A program made the translations under genes and the position numbers. A stretch of DNA of 36,098 nt from an uncultured Pseudomonadales bacterium (GTDB lineage Bacteria > Pseudomonadota > Gammaproteobacteria > Pseudomonadales > Azotimanducaceae), in NCBI GenBank assembly GCA_964548145.1, contig CAZJRX010000003.1, positions 1-36,098 on the forward strand, read 5' to 3'. Positions 1-36,098 of the stretch are shown in pieces. The first letter of the stretch is position 1; every line of letters starts with the position of its first letter. The notes beneath the pieces were generated by a model. It was given only the letters and a program-made list of their open reading frames with translations, was not told the DNA's origin and did no database searches.

Positions 1-277
1 CGGAACCAAAATCCTCGGCGATCATCGCGGCCACTGGTGAGAAATGCGGGCTAGTGTGCCGCGTCAGAAATAGGTTGATGTTTGCGCAGGGCGAGTTCGT
101 GCCAAAACGCATGTTGGGGGTCCACGAAGGCGGCACATCCTCCACTTTATCGGCGGTTTTCGGGTTCTTTGCGCCTTCCCAAAGTTCAAGGTATTTCTGG
201 CACACGACACTAGCGAACTGTTCCTCGAAGCGTTCAACGATAGGGCATAACCTTGAACAAAAGGCGAGCGTATTCAA
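1..277 (-). CDS. Possible hypothetical ORF downstream of the AAA+ gene, running off the window edge (candidate starts TTG 277, GTG 205, ATG 112)
   Basis: On the minus strand the frame stays open from the AAA+ TAG stop (293-295) to position 1 (..VERFEEQFASVVCQKYLELWEGAKNPKTADKVEDVPPSWTPNMRFGTNSPC..). The composition is non-repetitive and the DNA looks less GC-rich than the rest of the window. It is absent from the supplied track because it has no in-window stop. No family recognised. Confidence 0.2.
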   Translation of the reverse strand, partial: MNTLAFCSRLCPIVERFEEQFASVVCQKYLELWEGAKNPKTADKVEDVPPSWTPNMRFGTNSPCANINLFLTRHTSPHFSPVAAMIAEDFGS

Positions 278-292
278 TGCGCGGCGGCGTCC

Positions 293-2344
293 CTACCGAC
301 CGAATCCAATGGCCGTTGCCCGCCCCGGCTTGGCCTCGCACTCGGCGCGCAGCATGGCCGTGAGCGCGGCAGGATCGTTCGTCTGGCCGAGCACGCCAGC
401 CTTGCGTCGGACCACTTCGAAGTCGCCCGGCGTCAATGTCGTCAGAGCGGACAACGTCGTGGGAGGTTCAAGACCAAAGAACGCGCGGAACGCCGAGGCA
501 GCCGCTTCCGGTTTCAAGTAGCCCAGCGTCACCTTGAACACAAACCGCCTGAGCGCGGCACTGTCGAGGTTCTCGCCGAAGTTGGTCGTGCAGGCGAAGG
601 GCAGCGGGTGGCTCTCCATCCACGTCAGCATCTCGTTGACTTGGCTGACCTCCCAGTTCCGCTGCGCTCCCCGGCGGTCCGCCAAGAGCGAGTCGGCCTC
701 GTCGAAGACCAGGAACGCCTCGGTGTCCCGGGCCTCTGCGAATGCATCGGCGATGTTCCGTTCGGTGGAACCCACCCACATGTTCACGAGGTCCGACGTA
801 CGTTTGTGCATCACTTCCAGACCTATGCGGTCCGCCAGGTGCCGGACGTACGCGCTCTTGCCGGAACCCGGTGGTCCCTGCAGGCACAGCGAGAACCGGC
901 GTTGGCCACCGGCCTGCAAACGCGCGGTCAACGACGCGACGTCAAGGTCTGCTTCGATCAACCCCGGATCGAACCTTACCGCCGGCGTTGCCGCCGGCCG
1001 TTCGCAACCGAGAACCCGGGACAGGCTGCGGATGCCTCGGCGTACCGACTCGAAGTCTCCAGCAGCCAAATCCGCCGCCGCCGTCGCACCGGCGGCGACG
1101 CCAGGCGTGGCATCGAACTCGTGGGCCAATGCGGCCGCATCCTCCGCCGTTGCCTCGATACCGTGACGGGCCAATTGCCTGGACCAGATCCGCGAGCGGA
1201 TGCGCGGCGGCGGCTGACGCATCTCCAAGGCGAACATCATCCGGCGCAGGATGGCCGAATTGATGCTACCGGCAGCGTTCGTCGTCCAGATGGTCGGAGC
1301 GGGTGTCTCCTCCAGCAGTCGGTTCATGTAAACCTTCGAGGCACCGCCCTGCCGCCTGTGCCCAAACAGGCCGTCAAACGGCACCCCAAGGCCACCATCC
1401 GTAAGCAGATCCTCCATCTCGTCAAAGAGAAGCACGGCCTTTCGGTCGTCGCCGAGGAGATTCTGCGCCAATCGGAGTTCGGCAAGCCGTTCCCGGCGGG
1501 TCGGCTCGTCGCCACTCTCGTCCGCCTCCCCGACGCTGAACAGATCGACGCCGATACGCCGCGCGAGGATCCGGCAGAATTCCGTCTTGCCCGTGCCCGG
1601 CGGTCCATGGACCAGGATATTGACACCCCGTGCATTGCGTTCCAGCGCGCCCCGCAGGAGTCCCTCGACATCGTCGCGACTCTGGCCCAGGTGGTCGAAG
1701 TCCGACCATTCAAGGTCACTCTGGCGCGAATCGCCCAACAGCAGTTCGCGGACATCGGCGCCATCGTCAACCACCGAGATGATTCGGTGCAGCCGACCGA
1801 CGCAGGATACGTCCTGATCGCCGTCCACCTCGACCAGGCCCGATCTGACCATTGGGGCAGTAGGGGCGAAACGGCTGCGGACAGCGTTCGGCGACATCGC
1901 AAGCAGCGTCGCTAGCGATGCATGCCTGAGATTCAGGGCGTTGCAGCGGAACCCGCTACCCGAGAACACGGTGTCGATGAAATCCTCGATGACCGGGTGC
2001 GTCTCGTAGCGGAGAAGGAGTTCCAGGATGGCGATGTCGTCCTCCGAAAGGCTGATCATCCCGCCGAGGTCCGCCATCCGCCGAGCCGCGAGGTCGGGTG
2101 CCACGTTTTTGGCCGTCCGGCATTCCGCCGTGACCCGGCGCCTCAGCCGCCTCCACTGCTTCTCCGAAGGTGGTGAGTCCGATCCGATAGCGCCTGCGGG
2201 GACACCCAGATCATCTCCGATAAGACCAATGTTCTCGGTGATCCACTCCATGACACTGACGGCCTGCGGTTGCCGCGGGTTGATGCGTCGGAGGGCGTTC
2301 CCGAGATAGGTGAATACAAGATGCCGGACGTAAGGGGTAAGCAT
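293..2344 (-). CDS. Tandem-AAA+ ATPase (two classical AAA modules) with an unassigned ~240-aa N-terminal region
   Basis: 683-aa ORF with an ATG start. Walker A GPPGTGKTEF plus Walker B LLFDEMEDLL, and Walker A GPPGSGKSAY plus Walker B LVFDEADSLL. Each module has a TTN..ALRR(M/F) second-region-of-homology-like motif. Confidence 0.9.
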   Translation of the reverse strand: MLTPYVRHLVFTYLGNALRRINPRQPQAVSVMEWITENIGLIGDDLGVPAGAIGSDSPPSEKQWRRLRRRVTAECRTAKNVAPDLAARRMADLGGMISLSEDDIAILELLLRYETHPVIEDFIDTVFSGSGFRCNALNLRHASLATLLAMSPNAVRSRFAPTAPMVRSGLVEVDGDQDVSCVGRLHRIISVVDDGADVRELLLGDSRQSDLEWSDFDHLGQSRDDVEGLLRGALERNARGVNILVHGPPGTGKTEFCRILARRIGVDLFSVGEADESGDEPTRRERLAELRLAQNLLGDDRKAVLLFDEMEDLLTDGGLGVPFDGLFGHRRQGGASKVYMNRLLEETPAPTIWTTNAAGSINSAILRRMMFALEMRQPPPRIRSRIWSRQLARHGIEATAEDAAALAHEFDATPGVAAGATAAADLAAGDFESVRRGIRSLSRVLGCERPAATPAVRFDPGLIEADLDVASLTARLQAGGQRRFSLCLQGPPGSGKSAYVRHLADRIGLEVMHKRTSDLVNMWVGSTERNIADAFAEARDTEAFLVFDEADSLLADRRGAQRNWEVSQVNEMLTWMESHPLPFACTTNFGENLDSAALRRFVFKVTLGYLKPEAAASAFRAFFGLEPPTTLSALTTLTPGDFEVVRRKAGVLGQTNDPAALTAMLRAECEAKPGRATAIGFGR

Positions 2345-2392
2345 GGGTCTGCCTCGCGAGTTCGTCGTTTCGCAGGCATAGTGCGCTAGGAA

Positions 2393-2411
2393 TGCGACAA
2401 TTTACGTCGCA
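2393..2411. promoter_or_regulatory. Inverted repeat TGCGAC-N7-GTCGCA in the AT-richer spacer upstream of the AAA+ gene (candidate operator)
   Basis: Perfect 6-bp arms at 2393-2398 and 2406-2411, about 50 nt upstream of the AAA+ ATG at 2344. No binding protein is known. Confidence 0.2.
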
Positions 2412-2554
2412 ATAGAGTCCCTCAAACCATGGGCAATTTCGCCCCTACGAGTTAACTTAACTAAACTAGCGCGACTTCAAACACGCTGCGATCTGATCAC
2501 ATCGTGGCCGCGAACGCAGTCACCGCGTAAGGTGGCGTGCCTCACCCTACTGTG

Positions 2555-3934
2555 TCACAAGCCGGTACCCACCAACCGTTGGCGCTGCTGGATCACCGTT
2601 CGCCGGTTCCATTCCCGTGCCCACAACCCGAGGACGACGTTGGTGAACGCCGCCGCCGCGAAAATGCCGACGTGGCCGAGCCATTGCCGGGCGAGAAGCG
2701 CCAGCGGGATGTAGAAAACCACAAGCCGGAGTAGCGAGAGTAGGAGCGGCGGCAGCGGCTTCGACAGCGCATTGAAGGCCCCGTTGGCGGTATTGAACAT
2801 GCCGGCGAAGCCGATGGTGATCGGGATGATGTAGAGGTACGCGGTTGCCGTGGAAACGACCTCCGCTTCGTCCCGGATCAGGGTTACGAACAGTTCGCCG
2901 CCGGTCCACATGATGACGGCCGCGACGACGCCCCAGACGAGGCAGTAGCGGTAGCAGAGCCGCAGTGCCTCGTCGACGCGGTCGAAACGCCGGGCGCCCC
3001 AGTTCTGGCCCACGAGGGGCGCGGCGTTGGTGGCGATGCCGATCACCACCATGAACACGATCGACTCGATGCGCGAACCGACGCCGAAGCCGGCGACGAC
3101 GGCTGCGCCGAAGGGCGCCAATAGTCGGGTGACCACTGCTGATGCCAGGGGCTCGATGATGTTGCTGGTCATGGCTGGCAGGCCGACGTGCAGGATTTCT
3201 CGCAGGTGCAAGGGAAACCGGGCAAGCGAGAGGCGGATCATGCGTTCCTTGATGCAGAACCAGTAAACGCCGATCAGGAACGAAGCCGAGCGGGCGACCA
3301 CGAACGACCAAGCCGCCCCTTCCACCCCAAGCGCTGGCAGACCCAACCAGCCGAAGATCAGGAAGGGTCCGATGAATACCTGAAGTACCGATCCCGCGGT
3401 GATCACGATCCCGGGATAGACCGGGTCGCCGATGGCCCGCATCAGTCCGGTACCGACCATGGACAACCCGAACAGCGGGTAGCCGATTGCCGAGATGCGG
3501 ATGTAGGAAACGACGAGGTCGAGCACGGCCTCGCGAGCGCCCAGTACGTGAAACAACGGCTTTGCGAAGGCGATCAGAAGGATCGAGCAGGCGATGTTGA
3601 AGGCCAGCACCAGCAGCAGGCCGTGGGTCGTGAGGAATGCGGCCCGTTCTCGGTCGCCGGCACCGATGGCGCGCGCCAGGACGGCGCCGATGCCAACGCC
3701 GATGCCCCGGGTCGCGGCGCCGATGGCCATGAGCACGGGAAAGGCGAACGTTACGGCGGCGATGGCTTCCGTCCCGACCCGGCCGAGGTAGAAGATCTCC
3801 ACGAAACTCGCCAGCGTCATGGCGAGGAACCCGAGGATCATGTACCCCGAAAGGCGCATGAGATGGCGGGACAGATCGCCCTCGGTGAAGCTCGCTGTCA
3901 CTGACTGGGAACCGGCATCCATGCGGTTCGGCAA
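2555..3934 (-). CDS. MATE family efflux transporter
   Basis: 459 aa, polytopic and hydrophobic throughout. The N-terminal pattern ..LGFLAMTLASFVEIFYLGRVGTEAIAAVTFAFPV.. is MATE-like. The track start at 3934 is TTG; an alternative ATG lies at 3922. It sits 4 nt downstream of the preceding gene. Confidence 0.88.
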   Translation of the reverse strand: MPNRMDAGSQSVTASFTEGDLSRHLMRLSGYMILGFLAMTLASFVEIFYLGRVGTEAIAAVTFAFPVLMAIGAATRGIGVGIGAVLARAIGAGDRERAAFLTTHGLLLVLAFNIACSILLIAFAKPLFHVLGAREAVLDLVVSYIRISAIGYPLFGLSMVGTGLMRAIGDPVYPGIVITAGSVLQVFIGPFLIFGWLGLPALGVEGAAWSFVVARSASFLIGVYWFCIKERMIRLSLARFPLHLREILHVGLPAMTSNIIEPLASAVVTRLLAPFGAAVVAGFGVGSRIESIVFMVVIGIATNAAPLVGQNWGARRFDRVDEALRLCYRYCLVWGVVAAVIMWTGGELFVTLIRDEAEVVSTATAYLYIIPITIGFAGMFNTANGAFNALSKPLPPLLLSLLRLVVFYIPLALLARQWLGHVGIFAAAAFTNVVLGLWAREWNRRTVIQQRQRLVGTGL

Positions 3935-3938
3935 ACCC

Positions 3939-5465
3939 CTACGGGAATCCGTTCTCGGATGCAGGCTCGAACATCAGATGGCCATCCTGCACGCGAAGCG
4001 TGCCGAACAGCGGAACGTCTTCCGAGCAAACGGCGAGGCGAAGCGACGGTCCGGGGGTCCGGTCCCAATCCAACGCAAGGGAGTAGTCGTTCAGGATTCC
4101 TCCCACCGATTCCGGAATGACCGGTTCGTTTCGAAGTAGTCCCACGATGCGGGTCCGGCTATTGTCGTCTTCGCGATTGAGGGCCATGGCATGTACGGCG
4201 ACATATTCGCCCTCTCGACTATATGCGAGCAACCGGTCGCCCCGGAACTCGAAGCCAAGGTCTTCGTCGCCGTCCTCATCTTCCGACAGACGTGCCACCG
4301 GCACCCCCGTCGTCGTATTCAAGATCTCGAACTCCGACCCCCACACGCCCAACCAGGCCCCGTCGCTAGATAGGATCGGCGGCAGCCAAGGCCCGGAGCC
4401 GGGAAGCGATACTTGTCGCGACCAGACTTCCGCAGTCCGCGAAACCTCCCCGCCTGGTCCGTATTCCCGGTTCACCTTGACGATCCGCCAGCCGGCCCCG
4501 TCCTCGAAGCTGACATCGTAGCCTGTCTCGCTCGATGCCAAGAGGATCGATTCCGGAGGGAAGAACACGCCGTGCTGAGTGGTTTCGGCGGTCACCGTGC
4601 GCGTCGGTCCGCCATCGACGCGAAAGAACCATTGAACGCCGGTGCTCGCCATGGGTGCCAGGTTGAATTCCAGGCCGGCCGCCGCGGCGCTATCCCTAGC
4701 CCGCGCGCCGAAACTCAATACGCCGCCCCGGATCGACGACACGATGACTTCGCTGAAGTCCGTCGAGTACGACGTGCCGAAGTTGCGCCTCGATCCTGTC
4801 GGCACCAGCGAATCGTCCAGTTCGTAGTGGTGCTCCTCGCCGAGATCGATGTTGCGGACCACCAGCTGCGCCGCGCCCGTCAACGGCTCGATGGCGTAGA
4901 ACGAAGAACCGTTGTCCGCGATGTCGAAGTCCCACGCATCATCCAGTTCGTAGATCAGTTGCCCGTCCTGAACCACTCGCACCATCCCCTCGTGGCCAAA
5001 CCCCGCGATCACGGAGCCATCGGCGCGTTGCCCAAACGCTTGGCGATCCGGCAGGAACGGCAACGTGCCGTCGAACATCACCCCGTCCCCGTTGATAACC
5101 GCGTACCAAGCACCGTCGCCGGCGGGCACCACGACTACCGTGGCATCTTGGGCGAACCCCTGCCCGAGCCCTATCCGGCAATCCGGGTGGGCAATCACCT
5201 GCTCCGGCGTAACAGCACGAACGGCCGATGCACTGGGCTGCAAGACAGGTTCCTCTTCGCGCTCGGAATTCGAAGGAACTCGCAATGCCAAAGGTTCTGC
5301 GTCGGCAGCCTGGGGCGGTTGATCCTCCCGAGGCCCGTGTTGGCTCACCCACCAGGCAACGATGCAAAGACTGCCTGTCGCCAGTGCAAGCAGTAGCCAC
5401 CCCCGGACAGTCGTGCGTCCCCGAAAGCGGTCTCGAATTGTACCGGTGGGCGCCACGACACTCAT
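3939..5465 (-). CDS. Membrane-anchored protein of unknown function (paralogue 1 of a tandem pair; beta-rich, possibly propeller-like)
   Basis: 508 aa with an ATG start. It has an N-terminal TM segment (WLLLALATGSLCIVAWWV) and an acidic/Pro linker. Long collinear similarity to the 5473-6927 product (e.g. PDCRIGLGQ..DGAWYAVINGDGVMFDGTLPFLPDR..DGSVIAGFG..VVQDGQLIYELDD..IADNGSSFYAIEPL..LVVRNIDLGEEHHYEL). Confidence 0.75.
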   Translation of the reverse strand: MSVVAPTGTIRDRFRGRTTVRGWLLLALATGSLCIVAWWVSQHGPREDQPPQAADAEPLALRVPSNSEREEEPVLQPSASAVRAVTPEQVIAHPDCRIGLGQGFAQDATVVVVPAGDGAWYAVINGDGVMFDGTLPFLPDRQAFGQRADGSVIAGFGHEGMVRVVQDGQLIYELDDAWDFDIADNGSSFYAIEPLTGAAQLVVRNIDLGEEHHYELDDSLVPTGSRRNFGTSYSTDFSEVIVSSIRGGVLSFGARARDSAAAAGLEFNLAPMASTGVQWFFRVDGGPTRTVTAETTQHGVFFPPESILLASSETGYDVSFEDGAGWRIVKVNREYGPGGEVSRTAEVWSRQVSLPGSGPWLPPILSSDGAWLGVWGSEFEILNTTTGVPVARLSEDEDGDEDLGFEFRGDRLLAYSREGEYVAVHAMALNREDDNSRTRIVGLLRNEPVIPESVGGILNDYSLALDWDRTPGPSLRLAVCSEDVPLFGTLRVQDGHLMFEPASENGFP

Positions 5466-5472
5466 CGAGCCC

Positions 5473-6927
5473 TTAGTAGGTCGAGGCCCTATAGGTCAGC
5501 CGGCCATCCCTGATCTCAAGCCGCCTGTCCAATAGGGCATGGTTGGTACACGCCGTGGGTGCAGCGGGATCGAGCGAAGTCCGTATAGCAAAGGTCTGCT
5601 CGGTCTCGTCGACGCCGGGCTCGACCTTGAACCACCGGACCTGATAGGCGCGCTTGGAGACCGGGTCCAGTTCATACGCCACTACATCCCAGCCCTCGTC
5701 CGCCTTGCCTGCCTCTGACCGGGTCACCAACAACTGATCCCCGACGAACCGGGCTCGAAACCGGTGCGCGGGGTTCGCGAATCGGCTGGCGAAGGCCAGG
5801 TGGCCGAACTGCGTGTCCACGAATCTGAGCCACTGCATTCGGTTTTCTCTCCCCTCCGGATAGGATAACACTGTCTCGCCATCCTCCGTATGCAACACCT
5901 CGACGCCCGCAACCGGATCGGTTAGCACGAGCCAAGCGCCGTCCAGCGAAACCTGCATCGACAAATTGCGCAGGAACTGAAGATCCCGGGTCCACACTTC
6001 TCGACCGCGCTCCCCGCCGTTTCCAAACTCGCGCTCTACTTTGACGATCCGCCAGAGCAGGCTATAGCGGTTCCGATCCTTGTCGCCCACGTTGCGGGCG
6101 TGGTAGCTCAACTCGCTGGTCGCGAAGACGGACAAGTCTCTGGTCGGCATGCCTTGTGTCGGTTCAACCACGACTTCGCGCGGCACCCCGCCGACCACCG
6201 GAAAGAACCGGCTCGCACCGCCCCTGCTGCGGGAAGGTCTGACGATCACTTCCGCCAGGTCAACCGAGTAGTCCAAGCCGAAATCCAGACTGTGGTTGGT
6301 GGGCGTGATCGACGTGCCCAGGTCGAAATGGTGTTCCTCGCGTAGCTCAAGGTTGCGCACCACGAGCCGCGAGGCATTGCCCGCCAACGGCTCGACGACG
6401 AAGAAGGAAGAACCGTCATCGGCGATACCGAAGCTCCAAACCTCATCGAACTCGTAGATCACGCTCCCGTCGTGGACGACCTGCACCTTGTCTGCCAGAC
6501 CGAACCCCACGAGGATCGTACCGTCGGGCCGCTTTCCCACTTCCGGCCGTTCCGGCACGAAAGGCAGCGTGGCATCGAACACGATGCCGAACGTGTTCAC
6601 CACGGCGAACCATGCGCCATCTCCTAGGGGAAGGTAGACCAGGGCGGTATCCGACGCCGTTCGCTGGCCGACAACCATCCGGCATTGAGGGTCGGCGATC
6701 ACCGCCGCCGCCGTCGGCCGTTCCAGTACGTGCGGCTGGGCAAGCGCCTGGCTCTCAGGACGTTCAGCGTCAGATGCGGGGACGGTCGCTTCGAACTCGT
6801 TCGAGTCCGGGTCGGGCGTGGATACCGTCGCATCCGGTGCAACGTCGGCGAGCCACCAAGCGCCAAGCACCCCGACTACCGCCAGAGTGGCCAGCGTCAG
6901 CCAACGACGGCTTGACACCCAAGGCAC
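5473..6927 (-). CDS. Membrane-anchored protein of unknown function (paralogue 2 of a tandem pair)
   Basis: 484 aa with a GTG start at 6927 and an N-terminal TM segment (WLTLATLAVVGVLGAWWL). The same conserved blocks as 3939-5465 (PQCRMVVGQ..DGAWFAVVNTFGIVFDATLPFVPER..DGTILVGFG..VVHDGSVIYEFDE..IADDGSSFFVVEPL..LVVRNLELREEHHFDL). Confidence 0.75.
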   Translation of the reverse strand: MPWVSSRRWLTLATLAVVGVLGAWWLADVAPDATVSTPDPDSNEFEATVPASDAERPESQALAQPHVLERPTAAAVIADPQCRMVVGQRTASDTALVYLPLGDGAWFAVVNTFGIVFDATLPFVPERPEVGKRPDGTILVGFGLADKVQVVHDGSVIYEFDEVWSFGIADDGSSFFVVEPLAGNASRLVVRNLELREEHHFDLGTSITPTNHSLDFGLDYSVDLAEVIVRPSRSRGGASRFFPVVGGVPREVVVEPTQGMPTRDLSVFATSELSYHARNVGDKDRNRYSLLWRIVKVEREFGNGGERGREVWTRDLQFLRNLSMQVSLDGAWLVLTDPVAGVEVLHTEDGETVLSYPEGRENRMQWLRFVDTQFGHLAFASRFANPAHRFRARFVGDQLLVTRSEAGKADEGWDVVAYELDPVSKRAYQVRWFKVEPGVDETEQTFAIRTSLDPAAPTACTNHALLDRRLEIRDGRLTYRASTY

Positions 6928-6993
6928 AGAACGGTCTCGCTTCGCCTCCGTTGGGCATTACACTAACCCATTCCAAGAGTTCGAGGATCACCC

Positions 6994-7422
6994 ATGAGAA
7001 AGCCGTTCGCCACCATTGCGCTCTCCGCCGGTCTAGCCGCGATTGCCGTGTCCGCCTCGGAAGGCGAGGTCAACTACCGGCAACATACGATGAAAGCCGT
7101 CGGTGGCCATATGGGTGCCATCGTCGACATCGTTCGCGGCGACGTGCCCCACATGGACCACTTGGCAACGCATGCCAAAGCGATGGCGGATCTGGCCGAG
7201 ATCGCCCCGACACTGTTCCCCGAGAATTCGAAGGGCGGCGACGCCCTCGATGCGTTCTGGGAGAACGCGGAGGACTTCAAGAGCAAGCTGGAAGCGTTCC
7301 GCGAGGCCGCCGCCGCCTTCAACGACGCCGCCGAGACGGGCGACAGAGGCGAGATCATGCCCGCTTTCCTAGGTGTCGGCCAGGCCTGCAAGGGGTGCCA
7401 CGACGACTACCGCGCGGAATAG
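6994..7422 (+). CDS. Cytochrome c' (class II c-type cytochrome)
   Basis: 142 aa. Signal peptide MRKPFATIALSAGLAAIAVSA. The single heme motif CKGCH lies near the C-terminus (..GQACKGCHDDYRAE), typical of four-helix-bundle class II cytochromes c. GAGGA sits 5 nt before the ATG. Confidence 0.9.
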   Translation: MRKPFATIALSAGLAAIAVSASEGEVNYRQHTMKAVGGHMGAIVDIVRGDVPHMDHLATHAKAMADLAEIAPTLFPENSKGGDALDAFWENAEDFKSKLEAFREAAAAFNDAAETGDRGEIMPAFLGVGQACKGCHDDYRAE

Positions 7423-7430
7423 CGTCGCAG

Positions 7431-8078
7431 TCAGAGCAGGCGGTCGGCGTAGATCACGACCAACACGACGCCGAGCGCTAGCGCCGAGGTGATTGCAGCG
7501 CGAACCCAGAAGTGCGGCGTCGCGGGCAACCCCAAGGGTTTCTGGCCGGTGAACATCGCGAGCGGCGTGGGATCGCGCAGCACGAGTCCGTAGACGGCGT
7601 GGGCCGTTAGATGCACAACGCCCGCGCCCAGGATCAGCCAGTGCACGCGATGGTGGATCCACGTCGCGGTCTTTGCGAACTCGTCCGATACGTGACGATT
7701 CAACGGCCCCTCGTTGAATATGTCGTCGGTCGCGAACAATCCGCTACCGACCTGTACGGCGACAGCCACGAAGAACACGAGGGCAAGCGCCACCCCCGGG
7801 GAGGTATGCGCCCTAGGCTGGCCACGGCGCCGGAAGTGGTCGACGAATGCCGCCGGCGTCGTCCAGTAGTGGCCGAAACGCGCGTACCGTCCGCCCCACA
7901 CGCCCCAGCCGGCGCGGAACACCAGCAACCCGAGGAGCACGAGACCGGAGCGCAGGTGCCATTCCATCAGTGAGATGTCGCCCTTCAAGCCCGAATAGAG
8001 CGAAAACGCGATGAACGCCGCGAACGCCCAGTGCCAGAGGCGCAGCGGCCAATCCCAGATCGTGGGGTCCGGCTTCAT
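7431..8078 (-). CDS. Cytochrome b561 / Ni-Fe-hydrogenase-type b cytochrome family membrane protein
   Basis: 215 aa. The N-terminus IWDWPLRLWHWAFAAFIAF is typical of the family. Four hydrophobic helices carry conserved His residues (WHW, HHRVHW, HLTAH). The start overlaps the upstream cupin stop (ATGA). Confidence 0.85.
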   Translation of the reverse strand: MKPDPTIWDWPLRLWHWAFAAFIAFSLYSGLKGDISLMEWHLRSGLVLLGLLVFRAGWGVWGGRYARFGHYWTTPAAFVDHFRRRGQPRAHTSPGVALALVFFVAVAVQVGSGLFATDDIFNEGPLNRHVSDEFAKTATWIHHRVHWLILGAGVVHLTAHAVYGLVLRDPTPLAMFTGQKPLGLPATPHFWVRAAITSALALGVVLVVIYADRLL

Positions 8079-8551
8079 GCGTAGGGCGTGCCGTCCCTGT
8101 GCGCGTAGGTGCCGCCGGTGCCGCGGCCCTTAATCTGCATGTCGATGTCGGGATAGTCGACGTCGTCGCCTTGCCGACGCGTGCCGACCTCGAGATAGGT
8201 CGCCGGCGCATCGGTATCGTTTACCAGGTGGTGGCCGTTGGCGTCGCCCGCCGGGAACCCCGCACACATGCCCGGCGCAAGCGGTGTGCGGCCGTCGTCG
8301 GTCACCAGCGTCGGGCGACCTTCGAGGACGTAGACGAACTCATCCTCCCCGGAGTGCCAATGCCGCTGCGACGACCATGTGCCAGGCGGCAGAGTGACGA
8401 GGTTGACGCCGTATTGACTGAGCGCGAATGCATCGCCCAGCGCATATTTCTCCCGCCCCTCACACGGCACGGAAAACGGATGCGGATAGCTGCTGCCCCG
8501 GCGTTGGGGAACCGAGGTGGCAGCGATGGCGGGGGAGTCGGTCTTGGTCAT
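8075..8551 (-). CDS. Cupin domain protein
   Basis: 158 aa. Cupin motif HWHSGEDEFVYVLEGRPTLVTDDG and a second motif ..AGFPAGDANGHHLVN. There is a 4-nt overlap with the downstream b561 gene. Confidence 0.8.
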   Translation of the reverse strand: MTKTDSPAIAATSVPQRRGSSYPHPFSVPCEGREKYALGDAFALSQYGVNLVTLPPGTWSSQRHWHSGEDEFVYVLEGRPTLVTDDGRTPLAPGMCAGFPAGDANGHHLVNDTDAPATYLEVGTRRQGDDVDYPDIDMQIKGRGTGGTYAHRDGTPYA

Positions 8552-8606
8552 GGGTGCTCCAGGTCGTGGCGGCCATTGTTGCCGTCGTTGAGACCGCGAG
8601 CAAGCG

Positions 8607-10790
8607 ATGCACAGCCCGTCGCCGGGGCTCGGTATACTCGCGCGTCGCCATTCGATCGAGGGAGGCCCCGTGGCCCTGCTTGGAACCGTCCACTACGAAG
8701 TGCGCGACGGCGTCGCGCTGCTCACCGTCGACAACCCCCCGGTGAACCCGTTGAGTTCCGGTGTGCGTTTCTACATGTCGCAACACTTGGAGACCGCTCT
8801 CGGCGACGACAGCGTCGAGGCCGTCGTCATCACCGGCAAGGGCAGGGCCTTCATCGCCGGCGCCGACATCCGCGACTTCGGCAAGCCGAGGAATCCCGAC
8901 GAGCAGCCCAAGCGTCCCGCCGGCGAGATCAACGAGGCAAGCGCCAAGCCCATCGTCGCCGCCATCAACGGTACGGCATTCGGCGGTGGCCTCGAACACG
9001 CATTGTTCTGCCACTACCGCGTTGCGGCTCCGGGCGCTCCCGTCGGCTTGCCCGAGATCAAGATCGGACTGCTGCCCGGAGGCGGCGGCACGCAACGTCT
9101 GCCGAGGCTGATCGGCGCCGAGCGCGCCATGGACGCGATCCTCACCGGCGACCCCTTCGACACCGGGGAAGCGCTCGAACTCGGCATCCTCGACGAGATC
9201 ATCGAAGGCGACCTGGTTGCCGGCGCCATCGCCTTCGCGAAAGCCAAGGCGGTCGCGGGCGCACCCCATCCGCTAGTGCGCAACCGACGCGACAAAATCG
9301 AGGCGGACCGCGCCAATCCGGACGTGTTCAAGGCCGGCGAGGCATACCTGGCCCGGCGCATGCGCGGCCAGATCAACGGCCTGATGGCGTTCAACTCGGT
9401 CAAGGCGGCGGTTGAGATCGACGACTTCGACGAGGGCATTCGCGCCGAACGCGACAATTTCCAAGTCTGCCACGACCACGAACAACGCGCCGCGATGATC
9501 CACGTCTTCTTCTCCGAGCGGCAAGCGACGCGGATTCCCGACGTGCCGAGGGAAACGCCGAAGAAGGACATCACCAGCGCTGCGACCGTCGGCGGTGGCC
9601 TGATGGGCGGCGGGATCGCCATGTGCTTCGCCGATGCCGGCATCCCGGTGAAGGTGCTCGAAGTTACCCGGGAAGCCCTCGACAAGGGGCTCTCGGTCAT
9701 CGAGTTCAACTACAACCGAATGGTCCGAAGCGGTCGAATAACCGAAGCGGAACGCGATGCCCGGCTGGGTCTCATCGAAGGCGTGCTGGACTACGACGCC
9801 ATCGCCGACGCCGATGTCGTCGTCGAAGCCGTCTACGAAAACCTCGAACTCAAGAAGGAGATCTTCGCCAAGCTGGACGCCACGATGAAGGCGGGAGCGG
9901 TACTTGCCAGCAATACCTCCGGCCTTGACCTCGATCAAATGGCGGCAATGACGAAGCGGCCTGACGAGGTAGTGGGTACTCACTTCTTCAGTCCCGCCAA
10001 CATCATGCAACTGCTGGAGGTGGTGCGCGGCGTCGAAACCAACCCCGAGACACTCGCCACGGCAATGGCGCTCGGCAAGACCATCGGCAAGACTCCCGTC
10101 ATGTCGCTGAACGCGCCGGGCTTCATCGGCAACCGGATGCTCGGCGGCTACACCAGCCAGGCTGGCGAGATCATCCTGCACGGTGCGTTCCCGGAACAGG
10201 TCGACAAGGTGATCGTCGACTTCGGCTTCAACATGGGGCCCTTCGCGATGAACGACTTAGTCGGGCTCGACCTCGGCTGGCGGGCGCGCAAGATGGCCGG
10301 CACCACCGACAAGCCGTTGACCGCCATCGTGCCCGACAAGCTCTGCGACCTCGGTCGATTCGGCCAGAAAACCAACGCGGGCTTCTACACCTACCCCCAA
10401 GGCAGCCGCCAGGGGCAGCCCGACCCGGCGGTTGCCAAGCTGATCGAGGAGACCTCCGCCGAGTTCGGTTTCTCGCGCCGGCAAATCAACGACGACGAGA
10501 TCTTGAAGCGTTGCCTCTACCCGCTCATCAACATCGGCGCCCAACTCCTCGACGACGGCATCGCCCTGCGCGCCAGCGACATCGACGTCGTCTACATCTA
10601 CGGCTATGGATTCCCCAAGTACCGGGGCGGCCCGATGTACTACGCGGACCAGGTTGGACTCGACAACGTCTACCGGGACATCCTGGCGTTCCACCAGGAA
10701 TACGGGGAAGCCTGGCGACCGGCACCGCTGTTGAAGCGGCTCGTGGACGACGGCAAGGCTTTCACGGATTGGGACGCAAAGCACCGATGA
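8607..10790 (+). CDS. Bifunctional enoyl-CoA hydratase / 3-hydroxyacyl-CoA dehydrogenase (FadB/FadJ-like)
   Basis: 727 aa. N-terminal crotonase fold (LLTVDNPPVNPL.., GKGRAFIAGADI, AINGTAFGGGLEHAL). The central NAD-binding 3-HCDH domain begins at VGGGLMGGGIA, and C-terminal 3-HCDH repeats follow. A GTG at 8670 preceded by GAGGGAGG is an alternative start. Confidence 0.92.
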   Translation: MHSPSPGLGILARRHSIEGGPVALLGTVHYEVRDGVALLTVDNPPVNPLSSGVRFYMSQHLETALGDDSVEAVVITGKGRAFIAGADIRDFGKPRNPDEQPKRPAGEINEASAKPIVAAINGTAFGGGLEHALFCHYRVAAPGAPVGLPEIKIGLLPGGGGTQRLPRLIGAERAMDAILTGDPFDTGEALELGILDEIIEGDLVAGAIAFAKAKAVAGAPHPLVRNRRDKIEADRANPDVFKAGEAYLARRMRGQINGLMAFNSVKAAVEIDDFDEGIRAERDNFQVCHDHEQRAAMIHVFFSERQATRIPDVPRETPKKDITSAATVGGGLMGGGIAMCFADAGIPVKVLEVTREALDKGLSVIEFNYNRMVRSGRITEAERDARLGLIEGVLDYDAIADADVVVEAVYENLELKKEIFAKLDATMKAGAVLASNTSGLDLDQMAAMTKRPDEVVGTHFFSPANIMQLLEVVRGVETNPETLATAMALGKTIGKTPVMSLNAPGFIGNRMLGGYTSQAGEIILHGAFPEQVDKVIVDFGFNMGPFAMNDLVGLDLGWRARKMAGTTDKPLTAIVPDKLCDLGRFGQKTNAGFYTYPQGSRQGQPDPAVAKLIEETSAEFGFSRRQINDDEILKRCLYPLINIGAQLLDDGIALRASDIDVVYIYGYGFPKYRGGPMYYADQVGLDNVYRDILAFHQEYGEAWRPAPLLKRLVDDGKAFTDWDAKHR

Positions 10791-10829
10791 TGTCGTTAGT
10801 GGTCTCGTCTGATCGACGCCGCAAGTTAG

Positions 10830-11039
10830 ATGCAGTTCACGACACGCAATAGCGAGCAGATCCGAAGCGGCACCGTCACGCTCACGTTTCGCAATTGGAA
10901 GCGTCCGCACGCCAAGGTCGGCGGCGTCTACCGGTTGCGACCCACCGGGGCGGTCAAGGTCACCGGCCTCGATACCGTGCATGGGAGTGCGCGTGGTGCA
11001 AATGCACCGATAGCGTTGTGTGCGGGGTGGGCGTCCTGA
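10830..11039 (+). CDS. Small ORF with weak ASCH/PUA-like N-terminal resemblance, possibly truncated
   Basis: 69 aa. IRSGTVTLTFRNWKRPHAKVGGVYRL resembles the ASCH pattern (sG.it.tfR.Wkrp.vk.G..Y) recalled from memory. The ORF is shorter than typical family members, so it may be a remnant. Confidence 0.25.
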   Translation: MQFTTRNSEQIRSGTVTLTFRNWKRPHAKVGGVYRLRPTGAVKVTGLDTVHGSARGANAPIALCAGWAS

Positions 11040-11119
11040 CGCACGAAACCGGTATGCGTCGGCGATTCGCGGCGGCGGGGTTTCTTGTCTGTCATGATCG
11101 ACGCGACCGCGCCGGCCAT

Positions 11120-12094
11120 TCAGCGCACCGCGTAGGGCATCTGCCGCATCGGAATCGTGTAAAGATCGAGGGAGCGTTTCTGCTTCGCGACGCTCTTCCT
11201 GAGCGCCTGCCACCGCGCCGGGCAATCCGCCTTGAGGTAACGAAAAAGCGCCGCGTATTTGGCGAGCCGGAAACCGCTGCCGAACACCACCGGATTGGCC
11301 GCGAGCGTCGCCGCGGCATCGTCGAAACGGTCGGTGATGCGACCCGGCCCGACTCCTCGGCTGTCCAGTGCGATCCAATAGGGATCACCATCGACCACCA
11401 GTTCGCCGTTCTCCGGTCGAAACGCAAAGTCGACGTCGAGATCGGTGAACATCAGGTGGCTCTGTCGCATCCAGCGTTTGAGCTTGCGGGCGGCCGCCTT
11501 GTCGATGCGGTCTTTGTCGGGGCCCGTCGTGTAACCCGGAACCGGCGTCTTGACCGCCAGGTGCGCCTGTTCGGCCGTTCGAAGCGAACGGAACGTGTCG
11601 AGCAGGAACAGGTTGAAGCCCGCCAGTTTGCCAGCAAACGACTTGTGGTATTCGCCGTGGACCCCCATGTAGGTGAACAGGGCGTCCGAGCCGCTCCCCA
11701 CGAAACCTACCAGGGGTTCAAGTTCCCAGTCGTAGAGCGTGCCGCTCGCCCGCTGATCGGGGAAGTCCAAGGTTAGCCGCCGCCCGTTCACTTCGGCCGG
11801 ATCCACGGCAACGATCGGGCAGGCGTATCGGGCCAACTGGGGCCGCGCCTCTTCCACGAAGATGACGCCGCCCACCACCGTAATGGTCTCCACGGCCATC
11901 AGGTCGGGGGTACCCGTGACGTCGCGACGAGCCGTGTGCTGGAAGGTGAGATTTCGGGTCCGACGGCCCGCCGGGGTGATGCCGAGCTTCTGCAGACCGC
12001 GTTTCTCGAACACGACTTCCGTCTCCCCGGCCTCGGCCACGCCGACGGACAACGCGCAGAACAACACCGCGACCGCTATCAGCCGAAGAAACAT
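11120..12094 (-). CDS. Secreted hypothetical protein
   Basis: 324 aa with an ATG start and a clear signal peptide MFLRLIAVAVLFCALSVGVAEA. Non-repetitive composition. No family recognised. Confidence 0.65.
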   Translation of the reverse strand: MFLRLIAVAVLFCALSVGVAEAGETEVVFEKRGLQKLGITPAGRRTRNLTFQHTARRDVTGTPDLMAVETITVVGGVIFVEEARPQLARYACPIVAVDPAEVNGRRLTLDFPDQRASGTLYDWELEPLVGFVGSGSDALFTYMGVHGEYHKSFAGKLAGFNLFLLDTFRSLRTAEQAHLAVKTPVPGYTTGPDKDRIDKAAARKLKRWMRQSHLMFTDLDVDFAFRPENGELVVDGDPYWIALDSRGVGPGRITDRFDDAAATLAANPVVFGSGFRLAKYAALFRYLKADCPARWQALRKSVAKQKRSLDLYTIPMRQMPYAVR

Positions 12095-12120
12095 GGCGGC
12101 ATTGCCCGGTTGTCGACGTT

Positions 12121-12148
12121 GGCGCCAGTGTCTGCCGACACCCGCGCC
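12121..12148 (-). terminator. GC-rich interrupted hairpin between the alpha/beta hydrolase gene and the next minus-strand gene
   Basis: GGCGC-ca-GTGTC-tgcc-GACAC-cc-GCGCC, i.e. 5+5 bp with a 2x2 internal loop. There is no U-tract, so intrinsic-terminator function is uncertain. Confidence 0.3.
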
Positions 12149-12189
12149 CGGTCAAGCGAACGCCATCGAAGCATCGAAGCCGGTTTGGC

Positions 12190-13032
12190 CTACTCGCTGG
12201 GGGACTTGAGGTGGACCGACAGGAAGGCGACCGTTTCAGTCCTCGCGCGATCCCGGTGCGCTCCCCGGAAGCCGTGCCGGGCACCTTCAAGAACGACGAC
12301 GCTGTTGGTGACCCCTACTACGTCGAGCGCCCCGCCCATACGTTCGCTGTTGCTAATCGGCACGAGGCGATCTTCGTCGCCGTGGATCATCAACACCGGC
12401 GGATCGTCTTCGCTCACGAAGTTGATCGGCGAAACGTCGGCCGCGAGCGCCGGATCGAAGTCGAGCGCCGGGAAGCGCTCGTTCGGACCGGCGCTCTTGC
12501 TCAGGTCCACCGGCGGGAAATACGCCACGACCGCCTGCACCCGATTCGAGACTCGCGCCACGGGATCTTCTGCGCTGGCATCGCCGGCGTCGCTTGCGAG
12601 CCCCAGCATGAGCGCCAAGTGTCCGCCCGCGCTCCCACCCATGACGCCCAATCGGTCCGGGTCGATGTCGAACCGCTCGGCGTTCATCCGCACGTGCCGA
12701 ACAGCGCGACGCACGTCGGACACCGCATCCGGCACCTTGAACCTGGGTGCACTGCCGTGATGGATCGCGAACACCGTGAAACCCGCATCGAGCAGGTAGC
12801 CGAACTGCAGCCGACGACGCTCGGGGGGTGCCCAGCCCGAGAACCACCCGCCGCTGATCATGAACAGGACGCTGGCGCCATTGGCTTCAGCGGGATGGAA
12901 GACATCGTAGACGAGCGCCATTCCGTCCTTGTGGCCGTAGACCACGTCGGAAGTGATCGCGACGTCCGCCTTGACAGGCACGACGAATAGCAGGATGCCG
13001 ATGGCTACGGCGATTGACTGGATGCTTTTCAT
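12190..13032 (-). CDS. Secreted alpha/beta hydrolase (esterase/lipase-like)
   Basis: 280 aa. Signal peptide MKSIQSIAVAIGILLFVVPVKA. Oxyanion-type ISGGW and nucleophile elbow GGSAGGH (GxSxG). A late HGDEDRLVP segment is typical of the Asp/His part of the triad. Confidence 0.85.
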   Translation of the reverse strand: MKSIQSIAVAIGILLFVVPVKADVAITSDVVYGHKDGMALVYDVFHPAEANGASVLFMISGGWFSGWAPPERRRLQFGYLLDAGFTVFAIHHGSAPRFKVPDAVSDVRRAVRHVRMNAERFDIDPDRLGVMGGSAGGHLALMLGLASDAGDASAEDPVARVSNRVQAVVAYFPPVDLSKSAGPNERFPALDFDPALAADVSPINFVSEDDPPVLMIHGDEDRLVPISNSERMGGALDVVGVTNSVVVLEGARHGFRGAHRDRARTETVAFLSVHLKSPSE

Positions 13033-13143
13033 TGGACCCCTCCTCGGTCGCTGCGCATAGGATGTTAGCGCGGATTCCCGGTAGGTCGCCCAAGACCGCC
13101 TTTGTGCGAGACTGTCGAACCGAAGGGCTGTTCCGAGGGATCA

Positions 13144-14625
13144 ATGAAAGACACCACGCTTGTCGTTCACACCGAGTTTCCCATCGGCGAGGTAAGCCCG
13201 CTCATATTCGGCGGCTTCCTTGAACACCTCGGTCGGTCGATCTATACCGGTGTCTACGATCCGGACTCCTCCCACGCCGATGGCGACGGCATGCGCCAAG
13301 ATGTGATCGACGCCCTGCGCGAGCTCGGAATGACCGTCGTCCGGTATCCGGGCGGCAATTTCGCCTCCGGCTACCATTGGCGAGATGGGGTAGGTCCGAA
13401 GGAGAAGAGACCCGCGGTCCGTGAACTCGCCTGGCAGTCCATCGAACCCAATACCTTCGGCACCGACGAGTTCGTGAAACTGTGCCGCAAGCTCGACTGG
13501 CAGCCCATGCTTGCCGTCAATCTCGGCACGGGCTCGCCGGAGGAAGCGCGCGACTGGGTGGAATACTGCAATGCGCCGGCGGGCACAAAGTTCGCGGACC
13601 AGCGCGCGTCCAACGGCAGTACGGAACCCTTCGACGTCCCGATCTGGTGTCTCGGCAACGAGATGGACGGTCCCTGGCAACTCGGCCACGCCCCCGCAGA
13701 CCAATACGCGATCCGCGCCCAGCAGGCGGCGATGATGATGAAGCAGTGTGACCGTTCCATCACCGCGGTGGCCTGCGGTTCCTCCGGAAGCCAGATGCCG
13801 ACCTTTCTCAAGTGGGATCGCGAGGTGCTAGAGCATCTCGGCGATCTCGCCGACTACGTGAGCCTGCACCGATATGTCGGCAACCGGAACGGCGACAGTG
13901 CCGACTATCTCGCGATCTCGAACAGCATCGATCGCCAAATCGAAGCCGTCGATGCCTGCACGCGGTTGGTCGCCGAACAACGGCGTTCATCGAGGCGCGC
14001 GTGGCTCTGCTTCGACGAGTGGAACGTCTGGTACCGCGCAAGGGGCGGAAACGGTGGTGGCGCCTTCGCGCCGCCGCTATTGGAGGAGCGCTACAACCTG
14101 GAGGACGCACTGGTGGTCGCCATGTTCCTGATGAGCTTCATCCGTCACGCAGACTGCGTGAAGATCGCCAACCTCGCGCAACTCGTCAATGTCATCGGCC
14201 CGGTGATGACCCGCGGCGACGAGTTGTTCAGACAGACCATCTTCCACGCCTTCCGGATGATCTCGTCGCGCAAGACCGGGGTGTCGTTGCGCGGCGCCGT
14301 GCGGGGTCCATGCTACGCGGGGGAACGCAACGGGGAGGTGGCCTATCTGGATCACGCCGCCATTCTGGACGGTGACCGTCTGCACGTCTTTGCCATCAAC
14401 CGAAGCCTAGACGAGGACATGCGCCTGGTCGTCGACTGCGCCGACCGAGCGGTCGAACGGGTCGTCGACGCCGAGATCCTGCACGCTGAATTGCCCGCGG
14501 AGAACAGTTTCGAGACACCGGATCGTGTTGCCGCGGTACCGTTCGACGGGTGGTCCGCCCGGGGAAGTGCCGAGGCGGTCCTGCCGCCGCATTCGTTTAC
14601 GGCGACAACATTCGCGTTGTCGTGA
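13144..14625 (+). CDS. GH51 alpha-L-arabinofuranosidase
   Basis: The N-terminus MKDTTLVVHTEFPIGEVSPLIFGGFLEHLGRSIYTGVYDP, VVRYPGGNFASGYHWRDGVGP and WCLGNEMDGPWQLGH (acid/base Glu) match the GH51 pattern. The track ORF starts at TTG 13102, but the ATG at 13144 matches family N-termini. Confidence 0.9.
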   Translation: MKDTTLVVHTEFPIGEVSPLIFGGFLEHLGRSIYTGVYDPDSSHADGDGMRQDVIDALRELGMTVVRYPGGNFASGYHWRDGVGPKEKRPAVRELAWQSIEPNTFGTDEFVKLCRKLDWQPMLAVNLGTGSPEEARDWVEYCNAPAGTKFADQRASNGSTEPFDVPIWCLGNEMDGPWQLGHAPADQYAIRAQQAAMMMKQCDRSITAVACGSSGSQMPTFLKWDREVLEHLGDLADYVSLHRYVGNRNGDSADYLAISNSIDRQIEAVDACTRLVAEQRRSSRRAWLCFDEWNVWYRARGGNGGGAFAPPLLEERYNLEDALVVAMFLMSFIRHADCVKIANLAQLVNVIGPVMTRGDELFRQTIFHAFRMISSRKTGVSLRGAVRGPCYAGERNGEVAYLDHAAILDGDRLHVFAINRSLDEDMRLVVDCADRAVERVVDAEILHAELPAENSFETPDRVAAVPFDGWSARGSAEAVLPPHSFTATTFALS

Positions 14626-14631
14626 AACGTG

Positions 14632-15951
14632 TCAAGACGCCGAGCGGTTCGCCGTGGACCGCAACCGGTCGAGCCACGCATCGCCCAAGTGCCCCGCACG
14701 CCGTGTCCAACGGTCATCGGCGATCTCGTTCGCCGACCTCACGTCGCCGGCGCGCAGGCATGACGAAACCGCGAGGTCGATGAACACGTCACGTTGCGCA
14801 TTGCTGCCGCCTAGCCGTTCGAGGTCCGGCATCGCTTGCCTGAAGGCGTGCGCGGCCTCGGCGTAGAGGCCGCGGGCATACGCGGCAATCCCCGAGCAGA
14901 TAACGGATACGACCGAACCCGACGGCTGTTTCCCGGCGTCGAGAAGCTCGGTCACCCCGTGCCTTAAGTGTTTCATCGCCTCGTGGTCGGCCACCGCCGC
15001 ATAGGCCATCGCCAAGTGCGTGTTGACGAACGGCACCCCGGGCTTGGCGAAACGCTCTTGCACCAGGGTGGCGACCTCCCTTCGCTGTTCGACGTCGAAG
15101 TCGCTGCCGGCCATGGCCGAGCGCAGCTGGAAAGACGCACAGTCGATCATCGTGAACATCGGCAATGTCCGCGAGACCGCCGGGCGGATGCTCTCCATGT
15201 AGATTGCGCGGGCCCGGTCCGGGTCGCCACGCTGTAGCGCGAACAAGCCCTGGTGCCATGCCAGATGGGCGTGCAGGATCGCCGAGCGATCATAGCCGGG
15301 CAACCAAGCCTCGATGAACTGTTCACCCTCCCGGGCGGCGCCCTGCTCGTAGTAGCCGTGGGTCCTGCCATGGGCGGCGTTCGCGTTGTCCGGCCGCAAC
15401 GCCAACGCCCGGTCGAGCATGGGGATTCCGGCATCGCACTGCCCTACCTCCACGAGCGCCCAGCCGTAGGAGGCGAGGAACCACCAATCTCCCTCACCGT
15501 AGGCGTGGGCAACGTCTTCGAGAAGCTCGACCTGGCGTTCCCGGAAGTCGTTGAGGAGGCCGTAGACGCCCAACGCAAAGGAAAGGGGGACGGCATCACG
15601 AGGGTAAGCGGTCGCGTGCAGCCGCACCGCATCGAGGGCCGCCGTCGATTCGCCGTGAAAAACCAGGGACACGATCTCGGCGTGGCGACGTTCCCGTTCC
15701 GGCAGCGCTGTCGCGAGGTCACGACCGCGTGCGGCCCAATGCCGCGCCGCCCGGGCGTCCCCCGTGCCCGCCAGTGCTCGCGCCTTGGCGCAGTGACCGA
15801 GCGCGAACTCGGGATCGAGGGTCAACGCTTCGTCGACAAGCGCGACGCTGCCCGGCTGCAGGGCGAACATCCTCTCGACCGCCTCGTCGTAGAGTTCGAC
15901 GGCGCGCACGGACTGTGCCGTGATCGGCTGGCCAAAACGATCCTGGTTCAT
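14632..15951 (-). CDS. Tetratricopeptide-repeat protein
   Basis: 439 aa, all-helical, Ala/Leu-rich with repeated A..A..Y/W..A TPR-like spacing (e.g. GHCAKARALAGTGDARAARHWAARG). Convergent with the GH51 gene across a 6-nt gap. Confidence 0.7.
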   Translation of the reverse strand: MNQDRFGQPITAQSVRAVELYDEAVERMFALQPGSVALVDEALTLDPEFALGHCAKARALAGTGDARAARHWAARGRDLATALPERERRHAEIVSLVFHGESTAALDAVRLHATAYPRDAVPLSFALGVYGLLNDFRERQVELLEDVAHAYGEGDWWFLASYGWALVEVGQCDAGIPMLDRALALRPDNANAAHGRTHGYYEQGAAREGEQFIEAWLPGYDRSAILHAHLAWHQGLFALQRGDPDRARAIYMESIRPAVSRTLPMFTMIDCASFQLRSAMAGSDFDVEQRREVATLVQERFAKPGVPFVNTHLAMAYAAVADHEAMKHLRHGVTELLDAGKQPSGSVVSVICSGIAAYARGLYAEAAHAFRQAMPDLERLGGSNAQRDVFIDLAVSSCLRAGDVRSANEIADDRWTRRAGHLGDAWLDRLRSTANRSAS

Positions 15952-16028
15952 GTTTGGTCTCGACCCGGCCGCTGAGCCGTGGTTCGGGCACTATCATACG
16001 CCGCGTCCCACTGGTGCCCGGAGTATGC

Positions 16029-16673
16029 ATGCCAAGGCGCAGGCGCCCGCCCACCGAGGAGACGCGGCCGCGCGTCGTATTGCTGGACCTCGGCGGGGTG
16101 ATCATCGACATCGATCCCCGCGCCTGCTTCGTCTCCTGGGCAAGCGCCGCCGGTGTCGAGGTTGCTACGATCGCCCCGCGATGGGCTGTCGACGATGCCT
16201 ACAAGGCGTTCGAAACCGGCGAAATCGGATTCGACGAGTACTACCACCACCTATCCCGGCGACTCGGTATCACACTGACGCGACAGCAGTGGCAAACGGG
16301 CTGGAACGAACTGCTCAGAGACCCGTTTTCCGAGGTCGCCGCGATTCTCCCTCGGCTCGCCAGGGAGATTCCCCTGTACGTGTTCTCCAACACCAACCCC
16401 GTTCACCAGGAAGCGTTTCAGTTCAGATGCCGAGGGGCTCTGGCCCCAATCCGAAAGATCTACACGTCCTGGGAAATCGGCCTGCGCAAACCCGCTGTCG
16501 AGTCGTACCGCGCGGTGGCCGACGACATTGGCGTTGCGCCGTCGGACATCCTGTTCGTCGACGATAATGCCGACAACGTCGCGGCGGCCCGGACGGCGGG
16601 GTTGGACGGCAGACGGGTGAGTAGTCCGGCGGAAACCGCGGCGATCCTTGAGTGGGTACTTCCATCTTCATGA
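16029..16673 (+). CDS. HAD-superfamily hydrolase (subfamily IA-like)
   Basis: Motif I VLLDLGGVIIDID (DxG variant of DxD), motif II-like VFSNTN, and motif IV FVDDNADNV. The ATG at 16029 has GGAG 5 nt upstream. The track ORF extends to 15954, which is probably too long. Confidence 0.85.
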   Translation: MPRRRRPPTEETRPRVVLLDLGGVIIDIDPRACFVSWASAAGVEVATIAPRWAVDDAYKAFETGEIGFDEYYHHLSRRLGITLTRQQWQTGWNELLRDPFSEVAAILPRLAREIPLYVFSNTNPVHQEAFQFRCRGALAPIRKIYTSWEIGLRKPAVESYRAVADDIGVAPSDILFVDDNADNVAAARTAGLDGRRVSSPAETAAILEWVLPSS

Positions 16674-16853
16674 ATCGGACACGAATGCCACCCGCTGGAG
16701 GGCGAACGCCAGTGCCACGCACCATGCGAACACCGGCCCACCTGCGGTTTGCGTACCACCGGCGCCCCCGGCGAGCGCAACCGCGACGCCGATGCACAAT
16801 GCACCCAAGGTTCCCGCCCATGCCCGGAACCGTTCGCCAGCACGGGCCGGCAC
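16668..16853 (-). CDS. Possible small two-TM membrane protein downstream of the DM13 gene
   Basis: 61 aa with a GTG start 17 nt after the DM13 stop and two hydrophobic stretches (GTLGALCIGVAVALAGG, PVFAWCVALAFAL). There is no clear RBS, and it could be a chance ORF in GC-rich DNA. Confidence 0.2.
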   Translation of the reverse strand: MPARAGERFRAWAGTLGALCIGVAVALAGGAGGTQTAGGPVFAWCVALAFALQRVAFVSDS

Positions 16854-16869
16854 CTGCGGCGGTCCCGCG

Positions 16870-17355
16870 CTATTCCGGGAACGAGATGGCAGCGGGCGAG
16901 ATGAGGACGTTGAACTGTTCGCACCAGATCACGACCGAACCGAACCCGGCAAGGTCGATGCCTTGCGGAATCGCATAGTTCTGGCTGCCGACAAAAGACT
17001 TCAGGCGACCCAGATCGATGAACATCGTCCGTTCGACCTCGGTTTCGGGCGTGACCTCGGCGAGCGGGACGAGGTAGACGTGGAACTTCGGACCCGGTCC
17101 CACCTCGAAGTCGGACTCAAGACGCACCAAGTCCGTATACAGCGTCGCCGTGCCGCGACCATAGTGGATCGGATCGGCAGGATTGGCGTGGATGAAACTC
17201 GCTTCGGCCACCACCTCGCGTGCGGCCTCGTCATGCAGGGGCTCGTTCACGACCGGCGGCGGGAACAGGTAGGGAAACACGAGAATGCCCGCAGCGAACC
17301 CGAACCCGGTGCCGAGCACGCCACCGACGACGAAACCGATGATCAGGCGCTGCAT
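16870..17355 (-). CDS. DM13 domain protein with an N-terminal membrane anchor
   Basis: MQRLIIGFVVGGVLGTGFGFAAGILVF anchor, then a DM13-like pattern (..FIHANPADPIHYGRGTATLY.., GPGPKFHVYLVP.., VVIWCEQFNVLISPA). The ATG at 17355 sits 1 nt after the upstream AKR stop. The longer track ORF to 17487 would overlap the AKR gene. Confidence 0.72.
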   Translation of the reverse strand: MQRLIIGFVVGGVLGTGFGFAAGILVFPYLFPPPVVNEPLHDEAAREVVAEASFIHANPADPIHYGRGTATLYTDLVRLESDFEVGPGPKFHVYLVPLAEVTPETEVERTMFIDLGRLKSFVGSQNYAIPQGIDLAGFGSVVIWCEQFNVLISPAAISFPE

Positions 17356-17356
17356 G

Positions 17357-18352
17357 TCAGCTGATCGCCCGTGCCAGGTCCGCGTCGGCCAAGTCTTGCC
17401 AGAGCGCGTCCGGAATCTCGGTGGCAAACAAGTCGAGGTTCGCCTCCACCTCTGCGATCGCCCGAACCCCCGGGATGACCGCCGCAACAGCAGGGTGGCG
17501 AAGCGGGTACTGCAACGCCGCGGCTCGAGGGTCCACGTCGTGGGACTCGCACATCCGGCGAATGGCCTGCGCCTTCCGCCACAGGTGTTCCGGCGCCGGC
17601 TTGTAATCGTAGGTGGCGCGGCGACGATCGTCCGTGGCGAGTAGCCCCGAGTTGTACGGACCGCCGATTATGATCGAGGTTCGGCGTTCCAGGCACTTGG
17701 GCAGGAACTCGTCCAGTGGATCCTGCTCCAGCAGGGTAAAGCGTCCCGCCAGCAGGAAGCAGTCGACCTCCATCAGGTCCAGCACCTGGCTACAGACCGG
17801 CCATTCGTTGACGCCTAGACCGATTGCGCGCACGACGCCCTCATCGCGAAGAGCCCGCAACGCCGGCAGGGCACCCTTCTTCGCCGCCGCGAAGATCCCC
17901 GGCTGGGCATCACCGTGGGTCCATATGTCGATATCGTGGCAAAGCAGGATATCGACCCGGTCGAGGCCCAGTCGTTCCAGGCTCGCCTCGAGCGAACGCC
18001 TGACGGCGTCGAAGGAATAGTCGTAGCGGATGGCGACAGGTTCCGCATCCAGCATGCCCTCGAACCGTTCGCCTTCGGGCCGAGGCACCAGCAACCGTCC
18101 CACCTTGGTGGAAAGCACGAAGTCGTCGCGTGGTAGTTCACGCAGCGCCCTGCCAAGGCGTTTCTCGCTGAGACCGTGGCCGTATAGGGGTGCAGTATCG
18201 AAATACCGGATCCCGCCGGCGCGCGCACACTCCATGATGGCGGTGGCATCGTCGTCGGTGATACGGTCGCCCACCGCGCCGAGCGGGGCGCCACCGAAGC
18301 TGAGTTCGGTGACCTCGATGTCGGTGGCACCTATGTTCCGTCTGGCGATCAT
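17357..18352 (-). CDS. Aldo/keto reductase
   Basis: 331 aa. MIARRNIGATDIEVTELSFGGAPLG.., FDTAPLYGHGLSEKRLG, ..STKVGR.., ILLCHD. This is the typical AKR catalytic tetrad context (D, Y, K, H). Confidence 0.92.
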   Translation of the reverse strand: MIARRNIGATDIEVTELSFGGAPLGAVGDRITDDDATAIMECARAGGIRYFDTAPLYGHGLSEKRLGRALRELPRDDFVLSTKVGRLLVPRPEGERFEGMLDAEPVAIRYDYSFDAVRRSLEASLERLGLDRVDILLCHDIDIWTHGDAQPGIFAAAKKGALPALRALRDEGVVRAIGLGVNEWPVCSQVLDLMEVDCFLLAGRFTLLEQDPLDEFLPKCLERRTSIIIGGPYNSGLLATDDRRRATYDYKPAPEHLWRKAQAIRRMCESHDVDPRAAALQYPLRHPAVAAVIPGVRAIAEVEANLDLFATEIPDALWQDLADADLARAIS

Positions 18353-18481
18353 CTCAAAGCGTCTCCTGGCGAATCATCGAAGCATACGCGAATGGCACGG
18401 CGGGAATCCGCCATCCCGAGCGGCAAAGGCAGCCTACGGCTCGTCGGCGACGCAATCCACTGAACGCGCATCCAACGGCGT

Positions 18482-20905
18482 ATGCTCGAAGCCATGACGA
18501 AATCCACCCGGCGCTTGCCGATGGGGCCTGTCCTGATCGCCGTTCTGGGCCTCGCCAGCGGCATCAGTGCCGCAGAACGATCCAAAACCGGCAGTGTCCT
18601 TCACCTCGGGGGCGGTACGGCCGCCGTTGACGCAGCGCTGGTCGTGCCGCGGTTCTCGGAGGCCGAGGCCGCGATTCGTCTCGACGGCAATCTCGACGAT
18701 GCGATCTGGGCGCAAGTGCCGGCCTACGACCGGATGACGATCATCCGGCCCGACCAGGGCGGCACCGGGCGCTATCGAACACAGACCTTCATCTTCTACA
18801 CCGAACGGGGACTCTACTTCGGTGCCTGGAACGAACAGCCTGCGGACTCGCTGACGCCACGGCTTGCGGGACGCGACGGCTGGGGCACCGGCGACGCCTT
18901 CCAGGTCATGATCGACAGTTCCGGCGAAGGCCGCTACGGGTACTGGTTCATGGTGGTACTCGGCGGTACCTTGGCGGACGGCCACCTGATGCCCGAGCGT
19001 CGCTTCAGCAGCAACTGGGATGGACCCTGGCACGGTGAGACCCAGGAAACAGAGGACGGCTGGACGGTGGAGTTGTTCCTGCCCTGGTCCATGATCGACA
19101 TGCCCAGGACGGCGACCGGCGACCGGCAAATGGGGCTCCTGGTGACCCGCGACCTCGCCGTCGTCAACGAACGCTGGGCGTGGCCCGGGTTGTCATGGAT
19201 ACAGCCGAAATTCATTTCGGCGTTTCAACCGATGCTTTTCAGAGGAGTCGCGCCGCGTCAAGAAGTCAGCATCTTTCCCTACGCGACCCTCTTGCGCGAC
19301 ATCGCGCAAGGTCGGGAGCAGCGAAAGGCCGGCTTCGATGTCTTCTGGCGGCCATCCACCGCGTTCCTCCTCAATGCGGCGGTCAACCCCGATTTCGGCC
19401 AGGTCGAGGCAGACGACATCATCGTCAACCTCTCCGCCTACGAGACGTTCTTCGAGGAGAAACGGCTGTTCTTCACGGAGAACCAGGAGGTCTTCCGGTT
19501 CAGCGGCTACGGACCGAGCCTGCTGCACACCCGGCGCATCGGCTCGTCCATCGGTTCCCGGCGCGGTGCCCCGGACGTCGAACCCGGTATCGTCTACGAC
19601 GGTTACGACGTTGCCAAACCGGTCGATCTGCTGTTCGCTGCCAAGGGCGTCGGGCAGCTCGGCAACTGGCGCTGGGGTGCACTCGGCGCTGCGGAGGACG
19701 ACACGCTTCTCGGAATCGTCGACGCAGCCGGGAGGGCAGCCGCGGCCGGTCGAAATTTTGGGGTATTGCGCTGGCAACACGAGAGCACGGCCGGCGGCGC
19801 CCGCCGCGCAATCGGCTGGATGGGAACACTGGTCGACCACCCGACCCGGCGCGCAGAAACGCACGGTATCGACGGCCACTACCGTTCGGCCAACGCGAAA
19901 TGGACCTGGGACACGCAGGTGTTCCTGAGCGATGTCGCTGACAGCAGGGGTGCCGGGGGGTTGGGCCAGCTCCGATGGGCGCCGCGTCGGGGCGACACCC
20001 ACGTACTCCGCATGGACTACTACGACGACGAACTCGACCTCAACGACGCGGGCTTCATCTGGCGCAACGACTACCGCGGCATCTCGTATGGCTTCGAGCG
20101 TCAAGATCACCAAACCGAACGATTCCGCGAGGTCTTTAGCCAGTTTTCCATCTTCGCCGACTTCAACGGCGACCGTCGGATCGGGAGCACTGTCGACGTT
20201 GCCAGGCACTGGTCGTTCCACAACAACACCCGCGCCACCCTGCGAACCATCTACAGCCCCGGGTACTGGGACGACCGCAACAGCCGTGGCAACGGCGACT
20301 ATCGGGTACAGCGCAATGGCAGCATCATGACCACCTGGTCAAGTGACACCGCCAAACGCCTCTATGCGTTCATCGGCGGCGTGGCTCGTAGCGAGCCCGA
20401 AGGCGGTTGGCTTTTGGAAGCCGACGTCGGCACTACCTGGCGCCCGGTCGCCCGGCTCGCGGTTTCGTCTCGCCTCCGCTACACCAACCGCGATGCCTGG
20501 GTGCTATGGCAGCATGGTCGGCACTTCGAGGCGTTCGAGACCGAGCAGTGGTCACCGCGTCTGCAATTCGATGCCTTCTTCACCGCCCGTCAGCAGTTGC
20601 GGTTCCAAGCTGAATGGACAGGAATCAAGGCCTACGGCGTCGAACGGCTTCTCATCGATCCGCGCGGCAAGCTGGTGCCCAGCGGCATCGAAACCGGGCA
20701 ATTCGCCATTAGCAGACTGACGCTACAGGTCCGCTACCGCTGGCAGATCGCGCCGCTCTCCGATCTCTTCGTGGTCTACAACCGCAATGGATCGCTCTTC
20801 GAGTCGTCCACCGACAAGCGCTTCGCCGATCTCTTGGGGGACGCCTTTGCCGACGTGCGCCGCGAGGCCGTGCTCGTCAAGCTCCGCTACCGTTTCGGCC
20901 GATGA
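18482..20905 (+). CDS. Secreted CBM9-like / DUF5916-type large protein
   Basis: 807 aa with a signal peptide (..VLIAVLGLASGISAAE). The N-terminal region LDGNLDDAIWAQVPAYD..F..ERGLYFGAW resembles carbohydrate-binding family 9. The long beta-rich C-terminal part ends ..LVKLRYRFGR with a terminal aromatic, which is barrel-like. The family assignment is from memory. Confidence 0.75.
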   Translation: MLEAMTKSTRRLPMGPVLIAVLGLASGISAAERSKTGSVLHLGGGTAAVDAALVVPRFSEAEAAIRLDGNLDDAIWAQVPAYDRMTIIRPDQGGTGRYRTQTFIFYTERGLYFGAWNEQPADSLTPRLAGRDGWGTGDAFQVMIDSSGEGRYGYWFMVVLGGTLADGHLMPERRFSSNWDGPWHGETQETEDGWTVELFLPWSMIDMPRTATGDRQMGLLVTRDLAVVNERWAWPGLSWIQPKFISAFQPMLFRGVAPRQEVSIFPYATLLRDIAQGREQRKAGFDVFWRPSTAFLLNAAVNPDFGQVEADDIIVNLSAYETFFEEKRLFFTENQEVFRFSGYGPSLLHTRRIGSSIGSRRGAPDVEPGIVYDGYDVAKPVDLLFAAKGVGQLGNWRWGALGAAEDDTLLGIVDAAGRAAAAGRNFGVLRWQHESTAGGARRAIGWMGTLVDHPTRRAETHGIDGHYRSANAKWTWDTQVFLSDVADSRGAGGLGQLRWAPRRGDTHVLRMDYYDDELDLNDAGFIWRNDYRGISYGFERQDHQTERFREVFSQFSIFADFNGDRRIGSTVDVARHWSFHNNTRATLRTIYSPGYWDDRNSRGNGDYRVQRNGSIMTTWSSDTAKRLYAFIGGVARSEPEGGWLLEADVGTTWRPVARLAVSSRLRYTNRDAWVLWQHGRHFEAFETEQWSPRLQFDAFFTARQQLRFQAEWTGIKAYGVERLLIDPRGKLVPSGIETGQFAISRLTLQVRYRWQIAPLSDLFVVYNRNGSLFESSTDKRFADLLGDAFADVRREAVLVKLRYRFGR

Positions 20906-21170
20906 CAATCCCCACTCGCGTGGGCGCATCCCGCACCGGCGCAAAGCACTGCTCCCTGTGGCCACTGGCAGGGCAACGGATCCAAAGAGCGAGTGTCCGC
21001 TCGCCTGCAACCGGGAAGGTCGAGTTGCCCCCAACAAAACCTGCAAGCAACGCGCGCCTTACCCGATTAACATACGCGCCGGGGTTACAGCACGGGAAAC
21101 GCCCTAGCCGGCGACGCGAGGACAGCGGCTATGCTGCGCCCCCGCGTATTTGGCAAGGATTTTCACGACC

Positions 21171-21410
21171 ATGCCCATAGGCCCGAACGGAGAGAAACGA
21201 CCGCCTGCCGTGGTCGCCAATGCCGTGCTCAGCATGAGGATCGTCACCGGTCAATCCGACGAAGTCATTGTGAAGACCAGCGCGCCGGCTAAAGACAGCT
21301 ACCAGGCCACAAAGCTGCCCATCAGGCGTCCCAGCAGAATCACCATGCTAGCCGCAGTTGCCCGTTGGGGTCCGCGACCATCCAAGGACATCGCCCTCGG
21401 CAGAGCATGA
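21171..21410 (+). CDS. Small conserved-looking hypothetical protein
   Basis: MPIGPNGEKRPPAVVANAVLSMRIVTGQSDE.. resembles a small-protein family recalled from alphaproteobacteria (..GEKRPADVIGNAV.VM.IATGE..). The track start at 21150 is TTG; the ATG at 21171 is more likely. Confidence 0.45.
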   Translation: MPIGPNGEKRPPAVVANAVLSMRIVTGQSDEVIVKTSAPAKDSYQATKLPIRRPSRITMLAAVARWGPRPSKDIALGRA

Positions 21411-21449
21411 AACCATCGAATGCCCGTACTTGAACGCGCCTGAACCCGA

Positions 21450-22181
21450 ATGAACCGGTTGCCCAGCCCCAAACGTGCCGCGATATTGACCATGCTGGTC
21501 GAGGGGACTTCGATGCGATCAGTCTCGCGGCACGCCCACGTCAGCATCAACACGGTAACCAAACTTCTCATCGACGTTGGTGCTGCCGCCAAGGCCTACC
21601 ATGACGAGCACGTGCGTCGGATTCCCGGGCGCCGCCGAATCGAGTGTTGCCAGACATGGGCGTTCAGCTATCGGAATCCAGAACAACCCCAAAGCGCGTC
21701 CCGAGACATCCGGAATGCGTGGACTCTCGCGGGTGTCGACGCCGACAGCCGACTGATCGTGTCATTTCTCGTGGGCGACGAGAGCCGTCGCACCGCCAAT
21801 GCGTTCATCGCGGACGTACGACGCAGGCTGGAGCAGAACCCGGAACTGGCAACGAACCAGCTGCAGGGCATACGGGACCTGACGGATGAGGCCTGGCGCA
21901 ACTTCGCACCCGGCGGGCCCGCCCGTTCGGACATCACCCTACCCATGCCCAACAGCCTGGAGCAACGCCGGCTGGAGAAGCACATGGCGGTGATCGATCT
22001 TTACGCGCTGCACTACAACTTCTGCCGCGTTCACCCGGAACTGGCTGTAACCCCGGCGATGCGAGCAGGACTGGATGACCGCGTTCGCGGCCCGGCATGG
22101 ATGGTCGACCTCGTCGATGCCCGGGCCACGAAGCCAAACCGCCCCAAAACCTACCGGCGGCGGACCATCGATTCAAACTGA
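21450..22181 (+). CDS. IS1-like transposase homologue, apparently degenerate (HTH retained, catalytic acidic residues substituted, central part shortened)
   Basis: The N-terminus MNRLPSPKRAAILTMLVEGTSMRSVSRHAHVSINTVTKLLIDVGAAAKAYHDEHVR matches the HTH region of a transposase family recalled as ..RVQCDEIWSF.. / ..LTTDGH... Here these read RRIECCQTWAF and ELATNQL, and the protein is about 60 aa shorter than I recall for the family. No terminal inverted repeats seen. Confidence 0.55.
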   Translation: MNRLPSPKRAAILTMLVEGTSMRSVSRHAHVSINTVTKLLIDVGAAAKAYHDEHVRRIPGRRRIECCQTWAFSYRNPEQPQSASRDIRNAWTLAGVDADSRLIVSFLVGDESRRTANAFIADVRRRLEQNPELATNQLQGIRDLTDEAWRNFAPGGPARSDITLPMPNSLEQRRLEKHMAVIDLYALHYNFCRVHPELAVTPAMRAGLDDRVRGPAWMVDLVDARATKPNRPKTYRRRTIDSN

Positions 22182-22197
22182 TACATCAATAGCCGTT

Positions 22198-22241
22198 GTG
22201 CGGCGCGAGCACCTTGCGGTACGTTGATGGATGCGCCGCAC
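22198..22241. promoter_or_regulatory. Perfect 9-bp inverted repeat GTGCGGCGC-N26-GCGCCGCAC upstream of the precursor gene
   Basis: The arms lie at 22198-22206 and 22233-22241, between the transposase-like stop (22181) and the precursor RBS (AAGGGGGG at about 22253-22260). It could be an operator, a 5'-leader hairpin or a terminator of the upstream gene. Confidence 0.3.
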
Positions 22242-22266
22242 GGCGGTCCCTAAAGGGGGGTACGAA

Positions 22267-22578
22267 GTGAAAGCAACCGAGATGTTGGAGCAGTTGCTGT
22301 CGAGGGCGGGCGAAGACCCAGACTTTCGAACGCGCCTGCTGGCTGACCCGGAAGGAACACTAAAGGACGAATACGGGTTCAAGGTGCCTGAGGGAATGGA
22401 ACTGAAGGTAATCGAAGACTCGAGATCCACCTCGCACCTCGTCCTCCCGCCCAATCCGCAACTGAGCACGGCAGAAATGCGCGCGATCAGTGGCGGCGTT
22501 GGGAACGTCGACAACAACGAAGGCACCGGCGGTGGCGACACCGACTATACCCAACACCCGATCTTCCACGACAACTAG
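22267..22578 (+). CDS. NHLP (nitrile-hydratase-like leader peptide) family RiPP precursor with a double-glycine cleavage site
   Basis: ..MLEQLLSRAGEDPDFRTRLLADPEGTLKDEYGFKVPEGMELKVIEDSRSTSHLVLPPNPQLSTAEMRAISGG | VGNVDNNEGTGGGDTDYTQHPIFHDN. The leader follows the NHLP consensus (..D..F...Ll.nP...l.e.G..lPeg.e.kV.e.....hLVLPpnP...s..el..i.GG). The GTG at 22267 sits 6 nt after AAGGGGGG. The track ATG at 22231 and the ATG at 22282 are alternatives. Confidence 0.85.
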   Translation: MKATEMLEQLLSRAGEDPDFRTRLLADPEGTLKDEYGFKVPEGMELKVIEDSRSTSHLVLPPNPQLSTAEMRAISGGVGNVDNNEGTGGGDTDYTQHPIFHDN

Positions 22579-22583
22579 CCCGC

Positions 22584-22669
22584 AGCCCGACGAATGATGG
22601 CCATAATACGGCATCGCAAATGCGATTCGAGTGAGAGCCTTTTGCCGCGTTCATTAGACTAACGGGCTT
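22584..22669. repeat. Copy A of an 86-nt element shared with the interior of the oxygenase gene (direct orientation)
   Basis: Hand alignment with 29370-29453 gives 71 identical of 86 columns, 13 mismatches and two 1-nt indels. The identical runs are 13, 11, 11, 10 and 9 nt long. It starts 6 nt after the precursor stop codon. Confidence 0.8.
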
Positions 22670-22724
22670 CGCCTCAGACCGACGAGCCCGATCCAATCGG
22701 GTCGACCATTGCGCGGCTGAGGTG
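22670..22724 (+). promoter_or_regulatory. Nested hairpin in the precursor-to-transporter spacer (candidate attenuator or processing structure)
   Basis: The outer stem is cGCCTCAG (22670-22677) with CTGAGGtG (22717-22724, including a G-U pair). The inner hairpin is CCCGAT-cca-ATCGGG (about 22687-22701). No U-tract. Confidence 0.3.
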
Positions 22725-22814
22725 CGAGGGGATCCATCGCCGCCCGGACAGGCACGCAGGCTCCGCACAACGTGTTAGAGTCGGCCCCTTCGAGGGGATC
22801 CTGCCGCCTGGACA
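22725..22814. repeat. Two ~25-nt direct repeats 66 bp apart, upstream of the HlyD-like gene
   Basis: CGAGGGGATCCATCGCCGCCCGGACA (22725-22750) against CGAGGGGATCC-T-GCCGCCTGGACA (22791-22814). Each contains a GGATCC palindrome. The second is preceded by a CCCCT-tcg-AGGGG hairpin. Confidence 0.6.
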
Positions 22815-22850
22815 ACGCCAGTCGACGGCATACACACGTCGGAAGCGACC

Positions 22851-23555
22851 GTGCCCAACCGTTTCCCATGGGATAGATCGGAACGTCCCCGCGCTGGCGA
22901 CGCGAGTCCCCGTTCGAAGAATGCGCGCCTGCCCCACCAACCGCCGACCGCCAGTGACCGTGGATCGGAGGAGCCGGCGACGACCAAACCGCAGCTCTTC
23001 GCCAGCAACCGGTTGTTCAACGAAGAGGCGCTCAAGATGAGCGCCGAACTGGAGCCGGTCGACAATCCGACCCGTTCCACCACGCCGTACCAACCGCATG
23101 TCCTCGTTGCCCTTGGCCTAGTGCTCGTCGGCGCCCTCGCTTGGCTCCTACTCGGCGTCGTGGACCACAGCCTATGGCTGCGGGCCGAACGTATCGACGG
23201 TGCCGCCGTTGCGCCACCCGGTTCTGCGCCCGTCGTCCGGTTGCGCACGGTAGTCTCGCCCTCGGATGGCGAACTCCTGGCACCCGGGATGACCGCGTAT
23301 GTCTTTCAGGGCGGTTCCGATGGCGTTTTTTTCGAGGGTTCAATCAGTCGCGTGACCCGCGACACGTCCCACCAGGCGACGCCAACCACCAGGAGGGTCC
23401 TGCAGATCGATGTCTCGCCAACGACGACGTTGGTGCTCGAGCCTAGCGATACGGACTCGAGCTATCGGCTACGGGTGCCGATTGGTTCGCAAGCGCCGGT
23501 GGATCTGCTCCTCGGCTTAGTCAGCCGGCGAACCGCCGTAACCGAGGACGGATGA
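22851..23555 (+). CDS. Short HlyD-family-like adaptor of the NHLP export system
   Basis: 234 aa with a GTG start. RLFNEEALKMSAELEPVD matches the lFR.eAL..lss.e.LD N-terminal motif of bacteriocin HlyD proteins. A TM segment follows (HVLVALGLVLVGALAWLLLGVV), then a single beta-rich domain (..LAPGMTAYVF..GVFFEGSISRV..). The stop overlaps the ABC start (ATGA at 23552-23555). Confidence 0.62.
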   Translation: MPNRFPWDRSERPRAGDASPRSKNARLPHQPPTASDRGSEEPATTKPQLFASNRLFNEEALKMSAELEPVDNPTRSTTPYQPHVLVALGLVLVGALAWLLLGVVDHSLWLRAERIDGAAVAPPGSAPVVRLRTVVSPSDGELLAPGMTAYVFQGGSDGVFFEGSISRVTRDTSHQATPTTRRVLQIDVSPTTTLVLEPSDTDSSYRLRVPIGSQAPVDLLLGLVSRRTAVTEDG

Positions 23556-25744
23556 GGTCCGCATTCGCCGAGTTCCGGGGCCGATTGCGTCGCATTCGAA
23601 GGACCCCGGTTTTCCAGCAGATTCAAGCCAGCGAATGCGGTGCCGCGAGCCTGGGCATCGTTCTCGCGAGCCTCGGCAAGTGGGTTCGGATGAACGAGCT
23701 GTGCAGCGCTTGCGGCGTGAGCCGGGACGGATGTTCCGCGGCGGACATTCAACGAGCGGCAGCGCAATACGGCGTCGACGTGACCGGCTGGCAGCGCTCC
23801 GCCGAATACCTGAAGAGCCTCAAGACCCCTGCAATCCTGTTCTGGGAGTTTAGCCACTTCCTTGTGCTTGACGGATTCAAGAAAAACCGCTTCCACATCA
23901 ACGATCCGGCGAACGGCCACTACACGCTCGACGAGGCGACCTTCAAGGCGCGCTACATGGGCATCGTTCTGCTATTGCATCCGGGGCCGAATTTCACGCC
24001 ATCGGGTAGACCCTTCTCGCTCTGGCGGCAACTCCTGCCCTGGGTCCGTGACGAGAAGACCCCGATCATCCTCGCCTTCATGCTCGGCGTGCTATTGGCG
24101 GTGCCTACCTTGGCCCTGCCCGAGCTCATACGGTATTTCACCGACGCGGCGACCGGGCCAACCCGCCCCTCCGCCGTTCTGGTGGTAGGCGGCGCGGTTA
24201 CCATCGCGGGCTCGGTGTTTGCGCTCGTGTGGGGTCAGCAGCGAATCCTCCTCGCGGCCAGCATGCGAATCGCCGTCGCGCAGTCCGAACGCTTTCTTGC
24301 GGCGCTGTTGCGACTGCCCATGGCGTACTTCGCGCAACGCCTGTCCGGGGAACTGGCGTCGCGCACGCGGTTGCTCGACAACATCGCGAACACGGCCACA
24401 GCCCGGCTGGCGCAACTCATGATCGAGCTCACGATGAGCACGATCTACCTGGTCTGGATCGTACTTCAGGATTTGCTCCTCGCCGGTACAGCCGTGGTGG
24501 TTGCCGCATCGAACGTTGCCCTCGCCCGTTGGGTCTCCCACCGGCGCAAGCACGAGAACTTTCGGTTGCGCCGCAGCCAAGGCATGTTGTCGGGCATCGG
24601 CACGATGGGCGTAAAGAACCTCGACTCCCTCCGAGCTTCCGGTGCCGAGGGAGACTTCTTCACGCGTTTCAGCGGCTACCAAGCCCTTGAACTCGGCTAT
24701 CGCCAACGCTCTGCGGAACTCGGTGCCATTGCGAACTCATTGCCACCGTTCTTTCTCATGCTGGGCGGCGCCGTGGTCCTCGGCGTGGGCGGCATGCGCG
24801 TGATATCGGGGGATATGTCCATCGGCGACGTCGCCGCCACCTACTTCGTGATCGGCAGCTTCCTTTTGCCCATCGGCAGGTACGTCGAGTCGGTGGGACT
24901 GATACAGATCCTCGAAGCCGACATGCGGCGTGTAAAGGATGTCCTGGATGCCGACCCGGACGCCAGTGCGGAAACACCAGCCAAGTCAAGCCGAGTCGCC
25001 AGCATCGGTCGACGCCTGCGTCTCTCCGGGCGGCTAGAGCTGCGCGATGTCACCTTCGGCTATCGACCACATCACGAGCCGATCATCGAAGGGTTCAATC
25101 TGACCCTCGAACCCGGCCAGCGAGTCGCGCTGGTCGGGCCGAGCGGTTCCGGCAAATCGACGATCGCGTCTCTGATCGCCGGCGTCCATAGGCCTTGGTC
25201 CGGCGAAATACTGTTCGACGGACACGCCCGCGACGACATTCCCCGCGAAGTCGCAATCGACTCGGTTGCCTACGTGAACCAGCGGGTAAACCTCTTTTCC
25301 GGCAGCGTCCGGGACAACCTCACCATGTGGAACCCGACAGTTCCGGATGGCCTCGTGGTCGGCGCGGCCCAGGACGCGCATATTCACGACGAGATCGCAC
25401 AGCGACCGCTGGGCTACGACACGCTGGTAGACGAAGGCGGCAACAACTTCAGCGGCGGCCAACGGCAGAGGCTGGAGATCGCCCGAGCACTCGTACCCCG
25501 ACCGTCATTGATCATTCTCGACGAAGCGACGAGCGACCTCGACGCCGCCGTGGAGTCCCGCATCGATGATGCCCTCCGCCGCCGGGGTTGCGCATGCCTC
25601 ATCGTTGCCCACCGGCTGAGCACGATACGCGACAGCGACGAAATCCTCGTTCTCGATCGTGGCCGGACCGCCCAGCGCGGTCAGCACGAAGAGTTGATGC
25701 GGGAGGAAACGGGCCTCTATCACTCCCTGGTGACGTCGCAGTAG
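23552..25744 (+). CDS. NHLP-type bacteriocin ABC exporter with an N-terminal C39 peptidase domain (peptidase/permease/ATPase)
   Basis: 730 aa. C39 catalytic context QASECGAASLGIVL, ..FSHFLVLDG.. and ..INDPANG. A six-TM permease region follows. Walker A GPSGSGKST, signature FSGGQRQR, Walker B LIILDEATS. Confidence 0.93.
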   Translation: MRSAFAEFRGRLRRIRRTPVFQQIQASECGAASLGIVLASLGKWVRMNELCSACGVSRDGCSAADIQRAAAQYGVDVTGWQRSAEYLKSLKTPAILFWEFSHFLVLDGFKKNRFHINDPANGHYTLDEATFKARYMGIVLLLHPGPNFTPSGRPFSLWRQLLPWVRDEKTPIILAFMLGVLLAVPTLALPELIRYFTDAATGPTRPSAVLVVGGAVTIAGSVFALVWGQQRILLAASMRIAVAQSERFLAALLRLPMAYFAQRLSGELASRTRLLDNIANTATARLAQLMIELTMSTIYLVWIVLQDLLLAGTAVVVAASNVALARWVSHRRKHENFRLRRSQGMLSGIGTMGVKNLDSLRASGAEGDFFTRFSGYQALELGYRQRSAELGAIANSLPPFFLMLGGAVVLGVGGMRVISGDMSIGDVAATYFVIGSFLLPIGRYVESVGLIQILEADMRRVKDVLDADPDASAETPAKSSRVASIGRRLRLSGRLELRDVTFGYRPHHEPIIEGFNLTLEPGQRVALVGPSGSGKSTIASLIAGVHRPWSGEILFDGHARDDIPREVAIDSVAYVNQRVNLFSGSVRDNLTMWNPTVPDGLVVGAAQDAHIHDEIAQRPLGYDTLVDEGGNNFSGGQRQRLEIARALVPRPSLIILDEATSDLDAAVESRIDDALRRRGCACLIVAHRLSTIRDSDEILVLDRGRTAQRGQHEELMREETGLYHSLVTSQ

Positions 25745-25764
25745 GCGGCTGCGGAGGAATTCGG

Positions 25765-28629
25765 ATGCCGGAACTCGTCAGCCGCGAAACGCAACGCGGC
25801 GCGTTTCCCCTCACCAACGGCGGCCATGCCTGGCGCGTCGAGTCCGGTGCCGCCGATGTCTTCGTCGTCCATGTGAAGAACGGCGTCGTAAACGCACCCT
25901 ACAAACACATACTGCGCGCCGGCGTTGGCCAGCTCGTGTTCGGGGTCGAGCCACTCGTTCTGGACGATGGCAGCCAGCTCGAGCTACGCGCGAAAGGTCT
26001 GCCGGGGTACCGGCTCCGGGCCCACACGGCAACCGAACTGATCCGGCCCGACGGCGAAGCCACGGTCATCGCCCAGGTAGACGACTGGGTGGCAGGCTTC
26101 ACGGCGGCGGTGGTGCGGGACATTGCACCGGCGCCGCGTACCGACGTGTTCGTTAGCAAGGGCCATGTGCCGATGTTCCGGGCCGGCATGCGCGCCTCCG
26201 CACGTCGTGGCGTCGTATGGCTTTCGGCCCTCAATGCGGCTTCCTACCTGGGCCTGGTCGATGCCGACGACGAGAGCGAGTGGCTGCCGCTGACACCGCA
26301 GAGTTGGCTGCGTTTCGCGGGACCGGCCGAGGACATCGTTGCAGAGTCTACGAAATGCCTTCTCCAAGCCGGATTGCTGCCGGGGGCACTCGACCGATTC
26401 CACCACAGAATCCTCGAGGCGGAACGCCTGAACCGGATCCTCGCGGCGGTCGACGACGCAAACCTCCAGATGGACCGCTCGACACTGCGTCGCGAAGAGG
26501 AAGAGCGCGCGAGAAGCGAACTTCGACACCTCATAGAACAAACCACCGCCGAAACCGGCGGGCCCGCACTACACGAAGCCCTCGAGGCGATCGGGGAATG
26601 CGAGGGCATCGAGTTTCAGTTTCCGACCGTCGGTGTCGACAACTCCAGGTCCAACGATCCGGTCGTCGAAATCGCGTTCGACTCCCGCGTCAGGGCCAGA
26701 CCCGTGCGTCTTGACGCAACGACACGCTGGTGGACCGGCGACAGCGGCGCCTTGCTCGGCTTTCGCCACGACGGTTCGCCGGTCGCCCTGTTGCCGGGCC
26801 GGCTCGGACGGTACCGTTTGCGGGATCCGGGAACGCGCACGACAACCACGGTGAATCGTAGCGTGGCCGCGACGCTGCACGAGTTCGCGTGGATGTTCGT
26901 AAGTCCCCTCCCCGAACGACCGGTCAGGGTCAAGGACACGCTGAGGCTTCTAACTAGGCACGTCGGCCTGGACGCGACCCGGTACGCGTTCGCTGGGATC
27001 GTCGCGGGGCTGATCTCCTTCACGCCCGCCGCCGTGGTTGCGGCGGTTATCGACTGGCTAGTCCCCGGGCGCGCGCCCGACTTCCTATGGCTGGCGCTCG
27101 GCGCGCTCGTATTGCTCGCCGTGATGGGGTTCCTGGTCCAGATCTCGCAAAGCACGACCTTGTTGCATATCGAGGGCCGCGCCACGGCGCGCATGACCGC
27201 CGCTCTCTGGGACCGGTTGTTGCGTCTACGCCGGGAACACCTGCACCTATACAATTCCGGCGAACTCGCCCAGCGGGCGCTGGTCTTCCAGGACCTTCGC
27301 GAGAGCTTGTCGGGCATCGTCTCCTCCACCTTAAGTACCATCCTCTTTCTGCTGCCAACCCTGGGCCTCCTGTTCCTGTTCGACCCGACACTGGCTACGG
27401 CGAGTCTCGCGCTCGGGGTGGCCGGACTGCTCGTGGTCGCCAGCTTCGGAATTCGTCAGATCAAGTGGCAGCGACGCCATCGGGTTGCGCAACAGGCGTT
27501 GGCCGGCAGCATGTTCCAGTTCGTCAACGGCATCGAAAAGCTCCGTGCCACGGGCGCCGAGAGCTCCGTGTTTGCCTTTTGGGCAAAGAGCTATCGACAG
27601 AAGAAGCACGCCGAGATCAAGGTCGAACGACTGACCGCCCTAACGACTGCCGTGAGTGGCTCACTGCCCACGTTCGCTGCGGCCGTACTATTCGCTCTCG
27701 CACTTCTGCGGCCAAGTGGATCACTCGAAGTCGGTGCGTTTCTCGCCGTGTTCGCCGCCTCCATGACATTCTTCGCAGCGGTGACAAGGCTCGGCGGATC
27801 AGTCGGCGCAGTGGCTTCCGTCATCCCGGCGTACCAACAGGCCAAACCTCTACTCGACCCCACCATTGAACGCCATGCCTCGGGCAAGCTTGCACACGTT
27901 GGCGAGATTCAAGGCGATATCCGCCTAGACCACGTCTGCTTCAACTACGACGACGACTCGCCGGTACTGGACGACGTGTCCATGCATGTCCGCGCCGGCG
28001 AGTTCGTTGCGATCGTGGGCGAATCCGGTGCCGGCAAGAGCACGCTGCTGCGGCTGATCCTCGGTCTGGAGAGACCTAGCACGGGAGCCGTGTACGTCGA
28101 TGAGCGAAACCTCTTGTATCTCGACGACCACGCGCTGCGCCGGCAAATCGGCGTTGTCGCCCAGAACGGCTCACTGCAGCCCGGAACGATCCTACAGAAC
28201 ATCGTGGGCATCACCGGCGATCGGACCCTTGCCGACGCCTGGGCAGCGGCGCGCAAGGCAGCGCTGGCCGACGACATTCGAGCGATGGAAATGGGCATGT
28301 ACACGCCGGTCGGCGAGTATTCCGGGCTGTTCTCCGGCGGCCAGGTGCAGCGGATACTCATCGCCCGGGCGCTGGTTCGCAATCCGACGGTCGTCGTGCT
28401 GGACGAAGCGACCAATTGGCTCGACAACGCCAGCCAGGCCGAAGTCATGAGGAGCATCGCCGAGATCGCCGCCACCCGCATCGTGGTCGCCCACCGGCTG
28501 TCGACGATCCGCAATGCCGACCGCGTCTACGTCATGTCGAGGGGCAAGGTCGTCCAGTCGGGTACGTTCGACGAACTAGCCGCAATTCCAGGTCTTTTCA
28601 AGGAGTTGATTGCCCGCCAGATGACTTGA
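25765..28629 (+). CDS. Second NHLP-type ABC exporter subunit (permease/ATPase) with an N-terminal cyclic-nucleotide-binding-like barrel and no C39 domain
   Basis: The ATG at 25765 has GGAGG 7 nt upstream. The track start at 25588 would overlap ABC1 by 157 nt. A ~150-aa N-terminal beta-barrel-like region (..HAWRVESGAADVFVVHV..) is followed by a long linker and a TM domain. Walker A GESGAGKST, signature FSGGQVQR, Walker B VVVLDEAT. Confidence 0.9.
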   Translation: MPELVSRETQRGAFPLTNGGHAWRVESGAADVFVVHVKNGVVNAPYKHILRAGVGQLVFGVEPLVLDDGSQLELRAKGLPGYRLRAHTATELIRPDGEATVIAQVDDWVAGFTAAVVRDIAPAPRTDVFVSKGHVPMFRAGMRASARRGVVWLSALNAASYLGLVDADDESEWLPLTPQSWLRFAGPAEDIVAESTKCLLQAGLLPGALDRFHHRILEAERLNRILAAVDDANLQMDRSTLRREEEERARSELRHLIEQTTAETGGPALHEALEAIGECEGIEFQFPTVGVDNSRSNDPVVEIAFDSRVRARPVRLDATTRWWTGDSGALLGFRHDGSPVALLPGRLGRYRLRDPGTRTTTTVNRSVAATLHEFAWMFVSPLPERPVRVKDTLRLLTRHVGLDATRYAFAGIVAGLISFTPAAVVAAVIDWLVPGRAPDFLWLALGALVLLAVMGFLVQISQSTTLLHIEGRATARMTAALWDRLLRLRREHLHLYNSGELAQRALVFQDLRESLSGIVSSTLSTILFLLPTLGLLFLFDPTLATASLALGVAGLLVVASFGIRQIKWQRRHRVAQQALAGSMFQFVNGIEKLRATGAESSVFAFWAKSYRQKKHAEIKVERLTALTTAVSGSLPTFAAAVLFALALLRPSGSLEVGAFLAVFAASMTFFAAVTRLGGSVGAVASVIPAYQQAKPLLDPTIERHASGKLAHVGEIQGDIRLDHVCFNYDDDSPVLDDVSMHVRAGEFVAIVGESGAGKSTLLRLILGLERPSTGAVYVDERNLLYLDDHALRRQIGVVAQNGSLQPGTILQNIVGITGDRTLADAWAAARKAALADDIRAMEMGMYTPVGEYSGLFSGGQVQRILIARALVRNPTVVVLDEATNWLDNASQAEVMRSIAEIAATRIVVAHRLSTIRNADRVYVMSRGKVVQSGTFDELAAIPGLFKELIARQMT

Positions 28630-28674
28630 GGTCCGACATCGAGACGAGAGCGTCAGGTAGGTAACACCTTGCCG

Positions 28675-30249
28675 CTACAGTGCCTGCCCGCCGGGGTCGT
28701 TGACGAAAACAACGTCCTCCTTGAGTAGCTGCCTGACGAAGTCGTCGACGAAGTCGATGGCGAAGCGACCCGCATGCGCCGTCTTCAGTTCGCCAACCGG
28801 GATCGACTCGCGGTCGGCGATCATACGGAGGAGGTCGAGACAATAGACGTCGAACTCACGCACCAGGCCATTTGCCCTCAACCAGAAGGAACCAGTTCCC
28901 GGCGGCACATCAAGTACCGCTTGGCGCCTACCCCTGAGCGAGAGCTCGAAGGCATCCCAGTCGGGTGATTTCCACGGTTCGATGTAGGTTGACAGTGCGG
29001 TTCGGGTCGACTCCGTCCACGCGGCGCGGACATCCTCCGCAAAGCGCTCGCCGAAGTCGTCGTGAAGCTGCCCCCGGATGAGATCCGCCACTGCCGCAAA
29101 GTAGCTCGATCGTACTGTTTCGTCCGCCGCCAACGGTGTGTTCCGGCGGAACAATTCGTGGTCGAGCAACTTCCTTTCAAGCCAGCGGAGAATCCAGGTG
29201 CCGGTAACGGTACGCGTGCCGAGCGTGAGATGAACGCTGCCGACGCCTTCGTCGGCGCAATCGACGCGTGCATCATGCCACCACCCACGCGGGATGAAGA
29301 GCACATCGCCTGCCGTCAATGTCCCGACCCAGGCCGGGTGTGGCGGGCTTTCGCTAGCGGGGGCACCCCAGCCCGACGAGTGATGGCCATAGTCCGGCAT
29401 CGCAACGCGACTCGAGTGAGAGCCCCTTTCCGCGTTCAATGGACTAGTCGGTTGACTGTCGTAACTCGTCGGCGAGGATCGAGTCGGCTTGAACAGACGC
29501 CATTCCTTGGCGCCGGTCACTTGGATGACGAAGACATCGTGGTCGTCCCAGTGCGTGGCGAAGCCCCGGGTCGAGTGCCACGAGGCATATAGATTGACAT
29601 TCACGTAGGTTGCCAAGGCGCCCTCGATGTCACGGGCCAGGCGCGCGACGGGCGGATGGTATTCCTGGATCGCGTTCACGATGAGTGTCGAACCGGTACG
29701 CAGGAAATTCGCGAGTTTCCTGCCATCGATCCTTGACACGTTCGGCCCGGGTTGGCGACTGCCAAGGCCCAGGTTGTCGACCTGGTAAAGGTAGTCAGCC
29801 GTCTCTCGGCCGTCGGCGATCAGGTGAACCAGCGGTGGGCGCAGGTTCCTAAGGCAGACAATTTCGTTCAGGTCATCCCACGTCACCAGACCCGCGAAAC
29901 GGTCGTCGCGGCCACGAAAGATCACGGGCCTCGGGTCGCCGTGCTGCCGCGTCGCGAATTCGGCGATATCGAGCGGTGCGATCAGCGAATCGATGCCCCC
30001 CAGACTCGACGACCCTTCGGGTGATTCGATTTCCTCGAGGACGAGACGCTCGCCATCCTCGCCGGCACCATCCGACTCCGGCTCCAGTCGAATCTTGAGG
30101 TTCGGGACGCCCGCCTTCCTCGACAGGTGTTCGAGTACCGCTTCCTCGTGGCGGTTCTCGCGCTGGTAGACGGCATGGTCGATGGGTCCGGCTGCGACAA
30201 ATGCCTTGCCCAGGAACATTTCGTGCGCGTTACGGGTTGGTTCGGCCAT
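28675..30249 (-). CDS. JmjC / cupin-4-type Fe(II)/2-oxoglutarate-dependent oxygenase with N- and C-terminal extensions (candidate RiPP tailoring enzyme)
   Basis: 524 aa with GGAG 6 nt before the ATG. FATHWDDHDVFVIQVTGAKEWRLF (HxD at aa 233/235), LTAGDVLFIPRGWWHDA and GSVHLTLG (distal His340) match the RoxA/YcfD-type cupin-4 signature. It is convergent with ABC2 across a 45-nt gap. Confidence 0.85.
   Translation of the reverse strand: MAEPTRNAHEMFLGKAFVAAGPIDHAVYQRENRHEEAVLEHLSRKAGVPNLKIRLEPESDGAGEDGERLVLEEIESPEGSSSLGGIDSLIAPLDIAEFATRQHGDPRPVIFRGRDDRFAGLVTWDDLNEIVCLRNLRPPLVHLIADGRETADYLYQVDNLGLGSRQPGPNVSRIDGRKLANFLRTGSTLIVNAIQEYHPPVARLARDIEGALATYVNVNLYASWHSTRGFATHWDDHDVFVIQVTGAKEWRLFKPTRSSPTSYDSQPTSPLNAERGSHSSRVAMPDYGHHSSGWGAPASESPPHPAWVGTLTAGDVLFIPRGWWHDARVDCADEGVGSVHLTLGTRTVTGTWILRWLERKLLDHELFRRNTPLAADETVRSSYFAAVADLIRGQLHDDFGERFAEDVRAAWTESTRTALSTYIEPWKSPDWDAFELSLRGRRQAVLDVPPGTGSFWLRANGLVREFDVYCLDLLRMIADRESIPVGELKTAHAGRFAIDFVDDFVRQLLKEDVVFVNDPGGQAL
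29370..29453. repeat. Copy B of the shared element, lying in-frame inside the oxygenase gene (encodes aa ~266-294, QPTSPLNAERGSHSSRVAMPDYGHHSSGW)
   Basis: See copy A. It has the same plus-strand orientation, so it is antisense to the oxygenase mRNA. Confidence 0.8.
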
Positions 30250-30321
30250 GGAAGCTCCATGGGCTCCGACGTTGTCGATGATACCGCACGCACCGTCCGA
30301 GCCCCGGCGTCGGTTCCGCGA

Positions 30322-30897
30322 TCACGTGGGTCGCGTCACCATGGTCGGCCCGGCCACGCCCAACGGGCGATCCCGATAGTCCAACGGATAACGTCGGGCG
30401 TGGGCGTTGTGCTCGCGCCACAACGCCACGAACCACTCCGGTACCTGTTCGTCGCCGCATTGATCGGCGAGTCGGTTCTCGCCGTCGAGGCGCCAACCAT
30501 CAACCGGCGCAACACATCGAACCCGATGACCCCACCGAACCAGTTCGCCAACGCCGGTATCGGCCGCGAACCGACGTAGGTACTCCAGCACGCGGGCATG
30601 ATGCGGGTACCGGGGCCAGTCGTCGCCACCACCGCCGGCATCGTCGAAGGTGTACCCGTCGAACGCCATCAAGTCGCGCGGCAGGTTGACGCGCATCGAC
30701 TCGTAGAGGGAAGTGTGAATGCGCCGGGTTGTTCGTTGGCCGAGCGGGTCGTCCTCGACCGAGTCCGTGTAGTTCCACAGGCCACCGACCTGCGTCGACT
30801 GCTCGAACACCGTCACGCGGTGATTCTCCCGGCGGAGCTCGTGTGCCGTTACGAGACCCGCAGCACCCGCGCCGATGACGGCCACTCGCATCGGCAT
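30322..30897 (-). pseudogene. Truncated flavin-containing monooxygenase (N-terminal FAD-binding part only)
   Basis: MRVAVIGAGAAGLVTAHELRRENHRVTVFEQSTQVGGLWNY..IHTSLYESMRVNLPRDLMAF..YPHHARVLEYLRRFA.. matches the first ~130-160 aa of FMO/GS-OX-type enzymes, which are normally ~430-460 aa. The FMO-identifying motif, the NADPH GxGxxG and the C-terminal half are absent. The ORF ends 72 nt before the oxygenase start. Confidence 0.55.
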
Positions 30898-30918
30898 GCC
30901 CGTTTCGGTCCGGTTTTT

Positions 30919-31626
30919 CTACCTCGTGCGCGTGCGAAGACCTTGGCTTACGCGGATCTCCATCGTGTGCGCCGTCGCCGGCTGGGTGGCGAGGAACACC
31001 GCCGCGTCCGCAATGTCCTCGGCTTGGATCAGCGATTCGGGATCTTCGTTCGGGAATCCCTCGCTGCGCATCCGGGAAACCGTCGCGTCCGGCAGAATGA
31101 CGTGCGAGCGGATGCCCTGGTGAAGGTACTCGGCGACCAGCGTCTTGGTGAACCCCATGACGCCGTGCTTCGAGGCCGCATAGGCCGACCGGTTGGGCGG
31201 TCCGACGACCCCCGCCCCCGAAGAGATGTTGATGATGCAGCCGTCGCCCCGCGCCAGCATGTTGGGCAACGCATGCTTGGTACACAGGAACAGTCCGCGC
31301 AGGTTGACGTTCATGACGAGGTCCCAGTCCTCGACCGGCAGCTCGTGCACCGGCAGCCGAGCCACTGCACCGGCATTGTTGACCAGTAGGTCGACACGTC
31401 CGTAGGCGTCCAGGGTGGCGCCGATCATCCTGCGGATATCCGCCTCGTCCGACACGTCGCACACAACCGCCAAGCCGCCGGTCTCCTTCGCCACCGCGTT
31501 GATTTCATCGACACTGCGCGCCGAGCAGACCACCGACGCGCCTTCCTTGGCGAAGGCGACGGCAATGGCCTTGCCGATGCCACGCCCCGCGCCCGTGACG
31601 ATCGCCACCTTGCTTTCCAGTCGCAT
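30919..31626 (-). CDS. Short-chain dehydrogenase/reductase (SDR)
   Basis: 235 aa. Cofactor motif TGAGRGIGKA, NNAG, and catalytic YAASKHG (YxxxK). Confidence 0.9.
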   Translation of the reverse strand: MRLESKVAIVTGAGRGIGKAIAVAFAKEGASVVCSARSVDEINAVAKETGGLAVVCDVSDEADIRRMIGATLDAYGRVDLLVNNAGAVARLPVHELPVEDWDLVMNVNLRGLFLCTKHALPNMLARGDGCIINISSGAGVVGPPNRSAYAASKHGVMGFTKTLVAEYLHQGIRSHVILPDATVSRMRSEGFPNEDPESLIQAEDIADAAVFLATQPATAHTMEIRVSQGLRTRTR

Positions 31627-31707
31627 ACGGATCCCCTATCGAGTGAAGGCGCGGAGTGTGTGGATACGGCTCGCCGATGGCAAGCGAGCGCCGCAGGTGC
31701 CCCGGTC

Positions 31708-34056
31708 TCAGAACAACGTCATCTGCTTGTCGTCGCCGATCACCCGGTCGAAGTCGAGGCCCAAGGCACCTAGAACCGGTTCGGCAACCGGCCGCACCTG
31801 CTTGTCGAGGTAGTGTTCCCGATCTGGCTCGTGGTCTAGTGCATCCAAGGGCTCCGGCCCGGCGATCGTCACCAGGTAGGAAACAACACGGCCGGGGTCG
31901 CTCGACTTGCGCGCCGCCGCGACATGGGGCGGGGTGTTGGCAGTGTACGCCGACGGTTTCTTCCGCAGCCCCTTGCGGTACACGAGCTTGTCGTCGAGTT
32001 CGCCGCTGCGCAACGCATTGGCGACCTGCTCCAGGTAGTCCGCCACCGGCTCCCCCGCGAACAGCCGTTTGTAGAGTTCGCGCTGCACGTCCTTCGCCAG
32101 CTCAGTCCAATCCCGGCGGACGACTTCCATGCCGGTGAACTCCACGCCGGCCTGGCCGTCGATCAATCCGGCGTAGCGTTTTCGCGCGCCCGATGCACCA
32201 TGCCGCACGGACGGCAGGAAGAGCTTCAGGTAGAGCTTCTCGAACTCCATTTCCAAGCGGCTTCGCACCTGCCACTCCTGGCGTACGTAGGCCGCGATGG
32301 CATCGTTCAACTCGACCACGAGCCGTGGTCCTGCCGCGCGGGCGGCATCGGTATCCAATCCCGAACGAACAAAGACACTATCGGTGTCGCCGTAGAGTAC
32401 GTCGAAGCCCTTGCCTTCGAACCATCGCTTGGACCACTGCAGGAAGTGTCGGCCCATGCCGGTGACGGCATTGGCGACCGCCACGTTGTGGAACCGACAC
32501 GCCGGCGTGCCGAGCACACCGTAGAAGGAATTCATCAGGATCTTGATGGCCTGGGAAGCGACCTGGTCGCCGTGGCGCTTCGCCTCCTCGCGCTGCGGAA
32601 AGAGCTTGTCCAGAATGCCCGGCAGAATCGCCTCGTCGCGCCGAAACGCGGCATCGGGAGCTACCCTGATCAAACCCGCCCAGTCGTCCGGATTCGCCGA
32701 GAAGCCCAGCGGGTCGATGTTGAAGGTCCGGATCACGCTTGGATACAGGCTCTTGAAGTCAAGCACCCAGACGTTCTCGTGAATACCCGTGGTCGGTTCG
32801 AAAACATGTCCCCCGGCCTGGTGCCGCGAAACCCGCGCGTCGTCCGAACCAACCGTCGGAGCGACGACCCGACGTTTGCGGAGCGCCGACAAATAGCAGA
32901 AATCGAATGACGCGATGCTCGCCGACACTCGATCCGGGGTCATTCCGGTGAGACGGCTGCGGGCCATCGCCAGGTTCACGAGATCGAGTTCGTTGACGAT
33001 GTCGAGCGCGAGCCGGGCATCGGTGCGCGCGTAGGCGGCAAAGGTCTCGAGGTCGTCGCGGTAGCGGGCCAGTATGTCGGCAGCCCGGTCGTCGCCGGCA
33101 CCCATCACCACCTTGCCTTCGCCCAGCACTTCCCGGGCAACACCGTTCAGCGAGTAGTCGTCGAAGCGCACGAAAGCGCCCCGCACCAGGTCCATGCCAT
33201 CGAGCACCAGTCGCCCAGGAATCGACGCTTGTCCGCTGCCGAAATAGCCCTGCGCCGGACGCATCCGGACGGTGCCCGCCTCGCGACCGAGATCGAGCGG
33301 GATACGGACCCTTCTCGCGATCCGGTTCAGGACGCTGAGATCGAAGTCGATCACGTTCCAGCCGGTCAGGATGTCGGGGTCGATCTCCCGAACCCGTTCG
33401 ACGAAGGTGGTAAGTGCGGCGCGTTCATCCGCGCACGCGTTGGCTCGCTCGGGCATCTCCCGACCATCCGATTCAACGACATAGACCTCGTCAACGCCCT
33501 TGCCGTACACCGCGATGGCCAGCAGCCGTCGGGCTTTGGGGTCCGTCTCGATGTCGAACGACAGCACGGAAGGCGTTAGCGAAACCATCGCCCTATGCAA
33601 TTGCGGATCGTCGTAGACCCGCGCAATCCGATCACCGGGTTTGAATGCGCCGTGAATCTCGCAGCCGCCGCGGATGTCGCGGTCGATCAGGTAGCGGACG
33701 GCGAATCGGACGTCGGCTTCGAATGTCGCGATGCCGTCGCCATGCAGCCGCTCGCGCAAGGGCACTGTATCCTGCGGCGCCGCGAGGTCGATCCGCAGAA
33801 CCCGATCACCTGCGAACGTCTTGCTATCCGTCTCGAACTGCCGCGTCGCCCCGAGACGATACGCCCGATCAGCATCGCCCCGGCGAACGTAGAAGTGGGG
33901 CACCTGGCGATGGTCACGGACCAGGAACGTACCGCCGTCTTCGAGTACGCCGAACAGGTACACGACGGGCGCACCGTTCTGCATGCGGTAGCTGGCCTGA
34001 AGGATGAAACCGCGGGCCGCGTCGCCGGGGGCATGCCTTTCTCCGACTAGCGCCAC
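31708..34056 (-). CDS. polB: DNA polymerase II (family B)
   Basis: 782 aa. Exo I FDIETD, polymerase motif A DFKSLYPSVIRTFNIDP, motif B KILMNSFYGVLG, motif C YGDTDSVFV. The size matches E. coli Pol II. Confidence 0.95.
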   Translation of the reverse strand: MALVGERHAPGDAARGFILQASYRMQNGAPVVYLFGVLEDGGTFLVRDHRQVPHFYVRRGDADRAYRLGATRQFETDSKTFAGDRVLRIDLAAPQDTVPLRERLHGDGIATFEADVRFAVRYLIDRDIRGGCEIHGAFKPGDRIARVYDDPQLHRAMVSLTPSVLSFDIETDPKARRLLAIAVYGKGVDEVYVVESDGREMPERANACADERAALTTFVERVREIDPDILTGWNVIDFDLSVLNRIARRVRIPLDLGREAGTVRMRPAQGYFGSGQASIPGRLVLDGMDLVRGAFVRFDDYSLNGVAREVLGEGKVVMGAGDDRAADILARYRDDLETFAAYARTDARLALDIVNELDLVNLAMARSRLTGMTPDRVSASIASFDFCYLSALRKRRVVAPTVGSDDARVSRHQAGGHVFEPTTGIHENVWVLDFKSLYPSVIRTFNIDPLGFSANPDDWAGLIRVAPDAAFRRDEAILPGILDKLFPQREEAKRHGDQVASQAIKILMNSFYGVLGTPACRFHNVAVANAVTGMGRHFLQWSKRWFEGKGFDVLYGDTDSVFVRSGLDTDAARAAGPRLVVELNDAIAAYVRQEWQVRSRLEMEFEKLYLKLFLPSVRHGASGARKRYAGLIDGQAGVEFTGMEVVRRDWTELAKDVQRELYKRLFAGEPVADYLEQVANALRSGELDDKLVYRKGLRKKPSAYTANTPPHVAAARKSSDPGRVVSYLVTIAGPEPLDALDHEPDREHYLDKQVRPVAEPVLGALGLDFDRVIGDDKQMTLF

Positions 34057-34080
34057 AGTATCCGCCGACCCGCCGGTGAG

Positions 34081-34863
34081 TCACCGCCACATATGCGTGC
34101 CGCCGCAAACGGCGATGGCCTGACCCGTCACATAGGCACTTGCCGACGACGCGAGGTAAACGGCGATCCCCTTGAAGTCATCGGACTCGCCGAGCCGGCG
34201 CAACGGGGTGTTCGTCTCGGCGTTGCGCTTGGCCTGCTCGTTATCCCACAGCGCACGCGCGAAGTCGGTCTTGATGAGGCCGGGACAGATGGCGTTGACG
34301 CGGATGCCGCTCGGTCCGTACTCGAGCGCCAGGTTCCTGACCAGGGCGATGTCGGCGAGTTTGGAAATCGCGTAGGTGCCGAGGGTCAGCGACGGCGTGA
34401 ACGCGCCGGTACTCGAGGTGATCATCATCGATCCGCCGCCGCTGGCGACCATGTCCGGCGCCACCATCTGCGCGAGCCAATGGTTGGAACGGACATTGGA
34501 GTTCATGATCTTGTCGAAGGCCGAGTCGGGGATCTCGGACATCGGCCCGTAGAACGGGTTGACACCGGCGTTGGCAATGAGAATGTCGATGGAACCCAGG
34601 CGGTCGCGCGTCTCGCCCACCAGCGCTTCAAGCTGGTCCTTGTAGCCGATGTTGCAGGCCACGGGGATGGCCATCTCTTCGCCGCACTTGTCGTTGATCT
34701 GCTGGCAGGCGACCTCGCACTGGTCGAACTTGCGGCTCGATACGACGACCCGGGCACCGTGTTCCGCGAGCCCTTCCGCCATGGCGAATCCCATGCCCTT
34801 GGAGGCGCCGGTCAACAAGGCGACCTTGCCAGTTAGATCGAAGAGGGTGGTTGCGACGGCCAT
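34081..34863 (-). CDS. Short-chain dehydrogenase/reductase (SDR)
   Basis: 260 aa. TGASKGMGFA, ANAG, and catalytic YAISKLA (YxxxK). Confidence 0.9.
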   Translation of the reverse strand: MAVATTLFDLTGKVALLTGASKGMGFAMAEGLAEHGARVVVSSRKFDQCEVACQQINDKCGEEMAIPVACNIGYKDQLEALVGETRDRLGSIDILIANAGVNPFYGPMSEIPDSAFDKIMNSNVRSNHWLAQMVAPDMVASGGGSMMITSSTGAFTPSLTLGTYAISKLADIALVRNLALEYGPSGIRVNAICPGLIKTDFARALWDNEQAKRNAETNTPLRRLGESDDFKGIAVYLASSASAYVTGQAIAVCGGTHMWR

Positions 34864-34922
34864 GTGGCGACTCCGTTAGATCAAACCAATCACCATATCG
34901 GCTCGCCATGCGAAGCGCTAGC

Positions 34923-34946
34923 GCGCCTCGCGAGTGCGCGAGGCGT
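34923..34946 (-). terminator. Strong GC hairpin downstream of the amidohydrolase gene
   Basis: CGCCTCGCG-agtg-CGCGAGGCG, 9 bp plus a flanking G-U pair and a 4-nt loop, about 80 nt after the stop at 35025. There is no clear U-tract. Confidence 0.35.
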
Positions 34947-35024
34947 TCAAGAGCACTTCGACGCGCTGTGCCAAACGCAATCTGCGTGAGAGCACCAAGG
35001 GGGTTCAAGGAGTCTAGTGCTCCG

Positions 35025-36098
35025 TCAGATCCCGTACAACGCCTTCACGTTGCCCCGTGTGATCTTCGCACGATCCTCATCGGGAATTCCCTCGAACAAC
35101 TCGTCGAGGACGTCGTTCGAGCAGGGCCAGGTCGAGTCGGTGTGGGGGTAGTCCGAACCCCACATCAGGTTGTCGACACCGATGAACTCACGGGTGGCGA
35201 GCGCCGGCCGGTCGTCCTCGATGGTGGCATAGAATTGGCGCCGCCAGACCTCGTGCGGCGGGGTGCCGGTGAACGGTTCGTCCATGTTGCGGCGTTCCCG
35301 CTGCAAGCCCTGGTCGACCCGGTCGAGCCAATGGGCGATCCAGCCGGCATTGAATTCGGCGACAACGATCTTGAGATTCGGGTGGCGGTCGCAGACGCCG
35401 CGGCACATGAACTCGACGATGGTGCGTTGCACCGTGCCCTGGGAAGCGGCGTAGTCGGCGATGGCATCGGCGCGTACCGGTCGACGGCGCTGTTCGCGGG
35501 GGACGTACGCGTTCGTACCAACGTGCATCGACAGCGGCAAACCCGCCTCTTCGGCACGTGACCAGACCGGCTCGTAGGCTTCGTCGAAGTAGGGGCGGCC
35601 GGCGGGGGACGTGCAGGGAATGCAGCCGCCCTTGAAGCCCATCGCGATGACCCGGTCGATCTCCTTGGTGGCCGCATCGGGATCCTGCACCGGGATGGCG
35701 GCCAAGCCAAACAGGCGGCCATCGGACGCCGTCGAGTAGTCGTGGAGCCAGTCGTTGTAGTTCTTCTGCAGCGCGACGAGCAAAGGCGTGTTGGCCAGGC
35801 CGAACATCCCGAAAAAGCCGGGGTAGAGGAACTCCGCCGCGAGTCCGTCGACATCCTGATCCTCGTAGCGGTGCGCACCGTCCACGAGTCCCTTGCGCAT
35901 TCCGGCGTAGCCCTTGTTGAACAGCGCGACCAGCTCGGGATCCTTCATGTGCGCGACATCCGGTTTGTGGCCGGGTTTGCGGTTGAGCGGCTCGTTGCGC
36001 GCCAGACGCGTCGCCGCCATCCCCATGCGGGCGACGCTGACGCCGCGCAGGCCGTTGGCGGGGATCACAATGGCGTCCACCTGGTCGCCGACATCCAT
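35025..36098 (-). CDS. Amidohydrolase-2 (ACMSD-like metal-dependent hydrolase) family protein
   Basis: 357 aa. ..FKGGCIPCT.., ..LSMHVGTN.., ..VVAEFNAGW.., and C-terminal WGSDYPHTDSTWP, typical of PF04909-type amidohydrolases. The ATG is the last codon position of the window (36096-36098). Confidence 0.85.
   Translation of the reverse strand: MDVGDQVDAIVIPANGLRGVSVARMGMAATRLARNEPLNRKPGHKPDVAHMKDPELVALFNKGYAGMRKGLVDGAHRYEDQDVDGLAAEFLYPGFFGMFGLANTPLLVALQKNYNDWLHDYSTASDGRLFGLAAIPVQDPDAATKEIDRVIAMGFKGGCIPCTSPAGRPYFDEAYEPVWSRAEEAGLPLSMHVGTNAYVPREQRRRPVRADAIADYAASQGTVQRTIVEFMCRGVCDRHPNLKIVVAEFNAGWIAHWLDRVDQGLQRERRNMDEPFTGTPPHEVWRRQFYATIEDDRPALATREFIGVDNLMWGSDYPHTDSTWPCSNDVLDELFEGIPDEDRAKITRGNVKALYGI

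Follow-up and report, generated by a model that had tools for sequence, protein, structure and literature searches.

The block at ~21.2-30.25 kb of the contig analysed here is best explained, with better than even probability, as a compact RiPP cluster in a gammaproteobacterium of sponge-symbiont type with a reduced genome, in which the core of an NHLP precursor peptide would be oxidised by a Fe(II)/2-oxoglutarate (2OG) oxygenase of the ribosomal-oxygenase (ROX) type and the product exported. The contig comes from an uncultured Pseudomonadales bacterium (GCA_964548145.1 CAZJRX010000003.1:1-36098); its whole length of 36,098 nt, referred to below as the window, is the portion of the genome covered. 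The closest relatives of the window are sponge-derived MAGs. In related contigs of 1.8-2.1 Mb the locus is intact and syntenic. Features are listed below by position in the window.

21171..21407, plus strand: conserved 79-aa ORF with an MPIGPNGEKRP... start, function not assigned, at the upstream edge of the conserved block
21450..22181, plus strand: 243-aa ORF with an N-terminal helix-turn-helix, weakly IS1-transposase-like (Pfam, NCBIfam)
22267..22497, plus strand: precursor, NHLP leader part, 77 aa ending AISGG (TIGR03793); alternative upstream ATG at 22231
22498..22578, plus strand: precursor, 26-aa core VGNVDNNEGTGGGDTDYTQHPIFHDN and stop codon (homologue alignment, core listing)
22580..22661, no strand assigned: repeat copy A of an 85-nt element, directly after the precursor stop codon
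22851..23555, plus strand: 234-aa ORF, probable short divergent HlyD-type adaptor (position, remote orthologues); true start perhaps further downstream
23552..25744, plus strand: ABC1, C39-peptidase/permease/ATPase exporter (NHLM ABC1; Pfam, TIGR03796)
25765..28629, plus strand: ABC2, second permease/ATPase without a peptidase domain (NHLM ABC2; TIGR03797)
28675..30249, minus strand: 524-aa Fe(II)/2OG oxygenase, ROX type, candidate maturase (Pfam, PDB profile, AF2, Foldseek)
29366..29446, no strand assigned: repeat copy B of the 85-nt element, inside the oxygenase gene
30322..30897, minus strand: FMO remnant, 191 aa, with an in-frame internal deletion of ~222 codons (tblastn)

Precursor and export genes

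The precursor ORF at 22231/22267-22578 (+) matched TIGR03793 (leader_NHLP) at 65.4 bits, above the cutoff of 50.9, bearing out the NHLP-like leader ending in AISGG that had been claimed in an earlier reading of the DNA (the sequence-only reading), and was the sole NHLP ORF in the 36-kb window. The start was assigned by comparison with orthologues P0242-P0261 and by the ribosome-binding site; a GTG at 22267 agrees with orthologues beginning MKATEM... and lies downstream of a GGGGGG ribosome-binding site, giving a precursor of 103 aa, 77 in the leader and 26 in the core. The leader/core junction (...MRAISGG / VGNV...) has an equivalent in 24 homologues. The core is acidic and contains no Cys, Arg or Lys, and its C-terminal motif, D-[ST]-D-[YW]-x-x-HPIF[HR]D, was invariant in the homologues reaching the C-terminus (n = 23 of 24, aligned by eye), with His and Arg alternating at the [HR] position. 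Trp content is low in this lineage, at 0-2 residues per core. Some precursors from multi-precursor loci lack Asp/Asn or lack His, and thus no single target residue is universal.

Downstream of the precursor, ABC1 contains Peptidase_C39, ABC_membrane and ABC_tran domains (Pfam), carries the Cys (SECG), His (SHF) and Asp (NDP) motifs, and had its best NCBIfam match to TIGR03796 over the full length at 808.5 bits, slightly missing the equivalog cutoff of 853.3; it is predicted to cut after the leader Gly-Gly and export the peptide. The best match of ABC2 was to TIGR03797, covering the whole model at residues 268-953 (680.6 bits, below the cutoff of 709.4). Its ~265 extra N-terminal residues had no Pfam match, and the cNMP-like domain formerly assigned to them was not detected by Pfam. 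Of the three-gene exporter described in the sequence-only reading, the two ABC proteins stand on their best model matches, but the HlyD-like ORF had no Pfam or NCBIfam match of its own, TIGR03794 included. This ORF was tied by phmmer to distant positional orthologues in two other loci (L014 and L022), which score 72-81 bits against TIGR03794 (cutoff 156); its place between precursor and ABC1 is conserved in relatives, and it overlaps ABC1 by 4 nt, a hint of translational coupling.

A unit of an NHLP/Nif11 precursor and a TIGR03794/96/97 export trio was reportedly defined by Haft and colleagues in 2010, and classically it occurs together with cyclodehydratases, LanM or rSAM enzymes. The window shares the precursor family, the Gly-Gly end, the C39-ABC and second ABC exporters, a probable adaptor and the gene order with this unit; however, its adaptor is shortened, both ABC proteins lie slightly under equivalog cutoffs, and the classical partners are absent. 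The ORFs scanned in the window yielded no YcaO, LanM/B/C, rSAM, methyltransferase or ATP-grasp domain (ORFs of 508, 484, 439 and 324 aa had no Pfam match and a few others were left unscanned, all at least 6 kb from the precursor), and no classical maturase was found within ±10 kb in the syntenic relatives. These scans agree with the earlier statement that the locus has no conventional maturase, and the oxygenase is its only candidate maturase. Strict membership in the proteusins (polytheonamide-like) was rejected, as the window has no radical-SAM domain.

The oxygenase and its linkage to NHLP precursors

The 524-aa protein scored 76.4 bits against JmjC_2 (PF08007; cutoff 22) and 45.6 bits against Cupin_8 (PF13621; cutoff 27.4). 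Residues H233, D235, K248 and H325 are invariant across 24 oxygenase homologues, and the HxD, K and H positions align with the metal- and 2OG-binding motif of NO66, which was matched at 2e-28 in a profile search against the PDB. The AF2 model (pLDDT 79, pTM 0.78) consists of an N-terminal extension, a JmjC barrel, a helical (dimerisation) domain and a C-terminal winged helix that may be RRE-like. In Foldseek it aligned over ~490-510 columns to NO66 and MINA53 (E 1e-22 to 1e-20), and full-length NO66, MINA53 and YcfD were among the matches. The JmjC fold and intact HxD...H triad reported earlier were thus confirmed by the proposed domain check, but the FIH-type label was replaced, as the profile and fold searches point to the NO66/MINA53/YcfD architecture; FIH itself was a remote fold match (E ~1e-8, TM 0.3, against 1e-22 for ROX). 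The C-terminal part is modelled as strands (435-467) followed by helices (468-510), and no PqqD-type (RRE) HMM match was found in the protein; RRE-like folds fused to PF08007 have been noted previously (PMC12710340). The gene is under purifying selection, with dN/dS of 0.14-0.25 within the lineage.

To determine how often such oxygenases occur beside NHLP precursors, the neighbourhoods of homologues were surveyed as the sequence-only reading had proposed, and the enrichment was strong. An NHLP precursor lay within 10 kb of the oxygenase in 26 of 29 informative loci (homologues of 33-73% identity) and in none of 51 loci with distant-clade oxygenases (Fisher p = 5e-18). In 16 loci, 12 of them with both genes on one strand, the nearest precursor was within 650 nt. 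The linked loci come from Acidobacteriota, Spirochaetia, Binatia and Alpha- and Gammaproteobacteria, at least six class- or phylum-level lineages. One oxygenase is paired with Nif11-type precursors (L083), and two loci (L029 and L030) have a precursor and an oxygenase with no prenyltransferase-like, cyclase-like or ABC exporter gene within 10 kb, where only conserved families were annotated. This recurrence of the enzyme-peptide pairing across distant bacterial lineages makes a functional link between oxygenase and precursor very likely, judging from gene neighbourhoods. The linkage claimed earlier is thereby upheld, although by the homologue survey and not by the shared nucleotide element or the truncated gene also offered as signals, both described below.

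In this lineage the oxygenase gene is convergent, facing the precursor operon, and is co-directional with the FMO, SDR and PolB genes.

Operon structure alone in this lineage would not tie the oxygenase to the precursor. A highly improbable alternative is that the oxygenase has nothing to do with the peptide and is a chance neighbour, either a housekeeping ribosomal-protein hydroxylase, as its architecture might suggest, or a member of the FMO-SDR-PolB array with which it shares a direction opposed to the cassette. Against this alternative, the flanking DUF5916, FMO, SDR and PolB genes of the window are absent from all non-syntenic oxygenase loci, whereas the NHLP genes are retained. In addition, YcfD was only a remote, partial match in the PDB profile search (E 4e-10), two paralogues flank the cassette on both sides in L088/L089, and elsewhere the gene shares an operon with the peptide genes, overlapping ABC2 by 4 nt in L009 and lying 85-250 nt from the precursor in L014, L018 and L022. 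The chance-neighbour reading is therefore already strongly disfavoured.

The ROX enzymes NO66 and MINA53 are His C3-hydroxylases and YcfD/RoxA is an Arg C3-hydroxylase, all acting on ribosomal proteins. They gave the best whole-chain profile and fold matches to the window's oxygenase and share its HxD...H and Lys motif; however, identity is 15-20%, the oxygenase is longer by an N-terminal extension of ~90 residues, its gene is partnered with that of a secreted-peptide precursor and not a ribosomal protein, and its clade is not confined to a single housekeeping copy (two per locus in L089 and L019). The genomic context argues for the peptide precursor over a ribosomal protein as the probable substrate.

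Genome-specific insertion and FMO remnant

The two copies of the 85-nt element are 85-87% identical, with 0 matches expected by chance, so that the shared element noted in the sequence-only reading is real. Copy A sits in ~120 nt missing from the closest relative, has no stable fold (z = -0.2) and no Rfam match. Copy B is a ~90-nt in-frame insertion that adds 30 aa (residues ~266-295) to an oxygenase loop whose length is constant in the homologues, and AF2 predicts residues 269-297 as disordered (pLDDT below 50). Copy B is absent from 23/23 aligned oxygenase homologues and from L090 and L092, and neither L001, the 73%-identical relative, nor any other locus contains the element. At both sites the element is an insertion confined to this genome, and it is not a signal of linkage. 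Likewise, the truncated gene at the island edge is genuinely shortened but is an internally deleted FMO; only residues 17-138 and 361-416 of the L001 FMO align with the remnant (tblastn), and the FMO is full length, at 413-416 aa, in L001, L002, L004, L005, L088/L089, L090 and L092 (intact in 8/8 syntenic relatives whose length was read). The remnant probably lies outside the peptide system.

The insertion could impair the window's oxygenase, which raises the unlikely alternative of a real cluster that is decaying in this genome and yields no mature product. The predicted disorder in a loop of conserved length, the deletion in the adjoining FMO, the fragmented ABC genes of L002 and L004 and the truncated precursor ORF of L002 would all fit such decay. 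However, the oxygenase has an unbroken reading frame that keeps every catalytic residue, its dN/dS against L001 is 0.185, and no damage is seen in the precursor, the C39 motifs or either ABC gene; the lesions in the relatives are perhaps partly assembly errors, the L002 contig having ~4x coverage.

Maturation chemistry and known pathways

The favoured reading, a functional cluster with an oxidised and exported peptide, would proceed as follows. The 103-aa precursor, with a structured leader and a 26-aa acidic, Cys-free core, would be bound by the oxygenase through protein-protein contact with the leader, possibly through the N-terminal extension or the C-terminal winged-helix/RRE-like domain of the enzyme. 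One or more core side chains would then be oxidised, the likeliest reaction being a C-H hydroxylation (+16 Da) at some position of the invariant C-terminal motif, and the C39-ABC exporter, with ABC2 and the short HlyD-like adaptor, would remove the leader after Gly-Gly and secrete the peptide. The residue modified could be the one at the His/Arg position or the invariant His (both by beta-hydroxylation, as carried out on ribosomal proteins by NO66/MINA53 and YcfD), an Asp, or the Tyr/Trp. Asp/Asn may be modified, but His/Arg would be at least equally attractive, because of the likeness to ROX enzymes and the His/Arg alternation in the core.

Fe/2OG enzymes are also known for cross-linking, desaturation and cleavage-type reactions. 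It is thus conceivable, albeit decidedly unlikely, that the oxygenase acts on the precursor by an oxidative cross-link (e.g., Tyr/Trp to His), a desaturation or a C-terminal oxidative cleavage; the invariant aromatic and His residues lie close together in the core motif, and the two L089 paralogues suggest more than one reaction. However, NO66, MINA53 and YcfD are described as hydroxylases in the names of their structure entries, and the JmjC RiPP enzymes PhaI, CzlI and BipG are hydroxylases as well (PMC8784127, PMC11575548, PMC12707348).

JmjC-type hydroxylation of RiPP precursors, NHLP precursors included, is already known from related enzymes, and the suggestion in the sequence-only reading of an undescribed maturation logic was overstated. 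In the phaeornamide (selidamide) pathway of Pseudophaeobacter arcticus, the PF08007 hydroxylase PhaI acts on an NHLP precursor, as demonstrated by co-expression (Hubrich et al. 2022; PMC8784127), and the pha cluster was reported with peptidase-containing export machinery, phaT1-T3 (PMC8784127, PMC9505594). PhaI resembles the window's oxygenase, by family and description, in its PF08007 domain and an NHLP precursor with a Gly-Gly leader end, but it hydroxylates ornithine made by an arginase, in a pathway that also uses LanM and a GNAT acyltransferase. Domains of these three kinds (arginase, LanM, GNAT) were not found in the window, and since its core lacks both Arg and Lys, the residue acted on must be another than in PhaI. 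Other characterised JmjC RiPP hydroxylases are CzlI (curacozole; PMC11575548) and BipG/BpmG/PbsQ (biphenomycins; PMC12707348, PMC12257519). Like the candidate here, they are Fe(II)/2OG JmjC enzymes, and they hydroxylate ribosomal precursor side chains; however, they are accessory in pathways built on YcaO or MNIO/B12-rSAM enzymes, where the leaders are short and not of the NHLP type, CzlI converting Phe to Tyr and having the two-domain YxbC as its nearest structure and BipG hydroxylating ornithine, whereas the oxygenase of the window has a three-domain ROX architecture and no partner enzyme.

CinX, DurX/DivX and CanE, from lanthipeptide pathways, and the alphaKG-HExxH peptide hydroxylases are named as separate enzyme types (PMC11575548, PMC12257519). 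These Fe/2OG enzymes beta-hydroxylate Asp in RiPP cores, the reaction that had been proposed for this locus. To our knowledge, none of them is of the JmjC/ROX type, and they always accompany a class-defining enzyme. In sponge symbiont MAGs, Loureiro et al. (2022) reported four cluster families combining a cupin-4 enzyme with an NHLP domain (PMC9426513); these are very likely the same kind of locus as the window, although the report is a one-sentence genome-mining note without an analysis of enzyme, precursor, phylogenetic spread or chemistry.

Among the other precursor-bearing loci, an ABBA-prenyltransferase-like protein accompanies the oxygenase in 19 and a squalene-hopene-cyclase-like protein in 14, and a PoyD-like epimerase occurs in L006 and L007 only. 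As the oxygenase elsewhere mostly has a prenyltransferase-like and often a cyclase-like partner, it may be accessory there and not defining. A quite unlikely alternative for the window is therefore that such maturases are encoded elsewhere in a genome seen through 36 kb, the oxygenase being accessory here too. Against this, members of both families outside this lineage are in every case no more than 10 kb from the oxygenase, yet they are absent from the window (tblastn) and from ±10 kb around L001, L002, L004 and L005 (phmmer); in addition, the cassette gene lists of L089, L090 and L092 leave no large gene unexplained, and the cores of this lineage are Trp-poor.

A bolder form of the favoured reading, possible but doubtful, is that reduced-genome sponge symbionts keep a new RiPP class for which the ROX-like oxygenase is both the defining and the only maturase, placing a modification unseen in RiPPs on the invariant tail. 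If so, the modification could be a His/Arg C3-hydroxylation, as on ribosomal proteins, or an aromatic-His cross-link, and the resulting peptide might be acidic and bind metal. This oxygenase clade is combined with a wholly unannotated ABBA-prenyltransferase family, a squalene-hopene-cyclase-like protein and Trp-rich NHLP cores in six or more further lineages, which would point to an undescribed family of prenylated, possibly cyclised, ribosomal peptides.

Upstream of the precursor, the 79-aa ORF is matched at the same position and at 52-73% identity in L001, L090 and L089 (tblastn), and precedes a 224-243-aa helix-turn-helix ORF in L001, L002, L089, L090 and L092 too. The 243-aa ORF of the window matched HTH_Tnp_ISL3 in Pfam (E 1e-3) and IS1 in NCBIfam (26.6 bits, cutoff 100). 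Orthologues are kept at the same position in L001, L002, L004, L005, L089 (48% identity), L090 and L092, and the protein may thus be a regulator or a domesticated transposase.

Gene content and enzyme fold

All of the genes listed in the sequence-only reading were present in the window, but two of its labels fared less well. HMM searches gave no direct match for the 234-aa ORF, the HlyD assignment included; its distant positional orthologs match the NHLP-system HlyD model TIGR03794 weakly, and its designation as a short, divergent adaptor is reasonable but unproven. Similarly, Pfam gave no match for the N-terminal ∼265 residues of ABC2, where the proposed cNMP-binding domain was not detectable. 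The precursor comprises a 77-aa leader ending in AISGG and a 26-aa core, VGNVDNNEGTGGGDTDYTQHPIFHDN, in which Cys, Arg, and Lys are all absent, and no second precursor was found in the window. The window appears to span its whole public contig, as the contig with the identical oxygenase measures 36,098 nt.

Genes of the locus in the window
22267-22578, + strand: NHLP precursor (TIGR03793, 65.4 bits; cutoff 50.9)
22851-23555, downstream of the precursor: 234-aa ORF with a 4-nt overlap with ABC1
23552-25744: exporter ABC1, with C39 peptidase, permease, and ATPase; best match TIGR03796, full length; Cys/His/Asp motifs intact
25765-28629: exporter ABC2; best match TIGR03797
28675-30249, − strand (convergent): oxygenase, 524 aa; JmjC_2 (PF08007) 76.4 bits, Cupin_8 45.6 bits
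30322-30897: flavin monooxygenase (FMO) remnant; an internal deletion in frame removes residues ∼139-360 of the 416

In an alignment of 24 oxygenase homologs, H233, D235, K248, and H325 were invariant. The profile of this alignment matched human NO66 (E 2e-28) and MINA53 (3e-22), as well as Bacillus subtilis YxbC (4e-16) and Escherichia coli YcfD (4e-10), with the oxygenase motifs HWD, GxK, and RGWWH aligning with the corresponding NO66 motifs. The AlphaFold2 model (pLDDT 79, pTM 0.78) has four parts, specifically a poorly predicted N-terminal extension of ∼70-90 residues with one helix, a JmjC barrel, a helical domain (∼350-410), and a C-terminal domain (435-517) of strands followed by three helices. 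In Foldseek, nearly the whole chain matched the three-domain ribosomal oxygenases (ROX), with E-values of 1e-22 to 1e-20 for NO66/MINA53 and 1e-15 for YcfD, whereas FIH matched at only about 1e-8. Because both the profile and the Foldseek searches favor NO66, MINA53, and YcfD, the modeled enzyme is ROX-like rather than FIH-like; the cupin-4/JmjC family named from sequence was thus upheld by the JmjC_2 match and the NO66-type fold, and its extensions could be located in the model, but the FIH-type subfamily was wrong. Fusions of RRE-like folds to PF08007 were noted in earlier work (PMC12710340).

The domain scan covered all but a few ORFs of the contig, four of the larger ones giving no Pfam match, and it detected neither YcaO nor lanthionine synthetase, radical-SAM, methyltransferase, or ATP-grasp domains. 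Pfam assigned the window's other large ORFs to housekeeping or unknown genes only. A hidden second maturase was also sought by tblastn, for which related loci supplied prenyltransferase-like, cyclase-like, sulfotransferase-like, and PoyD-like queries; none of these matched the window.

Linkage of oxygenase and precursor across genomes

Linkage was surveyed in 80 genome loci encoding oxygenase homologs, together with contigs for individual homologs, by searching all six-frame ORFs for matches to proteins of the window and to an HMM built from the precursors found. Among the loci whose oxygenases are 33-73% identical to that of the window (L001-L030), at least one NHLP precursor lies within 10 kb in 26 of the 29 that were informative, whereas none of the 51 loci from a distant clade of ∼400-aa oxygenases (Pyrinomonadaceae, Streptomyces/Kitasatospora) has one within that distance (Fisher p = 5e-18). 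This neighbor-frequency check was clearly positive, and the linkage is much stronger than could have been known from the window itself. The NHLP-positive loci span Vicinamibacterales and other Acidobacteriota, Pseudohongiella, Arenicellales and other Gammaproteobacteria, Alphaproteobacteria, Spirochaetia, and Binatia. The genes flanking the cassette in the window (DUF5916, FMO, SDR, and PolB) were found in none of these cross-phylum positive loci, and the oxygenase-NHLP association is therefore not inherited synteny. A housekeeping enzyme that stands beside the cassette by chance is highly improbable.

The nearest precursor lies ≤650 nt from the oxygenase gene in 16 loci, on the same strand in 12 of them, and the pair occurs without the ABC exporters in seven (L017, L023, L025, and L027-L030). 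L029 and L030 are separate loci on one Arenicellales chromosome, each with a precursor and an oxygenase and without the system's other conserved families nearby. The precursor is likely to be the substrate of the oxygenase.

In L007, no NHLP gene was present, and its sibling contig L083 has Nif11-type Gly-Gly precursors instead. In L083 (4593-7398) and L006, oxygenase homologs of 39-40% identity stand beside Nif11-type Gly-Gly precursors ending in ...GDGNW, with a His/Gly-rich Gly-Gly peptide and a TldD/PmbA pair as neighbors; L006 and L007 also contain a PoyD-like radical-SAM epimerase (TIGR04517, 305 bits).

A further homolog, in L084 (6063-10493; the same locus as L026), had no detectable NHLP gene; its flanks encode a pair of sulfotransferase-like proteins, of 623 and 333 aa, together with an FAD_binding_4 oxidase and an ABC2-like exporter, and the 333-aa protein also adjoins the oxygenase in L006 and L007. 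Within the distant clade, small ORFs lie directly 5′ of the oxygenase in a Streptomyces locus (L086:7428-7981; 75 and 43 aa) and a Pyrinomonadaceae locus (L087:7537-7950; 137 aa), and could encode non-NHLP precursor peptides.

Conservation and lesions in the window's lineage

Nine syntenic loci were recovered from the window's own lineage (L001, L002, L004, L005, L088/L089, L090, L092, and L003, the contig of which ends just beyond the oxygenase), with oxygenases 55-73% identical to that of the window. Where contigs were long enough to judge, these share the order DUF5916, 79-aa ORF, 224-243-aa HTH ORF, precursor, adaptor, ABC1, ABC2, convergent oxygenase, FMO, SDR, and PolB. The 79-aa ORF (21171-21407 in the window) and the HTH/IS1-transposase-like ORF (21450-22181; 243 aa in the window) stand 5′ of the precursor in every syntenic relative reaching that far and, in L089, 5′ of a second oxygenase gene; possible roles are regulation or descent, as a pair, from a domesticated mobile element. 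[quoted passage not shown] Across the lineage, the oxygenase is present in one or two copies, without the two companion families described below.

Pairwise dN/dS of the oxygenase within the lineage was 0.14-0.25 (0.185 at dS 0.74 between the window and L001, its 73%-identical close relative), and the gene is, by this sequence-based estimate, under purifying selection. The L090 and L092 loci are on contigs of 2.08 Mb and 1.84 Mb, an ankyrin-repeat gene near the latter fits a lineage of reduced-genome sponge symbionts, and the names of related MAGs point to sponge sources. That the locus is conserved under purifying selection in relatives on contigs of 1.8-2.1 Mb suggests importance of the peptide to a symbiont living within its sponge.

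Two relatives have ABC exporter genes broken into fragments (L002:13366-17188 and L004:11545-14415), and the precursor ORF of L002 has no N-terminus; these lesions reflect either assembly error at low coverage or decay of the cluster at scattered points in the lineage.

The sequence-only reading had supported linkage by adjacency, by a nucleotide element shared between the precursor flank and the oxygenase gene, and by a truncated gene at an island edge; adjacency stood, whereas the other two did not. The shared element is a genuine 85-nt repeat (22580-22661 and 29366-29446), both copies of which are bordered by CTAG/TTAG. The copy in the oxygenase is an in-frame insertion of ∼30 residues (∼266-295) that is predicted to be disordered and is missing in all 23 aligned homologs and also in L090 and L092; the flank copy begins at the precursor stop codon, within ∼120 nt missing from L001. 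Searches of 87 related loci and of JGI metagenome contigs gave no additional copy, and the element gave no stable fold signal and no Rfam match. The repeat is a genome-specific insertion at both sites; it is not evidence for co-regulation, and it was rejected as a regulatory or linkage signal. Descent of the flank copy from another, convergent oxygenase gene like that of L088/L089 was also considered and was not supported: blastx matches were weak in both the window and L001, and five orthologous intergenic regions, translated in six frames, scored below shuffled controls with the oxygenase-family HMM. An origin as a MITE was likewise unsupported, as both ends were read without an obvious terminal inverted repeat and further copies were lacking.

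The truncated gene is a real lesion; however, it is an internal in-frame deletion of the FMO specific to this contig, and the gene is intact in every syntenic relative. FMO was absent from all non-syntenic oxygenase loci. It was rejected both as a pathway member and as an island-edge scar, and the deletion marks local decay rather than an island edge. The ∼30-residue insertion may also impair the window's copy of the oxygenase. Decay of the locus in the window's genome would accommodate both lesions; it is unlikely, though the least unlikely of the alternatives weighed here.

Core peptides, proposed pathway, and companion families

Twenty-five precursor clusters homologous to that of the window were found, all from its lineage. 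Their cores differ in both sequence and length over the first half and share an invariant C-terminal motif, D-[ST]-D-[YW]-x-x-H-P-I-F-[HR]-D, with an optional final Asn. Either His (HPIFHD) or Arg (HPIFRD) stands immediately before the last Asp, dividing P0253, P0254, P0256, and P0258-P0260 from the other precursor homologs. His and Arg are the residue types known to be hydroxylated by characterized ROX, specifically His by NO66 and MINA53 and Arg by YcfD, a parallel that is suggestive but not evidential. In the 56 cores from all linked loci, Trp, Asp, Asn, and Cys make up 8.9, 14.9, 7.3, and 0.7% of residues, Asp or Asn adjoins an aromatic residue in 48, and 25 end in Trp. A few lack Asp/Asn or lack His, and there is therefore no universal single target residue; the candidate sites of modification are His/Arg, Asp, and Tyr/Trp.

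Our favored reading, which we hold to be somewhat better than even, is that the oxygenase would bind the NHLP precursor and hydroxylate at least one side chain in the conserved C-terminal core motif, after which the C39-ABC exporter would cut the leader behind Gly-Gly and secrete the product. Taken separately, hydroxylation is the probable reaction. An oxidation other than hydroxylation is improbable, the characterized JmjC enzymes of RiPP pathways being hydroxylases. PhaI (PF08007) hydroxylates ornithine on the phaeornamide NHLP precursor, with arginase, LanM, and GNAT partners in a cluster reported with the peptidase-containing export machinery phaT1-T3 (PMC8784127, PMC9505594); in other RiPP classes, CzlI converts Phe to Tyr (PMC11575548) and BipG/BpmG/PbsQ act on ornithine (PMC12707348, PMC12257519), and the Fe/2OG enzymes PoyI and EreI hydroxylate proteusins (PMC9505594). 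The likeness to PhaI, BipG, and CzlI is drawn from their published descriptions.

Given PhaI and the other precedents, a JmjC hydroxylase acting on an NHLP precursor is known in principle and the cupin-4/NHLP pairing has been seen before, and the earlier claim of novelty was too strong. JmjC was nowhere mentioned together with NHLP or Nif11 in the literature searched. As far as found, the oxygenase-only arrangement, ROX architecture, core motif, cross-phylum linkage, and companion families are apparently undescribed. Overall, the original observation and the oxygenase-precursor linkage stand, and two of its three arguments, the FIH subfamily, and the extent of novelty do not. Maturation by the oxygenase alone, if it holds, would make this the simplest NHLP pathway known and the first with a ROX-type enzyme as the defining rather than an accessory maturase, and would connect secreted natural products with a protein-hydroxylase family known from ribosome modification. 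A single precursor and a single enzyme, together with orthologs free of the insertion and cores that naturally vary between His and Arg and between Tyr and Trp, form a clean testable set for co-expression. The locus is a one-enzyme RiPP system of symbionts, apparently under selection, and opens onto a broader uncharacterized enzyme-precursor family.

Most linked loci outside the window's lineage contain two more conserved families, X and Y, that are missing from the window.

Companion families in related loci
Family X, in L008-L014, L016-L025, L027, L028, and L031 (e.g., L027:6036-7091 and L018:8074-9198): prenyltransferase-like, beside NHLP precursors and the oxygenase
Family Y, at L027:13806-14783, L017:5102-6097, L018:18731-19747, L009:20056-21066, and others: cyclase-like

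A need for further maturases encoded elsewhere in the genome is an unlikely alternative, slightly less likely than decay, and both are compatible with the favored pathway for the lineage as a whole. Family X (∼350-400 aa) had no Pfam or NCBIfam match, and its 223 homologs all lack a name and a Pfam domain. Its AlphaFold2 fold (pLDDT 92) has five alpha-alpha-beta-beta repeats and matched the ABBA prenyltransferases EpzP, PriB, AmbP1, NphB, CloQ, and IptA in Foldseek, and by predicted fold it is an ABBA aromatic-prenyltransferase barrel. Often two or three paralogs are present, each adjoining its own precursor, and the cores of these loci are Trp-rich. Family Y (∼320 aa) matched squalene-hopene cyclase (E 8e-17, profile against PDB) and occurs with the oxygenase, family X, and NHLP precursors in 15 loci, which hints at cyclization of a prenylated peptide. 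Together, the two families and the Trp-rich cores suggest an undescribed prenylated-peptide family that the oxygenase would serve as one enzyme among several, and this cross-phylum association of the oxygenase clade with a prenyltransferase-fold family offers a lead to new chemistry for prenylating peptides. Prenylation of a C-terminal Trp in NHLP precursors is already known from PalX/PalQ (PMC10853753); however, the enzyme in that system belongs to the isoprenoid-synthase superfamily (IPR008949), whereas family X is predicted to form an ABBA barrel.

Follow-up and report, generated by a model that had tools for sequence, protein, structure and literature searches.

A CTAG-bounded interspersed repeat at the precursor stop codon and inside the JmjC oxygenase gene of an NHLP-type RiPP cluster

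Repeated DNA within a biosynthetic gene cluster raises the question of whether the copies serve the pathway or simply reside in it. In the NHLP-type RiPP cluster described here, which was recognised by Pfam in an uncultured Pseudomonadales bacterium, nearly the same segment of DNA is found directly behind the precursor peptide gene and again inside the gene of a JmjC oxygenase read from the opposite strand. The initial annotation of this locus proposed that the segment makes the 3′ flank of the precursor antisense to the oxygenase mRNA, thereby coupling the substrate to the enzyme, and that the substitutions between the two copies preserve a common fold. A small mobile or REP-like element and a relic of an ancestral oxygenase gene were named as alternatives. 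Throughout the text, the window refers to the whole stretch of DNA that was analysed (36,098 nt). The features of the window that are needed to follow the argument are listed below.

22231–22578, + strand: NHLP-type precursor peptide gene (NHase_alpha and Frankia_peptide Pfam matches; start codon uncertain)
22575–22662, + strand: copy A of the repeat, 88 nt, CTAG...CTAA (family alignment; nhmmer E = 2e-22)
22591–22629, + strand: proposed helices P1 and P2 in copy A (equivalent in copy B, 29377–29414)
22851–23555, + strand: conserved gene with no Pfam family
23552–25744, + strand: C39-peptidase ABC exporter (Pfam)
up to 28629, + strand: second ABC transporter (Pfam)
28675–30249, − strand: JmjC/cupin oxygenase (524 aa), in whose gene copy B lies; it resembles ribosomal oxygenases and its frame is intact
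29354–29447, + strand: copy B of the repeat, full length, 94 nt, CTAG...CTAG (nhmmer E = 9e-27)
past the oxygenase, − strand: FMO-like gene, SDR and family-B DNA polymerase (Pfam)
30322–30897, − strand: the FMO-like gene as a remnant of 191 aa with an in-frame internal deletion (alignment to the orthologue in locus L001)

The extent of the repeat pair was examined by local alignment, which paired positions 22580–22661 with 29366–29446 on the same strand over 82 columns, with 85% identity and one 1-nt indel. The pair is far above chance: when the oxygenase region was compared with the rest of the window by blastn, the repeat reached E = 1.8e-20, and the runner-up was a match of 23 nt at E = 0.004. 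The initial annotation had counted 71 identical columns out of 86, and our recount over the same coordinates came close to this, at 72 of 87 with 4 gap columns. The interval that it had assigned to the precursor-side copy (22584–22669) largely coincides with the repeat, and its final ∼7 bases fall outside the element. Its observation that peptide fragments recur in two different reverse frames was reproduced by tblastn (AMPYYGHHSSG and LMNAAKGSHSN). Copy A and copy B are separated by 12 substitutions (4 A>G, 4 T>C and 4 others) and 8 gap columns.

An interspersed repeat is characterised by multiple copies, unrelated flanks and sharp common boundaries. Further copies were retrieved with a protein query made by concatenating the six-frame translations of the element, after which the encoding contigs were read and profiled with nhmmer. 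In this way, 15 non-redundant copies were recovered, spread over 8 contigs of at least six assemblies, with a family consensus of 95 nt (CTAGCGGGGGCACCCCAGCCCGACGAGTGATGGTGACAATACGGCATCGAAACTTGACTCGAGTGAGAGCCTTTTGCCGCGTTCAAGGGATCTAG). The copies measure 88–95 nt, their six frames yield short peptides only, and their flanks are mutually unrelated. Every copy starts with CTAG and most also end with it, while tandem copies have one CTAG in common. The main family unit lengthens its site by 91 nt and copy B by 90 nt, in each case the element plus one CTAG. These results demonstrate dispersed copies in unrelated surroundings, and the mobile or REP-like element that had been listed as an alternative is therefore what the evidence shows. 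The two window copies, which are 85% identical mutually and ∼80% identical to the other family copies, thus constitute a subfamily of their own.

The dispersed copies belong to genomes of other uncultured bacteria that are probably related. Non-index copies occur at roughly one per 27 kb in the sister contigs, a rough density that does not transfer to the window's genome; there, 2 copies were found in the 36 kb that were read, and the element is probably multi-copy in that genome as well. Unrelated proteins were seen to run through the element, namely spurious ORFs, an outer-membrane efflux protein, a DUF934 protein and an IS5-type transposase fragment. With matches this short, the word-indexed protein search was incomplete. 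It missed the window oxygenase itself (P0001) and, in a second search, also P0126 and P0127, despite their containing the query segment, so the number of proteins found to carry the element is a lower bound. With HMMER, the 35-aa insert was compared with 1.84 billion representative proteins; P0126 and P0128 were the only true matches, the others being of low complexity.

At the nucleotide level, a scan of a public genome-contig collection with the pattern GATGGCCATANNNCGGCATCGC, to which copy A corresponds exactly, gave 5 matches, none of which extended past the pattern. Pattern scans of JGI metagenomes gave 0 matches in one block and 20 chance matches in the other, none of which was extended by blastn with the consensus, and viral contigs and PLSDB plasmids gave 0 matches. 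The nhmmer profile detected no copy in seven orthologous NHLP-JmjC loci (L001, L002 and L036–L040; 147 kb).

The boundaries of copy A were then related to the precursor gene, which ends in ...CAC GAC AAC TAG. The final C and the TAG stop together form the CTAG at 22575–22578 that is taken by copy A, so that the element includes the precursor stop codon; the opposite end is CTAA at 22659–22662. Relative to copy B and the family consensus, copy A is without 7 nt (GGGGGCA) near its 5′ end. The window precursor is 88% identical to the precursors of L001 and L002, which end in the same ...CACGACAACTAG and are without the element. In the more distant loci L037–L040, the precursor ends in GAC-TAG and the element is likewise absent. 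The site of copy A is empty in these six orthologous loci, and the stop reads CTAG in all six.

The precursor itself contains a GG motif, ...EMRAISGG/VGNVDNNEGTGGGDTDYTQHPIFHDN, in which VGNVDNNEGTGGGDTDYTQHPIFHDN is the predicted core. The neighbouring C39-peptidase ABC exporter would be suited to cleave at this motif. The core is rich in Asp, Asn and His, which makes it a plausible substrate of a JmjC hydroxylase related to the ribosomal His/Arg hydroxylases.

A separate observation concerns the DNA further downstream, where an intergenic block of ∼100 nt (about 22768–22865, + strand) is located just upstream of the GTG start of the next gene at 22851. The same block is found in L001 (about 17610–17710, − strand) and L002 (about 19145–19235, − strand), with 83–89% identity by blastn across the three loci, and the intergenic DNA around it is unalignable among them. 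Its sequence allows three hairpins (CCCCT/AGGGG, TGCCG-CTGG/CCAG-CGGCA and one more that would span the likely RBS and start codon), although three sequences carry essentially no covariation information. The block has no Rfam match and was not detected in L036–L040. In L001, an unrelated extra segment of ∼300 nt (about 17290–17590, − strand) separates the conserved block from the next gene. The similar short sequences on its two sides, GGGTTAGCCCGGA and GGGCTAGTTCGGA, suggest that a further small element may have inserted there at a (C/T)TAG site.

Copy B has the same orientation as copy A and is located inside the minus-strand JmjC ORF, to which it adds a net 90 nt in frame. The resulting 30 codons correspond to about residues 268–297 (SPLNAERGSHSSRVAMPDYGHHSSGWGAPA). 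In an alignment of 20 oxygenase homologues, with identities of up to 77%, this 30-residue insert was present in the window oxygenase only and missing from the other 19. The same was evident at the DNA level, where the two closest orthologous loci, L001 and L002, displayed a clean gap of 90 nt exactly at copy B. The copy lies between ...CCGA and CGAAAGC..., at which point L001 has ACAT and L002 has ACGT.

The AlphaFold model of the oxygenase places residues 258–299 between the barrel strands 247–255 and 307–312, with pLDDT values below 50. The best solved-structure matches of the model were NO66, MINA53 and YcfD. H233, D235 and H340 occupy invariant columns of the homologue alignment and are taken to be the metal ligands. 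When the element consensus was translated, only one of its six frames was open through both CTAGs, and this is the frame used in the oxygenase. The ORF therefore survived the arrival of copy B because exactly 90 nt were added and because the orientation and frame were free of stops. Since the net gain is 91 nt for the main family unit but 90 nt for copy B, this survival is an accident of one copy and not a trait of the family.

The tetranucleotide CTAG is strongly depleted in the window: base composition predicts 119 occurrences and a Markov model 59, but only 35 are present, three of which are boundaries of the element. Copies of the element in other genomes also adjoin or replace the ends of genes, so that gene 3′ ends are remodelled repeatedly (copies at L010 11307–11400, L033 10455–10549 and L034 14470–14564, the efflux protein, DUF934 and FtsX stop cases). 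In the FtsX case, copy L034b, the CTAG of the element coincides with the TAG stop of the gene, whereas in the outer-membrane efflux (OEP) protein P0127 and the DUF934 protein P0131 the element forms the last 30–35 residues. Genic copies other than copy B replace, truncate or extend C-termini. The positions at gene ends can be understood because a TAG stop codon preceded by C supplies the scarce CTAG.

Taken together, copies A and B are very probably copies of a selfish, ∼95-nt non-autonomous interspersed repeat inserted at CTAG, and their antisense complementarity appears to be a by-product of this. The repeat would integrate at the rare tetranucleotide CTAG and end up bracketed by CTAG on both sides, a bracketing that would fit a duplication of TA or CTAG, or an element carrying its own 3′ CTAG. 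Copy A would have entered the CTAG of the AAC-TAG stop of the precursor, regenerating the stop and becoming the first bases of the 3′ flank. Copy B would have entered an ACTAGC in a surface loop of the oxygenase, with the ORF kept and 30 extra loop residues gained. The element probably is or was mobile, and it appears to be without an adaptive role in this cluster.

The element was compared with known families of short bacterial repeats. Rickettsia palindromic elements (RPEs) are selfish repeats inserted in frame into protein-coding genes (reviewed in PMC10969869). The likeness is found in copy B, a short in-frame repeat in an enzyme gene whose peptide is located in a predicted loop and whose ORF is intact. 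RPEs are, however, about 150 bp long and palindromic, and insert in frame family-wide, whereas the CTAG element is not palindromic and its main unit of 91 nt is not a multiple of three. The 90-nt addition is limited to the window copy, which is also the only internal in-frame copy, the other genic copies altering C-termini. Recurrent in-frame insertion together with a palindrome was thus not seen in the family. The host lineage also differs, the relatives of the window being annotated as Gammaproteobacteria or Pseudomonadales MAGs.

A second comparison is offered by the MITEs of the IS630/Tc1-mariner group (RUP, Correia-like; TA duplication). IS630 itself targets CTAG. As in these MITEs, the element is small, dispersed and multi-copy, is without a transposase gene and is bracketed by (C)TA(G). 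CTAG or TA was observed on both sides of the element, and the corresponding AAC-TAG is empty in L001 and L002. Furthermore, IS630-like elements with the same CTAG brackets occur in sister genomes. The difference lies in the termini, since the element has no terminal inverted repeats (TIRs): its left end, GCGGGGGCACCCC, and its reverse-complemented right end, GATCCCTTGAACG, have only the palindromic CTAG in common. Neither end resembles the TIRs of the IS630-like elements or of a ∼300-bp derived MITE in L008.

REP/REPIN-RAYT elements and derivatives of IS200/IS605 provide the third comparison. The element shares with them its shortness, abundance, mostly intergenic or gene-end placement, the missing TIRs and a boundary tetranucleotide, as well as a small GGGG-GCA-CCCC hairpin just inside its left (5′) end. 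Neighbouring copies were co-oriented in four of five pairs by a count from coordinates, which is not significant. The element differs in having no overall palindrome or REPIN-type hairpin and in having CTAG at its boundary where REPs have a GTAG head. Within the loci read, we found no stable hairpin of this type, no GTAG head, no RAYT and no Y1/HUH transposase gene. The family is most suitably classed among the small non-autonomous interspersed repeats, as a new family of a known kind.

Several other CTAG-bounded elements were observed in the same contigs. A 1230-bp IS630-like IS (HTH and DDE_3) with CTAG on both sides is located at L010 7894–9123 and L033 2332–3561, and is 99.5% identical between these two contigs of one assembly. 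The ∼300-bp IS630-derived MITE at L008 6065–6366 has matching inverted ends and abuts a copy of the 95-nt element, with which it has one CTAG in common. At L034 9809–10393, the left end of an IS5-family element (CTAG followed by GGAAGCTCTGAATAAG) is accompanied by a truncated DUF772 transposase ORF, and this fragment stops exactly where a copy of the 95-nt element starts.

Given that the co-resident IS630-like, MITE and IS5-type elements are all CTAG-bounded, mobilisation in trans by a CTAG-targeting DDE transposase is plausible, and the element may have been moved in this manner. Parentage by the co-resident IS630-like IS was considered and not established, as the CTAG brackets are the same and the termini dissimilar; a link to IS5 was rejected, the TIR of the L034 fragment being unrelated to the element. 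The missing TIRs and the dissimilar ends also speak against such a transposase. The element has neither TIRs nor a palindromic body, yet it shows precise CTAG bracketing and clean empty sites, and a non-classical mobilisation is therefore possible. HUH-type enzymes act by a single-strand mechanism in which they cleave 3′ of a tetranucleotide and recognise a subterminal hairpin. Such a mechanism fits both the missing TIRs and the GGGG-GCA-CCCC hairpin near the left end. It can accordingly be imagined that a mobile element was moved by a non-classical route, either an HUH-type enzyme cleaving 3′ of CTAG at both ends or a CTAG-specific nuclease, and that a multiple-of-three version of it can colonise protein loops in this one lineage. 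We consider this extended reading unlikely, and co-option of the duplex between copies A and B would be a more speculative addition to it.

A different origin for the pair would be local copying, in which a single insertion was followed by ectopic repair or gene conversion, one window copy serving as the template for the other. Only 6.8 kb of one cluster separates the two copies, which point the same way, and the states GGCCATA and GCAA(A)xGCGA are found in both of them and in no other sampled copy. These common states are, however, equally well explained by a genome-specific subfamily. Both copies sit at CTAG with complete element boundaries, as do the dispersed copies elsewhere, and their homology ends exactly at the element termini with no flanking DNA carried along. 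Their 15% divergence and the 7-nt indel also indicate that neither was recently derived from the other. Local copying is therefore regarded as quite improbable.

The preferred reading, two independent members of a dispersed repeat family, was next weighed against a host function of the element as a structured RNA or DNA, for instance a REP-like mRNA stabiliser, an attenuator or a protein-binding site kept after the precursor. The helices that had been drawn in the initial annotation, P1 (22591–22595 with 22625–22629) and P2, were found at those positions, and the A:T versus G:C difference in P1 between the two copies is real. Across 14 aligned copies, P1 and P2 pair in 90% of cells; that most copies can accommodate the helices simply reflects sequence conservation. 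The consensus also contains an 8-nt palindrome (ACTCGAGT), and many copies are located at gene 3′ ends, a placement already explained by TAG stops supplying CTAG.

The claim that the substitutions are structure-preserving, in the sense of evidence for selection, did not survive the comparison of these 14 copies. Only one compensatory cell was identified, in copy A, and 133 of 500 column shuffles did equally well. In copy L031b, the G-to-A change seen in copy A is present but uncompensated, and the sixth pair of P2 forms in only 3 of the 14 copies. No significant covariation was observed for P1 and P2, and the covariation term of RNAalifold was unfavourable (positive) on both strands. Neither strand of the consensus, whether treated as RNA or as DNA, folded better than its dinucleotide shuffles, with z values of +0.5, +1.0, −0.1 and +0.45. 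For the window copies, the values were −0.8, +0.6, −2.0 and −0.1, where the marginal −2.0 belongs to the minus strand of copy A only, copy B folding no better than its shuffles. Rfam returned nothing at gathering thresholds nor at E values up to 10, and ARAGORN returned nothing. The GGGG-GCA-CCCC hairpin is lost in copy A, and no T-tract terminator is present behind the precursor. The data thus give neither a covariation nor a thermodynamic signal, and structural selection has no statistical support. A retained structural function after the precursor is very unlikely.

Regulation between opposed transcripts was the central proposal of the initial annotation, according to which a precursor transcript running through copy A would pair in trans with the oxygenase mRNA and so tie together the stability or translation of substrate and enzyme. 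The physical part of this proposal was confirmed. A precursor transcript continuing beyond its stop would carry a segment complementary to the oxygenase mRNA, since two same-orientation copies of the repeat lie in oppositely transcribed genes; the transcripts would have a stretch of 82 nt in common with 85% complementarity. RNAduplex gave −143 kcal/mol for the precursor-side and oxygenase-side segments, compared with −52 ± 6 for shuffles. As copy A begins at the stop codon, it would be transcribed along with the precursor, and no terminator-like site (no T-tract) was found on the + strand between the precursor stop and the next gene.

The regulatory part fared differently. A conserved antisense coupling within the cluster is not supported, since the element is a dispersed repeat and since none of the seven orthologous NHLP-oxygenase loci (L001, L002, L036–L040) has it, be it inside the oxygenase gene or behind the precursor. 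With the insert also missing from the 19 oxygenase homologues, neither antisense partner is conserved, and copies A and B are lineage-specific insertions. The resemblance to antisense regulation of opposed transcripts consists in the complementarity; the difference is that the pairing is not conserved and derives from a generic repeat, any further genomic copies of which would be equally complementary. Nor does the pair carry the covariation or thermodynamic signal of a selected structure. The adjoining FMO-like gene is also informative. Its product aligns to residues 1–138 and 361–416 of the intact 416-aa orthologue in L001, with ∼222 residues missing, and because the gene is such an internal-deletion remnant, the cluster in this genome may be decaying; this hints at decay of the cluster and not at a gain of regulation. 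We therefore regard trans-antisense coupling as a slim prospect, and a selected regulatory role of the complementarity between copies A and B as about equally slim, although an incidental regulatory effect may occur in this one strain.

Two weaker explanations are readily dismissed. The window is a short metagenome-type contig, and a pair with one non-coding and one coding copy is superficially similar to the TR/VR pair of a diversity-generating retroelement. An assembly artefact or such a retroelement is nevertheless highly improbable: 12 substitutions, 8 gap columns and clean boundaries are not what collapse or duplication during assembly would leave, the element recurs in many unrelated surroundings, the substitutions are not adenine-specific, and Pfam identified no reverse transcriptase among the 10 cluster proteins scanned. 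Lastly, the translated fragments of copy A resemble oxygenase residues 270–295, which had suggested a relic of an ancestral second oxygenase gene beside the precursor, but those residues are the inserted element itself, absent from every homologue, and the similarity around copy A ends at 82 nt in both DNA and protein (blastn, tblastn), so that the common segment is an insertion into the oxygenase, not ancestral sequence, and the relic is rejected with next to no chance of being correct.

The results have consequences for how this cluster is annotated and used. Despite its apparently compensatory change, the pair formed by copies A and B represents two insertions of a generic selfish repeat and does not warrant annotation as a regulatory RNA of the RiPP cluster. 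For heterologous expression of the cluster, it is relevant that the oxygenase bears a foreign loop of 30 aa and that the adjacent FMO-like gene is an internal-deletion remnant. More broadly, the repeats constitute an apparently so far undescribed family of ∼95-nt CTAG-bounded elements in uncultured high-GC bacteria. Targeting of CTAG sets such elements exactly on TAG stop codons, and can also rewrite the C-termini of proteins. Copy B, in turn, provides a natural example of a 30-residue in-frame insertion that is tolerated, at least at the level of the ORF, in a loop of a JmjC peptide hydroxylase.
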